Assembly: GCF_004010195.1 (NCBI RefSeq) | Contig: NC_057749.1 | Location: 8,845,969 to 8,901,734, forward strand | From: Chiloscyllium plagiosum | Taxonomy: Eukaryota | Direction: 5' to 3' | Length of the DNA stretch: 55,766 nucleotides | The notes under the pieces: generated by a model | Seen by the model: only the letters and a program-made list of their open reading frames with translations | Told to the model about the DNA's origin: nothing | Databases searched by the model: none | Position numbers and translations under genes: made by a program | Shown here: in pieces, positions 1 through 55,766 of the stretch | Position numbering within the stretch: the stretch's first letter is position 1 | Layout of the letters: each line of letters opens with the position of its first letter

Positions 1-353
1 GCCCCTATTTAAACAGTGGGCCAAGGAATTTGACTCAACGTGTTAGTGACTGGATGATAGTGTCACACACTGTGTGATCTCCAGGCTGTAATCTCCACAA
101 AGCACATGAACCTTTCGCTGACATTAAAATCGAATCAATCGAAATTTCTCGAGTAGACAAGTATAAGAACACCCACTATTAATGTGACGTTAAATATTAA
201 AGGGTTACATTCCATTTTGCCCTCAAAAGGCTAATGGTTTTGGCCGACGCTGGAAGAAACACTGGAGATAAAACATTCTGTCCTATTTATCAACTCTGGG
301 GTTTTTATTACTTAAGCAATAGGTGTGGCCTTCATTCAAAAGAAGCAGTGAAT

Positions 354-639
354 CACAGAATCCCTGCAGTGCAGAGAGAGGCCATTTGGCCCATTGTGTC
401 TGCACTGATTCTCCAAAGAGCATTCCATTCAAACCCAGCACCCCCCACCCTATCCATGTAACCCTGCATTTCCCGTGGCCAATCCACCCTAAGCTGCACA
501 TCTTTGGATTATGGGAGAAAACCGGAGCACCCAGAGGAAACCCACGTAGACACCGGGAGAGTGTGCAAACTCCACACAGACAGCTGCCCGAGGGTGGAAT
601 CGAACCCAAGTTCCTGACGCCATGAAGTAGCAGTGCTAA
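354..639 (-). mobile_element. HE1-like tRNA-derived SINE
   Basis: Reverse complement of the tRNA-like head, the central gtgtggagtttgcac/ggtttcctccgggtgctcc domain, and a LINE-derived tail. Confidence 0.85.
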
Positions 640-896
640 TAGGCAGGTGGGTGAAGTGAAATGTGCCATAACGTTTGGCAAAGGTTGGGCAAAACCAGAG
701 AGAGAAAGCATGGCCCTGTTTCCTCTTGCCTTCACATCCCTCATCGCCTTTTAACACTCGACAGTTGAGCACCGACACGGTGGAGTTTGCGACTGAATCA
801 TGCCACATTCAGTGCCACATGGAGGTCATTCAGCCCATCGAGTATGAAGCCAGTTCTTATGAAGAGAAATCCAGTCAACCCTATCATCGATTCCGC

Positions 897-1075
897 TGGG
901 CGAAAGTGAGGACCACAGATGCTGAAGATTGGTGCACACTCAGCCCCATCCACCCTCCTATTTATCTCTCTACCCCCGAGGCTCCCAACCTCATTCCTGA
1001 TGAAGAGCCTATGCTGGAAAAGTTGATTCTTCTGCCTGACCTGCTGTGCTTTTCCAGCACCACACTCTCAACCTC
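897..1075. mobile_element. Penelope-like element terminal fragment with a degenerate hammerhead (ctgatgaagagcctatgctggaaa)
   Basis: aaagtgaggaccacagatgctg motif plus an inverted body matching the PLE-type repeats at 21974 and 32762. Confidence 0.65.
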
Positions 1076-1870
1076 TACCATCCCCACCCCCAACACGTCC
1101 TTTCCCTTTTTCTCTCCAAATGTTTACCCGATTTCCTTTTGAACATTAATTTGAATCTGTGTCCACCTCAATATCAATCCTCCACACACTTGTGTTTCTC
1201 CTTTGCCACCTCAAGTTCTTTTGTCAACATGGTGTTAAATCTAGAACACCTGATTATTCATTCTTTAGCCATTTGAAAACATTTCCATTTATTCTGGCTC
1301 CATCCTTCATCACTTTATGCATCAAATCACCTCCGCTTTCACAGCTCTTGGGAGAGCTATCCAAAAGTTCTTTGTAAATCCTTGTCCCTACAGTCACCCT
1401 TGCAAACATTTTCTGAGCCCTCTATAAACTTTCCACAATTTCTGGTACCATAGTTACGGTGGAGTCTATAGGTTCAGCCAAACCTCTTTATTTTTGTCCT
1501 CTTTATCCGTTTTTTTGTAAAGCCTATTTGAAAGCTCAATTTCTGAATGACCCTTTATAGCCACAACTTTGTCAGACAATTGCATGCAGCTTGGTTGTTC
1601 CTATCATGCGAGCAGCTCTGCTTCTTTGTTTCTTTTTCCCAAGGGCTCTTGCGTGTTCTCGAGGGAAGCTTTATCATTTTCTCGGGCTACCTTTTGGATT
1701 TCAGGGTACTCTTTTCAACTCTCTAACTCATTTATTAGGTGAAACTGTCTCATATGCTGTCTGTCTTTGAATTGTCATAAGGAGAATTTGGACTCCTTCA
1801 AAACAGGTTTGGCAGAATTCATCAGTATTCTCAATTATCAGCAGTCCATCAAACTCGAAGCTGCCACACA

Positions 1871-2175
1871 GACGACACAGTGACTCAGTGGTTAGCACTG
1901 CTGCCTCAACAGTGATAGTTTGATTCCAGCCTCTGGTGACTGTCTGTGTGTAGTTTGCACATTCTCCCCGTGCCTGTGTGGGTTTCCTTCGGGTGCTCCG
2001 GTTTCCTCCCACAGTCCAAAGGTGTGTAGGTTAGTGACCAGGGATGTGCAGGCTGGGTGGTTTAAGCCATGGGAATGGCAGGGATAGGAGGGTAGGTCTT
2101 GTCGGAAGGCTCTTCAGAGAGTCAATGTGGACCTAATGGGCCGAATGGCCTGCTTCCACGCTGTAGGGATGCTAT
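1871..2175 (+). mobile_element. HE1-like SINE
   Basis: Head cagtgactcagtggttagcactgctgcctca, central domain, tail ...ccacgctgtagggat. Confidence 0.85.
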
Positions 2176-2965
2176 AAACGCACTGAGAAAGCATTAGCCT
2201 CCTGGATCCCAGAGTATTCAATTGACATGAGATAACATGCATAAGTTTGCAACAAAAGTATTTTTCCAAATTAATTGACAGATAATTGGCTTCAACATGA
2301 AAAAAGAGCTACCAGCCTTAGCACACCTTCCTCGGGCTGTTGAGGTCACAGCTGATGCGTTTCCATAGCGTATGCACACAACTGGAATATTTTAACAAGG
2401 CAGTAACAAACTGTTTACTGGACCTCGGATTTAAATTTAACCATTGGCAGTATTGATTGCAATAGGATCCGTTACATTATCCCCCCCAAACAGAAGCTCC
2501 TGATCTTATCCCTCATTCAATTTCAAGGAGTTTTCTACCACAGTGATTTCAAGTTGTTCTGGCCTTCAGCTAGCTGAGTATTTAATTGTTGACAAGTTCG
2601 AAACTATTTTGTCTTCTCTTTCTATGCTCACCCAATCCCAGTCTTCTCCATCCCCTCCACATCCTCCTCCTTACCCCAACCCTGTGCGGGTTCCCATGAC
2701 GACAGGCATTGTTCAGCCTCCTTTTAGTTTTGCACGTCAACATGAAATGCTGAACACAGCTGAGGGGACCCTTGTCATGCACAAAACTGGAAGTCTGCAA
2801 ATTGCCATTTCTCTGGTCGTTTGCAAGAGATGGCGTGACTAGAGAAGTCAGCACATGTTGCATGTTACCCCCACCCCACCCACCAAGTGCCTTTCTAACA
2901 GGTGCTGGTGGACCAATTGCATGAAAAACTACAGCCGTTACCTTTGTGTAAGCACTTAGCGCAGA

Positions 2966-3416
2966 AACATAGACAATAGCTGCAGGAGTAGGCCATTGAG
3001 CCTGCACCCCCCTTCAGTATCATCAAGGCTGATCATGCAATCTTATACCCCTTTCTTGCTCTATACCCCTTGATCCGCATGGGTTACATCCAGCTCCCTC
3101 TTGGATATATCTAACAAACTGGCCCCAACAGCTTCCTGTGGGAGAGAATTCCACAGGTTCACAACTCTGAGTGAAGAAATTCTTCCTCATCTCAATCCTG
3201 AATGGCTTACCCCTTATTCTTAAGACTGTGACCCCCTAGTTCTGGACTTGGCCAACATCGGGAACATGCTTCCCACATCTAGCCTGTCCAGTCCCATCCG
3301 GATTTTATATGTTTCTATGAGATCGCACCTTATTCTTCTAAATCCCAGTGAGTACATGCAGAGTTGACCCAGTCTTTCCTCATATGTCAGTCCTGCCATC
3401 CCAGGAATTGGTCTGG
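2966..3416 (-). mobile_element. CR1-clade LINE 3' fragment
   Basis: Tail agaaacatag...gtaggccatt and gagaattccacaggttcacaac 3' ORF2 motifs in reverse orientation. Confidence 0.75.
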
Positions 3417-3467
3417 CAGTATTTCAGCAAGGAGTCAGCAGTTTCAGGAGAGAAAAGGCTCATTTGA

Positions 3468-4092
3468 TGTAGGAACAGAAGTAAGCCATTAACCCCACTG
3501 AGAAGCTCCACTATTCAGTGAAGACCTAGCTGATCTGACAATCCTCGGCTCTACTTCCCTGCTTTTTCTCTATGAACCTTGATTCCTTTAGTGATTCAAA
3601 CTCTGTCTCCGGATATCCTTAATGACTCTGCCTGGACAGTCCTCTGCAGTAAAGAATTCCACAGATATGTTACCCTCAGAAAGAAGAAAGCCCTCATTTT
3701 TGTCTTAATGTGTGACCCTTCACTCTGAGATGATGCCCTCTGGTCCCAGACTCTCCCACACCGGGAAATGACCTTTTTTGGATGTACCCTGTCAAGTCCC
3801 TTAAGAATCTTCTATGTTGTAATAAGGATGCCTCTCACTCTTCTAAATGATAAAGATTATAGGGCCAATCGACTTTACCTTTCCTCATAAGGCAGTTCCT
3901 GTATGCCTGGTATGAGCCTAGTGAATCTTCTCTGGACTGCCTCCAATGCCAATGTAGCTTTCCTTGGATAAAGGGCCCAAAACTGCTCTCACTATTCTAG
4001 CTGTGGTCTGACTACTGCCTTGTATAGTTTTAGCAAAACCTCCCTGCTTTTATACTTCATTCTCTTTGCCTTACCATTTGCCTTCCCTATTA
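3468..4092 (-). mobile_element. CR1-clade LINE 3' fragment
   Basis: Minus strand encodes KYKSREVLLKLYKAVVRPQLE, a typical CR1 RT C-terminal motif. Confidence 0.8.
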
Positions 4093-4100
4093 CAATGGCT

Positions 4101-4728
4101 GGGCAGCATGGTGGCTCAGTGGTTAGCACTGCTGTCTCACAGCGCCAGGGACCTGGGTTCGATTCTAGCCTCGGGCGACTCTCTGTGTGGAGTGTGCACA
4201 TTTTCTCCCTGTGTCTGCGTGGGTTTCCTCCGGGTGCTCCAGTTTCCTCCCACAGTCCAAAGATGTGCAGGTTAGGGTGGATTGCCCTTGCTAAATTTCC
4301 CATAGTGTCCAGGGATGTGCAGGCTAGGTGGATTGGCCATAAGAAATGCAGAATTAGATTAAATTCCCTACAGTGTGGAAACAGGCCCTTGGGCGACCCT
4401 CCAAAGAGTAACCCACCCAGACCCATTTCCCTCTGACTAATGCACCTAACACTATGAGCAATTTACTATGGCCAATTCACCTGACCTGCACATCTTTGGA
4501 CTGTGGGAGGAAACCCACACAGACACTGGGAGAATGTGCAAACTCCACACAGACAGTCATCGAGGCTGGAGTCAAACCTGAGACCTTGGTGCTGTGAGGC
4601 ACCAGTGCTAACTACTGAGCCACCGTGCCACCCCAATTACAGGGATAGGTCTAGGCGGGATGCGCTTTGGAAGGTCAGTGTGAACTCGATGGGTTGAATG
4701 ACCTTCCTTCACACTATAGTAATTCTAT
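4101..4728 (+). mobile_element. HE1-like SINE (+) interrupted by a second HE1-like SINE (-, ~4352-4634)
   Basis: + head at 4101; the + tail resumes at ~4635 after a complete inverted copy, with aatta on both sides of the insert. Confidence 0.8.
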
Positions 4729-5076
4729 TACTACCTGAACTTGGATGCTGGATGATTGGTGGGTGTGGAGTCCCAAATCCCTCTGTTCCATAGCATTCTG
4801 CAGTCTTTCTCCATTTAAATAATGCTCAGTTCCTTTTCCTGCCAAAGTGCATGACCTCATGTTTTCGAAATGTATGCCATGAATTAACTAAAATAGAGAG
4901 CACAGAAAACGCAAAGCACTGAGTTAATTGCTAAATAAGGGATGGGAGCATGAGGGCCTTCCACTGTAGCCTCAGCTATCAGTGCACATTCCAGGTCAGA
5001 GTTACCTAGGACTGTCTTCTCTATTTTTTTTTCTCTCCATCTTTACCTCTTACTCTTTCCCTTTTTTTATGTTCAG

Positions 5077-5148
5077 AATGGGAGTCTGGCTTGGAATGAC
5101 GATGCTGATGGTGGACGAGCAAGAGAGGCTGCCAAAGACTTCGCAAAG
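5077..5148 (+). CDS. ARID3B: ARID3B internal coding exon (72 nt, phase 0-0), NGSLAWNDDADGGRAREAAKDFAK
   Basis: Long polypyrimidine tract ending ttcAG at 5076; donor GTCGGA at 5149. The translation matches the remembered human ARID3B segment NGGLAWSDDADGGRGREISRDFAK immediately before LYELD, and joins in frame to the exon at 10555. Confidence 0.93.
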
Positions 5149-5399
5149 GTCGGACGTTTTCTCTTGTTTCCTTTCTCTCTGGCGGGTGGGCTGGTTCATC
5201 TCATCCCAGCATTGATTTCCGATGAGCGGAAACCCATTAAAGAGTATTTACAGCAGGCTGTTCGTCCCAACTGGTCCATGCCAGCGTCTTTATTTCACAC
5301 AAGCCCCCTCCACACCTCTTCACCTCACTCTGTCAACATGTTCCTCTCACTGTCTCATGTCTTTCCTCAAAATATATCATTGCTGTTGACCTCACCTGG

Positions 5400-6288
5400 A
5401 GGAGGCTGTGGTGTTATGGTATTATCACTTGATCAGTGATCTCTTACCCAGGCTAATGTGCTGGGGATGTGGCTTCAAATCCCTGTGATGATTCTATGCC
5501 TTTAAGAAGTGTATTTTGTCCTAGTTTTTTTCCTTGAAGAGAGGTTTTAAGACTCTGGTACTGAGTTGTCTGTTTGAATATAATAAAGTAAATAGCTTGT
5601 TTTTTTTAAGAGTTGAACAATAGAAGCAGCCTGAATGGGCGGGGTCAATCTCCCCCAGAGCCTGGGTTTTTAGTTCTCGTTTTTCACTCGCAGGCGATGG
5701 GGTCTTGAAACAGCGTTAGGAAGCCGCAGTACATCTCTCCCTGTTATTCTTCTCAGAGTTTTCTCTCAATATTTTTTCTTCCTGGACTGGAGAATTGCCT
5801 ATGGGACAATCTTTTTTCCTGAAATTGCCTTTGCCAAGGATGTGTTTATGGGATGTTACTATGCTGGAACAGCTACTGTTTAGTAATCTATTATTCTGTA
5901 TAAGTTTTCCAATAAAGTTATTCCAATTTCTTCTTTCTTTTGTTGTATTTTAATTATAGTGTAGGAATAAAGTGTGTTTTGCGTTGACTGATAGTTTGAC
6001 CAATCGAATTGCATCCACAATGCAATATCTCGTACTTGCCTTTAAAAAAGAAAGTGTTCGGGTGTAGGCTATTGTCTTCATATATTTGGAGGGGGCTGGT
6101 CTGGTCGCTAACGTACCATTTTGGCTGATCGTGAACATTGACTTGAGTAAAACCCACAATAAAAAGTTAACCTAATGGGAACCATTGTCGTTTGTTGTAA
6201 AAAAAAAACTCATTGGGTTCATTACTAAAGTCCTTCGGGGGAGAAAATCTGCCATACTTGCTGACACACCCACAGCAACATACCATCA
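5400..6288 (+). mobile_element. Second tRNA-derived SINE family (tggtattatcact...ttcaaatccc...aaatctgcc), split by the LTR at 5484-6113
   Basis: Head at 5400-5483 resumes at 6114; other copies at ~11530-11890 (-), 23310-23910 (-), 38500-38765 (-) and 47410-47790 (+). Confidence 0.6.
5484..6113 (+). mobile_element. Probable solo LTR (~630 bp)
   Basis: Starts TGTGATGA and ends ...GCTAACG (degenerate ...CA), contains AATAAA motifs, cleanly interrupts a SINE, imperfect 4-bp flank tccc/tacc. Confidence 0.55.
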
Positions 6289-6609
6289 TTGAATCCCTAC
6301 AGTATGGAAAGAAGCCATTCGGTCCATTGAGTCTGTACCAATCCGCCGAAGAGCATCCCACCCAAACCCAGACCCCAACCTGATCCCTGCATTTCCCATG
6401 GCTAACCCATCTAGCCTATACATCCCTGGACACTATGGGGCAATTTAGCATGGCCATTCCACTTAACCTGCATACCTTTGGACTGTGGGAGGAAACCCAC
6501 GCAGACATGGGGTGAATGTGCAAACTCCACACAGACAGACGCTCAAGGCTGGCATCAATTCCAGGTCCCTGGCGCTGTAAGGGAGCAGTGCTAACCACTG
6601 AGCCACCGT
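6289..6609 (-). mobile_element. HE1-like SINE
   Basis: Inverted full-length copy ending cagtgctaaccactgagccaccg. Confidence 0.85.
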
Positions 6610-7535
6610 TCTGCCTTTTGTCATGTGCTGACGTCCCCCGACAGTCTCCAGCCTTCTTTCTGCAGTAACTCACACCGATTCTTCCTCCTATTTGCCCCAT
6701 TCCCCTTCGAGTTTGTTCCCTTCTCCTCTTCCTCCAACAGTCTTTCCTGGAGTCATACAGCCCAGAAGAGGCCCTTCTGCCCCTTGAGTCTGCACCTGCA
6801 CTAATCCCACTGTCCAGCGTTTCGCCCATAGCCTTGAAGATTTTGACATTTCAAATGCTCATCGGTATGCTTTGTAAAGGTTGTAAGGTTCACCCCCCCC
6901 CTCCACAATCCCCATTCCCCAGACAGTGCAGACCTTTACCCCCACCCCCTCCATATGCTCCTATTCAGTTGAAAACTCAAGCATGACATCAACTCTGCAA
7001 TTTCTCCATAGTTTGTTTCCTTCTGGTTACAGTCTTCCCATTAGCTTTTATCTTGGTTCCCCATCTGGAGGGTTCTGTCCACTCCTGGTCAGTGATCATC
7101 TGCACCCCAAAGTTGGGTCTTTTAAAGAGCTTGGGTCAAGTTCCTTTATCCTAATCTTGACTCTGTGTTTCCTAAGCTCTGTCCATTTGCCAGCAGTTGA
7201 TGACCCCTTTGAAACACCTCTGTGTGGGAAGCGGACAAATACCAACTACAAACCCCCTCTGACCGAGTAACAAGTCATCCTCCGATCTGAACACTTGGAT
7301 CTGAAATCTGGTCAACACAGTGTTTGTATAAGTGACACCTCGCTCCATAGTTATGGGCTTTCGTAATTCTCCTTCCTGGCAGAGTTAAGCAGAACTGGAC
7401 AGTTGACTGAGAGGTTGCATCGAGTCTGCAACTTGTGTTATTACTCACTGGCCATTCTGCGTAGCATGTTTTGCCTCCTCTTCTCCCCCGCCTCGCGCCT
7501 CATCAGTCCTTATATACTTCTGGCAGTCCCTAGAG

Positions 7536-7856
7536 CAGGGTTTGGGAACCTGCGGCCTTCTAGGCCACTGTGTGTGGCCTTTTGAATGAATCCGAATTTT
7601 CCAGAGCAAATCTTTTATTTTTTATTAATATGTTTTTTTCGTCCTTTATTATTTTTATTTTAATCTTAAAATGAACGTATTTAAAATACCAGAGCGTAAA
7701 AGAAAATTCAACGAAGTAATCCTCACAAGACTGACCGCCATAATTTAAAAAATGTGAATTTTGAAGAATATATAATTGACGTTTCTTGGATGTGGCCTTA
7801 TTAGATTACAACTAACATAATGCGGCCTTCCAACATGAAAAGGTTCCCCACCTCTG
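7536..7856. mobile_element. Non-autonomous hAT (Charlie-type) DNA transposon / MITE, 321 bp
   Basis: TIRs CAGGGTTTGGGAACCT / AGGTTCCCCACCTCTG (13/16 match) and a perfect 8-bp TSD CCCTAGAG at 7528-7535 and 7857-7864. Confidence 0.9.
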
Positions 7857-8182
7857 CCCTAGAGCTTTGAAGGTCCCTTTGCCATTGAGTTAAAATCCCT
7901 GAAAGAACCTGTGGTTAAACATGGAGATGGTGTTGTGCCTCTGCTACCATATGGTTCTGGCTGACCAGGACACTCTCCCCACTCTTCCTGCTTGCCATAG
8001 GCACCTTGGGACGATGTGTAAAGACCACGGACGTGCATATCTCCCTTGATCATCAGGCCCTAGAGTGGGACTTGCATCCAGTGATTCTGGCTCAGAGATA
8101 GGGACTGGGTGCAGTTTTGGTCTCCTCATCTCGGGAAAGTATTATTGCAATTGAGCGAGTGAAACAAACATTCATCAGACCC

Positions 8183-8526
8183 GACTACGGTGGCTTAGTG
8201 GTTAGCACTGCAGCCTCACAGCGCCAGGGTTTGATTCCGGCCTTGTGCGACTGTCTGTGTGGAGTTTGCACATTCACCTCTGTGTCTGTGTGGGTTTCCT
8301 CCGGGTGCTCCGGTTTCCTCCCATAATCCAAAGATGTGCTGGTTAGGGTGGAATGGCTGCGCTAAATTGCCCAAAGTGTTCAGGGATGAGCAGACTGAGT
8401 GGATTAACCATGGGCCATGCAGGCTTTCAGGAATGGGATAGGGGTGTGGATTTGGGGTGGGATGTTCTTCAGAGGGCCGGTGTAGACTCGATGGGCTGAA
8501 CGGCCTGCTTCCACACTGTAGGGATT
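8183..8526 (+). mobile_element. HE1-like SINE
   Basis: Head ggtggcttagtggttagcactgcagcctcacagcgccaggg through tail ccacactgtagggatt. Confidence 0.85.
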
Positions 8527-8544
8527 AAATGATTATTGGTCCCG

Positions 8545-8978
8545 GAGGGGGGTAGGGCGCTGTCTGATGAAGAGAGATTGGGTAAACTGAGCCGATAGTC
8601 TCAAGAGTTTTGAAGAACGAGAAATGATCACATTGAAATTTATGAAATACCTGAAGCAGTAGATGCAAGGAAGGTGGTTTCGTGATTGGCTGATCCAGCA
8701 TCAGCAGACATCATCCAGATATGTAAGGGGGGTTGTCAGTTAGGTCCGGAATGAGGAGGAATATTTTTAGTCAAGAAGGTTTGTGAACTCTCTATCATAG
8801 AAGGCTATGGAAGCTCAGTCTTTGAGTATGTTTAAGATAGAGATTGGTAGATTTCTGATGATCAATGGCATAGGGGCTAGGTTGTTCAAAGACATTGAAG
8901 TGTTCTCTCAGCCATGGTCATATTAAATGGCGGGACAGACTTGTGGGCTGAATGGCCTGCTCCCATTCATATGTTCCT
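8545..8978 (+). mobile_element. Old CR1-clade LINE 3' fragment
   Basis: Decayed ORF2 end and tail gggctgaatggcctgctcc...atgttccta. Confidence 0.7.
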
Positions 8979-9627
8979 ACCCACTGTACTATGAGACCTC
9001 ATATTGCTCATTCTGAGTTACCACTGAGCATAAGGGTATGACAATGCGAGGATTATAAAACGGACAGTTACTCCTGGTTGGCTTAAGGGCTATTCAGAGA
9101 TGCATTGAGTGAGGTTTGAGGCTGAAGAGCCAGCTCCCTTGCCTATTGCTCATGTCTGGGGGAATGGGAAAGAGGTGAAGACGGAAGACAGAAAGCGTAA
9201 AACAGTAACCCGTGATTGGTTCAGAGAAAAACCACAAAATTGTCATGGCATTTGAAACAGGTGTTGAAAGTCGACCTTGCCTTATTTCCTGAGGAGAATG
9301 TGATCCTGGCTGTGTGACAGCCATTACTGGCTGGAACGAGAGCTCAGATTATGCTGGTGACCATCCTTTCATCTCCACCTACAATTTTCCCAAGTATTTG
9401 GTTATCGGTAACTCTTCACCCTTCCCTGCCATCCCCTAACCCTACTTCCTCACAGTTCAATTATTAAGTGCCACTCACTGGGCACCAAGACTCTGGCAGT
9501 GAGGGCATGACACATGACTGAGTAGCATCAATCTTTAACTATCTGTTATACTCATGCAATGTCCAAAAGGTCACTCTGTCCCATAATCATTCTTGGATTC
9601 ACATCAAGCCCCACCTCGGTCAGATCA

Positions 9628-10260
9628 AACATTTGGTATGCTTTCTTTTATCAATCAGAATATTAAGTACAGGAGTTGGGAGGTCATGGTGTGGCTGTAC
9701 AGGACATTGGTTAGGCCACTGTTTGAATATTGTGTGCAATTCTGGTCCCCTTCCTATCAGAAAGATGTTGTGAAACTTGAAAGGGTTCAGAAAAGATTTA
9801 CAAGGATGTTGCTAGGGTTGGAGGATTTGAGCTATAGGGAGAGGCTGAACAGGCTGGGGCTGTTTTCCCTGGAGCGTCGGAGACTGAGGGGTGACCTTTA
9901 TAGTGGTTTACAAAATTATGAGGGCTAGGATAACAGACAAAGTCTTTTCCCTGGGGTCGGGGAGTCCAGAACTAGAGGGTATAGGTTTAGGGTGAGAGGG
10001 GAAAGATATAAAAGAGACCTAAGGGGCAACTTTTTCACACAGAGGATGGTACGTGTATGGAATGAGCTGCCAGAGGAAGTGGTGGAGGCTGGTATAATTG
10101 CAACATTTAAGAGGCATTTGGATGGGTATGTGAATAGTAAGGGTTTGGAGGGGTAGGGGCCGGGTGCTGGCAGGTGGGACTAGATTGGGTTGGGATATCT
10201 GGTCAGCATGGACAGGTTGGACAGCAGGGTCTGTTTCCATGCTGTACATCTCTATGACTC
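9628..10260 (+). mobile_element. HER1/CR1 LINE 3' fragment
   Basis: Encodes YRSWEVMVWLYRTLVRPLFEYCVQFWSP...RLGLFSLERRRLRGDL (CR1 RT C-terminus); tail tctatgactc. Confidence 0.9.
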
Positions 10261-10554
10261 TTTGTTAAATTACAGGTAGCAATAATTCCTAGCCCAACTC
10301 CTTTATTCCACATTACTTCGATAGTAGATGGGATTTTAGTGTGCTCATCCAAACCACGAATGTGACCTCACTTGTGAGAATAAATTGTCGTGGAGCCAAG
10401 TGCAAAGAATGTCTGTAAATGGAAAATACAGGGAAGTTTCTTTGTGGTAGACTTGAATTATATTCTGTCTCTGAATCAGTTCAGAAAAACGGTGATAACT
10501 CGGTTCTGTTCTGGTCTCTCTTTGAATGCTTCCCTTTTCTGTGTCCTTTGACAG

Positions 10555-10627
10555 CTCTACGAACTGGACAGTGACCCCAAACGCAAGGAGTTCCTGGATG
10601 ATCTGTTTGTTTTCATGCAGAAGAGAG
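10555..10627 (+). CDS. ARID3B: ARID3B coding exon (73 nt, phase 0-1), start of the extended ARID DNA-binding domain, LYELDSDPKRKEFLDDLFVFMQKR-G
   Basis: Pyrimidine tract and gacAG acceptor at 10554; consensus donor G|GTGAGT at 10628. The peptide is the ARID3/dead-ringer signature; FVFMQKRG (rather than FSFMQKRG) plus the upstream exon point to ARID3B. Confidence 0.96.
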
Positions 10628-10889
10628 GTGAGTCTGAGCTTTGCTCCCGCCCCCCAGAAACACTGATCTTCTTGTTGTCCACCTTCATTACTAATCGCTT
10701 CTCCTACCTCGTTTCGGAAAGGCTCCTCAAACTACCCTGGGCCTTGCTGACCGCTCAACTAAATCCCAACTACACTTTGTTTTCATTCTGCATACTCTCC
10801 CCCAACCCAGATTTAAGTGGGTCTTGGATTCTACAGTCTACTCAGCATTCACAGTCTACTGAAGTGGGTGGGATTGGGATGGTATAGTA

Positions 10890-11017
10890 GGTGAAAGTGA
10901 GGACTGCAGATGCTGGAGATCAGAGTTGAAAAGTGTGGCACTGGAAAAGCACAGCAGGTCAGGCAGAGAGTCGACATTTCAACCGTGAGCTCTTCATCAG
11001 GAATGAGGATTCCTGAC
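10890..11017. mobile_element. Penelope-like element terminal fragment
   Basis: aaagtgaggactgcagatgctggagatcagag...cttcatcaggaatgagg, the same family as 21974-22164. Confidence 0.7.
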
Positions 11018-11287
11018 TGACTGCCACTAAAATCTCAATGATGGTATAGTGGTCAATTGGAGGCTAATTTCCACCCTATGGGACCAATAATGGGGCATGG
11101 ATTGCAGAGTGCCAAATAAGTTTTATGTACTGAAAATAATCTTGATAGAAAACTATCTTAATGGGTTCTAGAAGAGCAGGACGTGGGTTGTGATTCTCCC
11201 ACCCTCTTGGTGACACAGTAGATGGACACCTGGACCTTTCCCTTCAAAGAACTAGATTCAGAAGCAGCTGAAGTAGTTTTTTTTTAT

Positions 11288-11526
11288 ATAGATTAGATTA
11301 GATTCCCTACAATGTGGAAACAGGCCCTTCGGCCCAACCAGTCCACACCGAAGAATAGCCCACCCAGACCCATTTCCCTCCCACTAATGCACCTGACACT
11401 ATGGGCAATTTAGCATGGCCAATTCACCTAACCTACACATCTTTGGCGTGTGGGAGGAAACCGGAGCACCCAGAGGAAACCCACGCAGACACTGGGAGAA
11501 TGTGCAAACTCCACACAGACAGTGAC
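11288..11526 (-). mobile_element. HE1-like SINE lacking its head
   Basis: (ttaga)n tail and central domain in reverse orientation. Confidence 0.8.
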
Positions 11527-12237
11527 TTTCTTTATTCATATGTGGGATGAGGCATCTCTGGCTAGGTCAGCACTTATTGCCCATCTCTAATTACCCAGAG
11601 GGCAGTTAAGAGTCAACCCCATTGCTGTGGGTCTGGAGTCACATGTAGGCCACACCAAGTGAGGACGACAGTTTCCTTCCCTAAAGGACATTCGTGAACC
11701 AGGTGGGGTTTTTCCAACAATTGAAAGTATTTTCATGATCATTATTAGCCTTTTGATTTCAGATTTTTATTAAATTCAAATTTGAATCCACCATCGACCA
11801 TGACTGGATTCGAACCCAGGCCCTCAGAACGTTACCTGGGTCTCTGGGTTAATAGTCCAGCAATAAAAGCACTTGGCAATTGCCTCCCCTGTCAACTTGC
11901 CAGATCTAGTGTGAAATGAAATGAGTTTGTTCAATCTCCTTGCAAACATCAGCCAGCAGGATAGCCTAAAAGATGGTCTTATTCATTTCTGCCAAGGCAC
12001 CCCCTCCCCCCCACCCCGCCCCCTATATTGCCCTTACACTGTGTGGGTTGCTGGGTAATTTCAGTGTTAACCATGTTGCTTTGCGTCGAGAGTCACATGT
12101 TGGCCAGATCTGATAAAAATGGCAGACTCCCTTCCATAAAGAAGTTAGCAGAGATGGTTGTCATGGCCCCCATCAATGAGATGAGTTTTATATTCCAGAT
12201 TTATTCATTGAATTTAAATTCCACCAGCTGTCTGGAT

Positions 12238-12523
12238 TCATAGAATCCTTTCAGTGCAGATGGAGGCCATTCAGTCCATTAAGTTACCACCAACCCTCCA
12301 AAGAGTAACCCACCCAGGCCCCCCACCCCTGCATTTCCCATGGCCAATCCACCTAACCCACACATCTTTGGACTGTGGGAGGATACCGGAGCACCTGGAG
12401 GAAACCCATGCAGGCACAGGGAGAATGTGCAAACTCCACACAGACGGTCACCCAAGGTTGGAATCGACCCAGGTCCCTGGCGCTGTGAGGCTGCGGTGCT
12501 AACCACTGAGCCACCATGCTGCC
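12238..12523 (-). mobile_element. HE1-like SINE
   Basis: Full inverted copy ending ccactgagccaccatgctgccc. Confidence 0.85.
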
Positions 12524-12844
12524 CTTTCCTGGTGGAATTCAAAGACATGCCCCCGGTCATGAGTCTGGATTATTAACATTGTGGTATAACCAATGGAGGC
12601 CAGATGGACTATTACTCTAGTGTTTATGCTGTACTTAAACCTCCTCCAACCCTACTTTAGCTGAGCAGCATTTCCCTGTATGGGATTTATGCTGCTGGCT
12701 GATGTTTGCTCAGAATAAAACATCACACTGGATCTGGAAAGTTGACAGGGAGGCAAAGGCCTAATGGTATTATGAGGAAAAGTCACTAACATCAGAGATA
12801 AAGGATGAGGCTGTGGCAAAATGCGTAGGATCTTATTCTGCAAT

Positions 12845-13065
12845 GTGTATGTGTGTACATCAGTCTGTTTGTATCAGTGTGTGTCTGCATGTATTTCTGT
12901 GTATACGCTTCTGTTGCGTGTCTGTGAGTGTGCCTATGTGTGTGTCTGTGTATATATGTACTGGGTGCTTGTGTGAGTGTGCCTGTCTATGTATCTGTGC
13001 ACAGATCTCTGTTTGCATGTATAAAAGTGTGTGTGTGTGTGTGTGCGTGTGTGTGTGTGTGTGTG
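12845..13065. repeat. Degenerate (TG)n microsatellite
   Basis: TG-rich tract ending in a near-perfect (TG)n run at ~13028-13065. Confidence 0.9.
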
Positions 13066-15195
13066 CAGCCAGCTGCCTGCCAATTACCTTGAAACTCTTG
13101 TCCTCTGCTGACTGACCCTCTCCCGGTGGAAATGATTTCTCTTTATTTACTTGATCAAGCCCTTCATGATTTTGAACATCTCTTGACCTTCTCTGCAGGA
13201 AGAGGAACAATCCAGCAAACCCCTGTCCCTATCCCCCCCTCCCCACCCCAACCTTCTCACATCTCTTCACATTATTGAAGTCCCTCGACCCTAGTGCATT
13301 GCTTGCAGCCTGAAACCAAGCAAGCAAGCACGGCCAGAGTGCGGCAACGATTCAGAGCTCAGCGTGTGCACCAGCCCACGGGATTGTTTAAATGTACATC
13401 CCATTTTTCTTCATTTGGAAATGATGGTTCTATGGTATTCCCTGGAAGCTGAGGGCCACTGCAATGTTAATGATTCATGATGGATTTGGCTCCATTACGG
13501 GCTCCTTCACATTCTGTCAGTCACTTGAACTGAGACAGCTGGGGAGAGGGAGCTGGGAGTGTGGGGGTGGTGGTGGATTGGATTAATGACCTTGGAACTG
13601 TTTATATTGAAAGGTTCAGCAGATACAAGCCCATGCACAAAAGGAGCCGTTGGGGGGGGGGTGATGGGGAAGGGGAGGCGGGCGGTGTCAGTGGTGGAAG
13701 GAAGATGGAGGGGCGAAGAGATTGGCACCAGGCTGACTCCTTGGGGAACGCTGCTGAGCTCCAGTAGCTGTAATATACACTGACTGATCTCAGGATACAG
13801 TAGCGCTTGGCTGTTAGCTTTCCTTAGCTGCTCAGTGGGCTTCAGTGGCAGACAGTGATTGATGAGGCCTGGCAGTGTTTACAACACCAGGGACATGATG
13901 TGTCCAAGCAACCCTTTGTATTAATGCACACATTTGGCAAGGGAAGGCAGGTTGCGGGATTTTATTCCCCCTGCCCTGGTTTGTCCTGAAGTAGGATTCG
14001 ACAGCTGACGGCACCTCCTCGGTCAGTTTGGCTGACATTCCCACTGGGGATTATAAGCCCCATAAGGTGTAGGAGAGGAAGTAGGCCATTCAGCCCGTCA
14101 AATCTGCTCCACATTCAATGAGCTTATATCGATCCCCGGTTCCTGTTGGGGTACGTTCAGGACCTGTCTCTTTGCCCCACCCAAAATCTCTGAGCTGTGT
14201 CTCAGTCCTGCCTTCAGATGGAGGATGAGTTGAGTGTTTATGTTCTCAAACCCTTTCGTTTTAATGATGTCAGCTAAAGAGTGGTCTAGACGGGGGAGAA
14301 TTCTCTTCCTCCTCTTTCAAAGTGGGGGGCCTTTTATCGCCTGACAGGACCTTAACTTGACATGTCATCTGAAATAAGGCACCGCTGACAATGCAGCTCT
14401 TCCCCCCCTCAGTCCTGGCACTGGGAACATCTGCCCAGATTTATGCTGGGGTTCCTGGAGCAGGATTTGAACCCAGAACCTTCTGGGACAAATCAAGCTG
14501 TCTTTGTTTGTGACGCTTTGCCCAGAACACAGACTCCTTGGGTTGTTGTTTTGTTAATCACGCCACGCCATCTTAAACGTGCATCTGAAGGCCTCGGAAC
14601 ATGGAGACAGGATTAGTGCCACGTCAGAAGGACAGGGAATGTGTTCTCTTCCTGGGCGTCCACACCCCTCACCTTCAGAAATCAAAACATCAGGTCATTA
14701 AATTGACTCCTTGAATGCCTGACACTGATGTTACAATGCACTCAATAAAGGGACGTCAATGTGGTGTTTTTTTTGGTCCGACTGATAGATGCTTTTGTCA
14801 AGGAATGCTTGCTGAAATAGTTGAATTGTTCGTGATTAGAAATGGTTTTGTCTAGCTATACCTGCTGGTCCTGCCATAATCTTGTAAATGAACTCCAAGC
14901 AGTGTAATCACTACTGTAATCTGTGGATTAGTCCTATCAGCAGGGATGAGACACTGGATGCTTTGTACGAAAGGTTAAATGTGGGATCGAGTCTGGGCCT
15001 GTGCGGCACCAGCAATGAATTCAGTGCTGCCATTAAGCTGTTTATATTTTTATTTAAGAAGAACAAGTCTGTACCCTCGACAAATGGAGAAGGATGACTT
15101 TGTCAGAGGACCAGAAACCTGCAGGTGTGAACCGCATTCCACACCAATTCTGAGCTGATTCTGAGGGAGGTGCCGCATTGTTGGCGAGTGACATT

Positions 15196-15410
15196 AGAGT
15201 CACAGACATGTACACGGTGGAAACAGACCCTTCGGTCCAACTCGTCCATGCCAACCACATGTCCTAAAATAATCTGGTTCCATTTTGGCTCATATTCCTC
15301 GAAACCCATCCTATTCATATACCCATCCAGGTGCCTTTTAAATGCCGTAATTATATCAATCTCCACCACTTCCTCTGGCAGCTCATTCCATACACACACC
15401 ACCCTCTGCG
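15196..15410 (-). mobile_element. HER1/CR1 LINE short 3' fragment
   Basis: Minus strand TQRVVCVWNELPEEVVE...FKRHLDGYM. Confidence 0.85.
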
Positions 15411-15804
15411 TTAAACTGGCCAAGTTTGTTTTCCCCACTGTGAGCCCATTGCAAGGCTTGAGCCCCTTCAGTATCAAAAGGGGATGGCCAGTGGTCACAC
15501 TCAGTGCTTGTAGGTCCGAAGGTCCAATCGTGACCCGCATTTGGGGTCCTGACTTACTTTGAGAATTAGGTGGCTGTGAAATCTCCACTAGAAGGGACAG
15601 GCAGGTCAGTTATGCCATCGGTGTACTTCAGAAGAATGGAGTGGGGGGTGGGGGGAGGGTGGTAGTCTGATTGATTTAGATTTTGTCACATGTACTCAAG
15701 TATAGGAGTACAATGAAAAGTCTCCACCCACGGCACCATCTTAGGTAGAAGTACCTCGGTACACAAGCTTAAGAACGAGGTAGAAAGAAATAAAGAACAA
15801 ATGC

Positions 15805-16140
15805 TACAGGGGCTTGACAAGGTGGACATTGTCCCATAGGGAGGATCATCTGTTCAGGCCATAGATATAGTGTGAGAGGAGAGACGTTCAAGACTGTGAT
15901 GTGGAGAAACTATTTCTCTCGGAGAGTTGTGAATCTGAGGAACTCGTTGCCCCAGAGGGCAGTGGAGGCAGAATCAATCAACAGACTCCAGAATGAAATA
16001 GATATGTTTCCGATGAAAAATGGGATAACGGGCTATGGGGAGCAGGCAGGAGAGTGGAGTTGAGACAAGGATAAGACGAGTCATGATCATGTTAAATGGT
16101 GGAGCGGGCGTGAAAGGTTGAATTGCCTGCGCCTAATTCC
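15805..16140 (+). mobile_element. CR1-clade LINE 3' fragment
   Basis: Encodes RNYFSRRVVNLRNSLPQRAVEAES. Confidence 0.75.
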
Positions 16141-16145
16141 TGTTA

Positions 16146-16779
16146 TAGAGTCATAGAGATGTACAGCATTGAAACAGACCCATCGGTCCAACCGGTCCAT
16201 GCCGACCAGATATCCCAACCCAATCTAGACCCACCTGCCAGCACCCGGCCCATATCCGTCCAAACCCTTCCTATTCATATACCCATCCAAATGCCTCTTA
16301 AATGTTGCAATTGTACCAGCCTCCACCACTTCCTCTGGCAGCTCATCCCATATCCATACCACCCTCTGTGTGAAAAAGTTGCCCTGTTGGTGTCTTTTAT
16401 ATCTTTCCCCTCTCACCCTAAACCTATGCCCTGTAGTTCTGGACACCCTGACCCCAGGGAAAAGACTTTATCTATTTATTCTGTCCATGGCCCTCATATT
16501 TTTGTAAACCTCTATAAGGTCACCCCTCAGCCTCCAACGCTCCAGGAAAAACAGCCCCAGCCTGTTCAGCCTCTCCCTATAGCTCAAATCCTCCAACCCT
16601 GGCAACATCCTTGTAACCTTTGCTGAACCCTTTCAAGTTTCACAACATCTTTCCTATAGGGACGAGATCAGAATTGCACGCAACATTTCTTCAGTGGCCT
16701 AACCAATGTCCTATACAGCCGGAACATGACCTCCCAACTCCTGTACTCAATACTCTGACCAATAAAGGAAACCATACCA
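16146..16779 (-). mobile_element. HER1/CR1 LINE 3' fragment
   Basis: Inverted copy highly similar to 9628-10260. Confidence 0.9.
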
Positions 16780-18147
16780 AATTGTTCCTCTTTTCCTTGC
16801 CAATATTTATCTCTCGACCAACTTTATTTTAAAAAGACTATACAATCATTCTCACTTTGCTTGCTAGGTGGAAATTGGCTGTCGTGTTTTCCACAGCGAG
16901 ACATGACGACACTCCGGAAAGTCTTCATTTATCATGTGGTAGTTTGGAAGTCGAACAGTTTGTGATAGACACTCTATGAAGTGTAAGGTTATGTGGTATA
17001 GTTAGGATCCCTATAATCATCATCGAAAGAAAGAGTAGTAATACCTTTGTGAGTTTGCAGGATGAGTGTGGACAGCAATGGGTTGAGTTTTCCCTGACAG
17101 GATATTATCTTGCTTCACACTTAGTCATGTATTGATTTTTTTTTGTTCACTAATCGATTCAGGAAGTGGCTGTATCTTTTGCAGATAAGACAATTTGCAA
17201 CAAAAGAGGAAGCAGCAAAATGTTACATCAGTGGTCTGAGCAATTGCTGTTGTAATAGTGTTAACTCCATAAAATTAAAGATGGTGGCAACTTGCTCTCA
17301 TTTATCTTCACATGAACGTCCGTGCTCGAATCTTTTTGAAGTTTAAACTGAGAATGCAGTTTCATTGATGGCAAACACATCACAAGGGATGTCATGATTT
17401 TCAGTCTTATCCATCCCAGGGAAATAAACAGCCCATTACTCAATTTTCAATATCACTTAAGAATTGCCTCTTGCATGAATATATTCAGTCACAGAGACAG
17501 AGGAGAAGCCAACTTGTTTTTCACTGAATTATTGCAAACAAAGGACTGAATAATTTGAATTCATCTTAGTAAATTCTGGATAATTTGAATTTGTCTAACT
17601 TTAAAGTAAATGGTGTTGATTTAAATGGGTGGTTCTTTGACTGTCATTAACCTTTTCATTGACTGTTCAGCAAAAAGCTAAGAATGTGAATCGAGAGGGA
17701 AACAAATCTCTGCCCTTTATCTGCATTATAATATCAGGAATATATGTATTCATCAGCAACCATAGCAACTCCCAGTAATACTGTCGAGAGTATGTTTTCT
17801 GAAATGACGCCTGTTGTGTTAATGCCAGATGTATAGCGAATGTAATAGGAAGGCTTCAAGATTATGAAGGTAACTGTCAGAATTAATCTGGGAAAACTGT
17901 TCCCTGTGGTGAAGGAATGAAATGGGAGACAAAACAAATTTTGTCAATAATTAGGAGTTTCCAAGCAAAAAGGGTATTATTGTTCCCCTACCTACCAATG
18001 TACCTTGGCCTTATGGAATGAAATAGCGGGGAAGACAATTCAGTGAGTTTCTAGAGAAACAAAGGATTAAAGGATGTGGGAAGAAGATGCTTGAGGTTGA
18101 TTTTCTGCCGAAGTTCAGGTCTTAAACTCATTCTCCACATCTCTTAG

Positions 18148-18752
18148 GGTCATAGAGATGCACACCACAGAAATAGACCCAACAGTGCAACTCATCAACG
18201 CCGACCAGGTATCCGAAATTAATCCAGTCCCATTTGCTGGCATTTGGCCCATATCCCTCTCATCCCTTCCTGTTCATGTACAAATCCAGATGCCTTTCAA
18301 ATGTTGTAATTGTACCCACCTCCACCATTTCCTCACTCCATTCACACACCACCCTCTGCATGAAAAGGTTGCCCCATTAAAGGTACCTTTTAAGTCACTC
18401 CTATCTCACCCATGCCCTCTGGCTTTGGGTTCCTGTACCCTGGGGAAAAGACCTTGGCTATTCACCCTGTCCTTACCCCTCATGATTTTATAAACCTCTA
18501 GAAGGTCACCCCTCAGCTTCTGACCCTCCAGGGAGAATAGCCACAGCTGATCCAGCCTCTCCCTCTATCTTGAACACTCCAACTGTTGCAACATCCTTGT
18601 AAATGTTTTCTGAACTCTTTCAAGTTTCACAATATCCTTCCTATAGCAGGGAGACCAGAATTGAACACAGTTTTCCAAAAGTGGCCTAACCAACATCTTG
18701 TATAGCCGCAACGTGACCTCCCAACTCCTATACTCAATGCAGTGACCAATAC
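18148..18752 (-). mobile_element. HER1/CR1 LINE 3' fragment
   Basis: Minus strand IEYRSWEVTLRLYKMLVRPLLENCVQFWSP. Confidence 0.85.
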
Positions 18753-19101
18753 AGGCCCCATGCTTTGCTCCTAAGAGCCTCCCGTTTGCCATTTCAATGA
18801 GCAATGTGACTCGGGACATGAACACCCAGGTGGTTTCCTACTGCCTTTTTGATGAGGAAACTCGGGGCCTCATCCTGATGGGTCTTGTGCCCAGAAGCTG
18901 CCATTGTCCCTGGAGATTTGAGCTCTTCCATTGTCATGACTGACTGTTCACTGGAACTCATAGGCCAGGGCTGGGACCCTGACCCTTGCCTGGTTAGACT
19001 TGCAAAATGACTGAACCGCCCAACACAGGTCTCAAATAACCACACTACCCCCGCGTACACTTAGGTCCCTCAATTAGATCATCCTGCAGCCTCCTCTGTT
19101 T

Positions 19102-19392
19102 CAAGAAAACCAAAGTAGACAGGCATGAGGCTAGAAGAACACAGCAAGCCAGGTAGCATCAGGAGCTAGAGACATCGATGTTTCAGGTGTAACCCTTCTT
19201 CGCGGCTGGGGGTGGGTGTAGAGGGGAGCTGCAGATAAAGGGGGTGGCGGGGATAGGGTGGTGAAGTGGAGATAGGTGAAGACAGGTAGAGGGTACGACC
19301 TGGTTGGTCAATGGAAGGAATGAATCCGATTGGTGGCAGGAAGGAGTGGGAGGGGCTGGGAAGGGAGTCTTGGGATGGGAAGGGAGGTTCCC
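19102..19392. mobile_element. Penelope-like element fragment
   Basis: acacagcaagccagg...gtttcaggtgtaacccttctt motif shared with the 40051-40269 family, followed by a G-rich flank. Confidence 0.6.
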
Positions 19393-20413
19393 AACATAAC
19401 ATCCAGTGACATCACTGCTGTTTAGCTAGTAGACAAACTCTTGATTATCCCCTCTCCCCCAACAAAAAACCCATTGTAAAGCAATGACCTCAGGCAAATG
19501 TCAGCTTCCTCCTTTTGTTCCCAAAACACCTTTTTATGAAGCAGTTAGTACCAGAAAGGGTTAACGGACATCACAAGATAAGCCCTGTCCATCAGGATAC
19601 AAAGGGCGGGACTCTTGTTCTACAGTAGCCGTGACACCCAATTCAATTCCTATCTGCTCCAGAGATGGGCTGTAATATCTCTGGGCAGATCAATTAGAAA
19701 AGGCCTAGAAGGACTCTGCCTGGAAGGAGCTATCCAGAGTTGTCGAGTGTTGACCTTGTGTGACTGAAAGGTGTAAGTCAGTGCCCTCCCAGTTCTCCAT
19801 GTAGCCGTTGCTTTAAGTCGGACCTGACTGTCTGCCTCACAGGAGACAATTATGCCTCTTAGCTGTAACATAATTAGCCACTAAGTAATATGTAATGGCC
19901 CTTTACTTTGCAATGGAGACAAAGGCCATCTTTTTCCCCAAAGCTAATGTAGGTCTCCTTCCCCACGAGATACCCATAGGTCGGGTGATACAAGCAGGAA
20001 GGATTGGGTGTGATGACTGTACTCACAATGTTCCCCAATATTTACAAAACGTGAGCAGTGCTGGCATAGAACATTATAACATGGCGGCTGCAGTGTCCTG
20101 GGAAGAGTTCACTTAGCCATGCATCATAACAGATGCTGATCTGTTTCTGTCTCTCAGAAGACAAGCATTGTCCTTATGGGCATAAACATGTGCTGAATGT
20201 CATGTGCGTTTTTGGGGGAGGAGTTGCTGGATCACAGTGAGCACCTGAAAAGCATGTTCGACACAACGGCATTCACAGTTTAAAGTCCTAACGGCATGTG
20301 GAGGCTGGGTTACTGAGATTTATCACATTCACGCAGTCAACTCAAAAACTTCCCCACAACTGCCCCAGATCACAAGTAGTGCCTAGTCGGCTTAGCTCTG
20401 CAGATTTATCATA

Positions 20414-20632
20414 CAGTCAGTTCTGCTATAACGCAGTGCTTCCATTCTCATGCAATCCCATGTTTTAAGAAAATCGTGTAATAGCAGCACCATTTAAACC
20501 ATTGGGGCCAGAATCACACAATAACCAACGCACGCCTTAAGATTTGCACTTCAGAAACGGTGTCCCCCAAGTCGTTGATTATGTTATAATAAATTTGTGT
20601 TAACAAAACGTGTGTTACAGCAGAACAAACTG
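20414..20632. mobile_element. Tc1/mariner (pogo/Tigger-type) MITE, 219 bp
   Basis: TIRs CAGTCAGTTCTGCTATAAC / GTTACAGCAGAACAAACTG with TA on both sides. Confidence 0.8.
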
Positions 20633-20742
20633 TATTCCAGTGGCAATGCACTGCTTTCATGGGATGGGGGCATAGATCTCAAAGGATGGCAGCATGATAA
20701 CGGGCATTTTGCAATGTCTGCTGATTGACAGAGCCCACAGCA

Positions 20743-20749
20743 AACACGC

Positions 20750-20783
<34 letters not shown>

Positions 20784-20903
20784 GCTCTCTCTCTATCTCT
20801 CTCACACAGACAACACACACACACTCTCTGTCTAACACACACACACTTTCTCATTCTATCTCACGCTCGCTCTCTCTCTCTCTCTCACACACAGACACAC
20901 ACA
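20743..20903. repeat. Compound (CT)n/(CA)n microsatellite
   Basis: Alternating CT and CA runs. Confidence 0.9.
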
Positions 20904-21394
20904 TACCAGTGTACACACTTGTAGCACGAGACCACAGCAACTTCAAGTTCCTCTGGTGGGAGGTGGGTGTTTGTAAGCTTGAGGCCATCCAAGGTTGTCC
21001 AGCCTGTGTCTTTAACTCACAGCACATTCCCCCGTACTTGCTCAGCAGCCCCCTTCCCCCACCCTGGGCTCTGTGATTTTTTTTTGCTCTGGGTTTTTAA
21101 ATCCGACTGTGGCCTTCCTTCATCTCGCAACCTTCAGTTTCCACAACCTTCCCAGAATTCTGCATTCCTCTAACCCCGGCATCTGTCTTTCTTGTCTCTG
21201 CTAAGAGGAACCTGACATGGCTCAGTCTCATACTTCATTTTGGAAAGATCCCCAGGATTGCCTTGGGATATTTCATTCTGTTAAAGGTGGGGTGGTGATG
21301 GCCAGTGGTTTTATCACTGGACTGTTAATCCTGAAACCCCAGGTTCAAAACTCAGATGGTTGGAATGTGAACTTAATGGGTATTGGGAATGATT

Positions 21395-21640
21395 AATCTA
21401 AAGTGTGGAATGAGGCCATTTGGCCCATTGAGTCTGCACTGAACCTCTGTAGGTATTGCCCATCCTATCCCTGTATTTAGCACGGTCAATCCGCCAAACC
21501 TGCACATCTTTGGACTATGGGAGGAACCCCACGCAGACACAGGAAGAATGTGCAAACTCCATACAGACAGTCACCCGAGGCTGGAATTGAACCCAGGTCT
21601 CTGGCACTGTGAGGCAGTAATGCTAAACACTGAGCCACCC
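21395..21640 (-). mobile_element. HE1-like SINE nested in a second-family SINE (~21290-21770)
   Basis: Inverted HE1-like copy; the host sequence resumes at ~21645. Confidence 0.75.
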
Positions 21641-21973
21641 TAACAATGTTTGTGAAACCATAGTTGATTGTCATGAAAACTTATCTGTTTCACTAATGTC
21701 CTGTAGGTAAGGAAACTGTCATCCTTAACTGGTCTGACCTACATCTGACTCCAGACCCACAGCAATGGCCTGTATCCCTTGAGTGAATAAATAATAAAAA
21801 GTGTTATATTATGAAGAGTTGTTGGTTGTGCCCTGCTCCTTTCTGCTGTCTTTGGCACATTTAAAGTCAACCCATCATTGAGTTTTATTTTATTTACTCA
21901 TTTATGGCATGTGGGTGTTCTTGGATGGATCTGCCCTTACTGCTAATCCTTAATTGCCCTGGGCTAGATCAGG

Positions 21974-22164
21974 GCTGAAAATGTGTTGCTGGAAAAGCGC
22001 AGCAGGTCAGGCAGCATCCAAGGAACAGGAGAATCGACGTTTCGGGCATAAGCCCTTCTTCAGGAACCTCATTCCTGAAGAAGGGCTTATGCCCGAAACG
22101 TCGATTCTCCTGTTCCTTGGATGCTGCCTGACCTGCTGCGCTTTTCCAGCAACACATTTTCAGC
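21974..22164. mobile_element. Young palindromic Penelope-like insertion (perfect 93-bp inverted arms, 5-nt loop)
   Basis: Arms 21974-22066 and 22072-22164 are exact reverse complements; 15-bp direct repeat ctgggctagatcagg at 21959-21973 and 22166-22180. Confidence 0.88.
22071..22106 (+). ncRNA. Minimal type-I hammerhead ribozyme motif (PLE-type); mirror copy on the - strand in the left arm
   Basis: CTGAAGA (22075-22081), extra A, stem II GGGC-ttat-GCCC, GAAA, CGTC; short imperfect stem I attc/gatt. Confidence 0.7.
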
Positions 22165-22308
22165 TCTGGGCTAGATCAGGCCAACACTCTTCCTGAATTT
22201 GGAACAAAGCTATCTTAATGTAACATGGAATCTTTAGAGAACCCAGCCCCCACCACCTCTGCCCAGTAACAGTAATAGTCCTCAGGATTAATGTAACTAC
22301 TCCTGTTG

Positions 22309-22430
22309 CATTCCTGATGAAGAGTTTATGCTCAAAATGTTGACTTTCCTGCTCCTGTGATGCTGCCTGACCTGCTGTGCTTTTCCAGCACCACCCTTTT
22401 TGATTCTGATCTCCAGTCCTCACTCTCTCC
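22309..22430. mobile_element. Penelope-like element terminal fragment with a decayed hammerhead
   Basis: cattcctgatgaagagtttatgctcaaaatgttg...gtcctcact. Confidence 0.65.
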
Positions 22431-22492
22431 CAGTTGCATGCAGATCTGTTCGCCACAGGATGTGGAGGCTTTGGAGAGGGTACAGAAATGGC

Positions 22493-22802
22493 TTAGATTA
22501 GATTCCCTACAATGTGGAAACAGGCTGTTTAGCCCAACAAGTCCACACCGACCCTCTGAAGTGTAACACACCCGAACCATTTCCCTCTGACTGATGCACC
22601 TAACACTACGGGCAATTGAGCACGGCCAATCCACCTGACCTGCACAAGTTTGGATTGTGGGAGGAAACAGGAGCATTAGGAGGAAACCCATGCAGACACA
22701 GGGAGAATGTGCAAACTCCGCACAGACAGTTGCCCAAGGCTGGAACCGATCCTGGGTCCCTGGTGCTGTGAGGCTGCAGTGCTAACCACTGAGCTACTGT
22801 GC
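22493..22802 (-). mobile_element. HE1-like SINE inserted in a CR1 fragment
   Basis: Inverted copy; flanks encode DVEALERVQK and RMLPGL...RMRGDLIEV. Confidence 0.8.
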
Positions 22803-23000
22803 AGGATGTTGCCTGGTTTGCAGGGTGTTAGCTGTGAGCAGAGATTGGAGAAACTTAGTTTCTTTTCACTTGAATGTCGAAGGATGAGGGGTGACCTGAT
22901 AGAAGTTTAACAAAATTAACACGGTCAATCATGGTCTCACAGAGTTAGCATCCTCATGGTAACTGAGGCAGGGCGCGAGCGATAACTCACTGCAGAAGTG

Positions 23001-23275
23001 CTGGCTCAGTGGTTAGCACTGCTGCCTCACAGCACCAGGAACCTGGGTTCAATTCCAGCCTTGGGTGACTGTGTGGAGTTTGCACATTCTTCCTGTGTCT
23101 CTGTGGGTTTCCTCCCACGGTCCAAAGATGTGCAGGTCAGGTGAATTGGCCATGGTAAATTGCCCATAGTGTTGCCCAAATTGCATCAGTCTGAGGGAAA
23201 TGGTTCTGGGTGTGTTTCTCTTCAGAGGGTCGATGTGGACTGGTTTGGCCGGTTTCCATACTGTAGGGAATCTAA
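23001..23275 (+). mobile_element. HE1-like SINE
   Basis: Head, central domain and tail gtagggaatctaatc. Confidence 0.85.
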
Positions 23276-23655
23276 TCGTACAAATATGGCAATGAAATAC
23301 ATTGTTCTTTTCTTTTTATTTATTCATGGGATGAGGGCATCGCTGGCTAGGCCAGCATTTATTGCCCGTCCCTCATTGCCCAGAGGGTAATTAAGAGGTA
23401 ATCATTTTGCTGTGGGCCTGGAGTCACGTGAAGGCCAGACAAGGTAAGGATGGCAGTTTCCTTTCTTAATGGGCATTAGTGAACCAGACGGGTTTTTGCA
23501 ACAATTGACAATAGTTTCATAGTCATCATTAGACTCTTAATTCCAGATTTTTATTGGATTCAAATACCACCATCTGCCATGACAAGATTTGAACTTGGGT
23601 CTCTAGAACACTGCCAGGGTCTCTGGGGGATTAATAGTCGAGCAATAATACCATG

Positions 23656-23884
23656 AGGGTGAAAAGGTGTGGTGCTGGAAAAGCACAGCAGGTCAGACAG
23701 CATCCAAGTAGCAGGAGAATTGCTGTTTCGGGCATAAGCCCTTCATCAGGAATGTCCTGAAGAAGGGCTCATGCCTGAAATGTTGGCTTTCCTGCTCCTC
23801 AGATGCTGCCTGACCTGTGTTTTTCCAGCACCGCGCTTTTTGACTCAGACTCTCCAGCATCTGCAGTCCTCACTTTTTCCATTT
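23656..23884. mobile_element. Older palindromic Penelope-like insertion with decayed hammerhead motifs
   Basis: Imperfect inverted arms around cttcatcaggaatgtcctgaagaag; interrupts a SINE, with taccat/taccac flanks. Confidence 0.7.
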
Positions 23885-25505
23885 TACCACCAGGCCATTG
23901 CCTCCTCCCATCAGGTGTGTGCTGCAGTCATTTAGGGTGGGGGAGGAGGAGGAGGGGGGAAGGGGTGAAAGGTAAGAAAAGTCCTAAGTGGAAGAAGGAA
24001 GCTATAGCTAACTCGATAAAATTTGCAAAGCAAGAGCCCTCAACAATAGTGGTAGTTATTGACTTGTCTGAAAGCCTACCTGTGAGGCATTACTGTGAGT
24101 GCTCATGCATCTGAAAGTTCCAGACTTTATCAGTGGAATCACGTCAGCCTTTGATCCGTGTGGGAGATGGGGACCTTGATGCTTTGTCTTGCCTGCTGCT
24201 TTTTTATTGATGACTCGAGAATACTCCTTTGTGGAGAGAGTGCCTTTGTTCTGTTTTTATTAATGCCAGGCCTGGTGTTGCTAGGATTAAGAAGAGGGCC
24301 TGATTATGTCTATTCTTTCTGTGGCAGTTTAATGCCTGAGGGAATTAAGGTGAGGAAGAACATCACCTTTCTGACATTCCTTTTTAAATTGACCCAGCAG
24401 TAGCGATTAAACCTTTTTAAGACCTCAGGGCTCCAAACCTGCAGAACTAGAATGCAGGGAACACACTGTTGATTTAGGCTGTTGGCCTAGATTATTCAAA
24501 AGCTGGTGTTGGTAGCTCAAGGATTGGCCACAAGATGTATCCCAGAAAATGAAAGAGAGTTTTTCTCCCTTTCCTGAATGAATACCTATACTTGAATGGA
24601 TTAATAAGTCAATAATCTCCACTCATTCATTCCAACAGTAGACATTATCTCAGAAGGTTGCCAATGCCATTGTAAAACGTAAATTTGCAGTTTCCACTTG
24701 CAGTTGTCCCTTAATTATTAGGCCTCTGCACGTAACCTCATAATTTTCCAAGCCATACTTAGACAAATGAAACAGTTGTGGCCCCGGGCTGTCTTATAAA
24801 AGGCAGGTTATTCCACTTTGAGTTGAGAGTTGTTGAACAGCTGTGGATTCTTAAAGGGGCCACACCCCTCCCAGTTGTCAGTTCTTTTAAATATAATTGT
24901 CATTCTTGTGATAAATCATTAAAATCTGTTTCTCGCATCGACGATCTATTTGAAATCTAATTCCTGTGTTGATCCCTGATGGCATATGACTGCAGGGCGA
25001 TCTGATGTCTTGCAATACCAGGCAGCAATATTTTTATTTTGTTATGATTGTTCCTTGCCCCTGATCCTGTCAGAACTATAAATAGCAATAATCCCCCGAA
25101 GACCTGGATAAAGAACTCAGTGAAAAAAGACTATAACTTAAGTACTTTAAAGATACTTTTTATTCTCATTCTGGACTTTTAAACTCTGTATCCCACGCTC
25201 GTCTTTTTTTTTTCACTATCTCAATTCTGTAACAACACTTAAAGTATCTGTACTGAGGTATCCTGTACCTAAGATGGCACTCATTCGAATGCACATGATA
25301 ATAAAGAAGATCCTATTTTAAGAAAGATTCGCGATCATATCGCTGCCTTTCAATACCTGAGGATGTTCAAAAATGCCGCAGCATTGGTGGAGAGGATTCA
25401 ATTGTAATCACACAATTATTATCGCACAGAAGAGGCCATTCAGCCCATAGTGCCTGTATTGGTTGCAATCTCCTGCCTGTCCCCCTTATCCCTGCACACC
25501 ATCTA

Positions 25506-26196
25506 TAGAGACATAGAGTCAGAGTCATAGAGATGTACAGCACGGCCACAGATCCTTCAGTCCAACTTGTCCATACCGACCAGATATTCTAACCTAATCT
25601 AGTCCCATTTGCCAGCATTTGGCCCATATCCCTCTAAACTCTTCCTAATCATATACCCATCCAGGTGCCTTTTAAATGTTGTAATTGTACCAGCCTCCAC
25701 CACTTACTCTGGCAGCTCATTCCATACACACACCACCCTCTGTGAAAAAGTTGGCCCTTTTAAATCTTTCCCCTCTCACCCTAAACCAATGCTCTCTAGT
25801 TCTGGACTCCCCCACCCCAGGGAAAAGACCTTGTCTATTTACCCCATCCATGCCCCTCATGATTTCAGTCTCTCCCTTTAGCTCATACCCTCCAACTCTG
25901 GCAACATCCTTGTAAATCTTTTCTGAATCCTTTCAAGTTTCACAACATCCTTTTGATAGAAGGGAGACCAGAATTGCACGCAGTATTCCAAAAGTGGCCT
26001 AACCAATGTTCTGTACAGCCGCAACATGACCTCCCAACTCCTGTACTCAATACTCCGACCAATAAAGAAAATTATACCAAATGCCTTCTTCACTATCCTA
26101 TCTTCCTGAGACTCCACTTTCAAGGAGCTGTGAACCTGCACTCCAAGGTCTCTTTGTTCAGCAACACTCCCCAGAACCTTATCATTAAGCGTATAG
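25506..26196 (-). mobile_element. HER1/CR1 LINE 3' fragment
   Basis: Minus ORF 25878-26225 QRDLGVQVHSSLK...YRTLVRPLLEYCVQFWSP. Confidence 0.9.
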
Positions 26197-26216
26197 ATTT
26201 CTATCCAAATAATTTG

Positions 26217-26537
26217 GAGTGGCACGGTGGCTCAGTGGTTAGCACAACTGCCTCACAGCACCAGGAACCCGGGTTCAATTCCTGCCTTGGGCAACTGTCT
26301 GTGTGGAGTTTGCACATTCTCCCCGTGTTTGCGTGGGTTTCCTCTGGGTGCTCCGGTTTCCTCCCACAGTCCAAAGATATGCAGGTTAGGTGAGTTGGCC
26401 ATGCTAAATTGCCTGTAGTGTTAGGTGGATTAGTCAGAGGGAAATGTAGGGGAATGGGTATGGGTGGGTTGTTCTTCAGAGGGTCGGTGTTGGACTTGTT
26501 GGGCCAAAGGGCTTGTTTCCACACTGTAGGGAATCTA
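26217..26537 (+). mobile_element. HE1-like SINE
   Basis: Well-preserved full-length copy. Confidence 0.88.
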
Positions 26538-27559
26538 ATTAATAAATCAATAGGTGCCCTCTGGAATTGATATGGGAAGTGTGGCAGGCAATTTGAGCAC
26601 AGCAGGATCCCATAATTGGCCCATTATACTGGGAGGAGGAACAGGGAGTGTGGCGAGGTTTGTGTGAAAACCCCCACCATTTTTTGAAAATGGTGCCACA
26701 GAATCTCCTTATTTCAGCCTCAGAGAGTAGGCAGGGCCTCAGTTTAACCTCTTATCCACGAGGAAACACCTCAACTGGGGTGGCCCTCAGTCATCGGCAA
26801 CAGAGCATCCTGTACCGCCAACAACAAACAAATAAAAGCAGAAGTTGCTGCAAAAGCTCAGCAGGTGCGGCAGCATCTGTGAAGAGAGATCAGGGTTAAC
26901 GTTTCGGGTCCTTATTTTGTGTCCATTATCCCAAATCCCCAGCACAGCACTCGAAACTGTAACCTTCGGGTGTTCTACCCGCTAGACTGTGGTTGCAATG
27001 TTGAAAGGGCCTAACTCTGAGTTAACTATTGCTGACAATGAAATGCAAACTGGAATTTAAAGACCCCTTAAAAACGACAGGCTCTACCGGCTAATAAGAC
27101 TCAGCAGCCATCTCCTATGGGATAGTGGACAGAAGCTAATTAATCTCATTGCCTTGAAGACAGTAAGAATTACGAAATGGAGAGACATCTTGAGCAGCAT
27201 TATTTCATAAGGCGTGATGAATGTCTGTTTGACAGGACGTCTATTGGGTTTGTTTCCCCAGTGAAGGACACCAGACAGATGCACACACACACACGTGTTT
27301 CTGTTCGGAAATGGCTTTCTGATTGATAATGGGAGGAACTGATTCATTTGTCTTCATTTCAAATTCAGGCCATAGCATGTCATCTTAATCGGATAAAGGG
27401 AAGCCATCAGTGTCTTTTATAAATGGAAGTCTGGAATGGCTGGAGTCGCTACTCAGTCACTTTGTAACCAGACAGGATTTTAATGGTGTCTCATAGTCAG
27501 GAGTTCAGTTCCTCGTGTCAATTATGCTGTGCTTTTGATGACTGCTGGGTCTATTTCCA

Positions 27560-28510
27560 ACTTTTGATTTGGTTTGATTTATTACTGTCACATGTACCTA
27601 GCTACAGTGAAAAGTTTAGTTTTGCGCGCAACGTCATGCAAAGTTCATAGGGTGATTGAACAGGGCGAGGAATACAATGCAAAGAAAATGCACAAAAAGC
27701 GAGATCAACATTAAATTTAAAATTTGAGAGGTCCATTCAGAAATCTAATATCAGCGGGTGAGAAGCTGCTGTTGAATCTGTTAGTCCATGTATTTAAGCT
27801 TTTGTGCCTTCTGCCGAACAGAAGAGGTTGGAAGAGACTATAACCGGGGTGGGAGGGGTCTTTGATGATGTTGGCTGCCTTCCCAAGGCAACAAGAAAAT
27901 GGAGTGTTGGATGGAAGATTGGAATCACAGAACAGAATCCCTATAGTGTGGAAGCAGGCCATTTGACTCATCAACTCTGAAGAGGATCCCCCCCTCCTAC
28001 TTTATACCAGTAACCCCACCTTTCCCATTGGTTAACCCACCCTGCCTACACGTCTCTGGACACTATGGAAAATTTAGCACAGCCAGTCCACCTAAGCTCC
28101 ACATTTTTTGACTTGCACAATGGTCTGGGCTGTGTTCACAACTCTCTGTTCAATTTGGTTCTGATATAACGTGATAATTCCGTTCTTGTGCCTTATAAGA
28201 AAATCGCCCAATGGCCGCACCATAATGGGGCCGGAATCGCATTATAGCCAATACCGGTAGGGAAAGTTCGCACTCTACAAATAATGGTCTAAATTCTTCA
28301 ATTGCATTAAAGCCAATTCCCGTTGAAGAAACATGCGTTATTAGCAGAACAGACTGTAGTTTCTTACGCTCCTGGGCAGAGCAGTTGCCGTCCCAATCCA
28401 ATGTGCATCCAGATGGAATGCTTTCTATGGTACATCTATAAAAGTTGGTGAGAGTCCTTACGGGCATGCCCAAATTTCCTTAGCCTCCTGAGGATGAAAA
28501 GGCATTGTTG
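27560..28510 (-). mobile_element. Rex1/Babar-type LINE 3' remnant, interrupted by a SINE fragment (~27925-28112) and a MITE (28151-28356)
   Basis: Minus strand TLTNFYRCTIES...GNCSAQERKKLQ and KAANIIKDPSHPGYSLFQPL, with a (gattt)n tail. Confidence 0.75.
28151..28356. mobile_element. Tigger-type MITE related to 20414-20632
   Basis: Ends ...ggttctgatataacg / cgttattagcagaacagactg-TA; the host LINE is contiguous across the insert. Confidence 0.7.
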
Positions 28511-28784
28511 TTGTGGCAGTTTGCAAATGTTAGCCACTAAGAATCAGTTGAGGGGAGTGCACCTACATATGACCTGTGTAGCCATCACTGGATTGGTCAA
28601 GTCCGGTTACAAAATATTTGAAGCCTTCTGCTGTCAAAATAATGGGCCTCATTTGTCGTCATGTTGGCCGTGAATAGCACCGTTGTCACTCAAGTTTGAA
28701 GGTTGTGGGGTCCAAGTCCATGCCAAATGAAGGTAAAATACCATGGATGCTGAAAATCTAGAACAAGAGGTCATCATCGTTTCA

Positions 28785-29450
28785 GGATAAGGGGAAGCGG
28801 AGATGGGGAGAAATTATTTCTCTGAAAGGGACATGAATCTGTGGAATTCACTCCCCCTGAGTTGGAGGCTGGGACACTGAGTAAATTTAAGGCGAAGCTA
28901 GACAGATTTTTAATAAGTAATGGGTTGATGCGTTCTGAGGAGTGGGCAGGAAAATGGAGTTGAGACCGAGATGAGATCAGCCATGATCATATTGGCCGGT
29001 GGAGCAGGCCTGAGAGGTTGGATTGCCTTCTCCTGGTCTGAACACGTGAGGAATGTTTGAGGACTCTGGGTCTATACTCAATGGAGTTTAGAAGGACATG
29101 GGGGGATCTAATTGAAATATACAGAATACTGAATGGCCTGGACACAGTAGATGTTGGGAAGATGTTTCCACTGGTAGGAGAGACTAGGATCCAAGGGAAG
29201 ATCTTTTAGAATGGAGATGAGGAGAAACATTTTCAGCCAGAGACTGGTGAATCTGTGGAATTCATTGCCACAGAAGGCTGTGGAGGCCAGGTCATTGAGT
29301 ATATTTAAGATGAGATCGATAGGTTCTTGATTGTCAAGGGTTACGGGGTGGAAGTGGGAGAATGAAGTTGAGAAACTTGTCAGCCATGATTGAATGGCAG
29401 AGCAGAGTTGAATGGCCTAATTTCTGCTCCTATGTCTTATGGTCTAATTC
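28785..29450 (+). mobile_element. Two tandem CR1-clade LINE 3' fragments
   Basis: Repeated gaatctgtggaattca...gaggc motifs and tails aatggcctaatttctgctcctatgtcttatgg. Confidence 0.7.
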
Positions 29451-29488
29451 TTAAGTCCTTATGCTGTAAAACTGAAGCAAACTCATAG

Positions 29489-29670
29489 AGTGCTGGAGAA
29501 ACTCAGCAGGTCTGGCAGCATCTGTGGAAAGAGAAACTGAGTTAACATTTCGAGTTCAGTGTAACTATTACTTTGTATTCCGAAGAAGAGTCATACTGGG
29601 CTCGAAACATTAACTCGGTTTCTCTCCCCATGGATCCTGCCAGACCTGATGAGTTTCTCCAGCACTCTCT
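29489..29670. mobile_element. Old palindromic Penelope-like insertion (distinct family) with a decayed hammerhead
   Basis: gagtgctggagaaactcagcaggtctggcag ... ctgccagacctgatgagtttctccagcactc; right arm ccgaagaagagtc-atactg-ggctcgaaac. Confidence 0.65.
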
Positions 29671-30014
29671 GGGCTGATCCTACTGCAGTGCCTGTACTCT
29701 AGGCTGCCCATGATCCACTGCAATCAGATGGATGTGAAAGTGGCACTTTTTGAGTAGGCCTCCATGACTCACTGTCCCAGACGGGGATTTATCCCTGAAG
29801 TAATGCCTAAAAGCACAAGGAGATTATCTGGTCAATGTCACATTGCTCTGCGTCATTTGATGGCTGTATAACTCCCAATTTACAACAGTAGCTACGCTTG
29901 AAAAGTACTCCCTTGGTGCAGAGTGCTTCAGGATGTCCAGAATGGTGCTGTCTAATGCTCGTTTTCTTTGGTTTGTGAGCACATTGTTGTCAATGACAGC
30001 ACTAAAGGGTGGTT

Positions 30015-30310
30015 GGGGTGGCACAGTGGCTCAGTGGTTAGCACTGCTGCCTTACAATGCCAGGGACCCAGGTTCGATTCCACCCTCAGGTGACTGTCTG
30101 TGGGGAGTTTTCCCTGTGTCTGTGTGCTCTGGTTTTCTCCCACAGTCTAAAGATGTGCAGGCTATGTGGATTGGCCATACTAAAGTACACATAGTGTTCG
30201 GGGATGTGCAGGCTAGGTGGATTGGCCATGGGAGATGTACAGTTGCAGGGAGAGGGTGAGACGCTCTTTAGAGGGCTGAATGGCCTGTTTCCACACTGTA
30301 GGGATTCTAT
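30015..30310 (+). mobile_element. HE1-like SINE
   Basis: Head gggtggcacagtggctcagtggttagcac; tail ccacactgtagggattctat. Confidence 0.85.
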
Positions 30311-31331
30311 TTTTTTTTAAATCTCCTTGAACAATCTCAATCCAAGTTGGGGATCATGTTTCTAACTATCATTCCATGGTACCCATCAAATGCATCGAAG
30401 AATTGATCAAAGATGGAGGAGGGGGTTGTTTTGTTTTGGCACCTACCCGGGTAGGTTAACCCGCATACGGATTGCCCGAGCTCTCAGTACGGATCGTCCA
30501 CACAGAGCTAGCTGCTGAAACTTACCCTGGCCATCCCTCAGAACACAGGGAGCAATCCCTCCTCTGTGCATTCCCACTCTCCCAGGCACCTTCTGCAGAA
30601 TAAAAGTCAGTCTTATACCACCACCCCCCCCCCACCCCCCCGTCAAACTGAGACAAATCTCAGACCCGTTCAAACAAACGAAGCTTTGTTTATTGTCGAG
30701 AGTGAGTTACAAGCTGAAAACCAAGTGATTTATCTTAAGTTGTTTAAAAAAAAAGTCAATTAAATGAAAACCATCGACAGAGTCTCATGTACATGGGAAA
30801 CCCGTAAGCACACAACAATAGATATCGATTGTGTACAGAGTCTGACCTCGGCAAAGTTTTGTAGCAAGAGTTTATTTTCTACTCCTTAGGTTTCCCACTT
30901 GTAGAGAAGCATGAAGCATGGCAGCACACATTCATCTAGCTTGTTTGTTAACCCCCATTACATCCCCCCTCCCCCAACTCCCCACAGTAGCACCTTGAAG
31001 GACACCCCACCCCATTAAAAATGGCTGACCGAGAAACTCCGCCCCCAAAGAAGGATTTGCAGACTGGTACTCGACCTGATCAGCCTGGTTGTGAAAACAT
31101 CTTCCTTGGCCATCAAGTCCTGGAGTAGTGCTCGAACTCAGGACTTCTGGTTCAAAAGCATTTGCACTACCTACCACGTGGTTTCAAGGCTTGGCCTGGT
31201 GTTGTCTGGAGGCTACATGCTGATATGGACTGGGGTGGAAAGACTGTAAATTGTGTACTTTTGATTTTTTTATTTTTCCTTTCATTCTTATGATAGACTT
31301 TTGATTTACTTTTTCTATTTTATACCAAATA

Positions 31332-31493
31332 CAGAGGAACCTTGATTATCCAGCATTTGATTATCCAAATATCGGATTTTCCAGCAAAATTGCACGGTCC
31401 CAATGCTTGGCTAACCAATATAATCTAGCATTCGATTATCTGGAATTCGATTAACCAAACAAAGTACTCCCTCCTTCGGATAATCGAGGTTCT
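31332..31493. mobile_element. Tigger-type MITE, right end eroded
   Basis: TA-CAGAGGAACCTTGATTATCC ... GGATAATCGAGGTTC inverted termini; internal gattatcc repeats. Confidence 0.65.
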
Positions 31494-31914
31494 ATACTTA
31501 AGAACCTGTACCGAGGTATCTTATACCTAAGATGACGCTGTAAATGGTGACATAAATTCATAGATTGTGAACCTTTTACTGCACTCATGTGACAGTAAAC
31601 CTAATTCATTCAGTCAATGTGGAACCTCCTGTATTTCCTACCTCTCTCCATTCAAGGGCCTTTAACAAACCCTCTTAAACCACACTAGCTCCCCTACAGC
31701 TCCATCATTCTGTCCCCTTGCAGTCTCAGTAAAATGCTCTGGTCCTGTATGAGACTCCTTCAGCCTTCTGAATGGCGGAAATTACTGCACATAATGAGGT
31801 CTCTATCACATCTGGGCCAGCGTTAGCTCCAAGTCACAATTCTCCACTCCCATCCCATGCGCTGTCGCAACTGATCAACACCCTTTCATTAGCACTTTCC
31901 AAACTCAGAAGGTT

Positions 31915-32430
31915 TTTATTCATAAGCAGGGAGTGGATGGCACTGGCTACATCAACATTTATTGCTCATCCCTAGTTGTCCTTGCTTCTGCCCTGAACCA
32001 CTTCAGTCCATTTGGTATGGGTACACTCACAGTGCTGCTGGGGAGGGAGTTCTTGGTGTTTAACCTAACGACACTATAGGAATGGCAGTATATTTCCAAG
32101 TCAGGATGTTGAGGGGCTCATAGGGGAACTTGCGGGTGATAACGTAACAATGCATCTGCTGCCCTTGACGTTCTAGATGGAAGCGCCAATGGGATTGGAA
32201 GCCGTTGTTGCAGGATCTTAAGTGAATTTCTGCAGTGTGTCTTGTAGATGATACACACTGCTGCTACTGAGCATCGGTAGTGGAGGGAGTGGATGCTTGT
32301 GGATGTGGTGCCAATCAAGTGCCGGCTGCTTTGTCTTGGACGGTGTCAAGCTTTTCAAATGTTACTGGACCTGACCCCATCCAGGCAAGTGGAGAGTATC
32401 CCATCACAATGCTGACCTGTGCCGCGTAGA
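31915..32430 (-). mobile_element. CR1/L2-group LINE 3' remnant
   Basis: Minus strand IHSLHYRCSVAAVCIIYKTHCRNS; related pieces at ~33190-33380, 37240-37550 and 48235-48300. Confidence 0.6.
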
Positions 32431-32454
32431 TGGAGGACAAGCAATGATTTGTCT

Positions 32455-33170
32455 TGATTTATTTGATTTGATTTATTACTGTCACATGTACCGAGGTACA
32501 GTGAAGAGTTTTGTTCTGTGTGCAGTACAGACAGATCATACCATACAAAGTACATTTGGGTAATAGAACAGAGAGAGGAATACAATGTTATGGCTGCAGA
32601 GAAGGTGGACAGAGAGCAAGACCAACATTTAAATGTAAAATTTGAGAGGTCTGTTCAGAAGTCTGATAACAGTGGGGAGGAAGCTATTCTTGAACCTGTT
32701 GGTGGGCAGAAGATATTGGAAGAGATTATAACCGGGGTGGGATGGGTCTTTGAAGATGTTGCATCCAAGGAGCAGGAGAATCGACGTTTCGGGCATGAGC
32801 CCTTCTTCATGCCCGAAACGTCGATTCTCCTGCTCCTTGGATGCTGCCTGACCTGCTGCGCTTTTCCAGCAACACATTTTCAGCTCTGATCTCCAACATC
32901 TGCAGTCCTCACTTTCTCCTCTTTGAAAATGTTGGCTGCCTTCCTGAGGCAGGGAGAAGTGTAGATGGATAGAAGGTTGGCTTGTATGATGGACTGGGCT
33001 GTGTTCACAACTCTGTTATGGTCCTGGGCAGAGCAGTTGCCATCCCAAGCTGTGATGTATCCAGATAGACTGCTTTCTATGGTGCATCTGTAAAAGTTGG
33101 TAATAATCTCCACAAATATGCTGAATTCCCTTAGCCTCCTGAGGAAGTAGAAACATTGATGAGTTAAGAG
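32455..33170 (-). mobile_element. Rex1/Babar-type LINE 3' remnant interrupted by a Penelope-like insert
   Basis: Minus strand YFLRRLREF...NFYRCTIESSLSGYITAWDGNCSAQD...NRFKNSFLPTVIRLLN. Confidence 0.8.
32762..32919. mobile_element. Young asymmetric palindromic Penelope-like insertion
   Basis: Short left arm inverted against a longer right arm; 15-bp TSD tctttgaa(g/a)atgttg at 32747-32761 and 32920-32934. Confidence 0.8.
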
Positions 33171-33530
33171 CTGAGTTACTTGCTGCAAAATTCCTTGCCT
33201 CAGACATGTTGTAGCAGCAGCATTCATTTGGTTAGTCCAGTGCAGTTTCTGATCAGTGGTAACCCCCCAGGATATTGACAGTGAGCAATTCAGCTGTCGG
33301 AATGCTGTTGAGTATCAAGGGTCGATGGTTAGATTTTCTCTTGTTGGTGATGACCATTGTGTGTGGTGTGAATGTTACTTGTGAAGGAGGGAAGCTGAAG
33401 GTGGTTGAGCCGGGATCATTCCCCCCCCGAGGAAATGTCCTGGAGCTGAAATGACTGACCTCCAATGACCAGAACCACCTTCTGCCAAACACTGCCGTCC
33501 ATATAAAGTATCCTCAGCCTCATTATAGGC

Positions 33531-33626
33531 AGAGGCTCCTCGTCCGGAGGCTTACTGAAGATGTTACCTAGTATGGTGACGAAACGTCTGAAAATGAACC
33601 TTCCAGCTCAGCGAGCAAACCTCCAT
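33531..33626 (+). mobile_element. 96-bp retroposed insert (probable PLE terminus) bounded by a perfect 13-bp TSD
   Basis: cctcattataggc at 33518-33530 and 33627-33639; contains an intact hammerhead core. Confidence 0.8.
33552..33591 (+). ncRNA. Minimal type-I hammerhead ribozyme motif
   Basis: TTA-CTGAAGA-T-GTTACC(tagtat)GGTGAC-GAAA-CGTC-TGA: conserved core, 6-bp stem II with one G-U pair, 3-bp stem I, predicted cleavage after C33588. Confidence 0.78.
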
Positions 33627-34507
33627 CCTCATTATAGGCCTTCAGCTACTTTCAGAGCAATTCCCAATGGATTTTCATCACAACCTATGTGGAGTTTGTG
33701 GATAAAGAAATAAGAGTAATTAGTGTGACTTTACCCTGTTGCATTAACCACAAAAGATATTTAACATCCGCATTTACCGCAAACTCAACTCAGATATCCT
33801 AAAACATTTCTAGCTCTTGCCTGTATCTTGCATCACAACCTCAGAATCCTCACTCCAAACAGTGTTCATCACCACATCAGGTGGTGATCCAGTGAAATAG
33901 ACCAGGAATCTACCCAATTTCTGTCACACTCAACTTGATAGCAGTGAAAGTTGTCAGTTCAGTACTCTGTGGGAAAGACAGCACTTTGTTCGTCGTTGAT
34001 ATTTTTCCTAATTGACCTTTCCAGAGATTTTATTATACACTTCTGGAGTAGGTGGGAGATGAACGGGCCCTACCTGGTTTAGAAGTAGGGACAATGGTTG
34101 TGTGTCACAAGAGCTCTCTCCTTGCTCATTCTCCAGTTGTGCCCTGATATTCATCTAACATTGAGATTTTATCACAGAATTGTCTCTCGTCGAAGGAGCT
34201 GGAGTGAGTCAATAATGACATACATTTATATAGAGTCATTAATAGGATGGTCTTAAAGTGATTCGCTGGGACATTGTCAGCAGGTATTAGGATGGTGAGC
34301 TAAAACCTATTCGATCAGGTGGGTTTTTAAGAAATATTTTAGAAAGAGAAGAGAGGGGTCAAAGGGTTGTGATTCTCACAAATACCAGGGTGCAGGGCCA
34401 CAGTTACTGAAAACATGGCCACCAACGGTGGCATGATTAAAATGGGGTGTGTGTGGAGAAACACTCCCAAGAACTCAGAATGGTGTGTCACTGGAGGAGA
34501 TAATGGG

Positions 34508-34903
34508 GTGTGTGTTTGTGTGTGCATATACATGTGTCTGTGTGTACGTGTGTGAGTACACGTGTCTGTGTGTACGCGTGTGCATATACATGTGTATGTG
34601 TGTACACATGTTTGTGTGTACGTGTGTGTATACATGTGTCTGTGTGTATGTGTGTGTACATGTGTCTGTGTGTACGCATGTGTACACATGTCTGTGTGTA
34701 CGTGTGTGTATACATGTGTCTGTGTACATGTGTCTGTGTGTACATGTGTGCGTATACATGTGTCTGTGTGTATGTGTGTACGTGTGTGTACGTATACACG
34801 TGTCTGTGTGTACATGTGTGTGCGCCTGTGTTTGTGTGTGTATACACGTGTGTTTGTGCCTGTGTATACATGTGTGTGCGTATACATGTGTCTGTGTGTA
34901 CAC
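34508..34903. repeat. Compound (TG/TA/CA/CG) alternating purine-pyrimidine repeat, ~400 bp
   Basis: Recurring tgtgtatacatgtgtctgtgtgtac units. Confidence 0.92.
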
Positions 34904-36123
34904 ATCAGGAAGAGATTTGAGAGGAAGGAGAAATGTAGAATGGAAGTATTACTGAACAGGGAGCGAAAGAGGATTACAGCACTGTACTACATTGAATCTT
35001 TTTACAATGAATGAAGCAGTTTTGCAGCACCAAAAAAAAATCTCAAAAGTACAAAGTCAAATGATTGTTCTATCCGTTCTCTCCCTATTTTGGAGAATCT
35101 AACTGGTGGCCCAGTTGGAATGATTGACAGTCATGTATCTTACTCAGAAACACTCAGTGCCATCTAATGCAGCAGCACAGTTCAGTCTGGATGGCTTGTG
35201 TTGTTCTTGTTGAACGTTTCTGTTCTAGCACTGTCCTGGGAATAGAAGCTGCTCATTTATCATTATGAGCCATGCGCTGTCATTGTTCCCACTGTGCAGT
35301 GCATTCCTTCCTATCCTAAAAGTCCCATTTTTGCTGCAGCCAACCCCATTACCAGCTAATGAAAAAAGCCTCATCGTAGTTACTGGTAATTAGCAGTCCT
35401 AATACGACATACTATTAATCAAAATTAGAGCCATTTCTGGAGTATTATGTCTACAGGATGGACGCTAACTCAATTAGTCGCAGACTTCCATAAAGCATGA
35501 CATAAGGGCAGGCAAAATTAATCTTTAGTTTCCTGCTAGGATTGGCTTTGAAGAAAGCAAGAATGGAGGAATATAACAGATTGTCAAGCAACTTGTGCTG
35601 TAAAGCCTTGCACTGTTGAACTCGAGTAGTGACCATTTTCTGTAATGAGCCCCGACGTTGCTGACCTGTTTTATTTCTCGAAGAAGTCAAATATTTCTGC
35701 ACTGGTATCTGGCTCCACATGTGCTGGCACCCGTGACCCGCGGGCCGTTTCTCTCAGGTTGGAGTCCGGTCTTATGGGGGTTACCGGGTCAGAAACTGAC
35801 CCTGTCATTGTCACCAGACGCCCAAACACAAGGGGCTTTATGAAGCAGTTGTAGATCTTCCCTGACAGTAGAGTCAACAACCTGCCCATTCGCACAGATG
35901 AAAGTTGCTGGAGAAACTCAGAAGGTTCCGACATTGTCTGTGGCGGGTGGAAACAGATTCCAGTGACCCTTCTTCAGAGCAGAAGTTGACCTATCATCCT
36001 GATGCTCATTAACATTCCATCCAGCCACACCGACACCTAAAACTCTTGTTCCTGTTTGCGTCCATGGCCTGCCCCTCCCTAACATGATAATCCCCTCCAA
36101 CCACACACACAGCTCTTCAAGAT

Positions 36124-36411
36124 ATTAGATTTCCCACAGTGTGGAAACAAGCCATTTGGCCCAACCAGTCCACACCGACCCTCTGAAGAGTAACCCTACC
36201 CAAATCCATTTCCCTATATTTACCCCTGACTCTATGGGCAATTTAGCATAGCCAATTTACCTGACCCACACATCTATGGACTGTGGGAGGAAACCCACAC
36301 AGACACAGGGAGAATGTGCAAACTCCACACAGACAGTCGCTCGAGGCTGGAATCGAATCTGGGTCCCGCATGCTGTGAGGCAGCGGTGCTAACCACTGAG
36401 GCACTGTGTCG
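36124..36411 (-). mobile_element. HE1-like SINE
   Basis: Full inverted copy. Confidence 0.85.
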
Positions 36412-36686
36412 CTTCTGGTGCTTCTCTGCTTCTGACCCCTCCTGTATCACCAGTTTCCTTTGTTGCATCATTGACAGAGGGAGTGGACAGGAGAATGGAA
36501 ACATATCAGCCATTATCAAATGGTAAGCAGACATTTGATGGACTGAATGGCCTAATTCTGCTGCTTTATCTTATGGTCTCATTGACAGCTAGTAATTCAG
36601 CGACTAATCTGGGAAATATTTCTTTCCTAACCTCCCCCAATTGCCACCTCAATCCATTTAAGACAGTTCTTAAAAGCTACTGTTAT

Positions 36687-37011
36687 GGGCAGCATAGTGG
36701 CTCAGTGCTTAGCAATGCTAACTCACAGTGACCTGGGTTCGGTTCCACCCCTGGGCGACTGTCGATGTGAAGTTTAAATGTTCTCCCTGTGTCTACTTTG
36801 ATTTCCTCTCACAGTCCAAATATGTGCAGGTGAGGGTGAATTGGCCATGCTAAGTTGCCCCATAGTGTGCTGGTGAGGGTGGATTAGCCATGGGAAATGT
36901 ACTGTTACAGAGATAGGGTACTGCGGTGGATCTGGCTGGGATGCTCTTCAAAGGGTCAGTGTTGATTTGATGGGCTGAACAGCCTGCTTCCATTGTAGAC
37001 ATTCAATGATT
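36687..37011 (+). mobile_element. HE1-like SINE (older)
   Basis: Head gggcagcatagtggctcagtgcttagca and a diverged body. Confidence 0.75.
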
Positions 37012-38799
37012 CACCAAGTTTTTGGTCATATCTTGTGTCCCCTTAGAAGTTCATTTACTCCCAACATTAATTGCACTTCCAACATTGACCATTACCTGAA
37101 CATAAATAACTTTAATCAATATCAGTGTTCTTGAAAACTCAGTGAAACACATGCGCTTCCTGTTTGTAAACCTTTCTTCCTGTTCTCACAGGTTTTAGTC
37201 ATGGTTTTCGTGTTGACAGTCAGTTTTAAACATTTTTTAAATTCGTTCATGGGATATGGGCATCGCTGGCTGGGCCAGCCTTTATTGCCCGTCCCTAGTT
37301 GCCCTTGGGAAGCTGGTGGTGAGCTGCCTCACTGAATCAGTCCACCTGCTGTGGGTTGACCCACAGTGCCGTTAAGGAGGGAATTCCAGGATTGCGACAG
37401 TGAAGGATGTATTTTCAAGTCAGGATGGTGAGTGGCTTGGAGGGGAACTTGCAGGGGGTGGTGTTCCTATGTATCTACTGACCTTGTCCTTCAAGATGGA
37501 AGTGGCCATGGGTTTGGAAGATGCTATGTAAGCGTCTTTGGTGAATTTCTACCCCTTGTGTGTCATTATAAAACCCCATTTACTAAGCAGTGGTGCGTGC
37601 CATGGCAGTCCACCTGTACAAAGTGTCAGATTTCTGGTCAGCCACATGTTCAATTTGTCAGTAGGCTCAACGTCAAAATGAGAGCAAATCTGCACAGGTT
37701 GGATTGGTACCGCGAGCAATGGCAAAGAAGGGCTACTAGTGTAGTCATGGTGTTCGGCCTAGTCATTCCTACAACGGTTATCAGGGCAGATTAACCCAAG
37801 CCTTTCTCACAAGGTTTAATCATCTTAGTCTTTAGTGTTAAAGTTTTAGTCTTTTCCTAACTTTTAAGTGACTACTATGTCTTAACTGATTACAAAGCTG
37901 TCCAAAGACTGTTTTAGTCCTCTAGAAACACACTTTTTCAACCCCAGTCTGCTACTTGTCTGAAGATGGTTTGGCTTATAATCATAGGTTTTATCCTTCC
38001 CAAGCAGCATGAACCATGACTGTCGGGGCTATTAATCAATTTACAGTTTCTCAATTATCTGCTTTTTTTTCAAACGGCTTTCTTGTGTACCAATTTACCC
38101 CAGCTGAAAGGGGCAGGGTGGTGATTTTAGTCTCTGTTCCACAACTTCAAAGGAATGAATGCGATGCCTAAATAAAGGGACATTGTTTCATTCCCTTACC
38201 ACTACACCCTTCTCCACTTGAATTTTCCTCTCGTCAATTTGCCGCTTTTCATGATGGTTCATGTCCATGAGGCTTTGTCAGGTTCCCCTCCCGTAGTATC
38301 CTGCAGTCATGGTCATCCTTCATTTCTGAGAGAAGATTGTTTGGGCTCAGTGCCTCTAGTAGTAATACTGCTGAGTGTGACTCACTCCAGATCTGCAGAC
38401 ATACACACACACACAAAATAAAACCCCCTCATCAAAGTGAGTCTCCAGTAATGTTTCCCCCTGCTACCTCAATCCGAGGGAAGTGAGTGTCCTTTGTTCT
38501 TCATTCATTCACAGCTAGGCCAGCATTTATTGCCCATCCCAGAGTGTAGTTAAGAATCAACCCCATTGCTGTGGGTCTGGAGTCTCATGTAGACCAGATC
38601 AGGTAAGGATGGCAGATTTCCTTCCCGAAAGACATTAATGACCCAGATGGGGTTTTCATGACAATCGTCAATGGATTTGTGGTCATCAGCAGACATGCAC
38701 TGCATCTTATCTGCAGAATTTGAACTCAAGTCCCCAGAACATTACTTGGGTCTCTGGATTTACAATTAGGGTGGCACGTGGTTGGCACTGCTGCCTCAC

Positions 38800-39150
38800 T
38801 GTATTTTGTTCCTAATATCATGTGCCCTAATTTTGCTCACTGATCTCCTATGTGGGACTTTATCAAAGCCTTTCTGAAAGTCCAGGTACACTACATCCAC
38901 TGGCTCTCCCGTGTCCATTTTCATTGTTACATCCTCAAAAAATTCCAGAAGATTAGTCAAGTGTGATTTCCCTTTCGTAAATTCATGCTGACTCTGACCT
39001 GTCCTTGTTACTGCTATCCAAATGATTCGTAATTTCATATTTTATAATTGACTCCTGCATCTTTCCCACCACTGACATCAGGCTAACCGGTCTATAATTC
39101 CCTGTTTTCTCTCTCTCTCCCTCCTTTCTTGAAAAGTGGGACAACATTAA
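38800..39150 (-). mobile_element. Internal CR1 reverse-transcriptase fragment
   Basis: Minus strand SQHEFTKGKSHLTNLLEFFEDVT...VDVVYLDFQKGFDKVPHRR. Confidence 0.88.
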
Positions 39151-39359
39151 TCACTGCTCTAGACTTGTGTCACAGCATCGCTGAGCAAGTTGATTTCTTG
39201 TTTCAAATCTCCAGCATCCACAGTGTGTGATTTTTGAACTTTTTTCCCCTTATCAATCTGTTTAGAGATGTTATGACAAATTCCCTACAGCAGCTGGGAT
39301 TTGAATGCAAGGCTCCCAGCTTAGAGATAGGGACACACCAGTGCATCGCAATAGCCCTT

Positions 39360-39625
39360 GGAAACCAGTCACCATTGACCTAGAGGCTGTTCTCTCATTA
39401 GAGAGAGAGATAGATAGCTGGTGGTGAGGTTAATCTGAGGCTCACAACACCTCAGACAAGGGATCTCCAGTATCTAGCAGTCCTCACTTACTCCTAATTG
39501 ATTTCAACTTAAGGGATAAGGTTAAGAAGGTATGGGATTCAATGAACCCCTTCCAGGAATTGAACCCCCGGTGTTGGCAGCACTTTGCATCGCAAGCCAG
39601 CCATCCAGCCAACTGAGCTAACCAA
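39360..39625 (-). mobile_element. tRNA-derived SINE of a further family
   Basis: Minus strand ggttagctcagttggctgg...gggttcaattcc with A/B-box-like motifs. Confidence 0.55.
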
Positions 39626-40050
39626 CCCTCCACCTGAGCCATTTGATTAGAAGTCATCTGAAGGGGGAAGCAGCTGGTTCTGGGAGAGATCACTGTTGAT
39701 CGGGAGCCATCACAAGACAAAAAATCTTTGTGTTGTAGTTTCTACAAAAAGCAGTCGAGTCGATAATATTGTATGATTTCAAGAAGGAGTTGGATATAGC
39801 ACCAGGGGGCTAAAGGGATCAAAGGATATGGAGGGGAAAAGCAGAAACAGACTGTTGAGTGGGATGATCAGCCATGATAATGAATGATGGAGCAGTCTCG
39901 AAGGGCTGAATGGCCTACTCCATCTGGTGCTTTCTATGTTTCTACAAGCAATGCTTGATCATTGAAAGAGAAGTTGAATCTTGATTTGTCCATCAGTCTC
40001 ACTGTGCTGACCTACATTGGCTCCTTCTCCAGCAATGCCTTCACTTTAAA

Positions 40051-40269
40051 GTTAGAGACAAGAAGGCTGCAGATGCTGGAATCCAATGTAGACAAACAGG
40101 AGGCTGGAGGAACACAGCAAGCCAGGCAGCATCAGGAGGTGGAGAAGTCGACGTTTCAGGTATAACCCTTCTTCAGGTCCTGAAGAAGGATTATACCTGA
40201 AATGTCGACTTCTCCACCTCCTGATGCTGCCTGGCCTGCTGTGTCCCTTGAGCCACCTGCCTGTCCACT
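40051..40269. mobile_element. Palindromic Penelope-like insertion with hammerhead-like cores
   Basis: Inverted arms centred on 40178 (cttcttcagg-t-cctgaagaag); 11-bp TSD ttcactttaaa at 40040-40050 and 40270-40280. Confidence 0.78.
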
Positions 40270-40659
40270 TTCACTTTAAAATTCACATTCATCTATTAAA
40301 ATCTCTCTGTGGTCTCTCTCCTCGACATCTCTCCTGCAGCCAGCCCTACAACCTCCTCAGTTCTCTGCCTTCCTCCATTCCTTGCCTCTTGCGATTCTAA
40401 ATATTTCCACTTTTTTTAAATTTAAAATTATATGTTATTCATTAAATATCTTTGTATATAGACATTGTCACAAACCCAGACTGGTTCTGTACAGTGGCAT
40501 GTCAAGTAAACAAACAAACCTGTGAGTTTAACTATCCCAGTAAACCAAAGGTATCTTTTGCACATACAAGGTGAAGTATTTCCATCATTGGCGGCAGTGC
40601 CTTCAGCTCCCTGGGCTCTGAGCTCTTAAATTCCCTTCCTTAATCTTTCCCTCTCCACC

Positions 40660-41185
40660 ATTGGTTAGGCCACCTATGGAATATTGCATGCAATTGTGGT
40701 CCCCTTTCTATCGGAAACTTGAAAGGGTTCAGAAAAGATTTCCAAAGATGTTGCCAGGGTTGGAGGATTTGAGCTACAGGGAGAGTTTGAATAGGCTGGG
40801 GCTGAGGGGGTGACCTTGTAGAGGTTCATAAAATCATGAGGGGCATGGATTGGATAAATAGGCAAAGTCTTTTCTCTGGGGTGGGGGAGTCCAGAACTAG
40901 AGGGCACAGGTTTAAGGTGAGAGGGGAAAGATATAAAAGAGACCTAAGGGGCAACGTTTTCGTGCAGAGGGTGGTACATGTATGGAATGAGCTGCCAGAG
41001 GATGTGGTGGAGGCTGCAACATTTAAAAGGCATTTGGATGAGTATATGAATAGGAAGGGTTTGGAGGGATATGGGCCGGGTGCTGTCAGGTGGGACTAGA
41101 TTAGGTAGGGATATCTGGTCGGCATGGACGAGTTGGACTGAAGGGTCTGTTTCTGTGCTGTACATCTCTATGACCCTATGACTCT
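40660..41185 (+). mobile_element. HER1/CR1 LINE 3' fragment
   Basis: Encodes MRGMDWINRQSLF...RTRGHRFKVRGERYKRDLRGN...WNELPE. Confidence 0.9.
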
Positions 41186-43119
41186 CTCTCCCTTCCTTTA
41201 GTCATTCCTTAAAACTGATTTCTTGGAAAACGCTTCTCATCAGTTGCTCTAACATTTCTGTATATGACTCAGTATCGAGTCTGTGATAACAGTCCTGTGT
41301 AGCCCCTTGGGATGTTTTACTTTAGTTATGCAAATATGAGTTACTGTACGTGGTTTGGCTGTTCCACATTGACTATAATGAGTCCAGTCAAGCAGCAATG
41401 TAACAATCTTTTTTTGTACCTATGTGTTTTTGTTCAAGGTTAAAATTTAATCCAGTTTCCTGTTGCACTTGTCACATTAAATTGCAATTACAATGTGCTT
41501 TAAGAGAAAGACAAAGGCTTTTGATTTCAAAAGCTGAATTTCTGGTCAAGATCCTTCTTTTACATTTTCCCTTACAGGAAACCTGTTTGTGCATCTTGAA
41601 ATTAGGCTTTCAATAGGGAGCATCGCTAGCGTCCCTAACATGTAAGCTGTGAACCCACCAACCTGATATTGTGTTGGTCCCTATAATCTGCTCGAGCTCA
41701 AACCTATTATGGAATCGTGATTAATGCAGTTCCGATGGATGTAGATAACTTGCTACAGAGAGGGCAAAGCAGTTTGACATGTGACATGCCATCAGGTCTT
41801 CAATGCTGAAGCAGATATTTAAGCTGCATTGTCTCTTGGCTCTCCGAATCGATCTCCTCTTTTCTCCTGAAGAACTGCTTGTACTAGATGCAAAAACTCA
41901 GTGAGTGTGTTGTTGGGGAAATACTGATTCTGATTTTGTCCCAAGGCAGATTTTGGAGAAAAAATAACAATGAGGGCATATTGCGCAGGCTAACATTGAA
42001 ATCTTTGGAATTTAGAAGGGAAAGGGCTCATTGAAGATTTTTTAATGTCTTAAGATGAACAGGGAGGTTAGATTAGCAGGAACAGACTTGGATTTATGGA
42101 GTTCAGTCACAGATTACCCGAGGTCTCCCTGAATTGCAGAGGGGCTGAATGACCTCCTGCTGTCCCTCCAAGACTGCATTATGATTGTTTCCGACAGTTG
42201 CCCTTCGCATTTCCCAGAGTGGCCCTGCAGAAGTGTCGAGAGAGGGCCGCAGTGTCCAGACCAGTATCATTCATTCAACATCACCAAGAAACAGGTTGCT
42301 CTGGTGTGGCACTGTTGTTGGTGTGTGACTTACATCAGAGCCCTGGGGGAGAGCTTAGCAGTCACAGGGAGGTGGGGGGGGTGGGGTTGGTGGTGAGGAG
42401 TGGTTCAGGGGTCACATCAGAGCCCGGGTGGAGGGGTCAGGTGTCAGGGCAGAATGAGTGGGGAGTGCACCTTTAAACGCAGGGGGATGGGGGAGGTGGG
42501 GGAGCGGGTTGGCGGTAGGAGTGTGGGGGAATTGTGAGGCTGGCGTTTTAGTTGATTGACTCTCCGTCACTGCTGTCCTCAGGAATGATTAATGGACTCC
42601 CTTGCGCCTCCTTGTGATAACATTCCTGAGCTGTCCGTCCAGACCTGACGGGAAATAAAATGACGGGAGCTGTCTGTGCGTCCACCCACCATGACCACTG
42701 TGTACAGACAAGGACACTGGAGAAAGACTCTGGGTGGGCTCCACTCCAGAAGCTGTGTACCACTGTCAGGGGGAGCAGCCTGATGTTTAAAGATTACACC
42801 GGGACAGGGGAGGGGTGACAGCTCCCGGACTAGCATGTTTGTTGCTGTCACAGCGGTCTCCTCAAGCGGGGAAGCAAATTAAGCCAGTCAATATGGTTCT
42901 CAATCATTTGTCATCGGGCTGGGAGCTGCAGTCATTCATAATAATGTGGACGGAGATTGTGAGGGAAAGGGTCAGGTGAATTCAGCAGCTTCCCTCAGTC
43001 TGAACGTGTCCCATTCTGTGGCTGTGCACACTGTAGTACAGCCATCCACATCTGCTTTCCCAATAGGCAGGACCAGGGCATCACAGTGTTCAGTTGGGGA
43101 ATGTTATATTTGTTAACGA

Positions 43120-43240
43120 GGGCTCAGTGGGTTCCACACTCACCTCTGAATCACAAGGTGCAGATCCCAGGCTGGAGCTTGAGCCCAAAAATCAAAGCTG
43201 ACGCCCGAGTGTATGGTTAAGGGAGCAGCATACTTCGAGA
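43120..43240 (+). mobile_element. 5' part of a SacSINE-like (Deu-domain) SINE leading into the minisatellite
   Basis: gctcagtgg...cacctctgaatcacaagg...cttgagcccaaaaatcaaagctgac resembles the remembered head of shark Deu-SINEs. Confidence 0.55.
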
Positions 43241-45616
43241 GGGTCCGTACTAAGGAGATACTGCACTGTTGGAGGGTCAGTACTGAGGGAGTGCTGCACT
43301 GTGGGAGGGTCAGTACTGAGAGGGTGCTGCACTGTGGGAGGGTCAGTACTGAGCGAGCTCTGCACTGTGGGAGGATCAGTACTGAGGGAGCTCTGCACTG
43401 TGTGAGAGTCAGTACTGAGGGAGTGCTGCACTGTGCGAGGGTCAGTACTGAGGGAGCTCTGCACTGTGGGAGGGTCAGTACTGAGGGAGCACTGCACTTT
43501 GGGAGGGTTAGTACTGAGGTAGTGTTGCACTGTTGGAGGGTCGGTACTGAGGGAGCTCTGCACTGCGGGAGGGTCATTACTGAGGGAGCTCTGCACTGTG
43601 GGAGGGTCAGTACTGAGGGAGCACTGCACTGTGGGAGGGTCAGTACTGAGGGAGCACTGCACTGTGGGAGGTCAGTACTGAGGGAGCTCTGCACTGTTGG
43701 AGGGTCAGTACTGAGGGAGCTCTGCACTATGGGAGGGTCAGTACTGAGGGTGCTCTGCACTGTGGGAGGGTCAGTACTGAGGGAGCACTGCACTGTGGGA
43801 GGGTCAGTACTGAGGGAGCACTGCAATGTTGGAGGGTCAGTACTGAGGGAGCTCTGCACTGTGGGAGGGTCAGTACTGAGGGAGCTCTGCACTGTTGGAG
43901 GGTCAGTACTGAGGGAGCTCTGCGTTGCAGGAGGGTCATTACTGAGGGAGCACTGCACTGTTGGAGGGTCATTACTGGGGGAGTGTTGCATTGTTGGAGG
44001 GTCATTACTGAGGGGGCTCTCCACTGGTTGGAGGGTCAGTACTGAGGGAGCTCTGCACTGTGGGAGGGTCAGTACTGAGGGAGCTCTGCACTGTTGGGAG
44101 GGTCATTACTGAGGGAGCACTCACTGTGGGAGTGTCAGTACTGAGGGAGCACTGCACTGTTGGAGGGTCATTATTCAGAGAGTTCTGCACTGTGGGAGGG
44201 TCAATACTGAGGGAGTGTTGCACTGTTGGAGGGTCATTACTGAGGGAGCTCTGCATTGTGGGAGGGTCAGTACTGAGAGAGCTCTGCACTTTGGGAGGGG
44301 AAGTACTGAGGGAGTGTTGCACTGTGGGAGGGACATTACTGAGGGAGCTCTGCACTGTGGGAGAGTCAGTACTGAGGGAGTGTTGCACTGTTGGAGGGTC
44401 AGTATGGAGGGAGCGCCGCACTGTCGGAGGGTCAGTACTGAGGGAGTGTTGCATTGTCGGAGGGTCAGTACTGAGGGAGTGCTGCACTGTGGGAGGGTCA
44501 GTACTGAGGGAGCACTGCACTGTGGGAGGGTCAGTACAGTGGGAGTACTGCACTGTTGGAGAGTCATTACTGAGGGAGTGCTGCACTGTGGGAGGGTCAT
44601 TACTGAAGAGGCACTCCAATGTGGGAGGGTCAGTACTGAGGGAGAGATGCACTGTTGGAGGGTCAGTACTGAGGGTGTGTTGCACTGTGGGAGGGTCAGT
44701 ACTGAGGGAGTGCTGCACTGTTGGAGGGTCATTACTGAGGGGGCGCTCCACTGTGGGAGGGTCAGTACTGAAGGAGTGTTGCACTGTTGGAGGGTCGGTA
44801 CTGTGGGAGTGTCTTTACTGAGGGAGCGCTGCACTGTTGGAGGGTCATTACTGGGGGAGTGTTGCATTGTTGGAGGCTCATTACTGAGGGGTCTCTCCAC
44901 TGTGGGAGGGTCATTACTGAGGGAGCGCTGCACTGTTGGAGGGTCATTACTGAGGGGGCGTTGCATTGTTGGAGGGTCATTACTGAGGGGGCTCTCCACT
45001 GTGGGAGGGTCATTACTGAGGGAGCGGTGCACTGTTGGGGGGTCATTACTGAGGGAGCGCTGCACTGTTGGAGGGTCATTACTGAGGGGGCGCTCCACTG
45101 TAGGAGGGTCATTACTGAGGGAGTGTTGCACTGTTGGAGGGTCATTACTGAGGGGGCTCTCCACTGTAGGAGGGTCAGTACTGAAAGAGTGTTGTACTGT
45201 TGGAGGGTCAGTACTGAGGGAGTGCTGCACTGTGGGAGGGTCAGTACTGAGGGAGTGTTGCACTGTTGGAGGGTTATTACTGAGGGATTGCTGCACTGTG
45301 GGAGGGTCAGTACTGAGGGAGTGCTGCTCATTGGGAGGGTCAGTATTGAGGGACCGCTGCACTGTGGGAGGGTCAGTACTGAGGGAGAGATACACTGTGG
45401 CAGGGTCAGTACTGAGGGAGAGATCCACTGTGGGAGGGTCAGTATTGAGGGAGTGCTGCACTGTGGGAGGGTCAATGCTGAGGGAGTGCTGCACTGTCAG
45501 AGATTCAGTGCTGAGGGAGTGCCACACTGTTTGAGGGTCAGTGCTGAGGGAACACTGCACTGTCGGAGGGTCAGTACTGAGGGAGTGCCGCATTGTTGGA
45601 GGGTTAGTGCTGAAGG
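43238..45616. repeat. 33-bp minisatellite, ~70 units, consensus GGGAGGGTCAGTACTGAGGGAGTGCTGCACTGT
   Basis: Directly visible tandem array; 11-aa periodicity in all overlapping ORFs. Confidence 0.97.
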
Positions 45617-45964
45617 TGTTTGGCCCTGGTAATTCTGGCTCAGAGCCTGAAACACTAACCACTGTCCCCTTGTTACACCAATGAGTACAAATGAGAAACA
45701 TCACTCTGACTGGGGACTGCCTTCAGGCATCCACTGGGCATGGAAAATGCCACGTAAATGCAGGAGTGTCTTAATTCTGTCACTGTAACTTGTGCCAAAC
45801 GTTCCTGCTTCAGCACAATGATTAAATAACAAAGGAACTGATCCTGAGAGCAAATTTTACAAATGTCCAGAATCCTCCCATTTGTCACCTTCCTCCAGCT
45901 GTACAATCTCAGTCATGAGGTAACATGATAGAAACGTTAGTGATGGGAATGGATTGAAGATGTC

Positions 45965-46330
45965 GGCGTTGTGCTCCGTGGAGAGAAGGCTGCTGAGTGG
46001 AGATCTGGCAGGGATTTTCAAAATCAGGAGTGGGCTGGACAGAGCCGGGAGGGAGAAGTTGTTGGCTGTTTTCAATGAAAGTGAACAAGAGGGTGTAGAT
46101 TTAAAGTGCCAAAGAAACGAGGGTCATAAGAGAGAAACCTTTTTCACTCAGTGAGTAAAGTGTGGAATACCCTGCCTGGAAATGTGGTGGAGGCAGGTTC
46201 AACTGAGGCACTCGAGAGGGGAAATGGACGGCTATTGGAAGAGAAAAGGGGTGCAGGGATCTGAGGAAAAGGCAAGAGATTGGGACTATGCGATTGAACC
46301 AGGCACAATGGGACGAATGGCCTCCATTGT
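45965..46330 (+). mobile_element. Old CR1-clade LINE 3' fragment
   Basis: Encodes SVERRLLSGDLAGIFKIRSGLDR...RETFFTQ. Confidence 0.75.
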
Positions 46331-47044
46331 GCAGTAGCAATGCTGTGATCCCGCTGGAGCATCGCTTGAGATCATTGAAGACTCTGCAAGCCTTTCAGCA
46401 GCTCCCTGGCCGCTCAGATGTGAAGTCATTAATCACCTTCAACTTGACAGGGGCGGGGAGGGAGGGTGGGATGGTGCATTTGAGGGAGGGGGTGGGGAGT
46501 CCATCGTTGACCTGGCCCCAACGCTGAAATCCTCCCCCTTCCCCAGCTGGGCTAACAGGCTCTGTGATCTGTCCTGCTCTTGCCTAATGTGGCAGCTCCC
46601 ACAGAGCCAAGAGCTATCACGTTACGGAGTATATCTCTGGCAGCAGCTGCTACCACACTGGGAGTGGTGGGTCAAGAATCCCCACACCTTGTGACATATG
46701 ATCACTGCCCACTTCTCTCTCTCTCTCCCCCCCCCCCGCGCTCTCTCTACCTCTGTTGGCAGCGTTGTCCCTGATTGTATTGAGCGCAGGTCTCTTCTGT
46801 ATGGGCAACGGAAGGAAACCTGTGGAAGCAGCTTCAGGGCGTTGTTGGCGGACTGCGAGGAATGTAGCAGGGAGTTGCTGAAACTTCCGTGGGAGACGGG
46901 AACACGCTGGGAATTTGGGTGACTATAGTCGGTTCCTTGGAAGGATGGAAAAGTGGTGTTCACAATCACAAGTGGTTCACATGAAACAATGTTGGCGGTT
47001 AGTTGGGATAGCAAATAATTTCCCTTAGTTAGTCGCTGCAAAGT

Positions 47045-47167
47045 ATTTTACATGAGTGTTACGTTTAGTGAAATAACATTGAAAGGAGGTTCCAATGGGG
47101 CATAAACACCAGCACAGAACAGGCTCCTTTCAACATTGTTTCACTAAATGTAACACGCGTGTAAAAT
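47045..47167. repeat. Inverted repeat: 44-bp arms, 35-nt spacer
   Basis: 47045-47088 versus 47124-47167, 38/44 complementary. Confidence 0.85.
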
Positions 47168-47174
47168 CCTCTAT

Positions 47175-47325
47175 GATTAGATTAGATTAGATTCTCTACA
47201 GTGTGGAAACAGGCCCTTCGGCCCAACAAGTCCACCCCGACCCTCCGAAGAGTAACCCACCCAGACACATTTCTCTCTGACTAACGTACCTAACACTATG
47301 GGCAATTTTAGCATGGCCAATTCAC
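47175..47325 (-). mobile_element. HE1-like SINE 3' fragment
   Basis: (attag)n tail and acagtgtggaaacaggcccttcggccc. Confidence 0.8.
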
Positions 47326-48284
47326 TGTGAATGGTGTTGAGTTGAGACACTTGGGATTAGGAGCCAGGTGGCAGGTCCCAAATAACAAATGATTAAAAAC
47401 ATACGGTGAGCCAGTGGTATGGCAGTCCGGCGGTCTCGGCCAGGGGTCCAGGCAAATGCTTTGGGAATACAGGTTCAAATCCCGGCTCCACCACAGCCGA
47501 AGGAATATCAATGAAATTGATCGATGTGGAATTGAAGACTAGTCTCAGGGATAACGGCCATGAAGCTGCCGCTGATTGTTATTAAGTGCTTTTGGGTCCA
47601 CTAATGCCCTTTAGGGAAGGAAATTTGCCTTTCTTTCCCGGTCTGGCCTCCATGTGACTCCAGACCCACAGCATTGCAGTTAGCGTCTAACTGCCCTCTG
47701 AAATGGCCCTAGAAACGCACTCAGTTCAAAGACGATTTGAGACGGGCAACACAGTGACACCTGGATTCCAGGAAGGAATAAAAAATGCTAAATAATTAGT
47801 AAATTAATTGCCATTTAATAGAAAGAACACCAATTTAAGGCAAAGGATGCCCACTGACGGTGATGGGGACAGGTATGAACTCATCACTCTACACAGAGTG
47901 CTGAAATGCCACCTTAAAACAGAATTCATGTTGTGTTACTTCTTTGGATAAGTAACACTTTAAGTAATAGGGGAGTAAGTCATTGAGATACTTCAGCTGT
48001 CTCTAGTTCAGGAGAGGAGCAGATTGGAGTCCACTTCTTCATGGACGCTGTACTCCCACATAAACTCCACAGTCAGGATAAGTCTTCCTGGTACGTCACA
48101 GTTAGCTTGACTCAAACACAGCATGGGAACGTGCTGAAACAGGAGGGACTTCTGGATTTCGGAGATGGAAGGATTTAGCCTATCAGGCAAAACTGTCCCC
48201 ATTGGAGTTTATCGAATGAAGTGTTCTTATTGAAACATGGAACATTTGATCCAGGACAAAGCAGCCCCCATGACTGGCACTCTA

Positions 48285-48590
48285 TTCACTCACTTCAACA
48301 CTCACTCCCTCCTTCAGCGCTCACTCGCTCCCTTCAATACTCACACCCTCCTTCAGCGCTCACTCGCTCCCCTTCAACACTCACTCCCTCCTTCAGCGCT
48401 CACTTGCTCCCCTTCAACACTCACTCCCTCCATTTCAACACTCTCACCTTCCCCTTCAATACTCACTTCCTCCTTCAGAGCTCACTCCTTCCTTCAACAC
48501 TCACTCTCTCCTCCAACACTCACTCCCTCTTTTAACACTTGCTCCTCCAATACCCACTCCCTTCCCTCCAACACCCATTCCCTCCTCCAG
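48285..48590. repeat. Pyrimidine-rich minisatellite, ~19-20-bp units (cttcaacactcactccctc)
   Basis: Visible tandem degenerate units. Confidence 0.85.
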
Positions 48591-48839
48591 CATGTCCTCA
48601 GAACACATGAGGGGCATTGACTGAGTAAATAGTAAGAGGATGTATTATCTCACAGGAGCATCTAGAGATGGGGGCACCATTTAGGTAGAAGAGATCTCTC
48701 ATTTAAGATGCAGTTGAGGAGTAATAACTTTACTCAGAGTGTCACTAGTCTTTGAGGTTCTCTATCCCAGAGTGCACTGGAGTTTGGATCAATGAAGATA
48801 TACTAGGCCCGCTTGGACAGCCTTTAGATGAGCTGTTTA

Positions 48840-49115
48840 ATACGGCCCTGACTGCCTTCTCAAATAGATGTTGAAGACCTATTTTGTAGAAGACCATCGC
48901 ACGTGCCCTGGTCAATGTTTCATCCCAATGTAGATTGCTTTAAATAAAATTTTGTCCCCCTCATTCTCACGTTTTTATTGTGGGATCATGCTATGCAAAA
49001 ATTGGCTGCTGCCAGTTCCTACATTGCAGCAGAACCTGCACTTCAGAAAAGAAAAGGTGTTGGGCGTGTGCAGTGCTTTTGGAGAGGCGCTATCCAAATG
49101 CAGGGTTTTCTTTTG
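48840..49115 (+). mobile_element. Old Deu-domain-type SINE remnant
   Basis: tgtgggatcatgctatgcaaaaattggctgctgcc...cctacattgcagcag resembles the remembered Deu-domain core; similar remnants at ~16800-16980, 26570-26800, 29690-29960 and 51800-51900. Confidence 0.55.
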
Positions 49116-49794
49116 GAGCGTTTGTGTCAACAATACAGAACTGTCAGGAAATGACCCTTGTTGTGATCCTGTTAACAAATTATCCAATCACCTCGAACGA
49201 TTCTGTCCTGATACTGAATCTCGGCCAGAGGTGGGATCTGCCCCTAACTCCAGGTGATATTAGGTTTCCCCCTTTCTCCCCCTCACACTCCTGCCCTGGG
49301 AGACCATCTACGCTGGACTGTGTTCCTTTACTAAAGAACGAACATCTTATGCAGGTGTCAGAACAAATACCAGCCAATCTGCACAGCATGATCCCATGAC
49401 ACAAGCATGCCAATGGATGGATCAACATCTTTTGCTCAGGATCAGAGTTTTGTGTGGGCCTGCTGAACTCCCACTGTGTGATAGATACATCATCGCAAAC
49501 GCTCATGGGATCCAGCTTCATTCCCCTTCCCGACCCCATCAACACTTCCTCCGTGAATTAGACTGTAAGAATGTAGGAGTAGAGGAGGCCATTGCATCTG
49601 CTCCCCCAGTCACTGAGATGATGGCTCATCTGATACCCCTCACCTCCACTTTCCTCCCTTTACCTCATAACCCTTGCTTCCCTTCTCTGTGTCTCAGCCT
49701 AGAATACTCTTAATGACTCAGCCTCAACACCTTTCTGTGGTAAAGAATTCTACAGGTTCACAACACTCTGAGAAAATAAATTCCTTGTCAGCGC

Positions 49795-50195
49795 AGAGAA
49801 AGGCCATTCAGCCTGTACCAACCTTCTGCAGAGCATCCCACCCAGAACCCTGCATTTCCCATGGCCGACCCACCCAGCCTGTACATCTCTGTGATGTACA
49901 GGGCAATTTAGATTAGATTCCCTACAGTGTGGAAACAGGCCATTTGGCCCATCAAGTCCACACCCACCCCCCCACATTTATCCCTGACAAATCCACCTGA
50001 CACTACAGGCAATTTACCATGGCCAATTCACCTAGCTTACACATCTTTGGATTGTGGGAGGAAACCAGAGCACCCAGAATAAACCCACGCAGACACGGAG
50101 AGAACGTGTAAACTCCACACCGGCAGTTGCCCGAGGCTGGGATCAAACCTACATCCCTGGTGCTGTGAGGCAGCTGTGCTAACCACTGAGCCACC
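49795..50195 (-). mobile_element. HE1-like SINE (49906-50195) plus an adjacent SINE tail fragment, nested in a CR1 remnant
   Basis: Inverted copies; the CR1 host flanks at ~49570-49790 and 50196-50325. Confidence 0.75.
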
Positions 50196-50471
50196 CAATC
50201 ATCTCATCTCTGTCTTAAATGTGCACCTCCTGATTCTGAGTCTTTGCCCTCTGGCCCTCAACCCTCCCATTAGGGGAAACAACATTTCCACATTGACCCT
50301 ATCAAGACCCGGAAGAATCTTGGAGGTATTTAACTCCAGGAATAAGAGGCCTTGGTCCGACAGGCCTCTCAGATGAGACATTGAACCAAGGCCTGGTCTG
50401 CCCTCTCAGGGTGCAGCCCTCCCTGAGTAATGCACAGGACCTAGATTCAGTGATCAAATCTCTGACATGTG

Positions 50472-50968
50472 AGTCATAGAGACGTACCACATGGAAACAG
50501 ACCCTTTGGTCCCACTCCAGGACCAGATATCCTAACCTAATCCAGTCCCATTTGCCAGCACTTGGCCATATCCCTCCAAACCCTTCCTGAACATATACCC
50601 ATCCAGATGCCTTTTAAATGCATCAGCCTCCACTACTTCCTCTGGCAACTCATTCAATACATGCACCCCCCCTCTGCGTGAAAGAATTGCCCCTTAGGTC
50701 CCTTTTAAATTTTTCCTCTCTCTCTCTGAACCTATGCCCTCTAGTTCTGGACTCTGCTATCTCAGGGAAAAGACCTTGGCTACTCACCCAGTCCATGCCC
50801 CTCGTGATTTTATAAATCTCTTATCAGGTCACCCTTCAGCCTCCGATGCTCCAGGGAAAACATCCCCAACCTATTCATCCTCTCCCTGTAGCTCAAATCC
50901 TCCAACCCTGGCAACATCCTTGGAAATCTTTTCTGAACCTTTTCAAGTTTCACAACATCCCTCCGATA
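50472..50968 (-). mobile_element. HER1/CR1 LINE 3' fragment
   Basis: Inverted copy similar to 16146-16779. Confidence 0.85.
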
Positions 50969-51924
50969 GGAGCCAAACGGACCTTTATAACTTGGCCACC
51001 TGTGGGTCCTTTGGTTCCCATTTGCACATGGACTGCAGTGGTTCCAGAAGGCAGCTCACCCCCACCTTCCCAATGGATGGTAAATACTAGCCCACATCGC
51101 AAGAGTGAACGGCGGGGGGAAAGCAAAATGCATTTCAGGAGAGAGCTGTACACCTGCTGCACTCTGGAGTATGAGCTCCTCAAAGCAGCTTAATGATAGC
51201 ACTGGAGAGGTCATTGATAAAGGGTTTCAACGCAGTTGGTTGTTTAACCTGTATGAGGTGGGATTAATGAAAGACTCCTGAGTACGTCTAATCAAAGTGT
51301 ACGAGCTGCCTTCTTAGGAAGTATACCTGAGATGGATGTTGAGGGTAATGAAGGAGTAGAAGGCAGCCCTTTAATGGTTGGTTTCACAAAGTGATGTAAA
51401 CTTCGAGATCAAAGACTCAGTGATGTCCTGTCAACCTGAACGTCGATTCTAAACACGCAATACCTTCCTCCTAATCGGGTAACTTAAAGTGGGGAGGGAG
51501 AGAGTGCAGTTTGTTTTTAATCTGTTCTCACTGGGCTTGTCGAAGCAGAGACTGCCTTCCACCCTGTGACTCTGGTCGTCAGTGAGATTTAAGGCAGGAG
51601 TGTACCCTCTCAGCCTGTGAATTTGCACAAGCCCAGGACCACCGCAGAGTCCCACAGCACAGAGGAGGCCCGTCGGCTCATCGGCTCTGTACCAGCCCAT
51701 CTACACTAACCCCACGTTCCAGCACTTGGCTCACAGTGTTGAATGTTGTGCCCATTGCAAACGTTCAGCCACATACTCGTCCTGAAAGCCCCTTTCGGAG
51801 AGTTTTAATGCAGGAAATCTGACAGCTGACCTCCGCCCACAATAAGTTCCCACAAACAGCCAATGTGTTTGGGACCAGCTAATATGTTTCCTTGTTATCA
51901 GCATCGATTGAAAGACAAATAATG

Positions 51925-52960
51925 AGTTGATTTGATTCATTTTTGTCATATGTACCTGGGTAAAGTAAAAAGTTCTGTTTTGTGTGCAGATCATACCGTC
52001 CAAAATGCATTAGGATAATAGAACCGAGCGAGGAATATAATGTTACAGCTACAGAGAAGGTGCACAGAGAGTAACATCAATATCAAATGTCAAATTAGAG
52101 AGGTCCATTCAGAAGTCTAATAACAGTGGGGAAGAAGCTGTTCTTGAATCTGTTAGTCCATGTGTTTAAGCTTTTGTATCTTCTGCCCAACAGAAGAGGT
52201 TGGAAGAGATTATAACTGGGTAGGGAGGGGTCTTTGATGATGTTGGCTGCCTTCCAACGGCAGGGAGAAGTGTAGATGGAGTTAGTGGATGGAAGGTTGG
52301 TTTGTGTGATGGACTGGGCTGTGTTCACAACTCTCCTCACAGTCCTGGGCAGAGCAGTTGCCATAACAAGCCGTGATGCATCCAGATAGAGTGCTTTCTG
52401 TGATGCATCTGTAAGAATTGGTAAGTGTCTTTATGAACATGCCGAGTCCCCTGAGCCTTCTGTGGAAGTAAAGGCTCTCTTGATTCTTGCATCAATGTGG
52501 ATGGACCAGGACAGATTGTTGGTGATTATTGCTCTCAGGGACTTGAAGCTGTCAACCATCCCCACCTCAGCTCCATTGATGCAGACATGGCCGTGCCCTT
52601 TGCCCTGCTTCCTAAAGTCAATGAGCAGCTCTTTAGTTTTGCTGTCTCTTTTCTGTACTTTATCTCATCATTGTTTGAGATCCAGCCTACAACGGTTGGT
52701 GTCATCAGTGAATTTGTAGATGGAGTTTGGGTGAAATTTGATCACAGAGTTAGGAGTGTATTGGGAGTACAGTAAGGAGCAGGTACACCGGTGTTGGGGA
52801 TTATCGTGGAGGAAGTGCTGTTGTCTATCCCCACCGATTGTGGTCTGTGGGTCAGGAAGTTGAGGATCCAGTTGCAGAGGGTGGAGCAGAGACCCATGTC
52901 TCAGCGTTTAGAGAATCGTTTGGTTGGGATAATCGTGTTGAAGGCAGAGCTGTAGCCAGT
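51925..52960 (-). mobile_element. Rex1/Babar-type LINE 3' remnant
   Basis: Minus strand VVNTAQSITQTNLPS...KAANIIKDPS...NRFKNSFFPTVIRLLN. Confidence 0.8.
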
Positions 52961-54065
52961 AGTTCTCCATCCAGCAGATATGGACCTCAATTTAAGATCT
53001 GCCAGACTGTATCCCTGGCAGTGCAGCATTCCCTCAGTACCTCTGGGGTGTCTGCCTATAGAGTTTGTGTTCAAGGCTCTGGAGTTTCTGGGGAAAAGGT
53101 AGGAAAGGAGGAGAATTGAGGATGATCAAATCAGCCACGATGTCAGTGAATGCCGGAGCAGATTCAATGGGCTGAATGACCTCCTTTACTCTGTCTTTTA
53201 ACGTGGAGCTAGAAGCCACAACATTCTGTCTTACAGATGCGAAGGTGACATATTGCTCCCTATTTAATCTCTGAGATTAAATCGAGATTTTGTATTTATT
53301 AATGGCTCAATGTGGGGGAGGGGAGATAGCCAATAGTATATATTTAATTCAAAATCTTTTATCAATGAAAGCTGAAGGATTTTTCATTTTGTATGTTCGG
53401 AGTTTGGTTGGACTGTGTTAGACTGGTCACTGCACCCCCTTGGAGGCAACTGTTGTGACCTCTCTTTGAAGTGTTGTTAAGTTTTTAAGTTAATGCAATT
53501 TCTTGAATTACAGTATTAAGGCTTATTACGGTGAGGCTCAATTGTCATGTGGTTGTTTTTACTGGGTGGTTTAAACAGAGCACTGGATGTCCGGCAAAAA
53601 TATTGACATGGGCTTTTGATATCAACAAGTGCTTTCCGAGAATTGTTGTTGCTACCTGAAATAGATCGAACGCTTTGAAGCACCCGCTATTCAAAGTCTT
53701 TGCCCGTAAGAATATTGATGATGATGTTGTCTCCTGTTGGGTCTGAGTGTTGGCCCAGGGATCAGAGAATGTTGCAAAGGCAGCGTTCAGAAATTTGGCT
53801 CCTTGGGTTCTCTTTCCCAGTAACATGAGACCCCCCCCCCCGCCCCAGTCTAATCATTCTGCAATGTCCCTGTGAAACCCATGCTGGGAGGCAGCCCTCA
53901 CTCACAGATAAATGCTCTGATCCCTCATGGCAACCATGTGACAATACAGAGTGAATGCATTGAAAGATCTGGTCAAAAAACAAGCACAAAATAAACAACA
54001 AAGAGTAGTACACACAGAAGCAGGCCCTTTGGCCCACCAAGTCTGTGCTGACACACGATTCCTTT

Positions 54066-54350
54066 CTAGAAGAGTGTAAAACTAGAGTGGGAGGGGTCTT
54101 TGATTACACTGGCTGCTTTCCTGAAGCAGCAGGAAGTGTAGATGGAGGCGATGATTGGAAGGTTAGTTTGTGTGATGGAGTGGGCTGTGTTCACAACTCT
54201 GTGTAGCCACTCTGGAGGTCTTGGGCAGAGCATTTGCTGTACTGAGCCATGATGCATCTGGATTGATTGCTTTCTATGGTGCATTTGTGAAAGTTGGTAA
54301 GAGTCACCGTGGAAGTCCTGAGGGAGTCGAGGTGTCGGTGTGCTTTCCTA
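54066..54350 (-). mobile_element. Rex1/Babar-type LINE fragment
   Basis: Minus strand RVVNTAHSITQTNLP...KAASVIKDPSH. Confidence 0.7.
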
Positions 54351-54736
54351 ATGATGTGGAAGGACCCATTCCCCTACCCTATTACTTTACATTTATCTCT
54401 GACTGATGCACCTAACCTACACATCCCTGAACATGATGGCAAATTTAGCATGGCCAATCCACCTGAATGCTGCTCCTTGGATGCTGCCTGAACTGCTGTG
54501 CTCTTCCAGCACCACTAATCCAGAATCTGGTTTCCAGCATCTGCAGTCATTGTCTTTACCTGCACATATTTAGATCCAATCCTGTTGGGGAAATCTGGCT
54601 ACAGCCCACCTCACTCAGATTCCACCCTGAGTATCCCCTCATAGGTTTTTCTCATTCCGAATCTCCTTCAGAAATAAGGTTCCATTTCAACAATACAAAA
54701 TATGACAAATTTGTACCAGTGACTGCATTTTGAAAG

Positions 54737-55172
54737 GGGGTAGCACAGTGGCTTAATGGTTAGCCCCGTTGCCCCACGCGCCAGGGACCCAGGTTCAATT
54801 CCAGCCTCGGACAACTGTTTGTGTGGAGTTTGCACATTCTCCTATTGTCTGCGTAGCTGTGCTCCGGTTTCCTCCCACAATCCAAAGAAATCACATAACC
54901 CTTCAGTGGCTCCTGCAGACTCAGATCTTTCAACTCCAGGCAGCGTGGGTCTCCAATGATTTGCTGAGACAGGATTAGATTTAAAGATGTGCAGGCCAGA
55001 TGGATTGGCCATGCTAAATTGCCCATCGTGTTTGGGGATGTGTAGGTTAGGTGCATTAGTCAGGGATAAATGTAGAGTAATAGGGGAATGGGGGTCTGGG
55101 TAGGTGACTCTTCGGAGGGTTGGTGTGGACTTGTTGAGCCAATGGCCTGTTTCCACACTGTAGGGATTCTAT
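54737..55172 (+). mobile_element. HE1-like SINE with a ~95-bp internal insertion
   Basis: Head 54737-54886, unrelated sequence to ~54982, then the SINE resumes with aaagatgtgcagg. Confidence 0.75.
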
Positions 55173-55261
55173 GAATGAAAGCTTGTTTCCACCTTTTAAG
55201 AAAACGTGTTAGTGTTTCTGTCAGGTTTGTGCAGCTCTTTTGCCATGTGACAGAAAGAGCC

Positions 55262-55766
55262 AATCATACATAACAAAGCCGATGAACTAATGGCACAGAT
55301 AATAGTGAATGATTATGATGTAGTAGGCATCACAGAGACTTGGTTACAGGGGGGTCAGGACTGGCAGTTAAACCTCCATGGTTTTTCAACTTATCGAAAA
55401 GACAGAGAGGTGGGCAGAGGGGGTGGGGTTGCCTTGTTAGTTAAGAACAAAATTAAATCTATGGTATTGAATGACATAGCGTCGGATGATGTAGAGTCTG
55501 TGTGGGTGGAATTGAGGAACCACAAAGGCAAAAAAAAACATAATTGGAGTTGTGTACAGACCTCCTAACAGTGGTCAGGACCAGGGACACAACATGTACC
55601 GGGAAATAGAGAAGGCATGTCAGAAAGGCAAGGTTACATTGATCACGGGAGACTTCAATATGCAGGTGGACTGGGTAAATAATGTTGCAAGTGGATCCAA
55701 AGAAAGGGAATTCTTGGAATGCTTACAGAATGGCTTTTTGGAATAGCTTGTCATGGAGCCCACAAG
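55262..55766 (+). mobile_element. CR1 LINE ORF2 endonuclease region, disrupted, continuing beyond the window
   Basis: YDVVGITETWL...RKDREVGRGGGVALLVK...VESVWVEL / YRPPNS...ITGDFN (APE-type endonuclease); frameshift in the A-run near 55530 and a stop at 55744. Confidence 0.9.

Follow-up and report, generated by a model that had tools for sequence, protein, structure and literature searches.

The 96-bp insertion at positions 33531-33626 of the window, as the whole 55.8-kb stretch of Chiloscyllium plagiosum DNA analysed here is called, is very probably a dead-on-arrival copy of a Penelope-like element (PLE), severely 5'-truncated and tail-less, in which a minimal hammerhead motif has travelled as a hitch-hiking part of the element RNA, as opposed to having been added to the host gene. 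The insertion belongs to a repeat family whose architecture and copy numbers were observed directly, as were the position and the strand of this copy, in sense orientation within an intron of an ARID3-family gene. The boundaries of the insertion, its hammerhead motif, the related copies in the genome, the age of the insertion and its host gene are described below, and the other explanations that were considered are weighed against this reading.

Boundaries of the insertion

The insertion is flanked by a perfect 13-nt direct repeat, cctcattataggc, at 33518-33530 and 33627-33639 (109 nt from start to start), and the perfect 13-bp repeat around a 96-bp insert reported in the preliminary description is thereby confirmed. 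A repeat finder extended the two copies to 33515 and 33624, giving a direct repeat of 16 nt with one mismatch. The two 13-nt copies are regarded as the upstream and the downstream copy of the target-site duplication (TSD), and the first two bases of the downstream copy are ambiguous with the end of the element. Members of the family end in ...CATCC(A), and since the last two element bases overlap the repeat, the true duplication is of 11-13 bp, i.e. 13 bp as it stands in the window copy or 11 bp if the terminal CC is assigned to the element.

Other copies in the genome match the insert from its position 8-10 only. The first 8-9 nt (33531-33539, + strand, AGAGGCTCC) are not family sequence and are not collinear with it, and they constitute a filler at the 5' junction. 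Bases 2-8 of this filler (GAGGCTC) repeat what the family consensus has 16 nt downstream in the helix-I strand, and the filler is probably a short re-copy made at the end of reverse transcription. The truncated, tail-less PLE 3' end itself occupies 33540-33628 on the + strand, matching 85 of 87 consensus positions and keeping all five CpGs. The hammerhead domain takes up approximately 33546-33604 and the rest of the insert, from the ATG at 33594, is the start of the element ORF, represented by its first 11 codons (MNLPAQRANLH) and two further bases (33594-33628, + strand), ending where the tail-less copies of the family end.

Hammerhead motif

All the components named in the preliminary description, namely CTGAAGA, one extra base, a 6-bp stem II, GAAA and CGTC, are present on the + strand, with the CTGAAGA and GAAA boxes in type-I order and with TC at 33587-33588 as the U-H cleavage dinucleotide. 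The 5' strand of helix I (33546-33554) consists of a distal GGAGG (33546-33550), a C and a proximal TTA (33552-33554). It is followed, over 33555-33562, by the catalytic box CTGAAGA (C3-A9, 33555-33561) and an unpaired T33562 between A9 and G10.1. Helix II (33563-33580) is formed by GTTACC (33563-33568) and GGTGAC (33575-33580) on either side of the loop TAGTAT, and its six pairs, five Watson-Crick and one U.G, are closed by G10.1-C11.1 (G33563-C33580). The next segment (33581-33588) carries GAAA (33581-33584), the ACGT palindrome (A15.1 C G U16.1, 33584-33587) and C17 (33588), with CGTC at 33585-33588, and the scissile bond is predicted after C33588. The 3' strand of helix I (33589-33604) is made up of TGA (33589-33591), 8 nt of internal loop and CTTCC (33600-33604). 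The 3-bp stem I described earlier was recovered as TTA paired with TGA, the middle pair being U.G, and this stem can be extended distally by pairing of GGAGG with CTTCC across an internal loop of 1 x 8 nt.

The putative ribozyme has all the sequence traits of PLE minimal hammerheads that are listed in the available part of PMC4209133. Its 34-nt core occurs once in the window and in 0 of 100 shuffles, and a minimal-hammerhead descriptor found 0 matches in 200 mononucleotide shuffles of the window, so that a chance origin of the motif is excluded. The Infernal search proposed in the preliminary description was negative for every Rfam hammerhead model: Hammerhead_1, _3, _II, HH9 and HH10 gave no match at the gathering score over the whole window and none at E <= 10 on segments of 361 nt or 77 nt. 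Weak rows for Rfam snoRNA, miRNA and riboswitch models were rejected as chance, their scores being far under the thresholds.

Thermodynamic folding, which here carries no information on activity, did not give the hammerhead fold as the predicted minimum (-10.0 kcal/mol when constrained against an MFE of -15.7, i.e. 5.7 kcal/mol costlier). The MFE structure of the monomer contains stem II without the hammerhead junction, the predicted homodimer (-34.2 against 2 x -15.7) leaves the ACGU palindrome unused, and the whole insert folds no better than its shuffles (z = -1.1).

Repeat family and its architecture

The genome-wide search for copies advocated in the preliminary description was productive. 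With the 96-nt insert as the query, 1,190 candidates were obtained in the 3.56-Gb genome, and the intact core with the stem II of the window copy gave 1,009 genomic matches (489+520, against 0+0 in the reversed control). Scoring was performed for the 40 best of the 1,190 candidates only, among which 45 matches were listed; the best of these are 94-97% identical to the insert over its positions 8/10-96, a range that is biased by this restriction to the best candidates. The terminal 87 nt are 94-97% alike between the best-scored copies, and the upstream ORF parts of the same copies are 83-87% alike. When the window copy was compared with 29 other loci, homology was in every case (29/29) limited to -88..+3 around the insert end, corresponding to the last ~87-89 nt. 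Among themselves, the other loci have as much as 981 bp more in common in the upstream direction, and the 5' end differs in each.

In the longer copies, the upstream sequence includes a GIY-YIG endonuclease domain (PF01541, E 2.2e-5, 25.1 bits against a cut-off of 22.6), before which reverse transcriptase (RT) motifs are found (SVDVTAL..., ...GTPMG(S/P)PISGF... and (R)YVDDTF / YMDGTF). The RVT_1 model matched copy fragments at E 3.1e-5, its two matches of 17.4 and 24.2 bits both being below the Pfam cut-off of 29.6. The order of RT, endonuclease and hammerhead was observed in three loci (L003, L014 and L034). A genome search with the RT segment yielded 4,188 candidates, and at RT loci the 3' hammerhead unit lies ~1.5 kb downstream of the RT segment. 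One locus (L078) has direct hammerhead units on both sides, 2.9 kb apart, and in three others (L079, L081 and L085) a 5' unit or its remnant runs straight into the element body. In L081, the ATG a few bases past the hammerhead starts a frame of at least 93 aa, which extends through the tail and into the body; the family ORF begins 6 nt past the hammerhead cut site. No uninterrupted full-length ORF was found among the copies examined. As reconstructed from these loci, the full-length units measure ~2.5-2.9 kb and comprise a pLTR with the minimal hammerhead, an ORF with RT and GIY-YIG domains, and a further pLTR with the hammerhead and the first ORF codons.

The preliminary description had proposed a retroposed PLE end with a minimal type-I hammerhead, practically no stem III and an ACGT palindrome, and this proposal is borne out by copies that run into the RT/GIY-YIG ORF. 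The retrozyme-like mini-element offered beside it is not supported, there being no tandem unit and the homologous copies continuing into the same ORF.

Ends of the copies

The ends were examined in 40 places taken in the order of the genome search and not picked by flank, which hold 41 intact-core copies. The majority (24/41) are tail-less and, as in the window copy, end in ...CATCC(A) 75-83 nt after the CTGA box; 16 are tailed, with an extra ~36-43 nt, and end 103-117 nt after the CTGA box, and one is interrupted by an inverted copy. Two classes of 3' end were also seen in the comparison of 30 loci, one at ...CATCC(A) and the other some 45-50 nt further on, and in 11 of these 30 loci an inverted head-to-head partner is present within 1.5 kb. 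In other very short copies the TSDs measure 8-10 bp, and the truncated 5' end is separated from the TSD by 4-24 nt of unrelated filler.

The 5' ends of six of the 30 copies, the window copy included, coincide within ~2 nt just upstream of helix I, which is more than simple random truncation predicts; the remaining 5' ends spread from -28 to beyond -300. The coincidence at the same base was not reproduced in the position-ordered sample (0/41), in which three copies begin within 4-8 nt of it.

Conservation and abundance of the motif

Compensatory changes in stem II, to which the preliminary description had looked for support, were found in the comparison of families, where stem II differs yet stays paired. 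In related families the same GAAACGTC is preceded by another stem II that is again paired, GGGC/GCCC in one of them and GUCACC/GGGGAC or GCCACC/GGGGGC (GYCACC/GGGGRC), a U-A <-> C-G exchange, in another. In the alignment of 42 copies (A2), stem II is uninformative because it is fixed by the search pattern. The helix I pair 2.3-1.3 in the same 42 copies is UA in 26, CG in nine, UG/GU in four and unpaired in three, a covariation that probably reflects one subfamily event and is therefore modest evidence. At the level of the family, the motif is kept beyond the neutral expectation. The copies differ from each other chiefly through CpG decay at GACGAAACGTC, which is what neutral dead copies would be expected to show; after insertion, the individual copies decay neutrally.

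A second hammerhead family, with the core CTGAnGA-A-GGGC-loop-GCCC-GAAACGTC, is represented by 88,354 intact cores in the genome against 0 in the control. It occurs at approximately eight sites in the 55.8-kb window, several of them in the intron that holds the insert. A 113-nt, 95% complementary palindrome at 21954-22184 is a head-to-head pair of this family with its own 15-bp TSD, and further inverted pairs are present at 23.7, 32.8 and 40.2 kb. The intron also contains, 11.5 kb upstream of the insert, one second-family hammerhead that is intact and in sense orientation and has the same ACGT palindrome. The Rfam models missed the second family also, and the inverted pair at 22 kb gave sub-threshold miRNA-hairpin matches only. 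Given the 1,009 and 88,354 intact cores, an intact hammerhead motif in an intron is routine in this genome. The significance that the preliminary description implied for a potentially self-cleaving RNA at this place does not survive these numbers, nor the occurrence of several such motifs in the same intron.

Host gene

The exon at 10555-10627 (+ strand, bordered by ag and gt) encodes LYELDSDPKRKEFLDDLFVFMQKR, with which the ARID domain of an ARID3-family gene begins, and the next exon, which encodes the rest of the ARID domain (TPVNRIPIMAKQVLDLY...), is situated at G000:C40:8931976-8932161 (+), approximately at window coordinate 86012. The intron between them starts at 10628 and is ~75 kb long. 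Since the exons on both sides are on the + strand, the insert is intronic and sense to the gene. In a search with the single exon at 10555-10627, this exon was 100% identical to proteins named 'ARID3A-like' and 'ARID3B-like', and the matching proteins of other sharks are named '3A-like' or '3B-like'; the two proteins from a contig with exactly the length of C40 bear the name '3A-like'. The earlier placement of the insert, in sense orientation in an ARID3B intron, therefore stands as to strand, intronic position and ARID3 family, and does not stand as to the paralogue 3B, identical matches being named both ways.

Age of the insertion

Contigs of four public runs were compared over 33150-34000. 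In the run with the same organism label (X2), the left junction is bridged with no difference. In a run under another species label (X15), the left junction is bridged by 142 nt (33436-33577) with 6 differences; these 142 nt take in the first 47 nt of the insert, and three of the 6 differences are listed in the flank. A second contig of the same run reaches 24 nt into the insert from its right-hand side. The unique flanks of the two labels differ by ~3.5-4%. As the insertion is present under the second label, it appears to be older than the divergence of the two labels. No insert-skipping joint, as expected from an empty site, was present among the joints listed in the four runs, two of which (X6 and X8) were without depth on the unique flanks. 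The recent insertion suggested in the preliminary description thus holds in a relative sense only: the window copy is well preserved, with 85 of 87 consensus positions and five CpGs, and it is bridged under another species label, so that it is not demonstrably recent.

Origin of the insertion

Under the reading preferred here, and with the in vitro work on the Anolis PLE as a model, the element protein would have nicked the intron. Reverse transcription would then have been primed at the first of a pair of internal start sites located just within the ORF, giving the 'tail-less' end ...CATCC, and only ~89 nt would have been copied back through the hammerhead, with the 8-nt filler added and a TSD of 11-13 bp left. 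We infer this mechanism of priming from the Anolis PLE. The isolated monomer in the pre-mRNA is most likely inactive and neutral, and published experiments likewise point to inactive isolated copies.

Some of the observations would also suit a mini-element, retrozyme- or SINE-like, in which the ~87-nt hammerhead unit itself transposes, for instance as a short transcript from the pLTR promoter that is copied to its 5' end by the PLE protein in trans. Six of the 30 copies, that of the window included, begin within ~2 nt of one point in unrelated flanks, the terminal 87 nt are more alike (94-97%) than the upstream ORF parts (83-87%), and a 2026 preprint, in the part available, derives animal retrozymes from PLE pLTRs. 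Such a mini-element is nevertheless improbable, as there is no tandem unit and a single copy in the 55.8-kb window, the other 5' ends range from -28 to beyond -300, the shared starting point did not recur in the position-ordered sample, and the 94-97% identity comes from the 40 best of 1,190 candidates and is hence biased. A constellation of short motifs brought together by chance inside an unrelated duplication, for which nothing but the negative Rfam searches speaks, has a negligible probability: none of the 100 and 200 shuffles matched, the 1,009 genomic matches face 0 in the reversed control and the homologous copies lead into the PLE ORF. This explanation was rejected on the family copies, the 1,009 core matches and the full-length loci with RT.

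An exapted intronic ribozyme that cleaves the ARID3 pre-mRNA, alone, with the PLE protein or paired with another hammerhead of the intron, and thereby modulates the gene, is less probable still than the mini-element. In its favour are the intact core in sense orientation to the gene, the retention of all five CpGs, the presence of the insertion under another species label and the second-family hammerhead, intact, sense and with its ACGT, 11.5 kb upstream in the same intron. Yet the motif is one among 1,009 and 88,354 intact cores in the genome, and the contig of the other species label, with its 6 differences over 142 nt, indicates no extra conservation. Further, the Rfam models of intronic hammerheads were unmatched. 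According to the available part of PMC4209133, self-cleavage in vitro could not be detected for a single PLE minimal hammerhead and was weak for dimeric and trimeric constructs. The Anolis PLE hammerhead required the element protein for cleavage, and its cut site was not the end of any RNA-seq read (PMC11167929). It is very unlikely that the sense minimal hammerhead of the window is competent in vivo, be it with the PLE protein or by ACGU pairing with the sense second-family hammerhead 11.5 kb upstream. If it were, the ARID3 pre-mRNA would be cut during bursts of PLE expression, as would thousands of others, given the ~89,000 intact motifs. The truncated PLE copy with its hitch-hiking hammerhead is preferred over all of these.

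Comparison with known hammerheads and elements

Conserved intronic hammerheads are known from amniotes (Rfam Hammerhead_HH9 / HH10); they possess a full helix III, are active as monomers and are conserved at single loci. The window motif resembles them in being a hammerhead that is sense in the intron of a host gene. It differs from them in being without helix III, in coming from a repeat of thousand copies and in leaving their models unmatched.

Animal non-LTR retrozymes have reportedly been described by Cervera and de la Pena in 2020. They share with the window copy a type-I hammerhead related to PLE pLTRs, as far as their available descriptions go. In a preprint of Li, Clavereau & Pollet (2026), which reports them from the only Chondrichthyes genome in its sample, they are often 'solo' monomers, many of them intronic. 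Retrozymes are, in the descriptions available, tandem ORF-less units expressed as circular RNAs, whereas the window copy is single and its family continues into the RT/GIY-YIG ORF.

Minimal hammerheads of PLEs are said to have been treated also by Lunse, Weinberg and Breaker in RNA Biol. In the available part of Cervera & de la Pena 2014 (PMC4209133), they are described as catalytic boxes without helix III, with an extra base between positions 9 and 10.1 and with a G10.1-C11.1 pair that closes an enlarged helix II; helix I is short, and 15.2-16.2 is palindromic, which permits a dimeric helix III. The window motif agrees with this description in its type-I order, CUGANGA, the unpaired base before a long helix II, GAAA, ACGU and the UC cleavage site. 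It agrees also in its location in a pLTR and in its scatter over the genome, mostly as single motifs from truncated elements together with nearby pairs on opposite strands. Compared with that part of the source, nothing is different in kind. The sequence family is specific to this cartilaginous-fish genome, and helix I, of 3 bp with a distal 5 bp across an internal loop, is unlike that of the PLE minimal hammerheads published there.

A close comparison for the manner of insertion is PAc, a Poseidon-type PLE of Anolis carolinensis (Frangieh et al. 2024, PMC11167929), in which 5' truncation shortens the product and both DNA strands can be cut and extended. In the same source, the optional tail of 30-40 bp in PLEs is ascribed to reverse transcription starting at either of two internal sites inside the ORF. 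As in PAc (PMC11167929), the hammerhead of the present family straddles the pLTR-ORF junction, the copies stop at either of two positions within the first part of the ORF and they are 5'-truncated; the inverted pairs found here fit the two-strand extension described for PAc. The two elements differ in the position of the ATG, which is conserved 6 nt after the cut site here and lies in stem II in PAc, with the cut 26 nt downstream, and in the position of the two 3' ends, which are ~35 and 75-80 nt into the ORF here and 111-118 nt into it in PAc (PMC11167929).

Implications

The insert is an already-known kind of repeat fragment; nothing suggests a role in the host gene, for which it is most likely neutral. 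As an individual insertion it matters little: truncated retrotransposon copies of this routine kind have been described since 2014. Since the Rfam models match neither of the two PLE hammerheads tested, despite the ~89,000 intact cores in the genome, searches based on descriptors or on the families themselves are needed for the masking and the study of such repeats. The genome, moreover, offers 5' junctions, tails and inverted pairs in large numbers, a natural data set that could be used to test the model of PLE priming with two start sites and two strands.

Repeats in the window

A second family of minimal hammerheads, with the core CTGAnGA-A-GGGC-loop-GCCC-GAAACGTC, is present in the window, and its main insertion form is the head-to-head inverted pair. 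The palindromic pair at 21954-22184 (113 nt, 95% complementary) is flanked by a target-site duplication of 15 bp, ctgggctagatcagg; further sites lie at 23660-23830, 32761-32885 and 40103-40241, and singles at 992-1070, 10924-11005 and 22309-22394. By pattern count, the intact core has 88,354 matches genome-wide as against 0 for the reversed control. The family gave no match to the Rfam hammerhead models, the Rfam search returning only sub-threshold matches to miRNA hairpins.

The window also holds LINE fragments (9587-9928, 18565-18837, 25878-26231 and 40806-41099) with the conserved C-terminal ORF region ...YRSWEVM..LYRTLVRPLLEYCVQFWSP.Y.KDVVKLERVQKRFTRML..., in which the intron is rich, and several copies of the Penelope-like element (PLE) adjoin such fragments, which are found at about 1600-2800 of the PLE loci L032, L033 and L035. 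Tandem repeats include a degenerate TG/CA-rich array (34508-34858, periods 44-80), which follows the insert at a distance of about 900 bp, and a G+C-rich minisatellite (43239-45604) of about 72 copies of a 33-bp unit with 83-86% matches. On each strand this minisatellite creates open frames that are long but spurious.

Ends and conservation of the PLE copies

The filler AGAGGCTCC at the 5' junction of the insert (33531-33539) contains GAGGCTC, the family consensus of the helix I strand, in which C occupies the position corresponding to 33553. The window copy itself carries T there. This suggests that the filler is a re-copied template segment and that the main copy changed from C to T afterwards.

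The 5' ends of six of the 30 family copies first sampled (loci L001, L002, L004, L012, L023 and L030) agree within about 2 nt, at a point immediately 5' of the outer helix I strand (window 33539/33540), and their flanks are unrelated. None of the 41 intact-core copies of the second sample ends at that same base; three end 4-8 nt from it. The coinciding ends may represent a truncation hot spot or the 5' end of a transcript.

Copies at L032-L035 are 94-97% alike over the terminal 87 nt, comprising the hammerhead and the ORF start, and only 83-87% alike in the reverse transcriptase and endonuclease regions. The higher terminal identity could merely arise from the selection of best-scoring matches, or it could reflect constraint on the hammerhead/reverse transcriptase-start module in the master copies.
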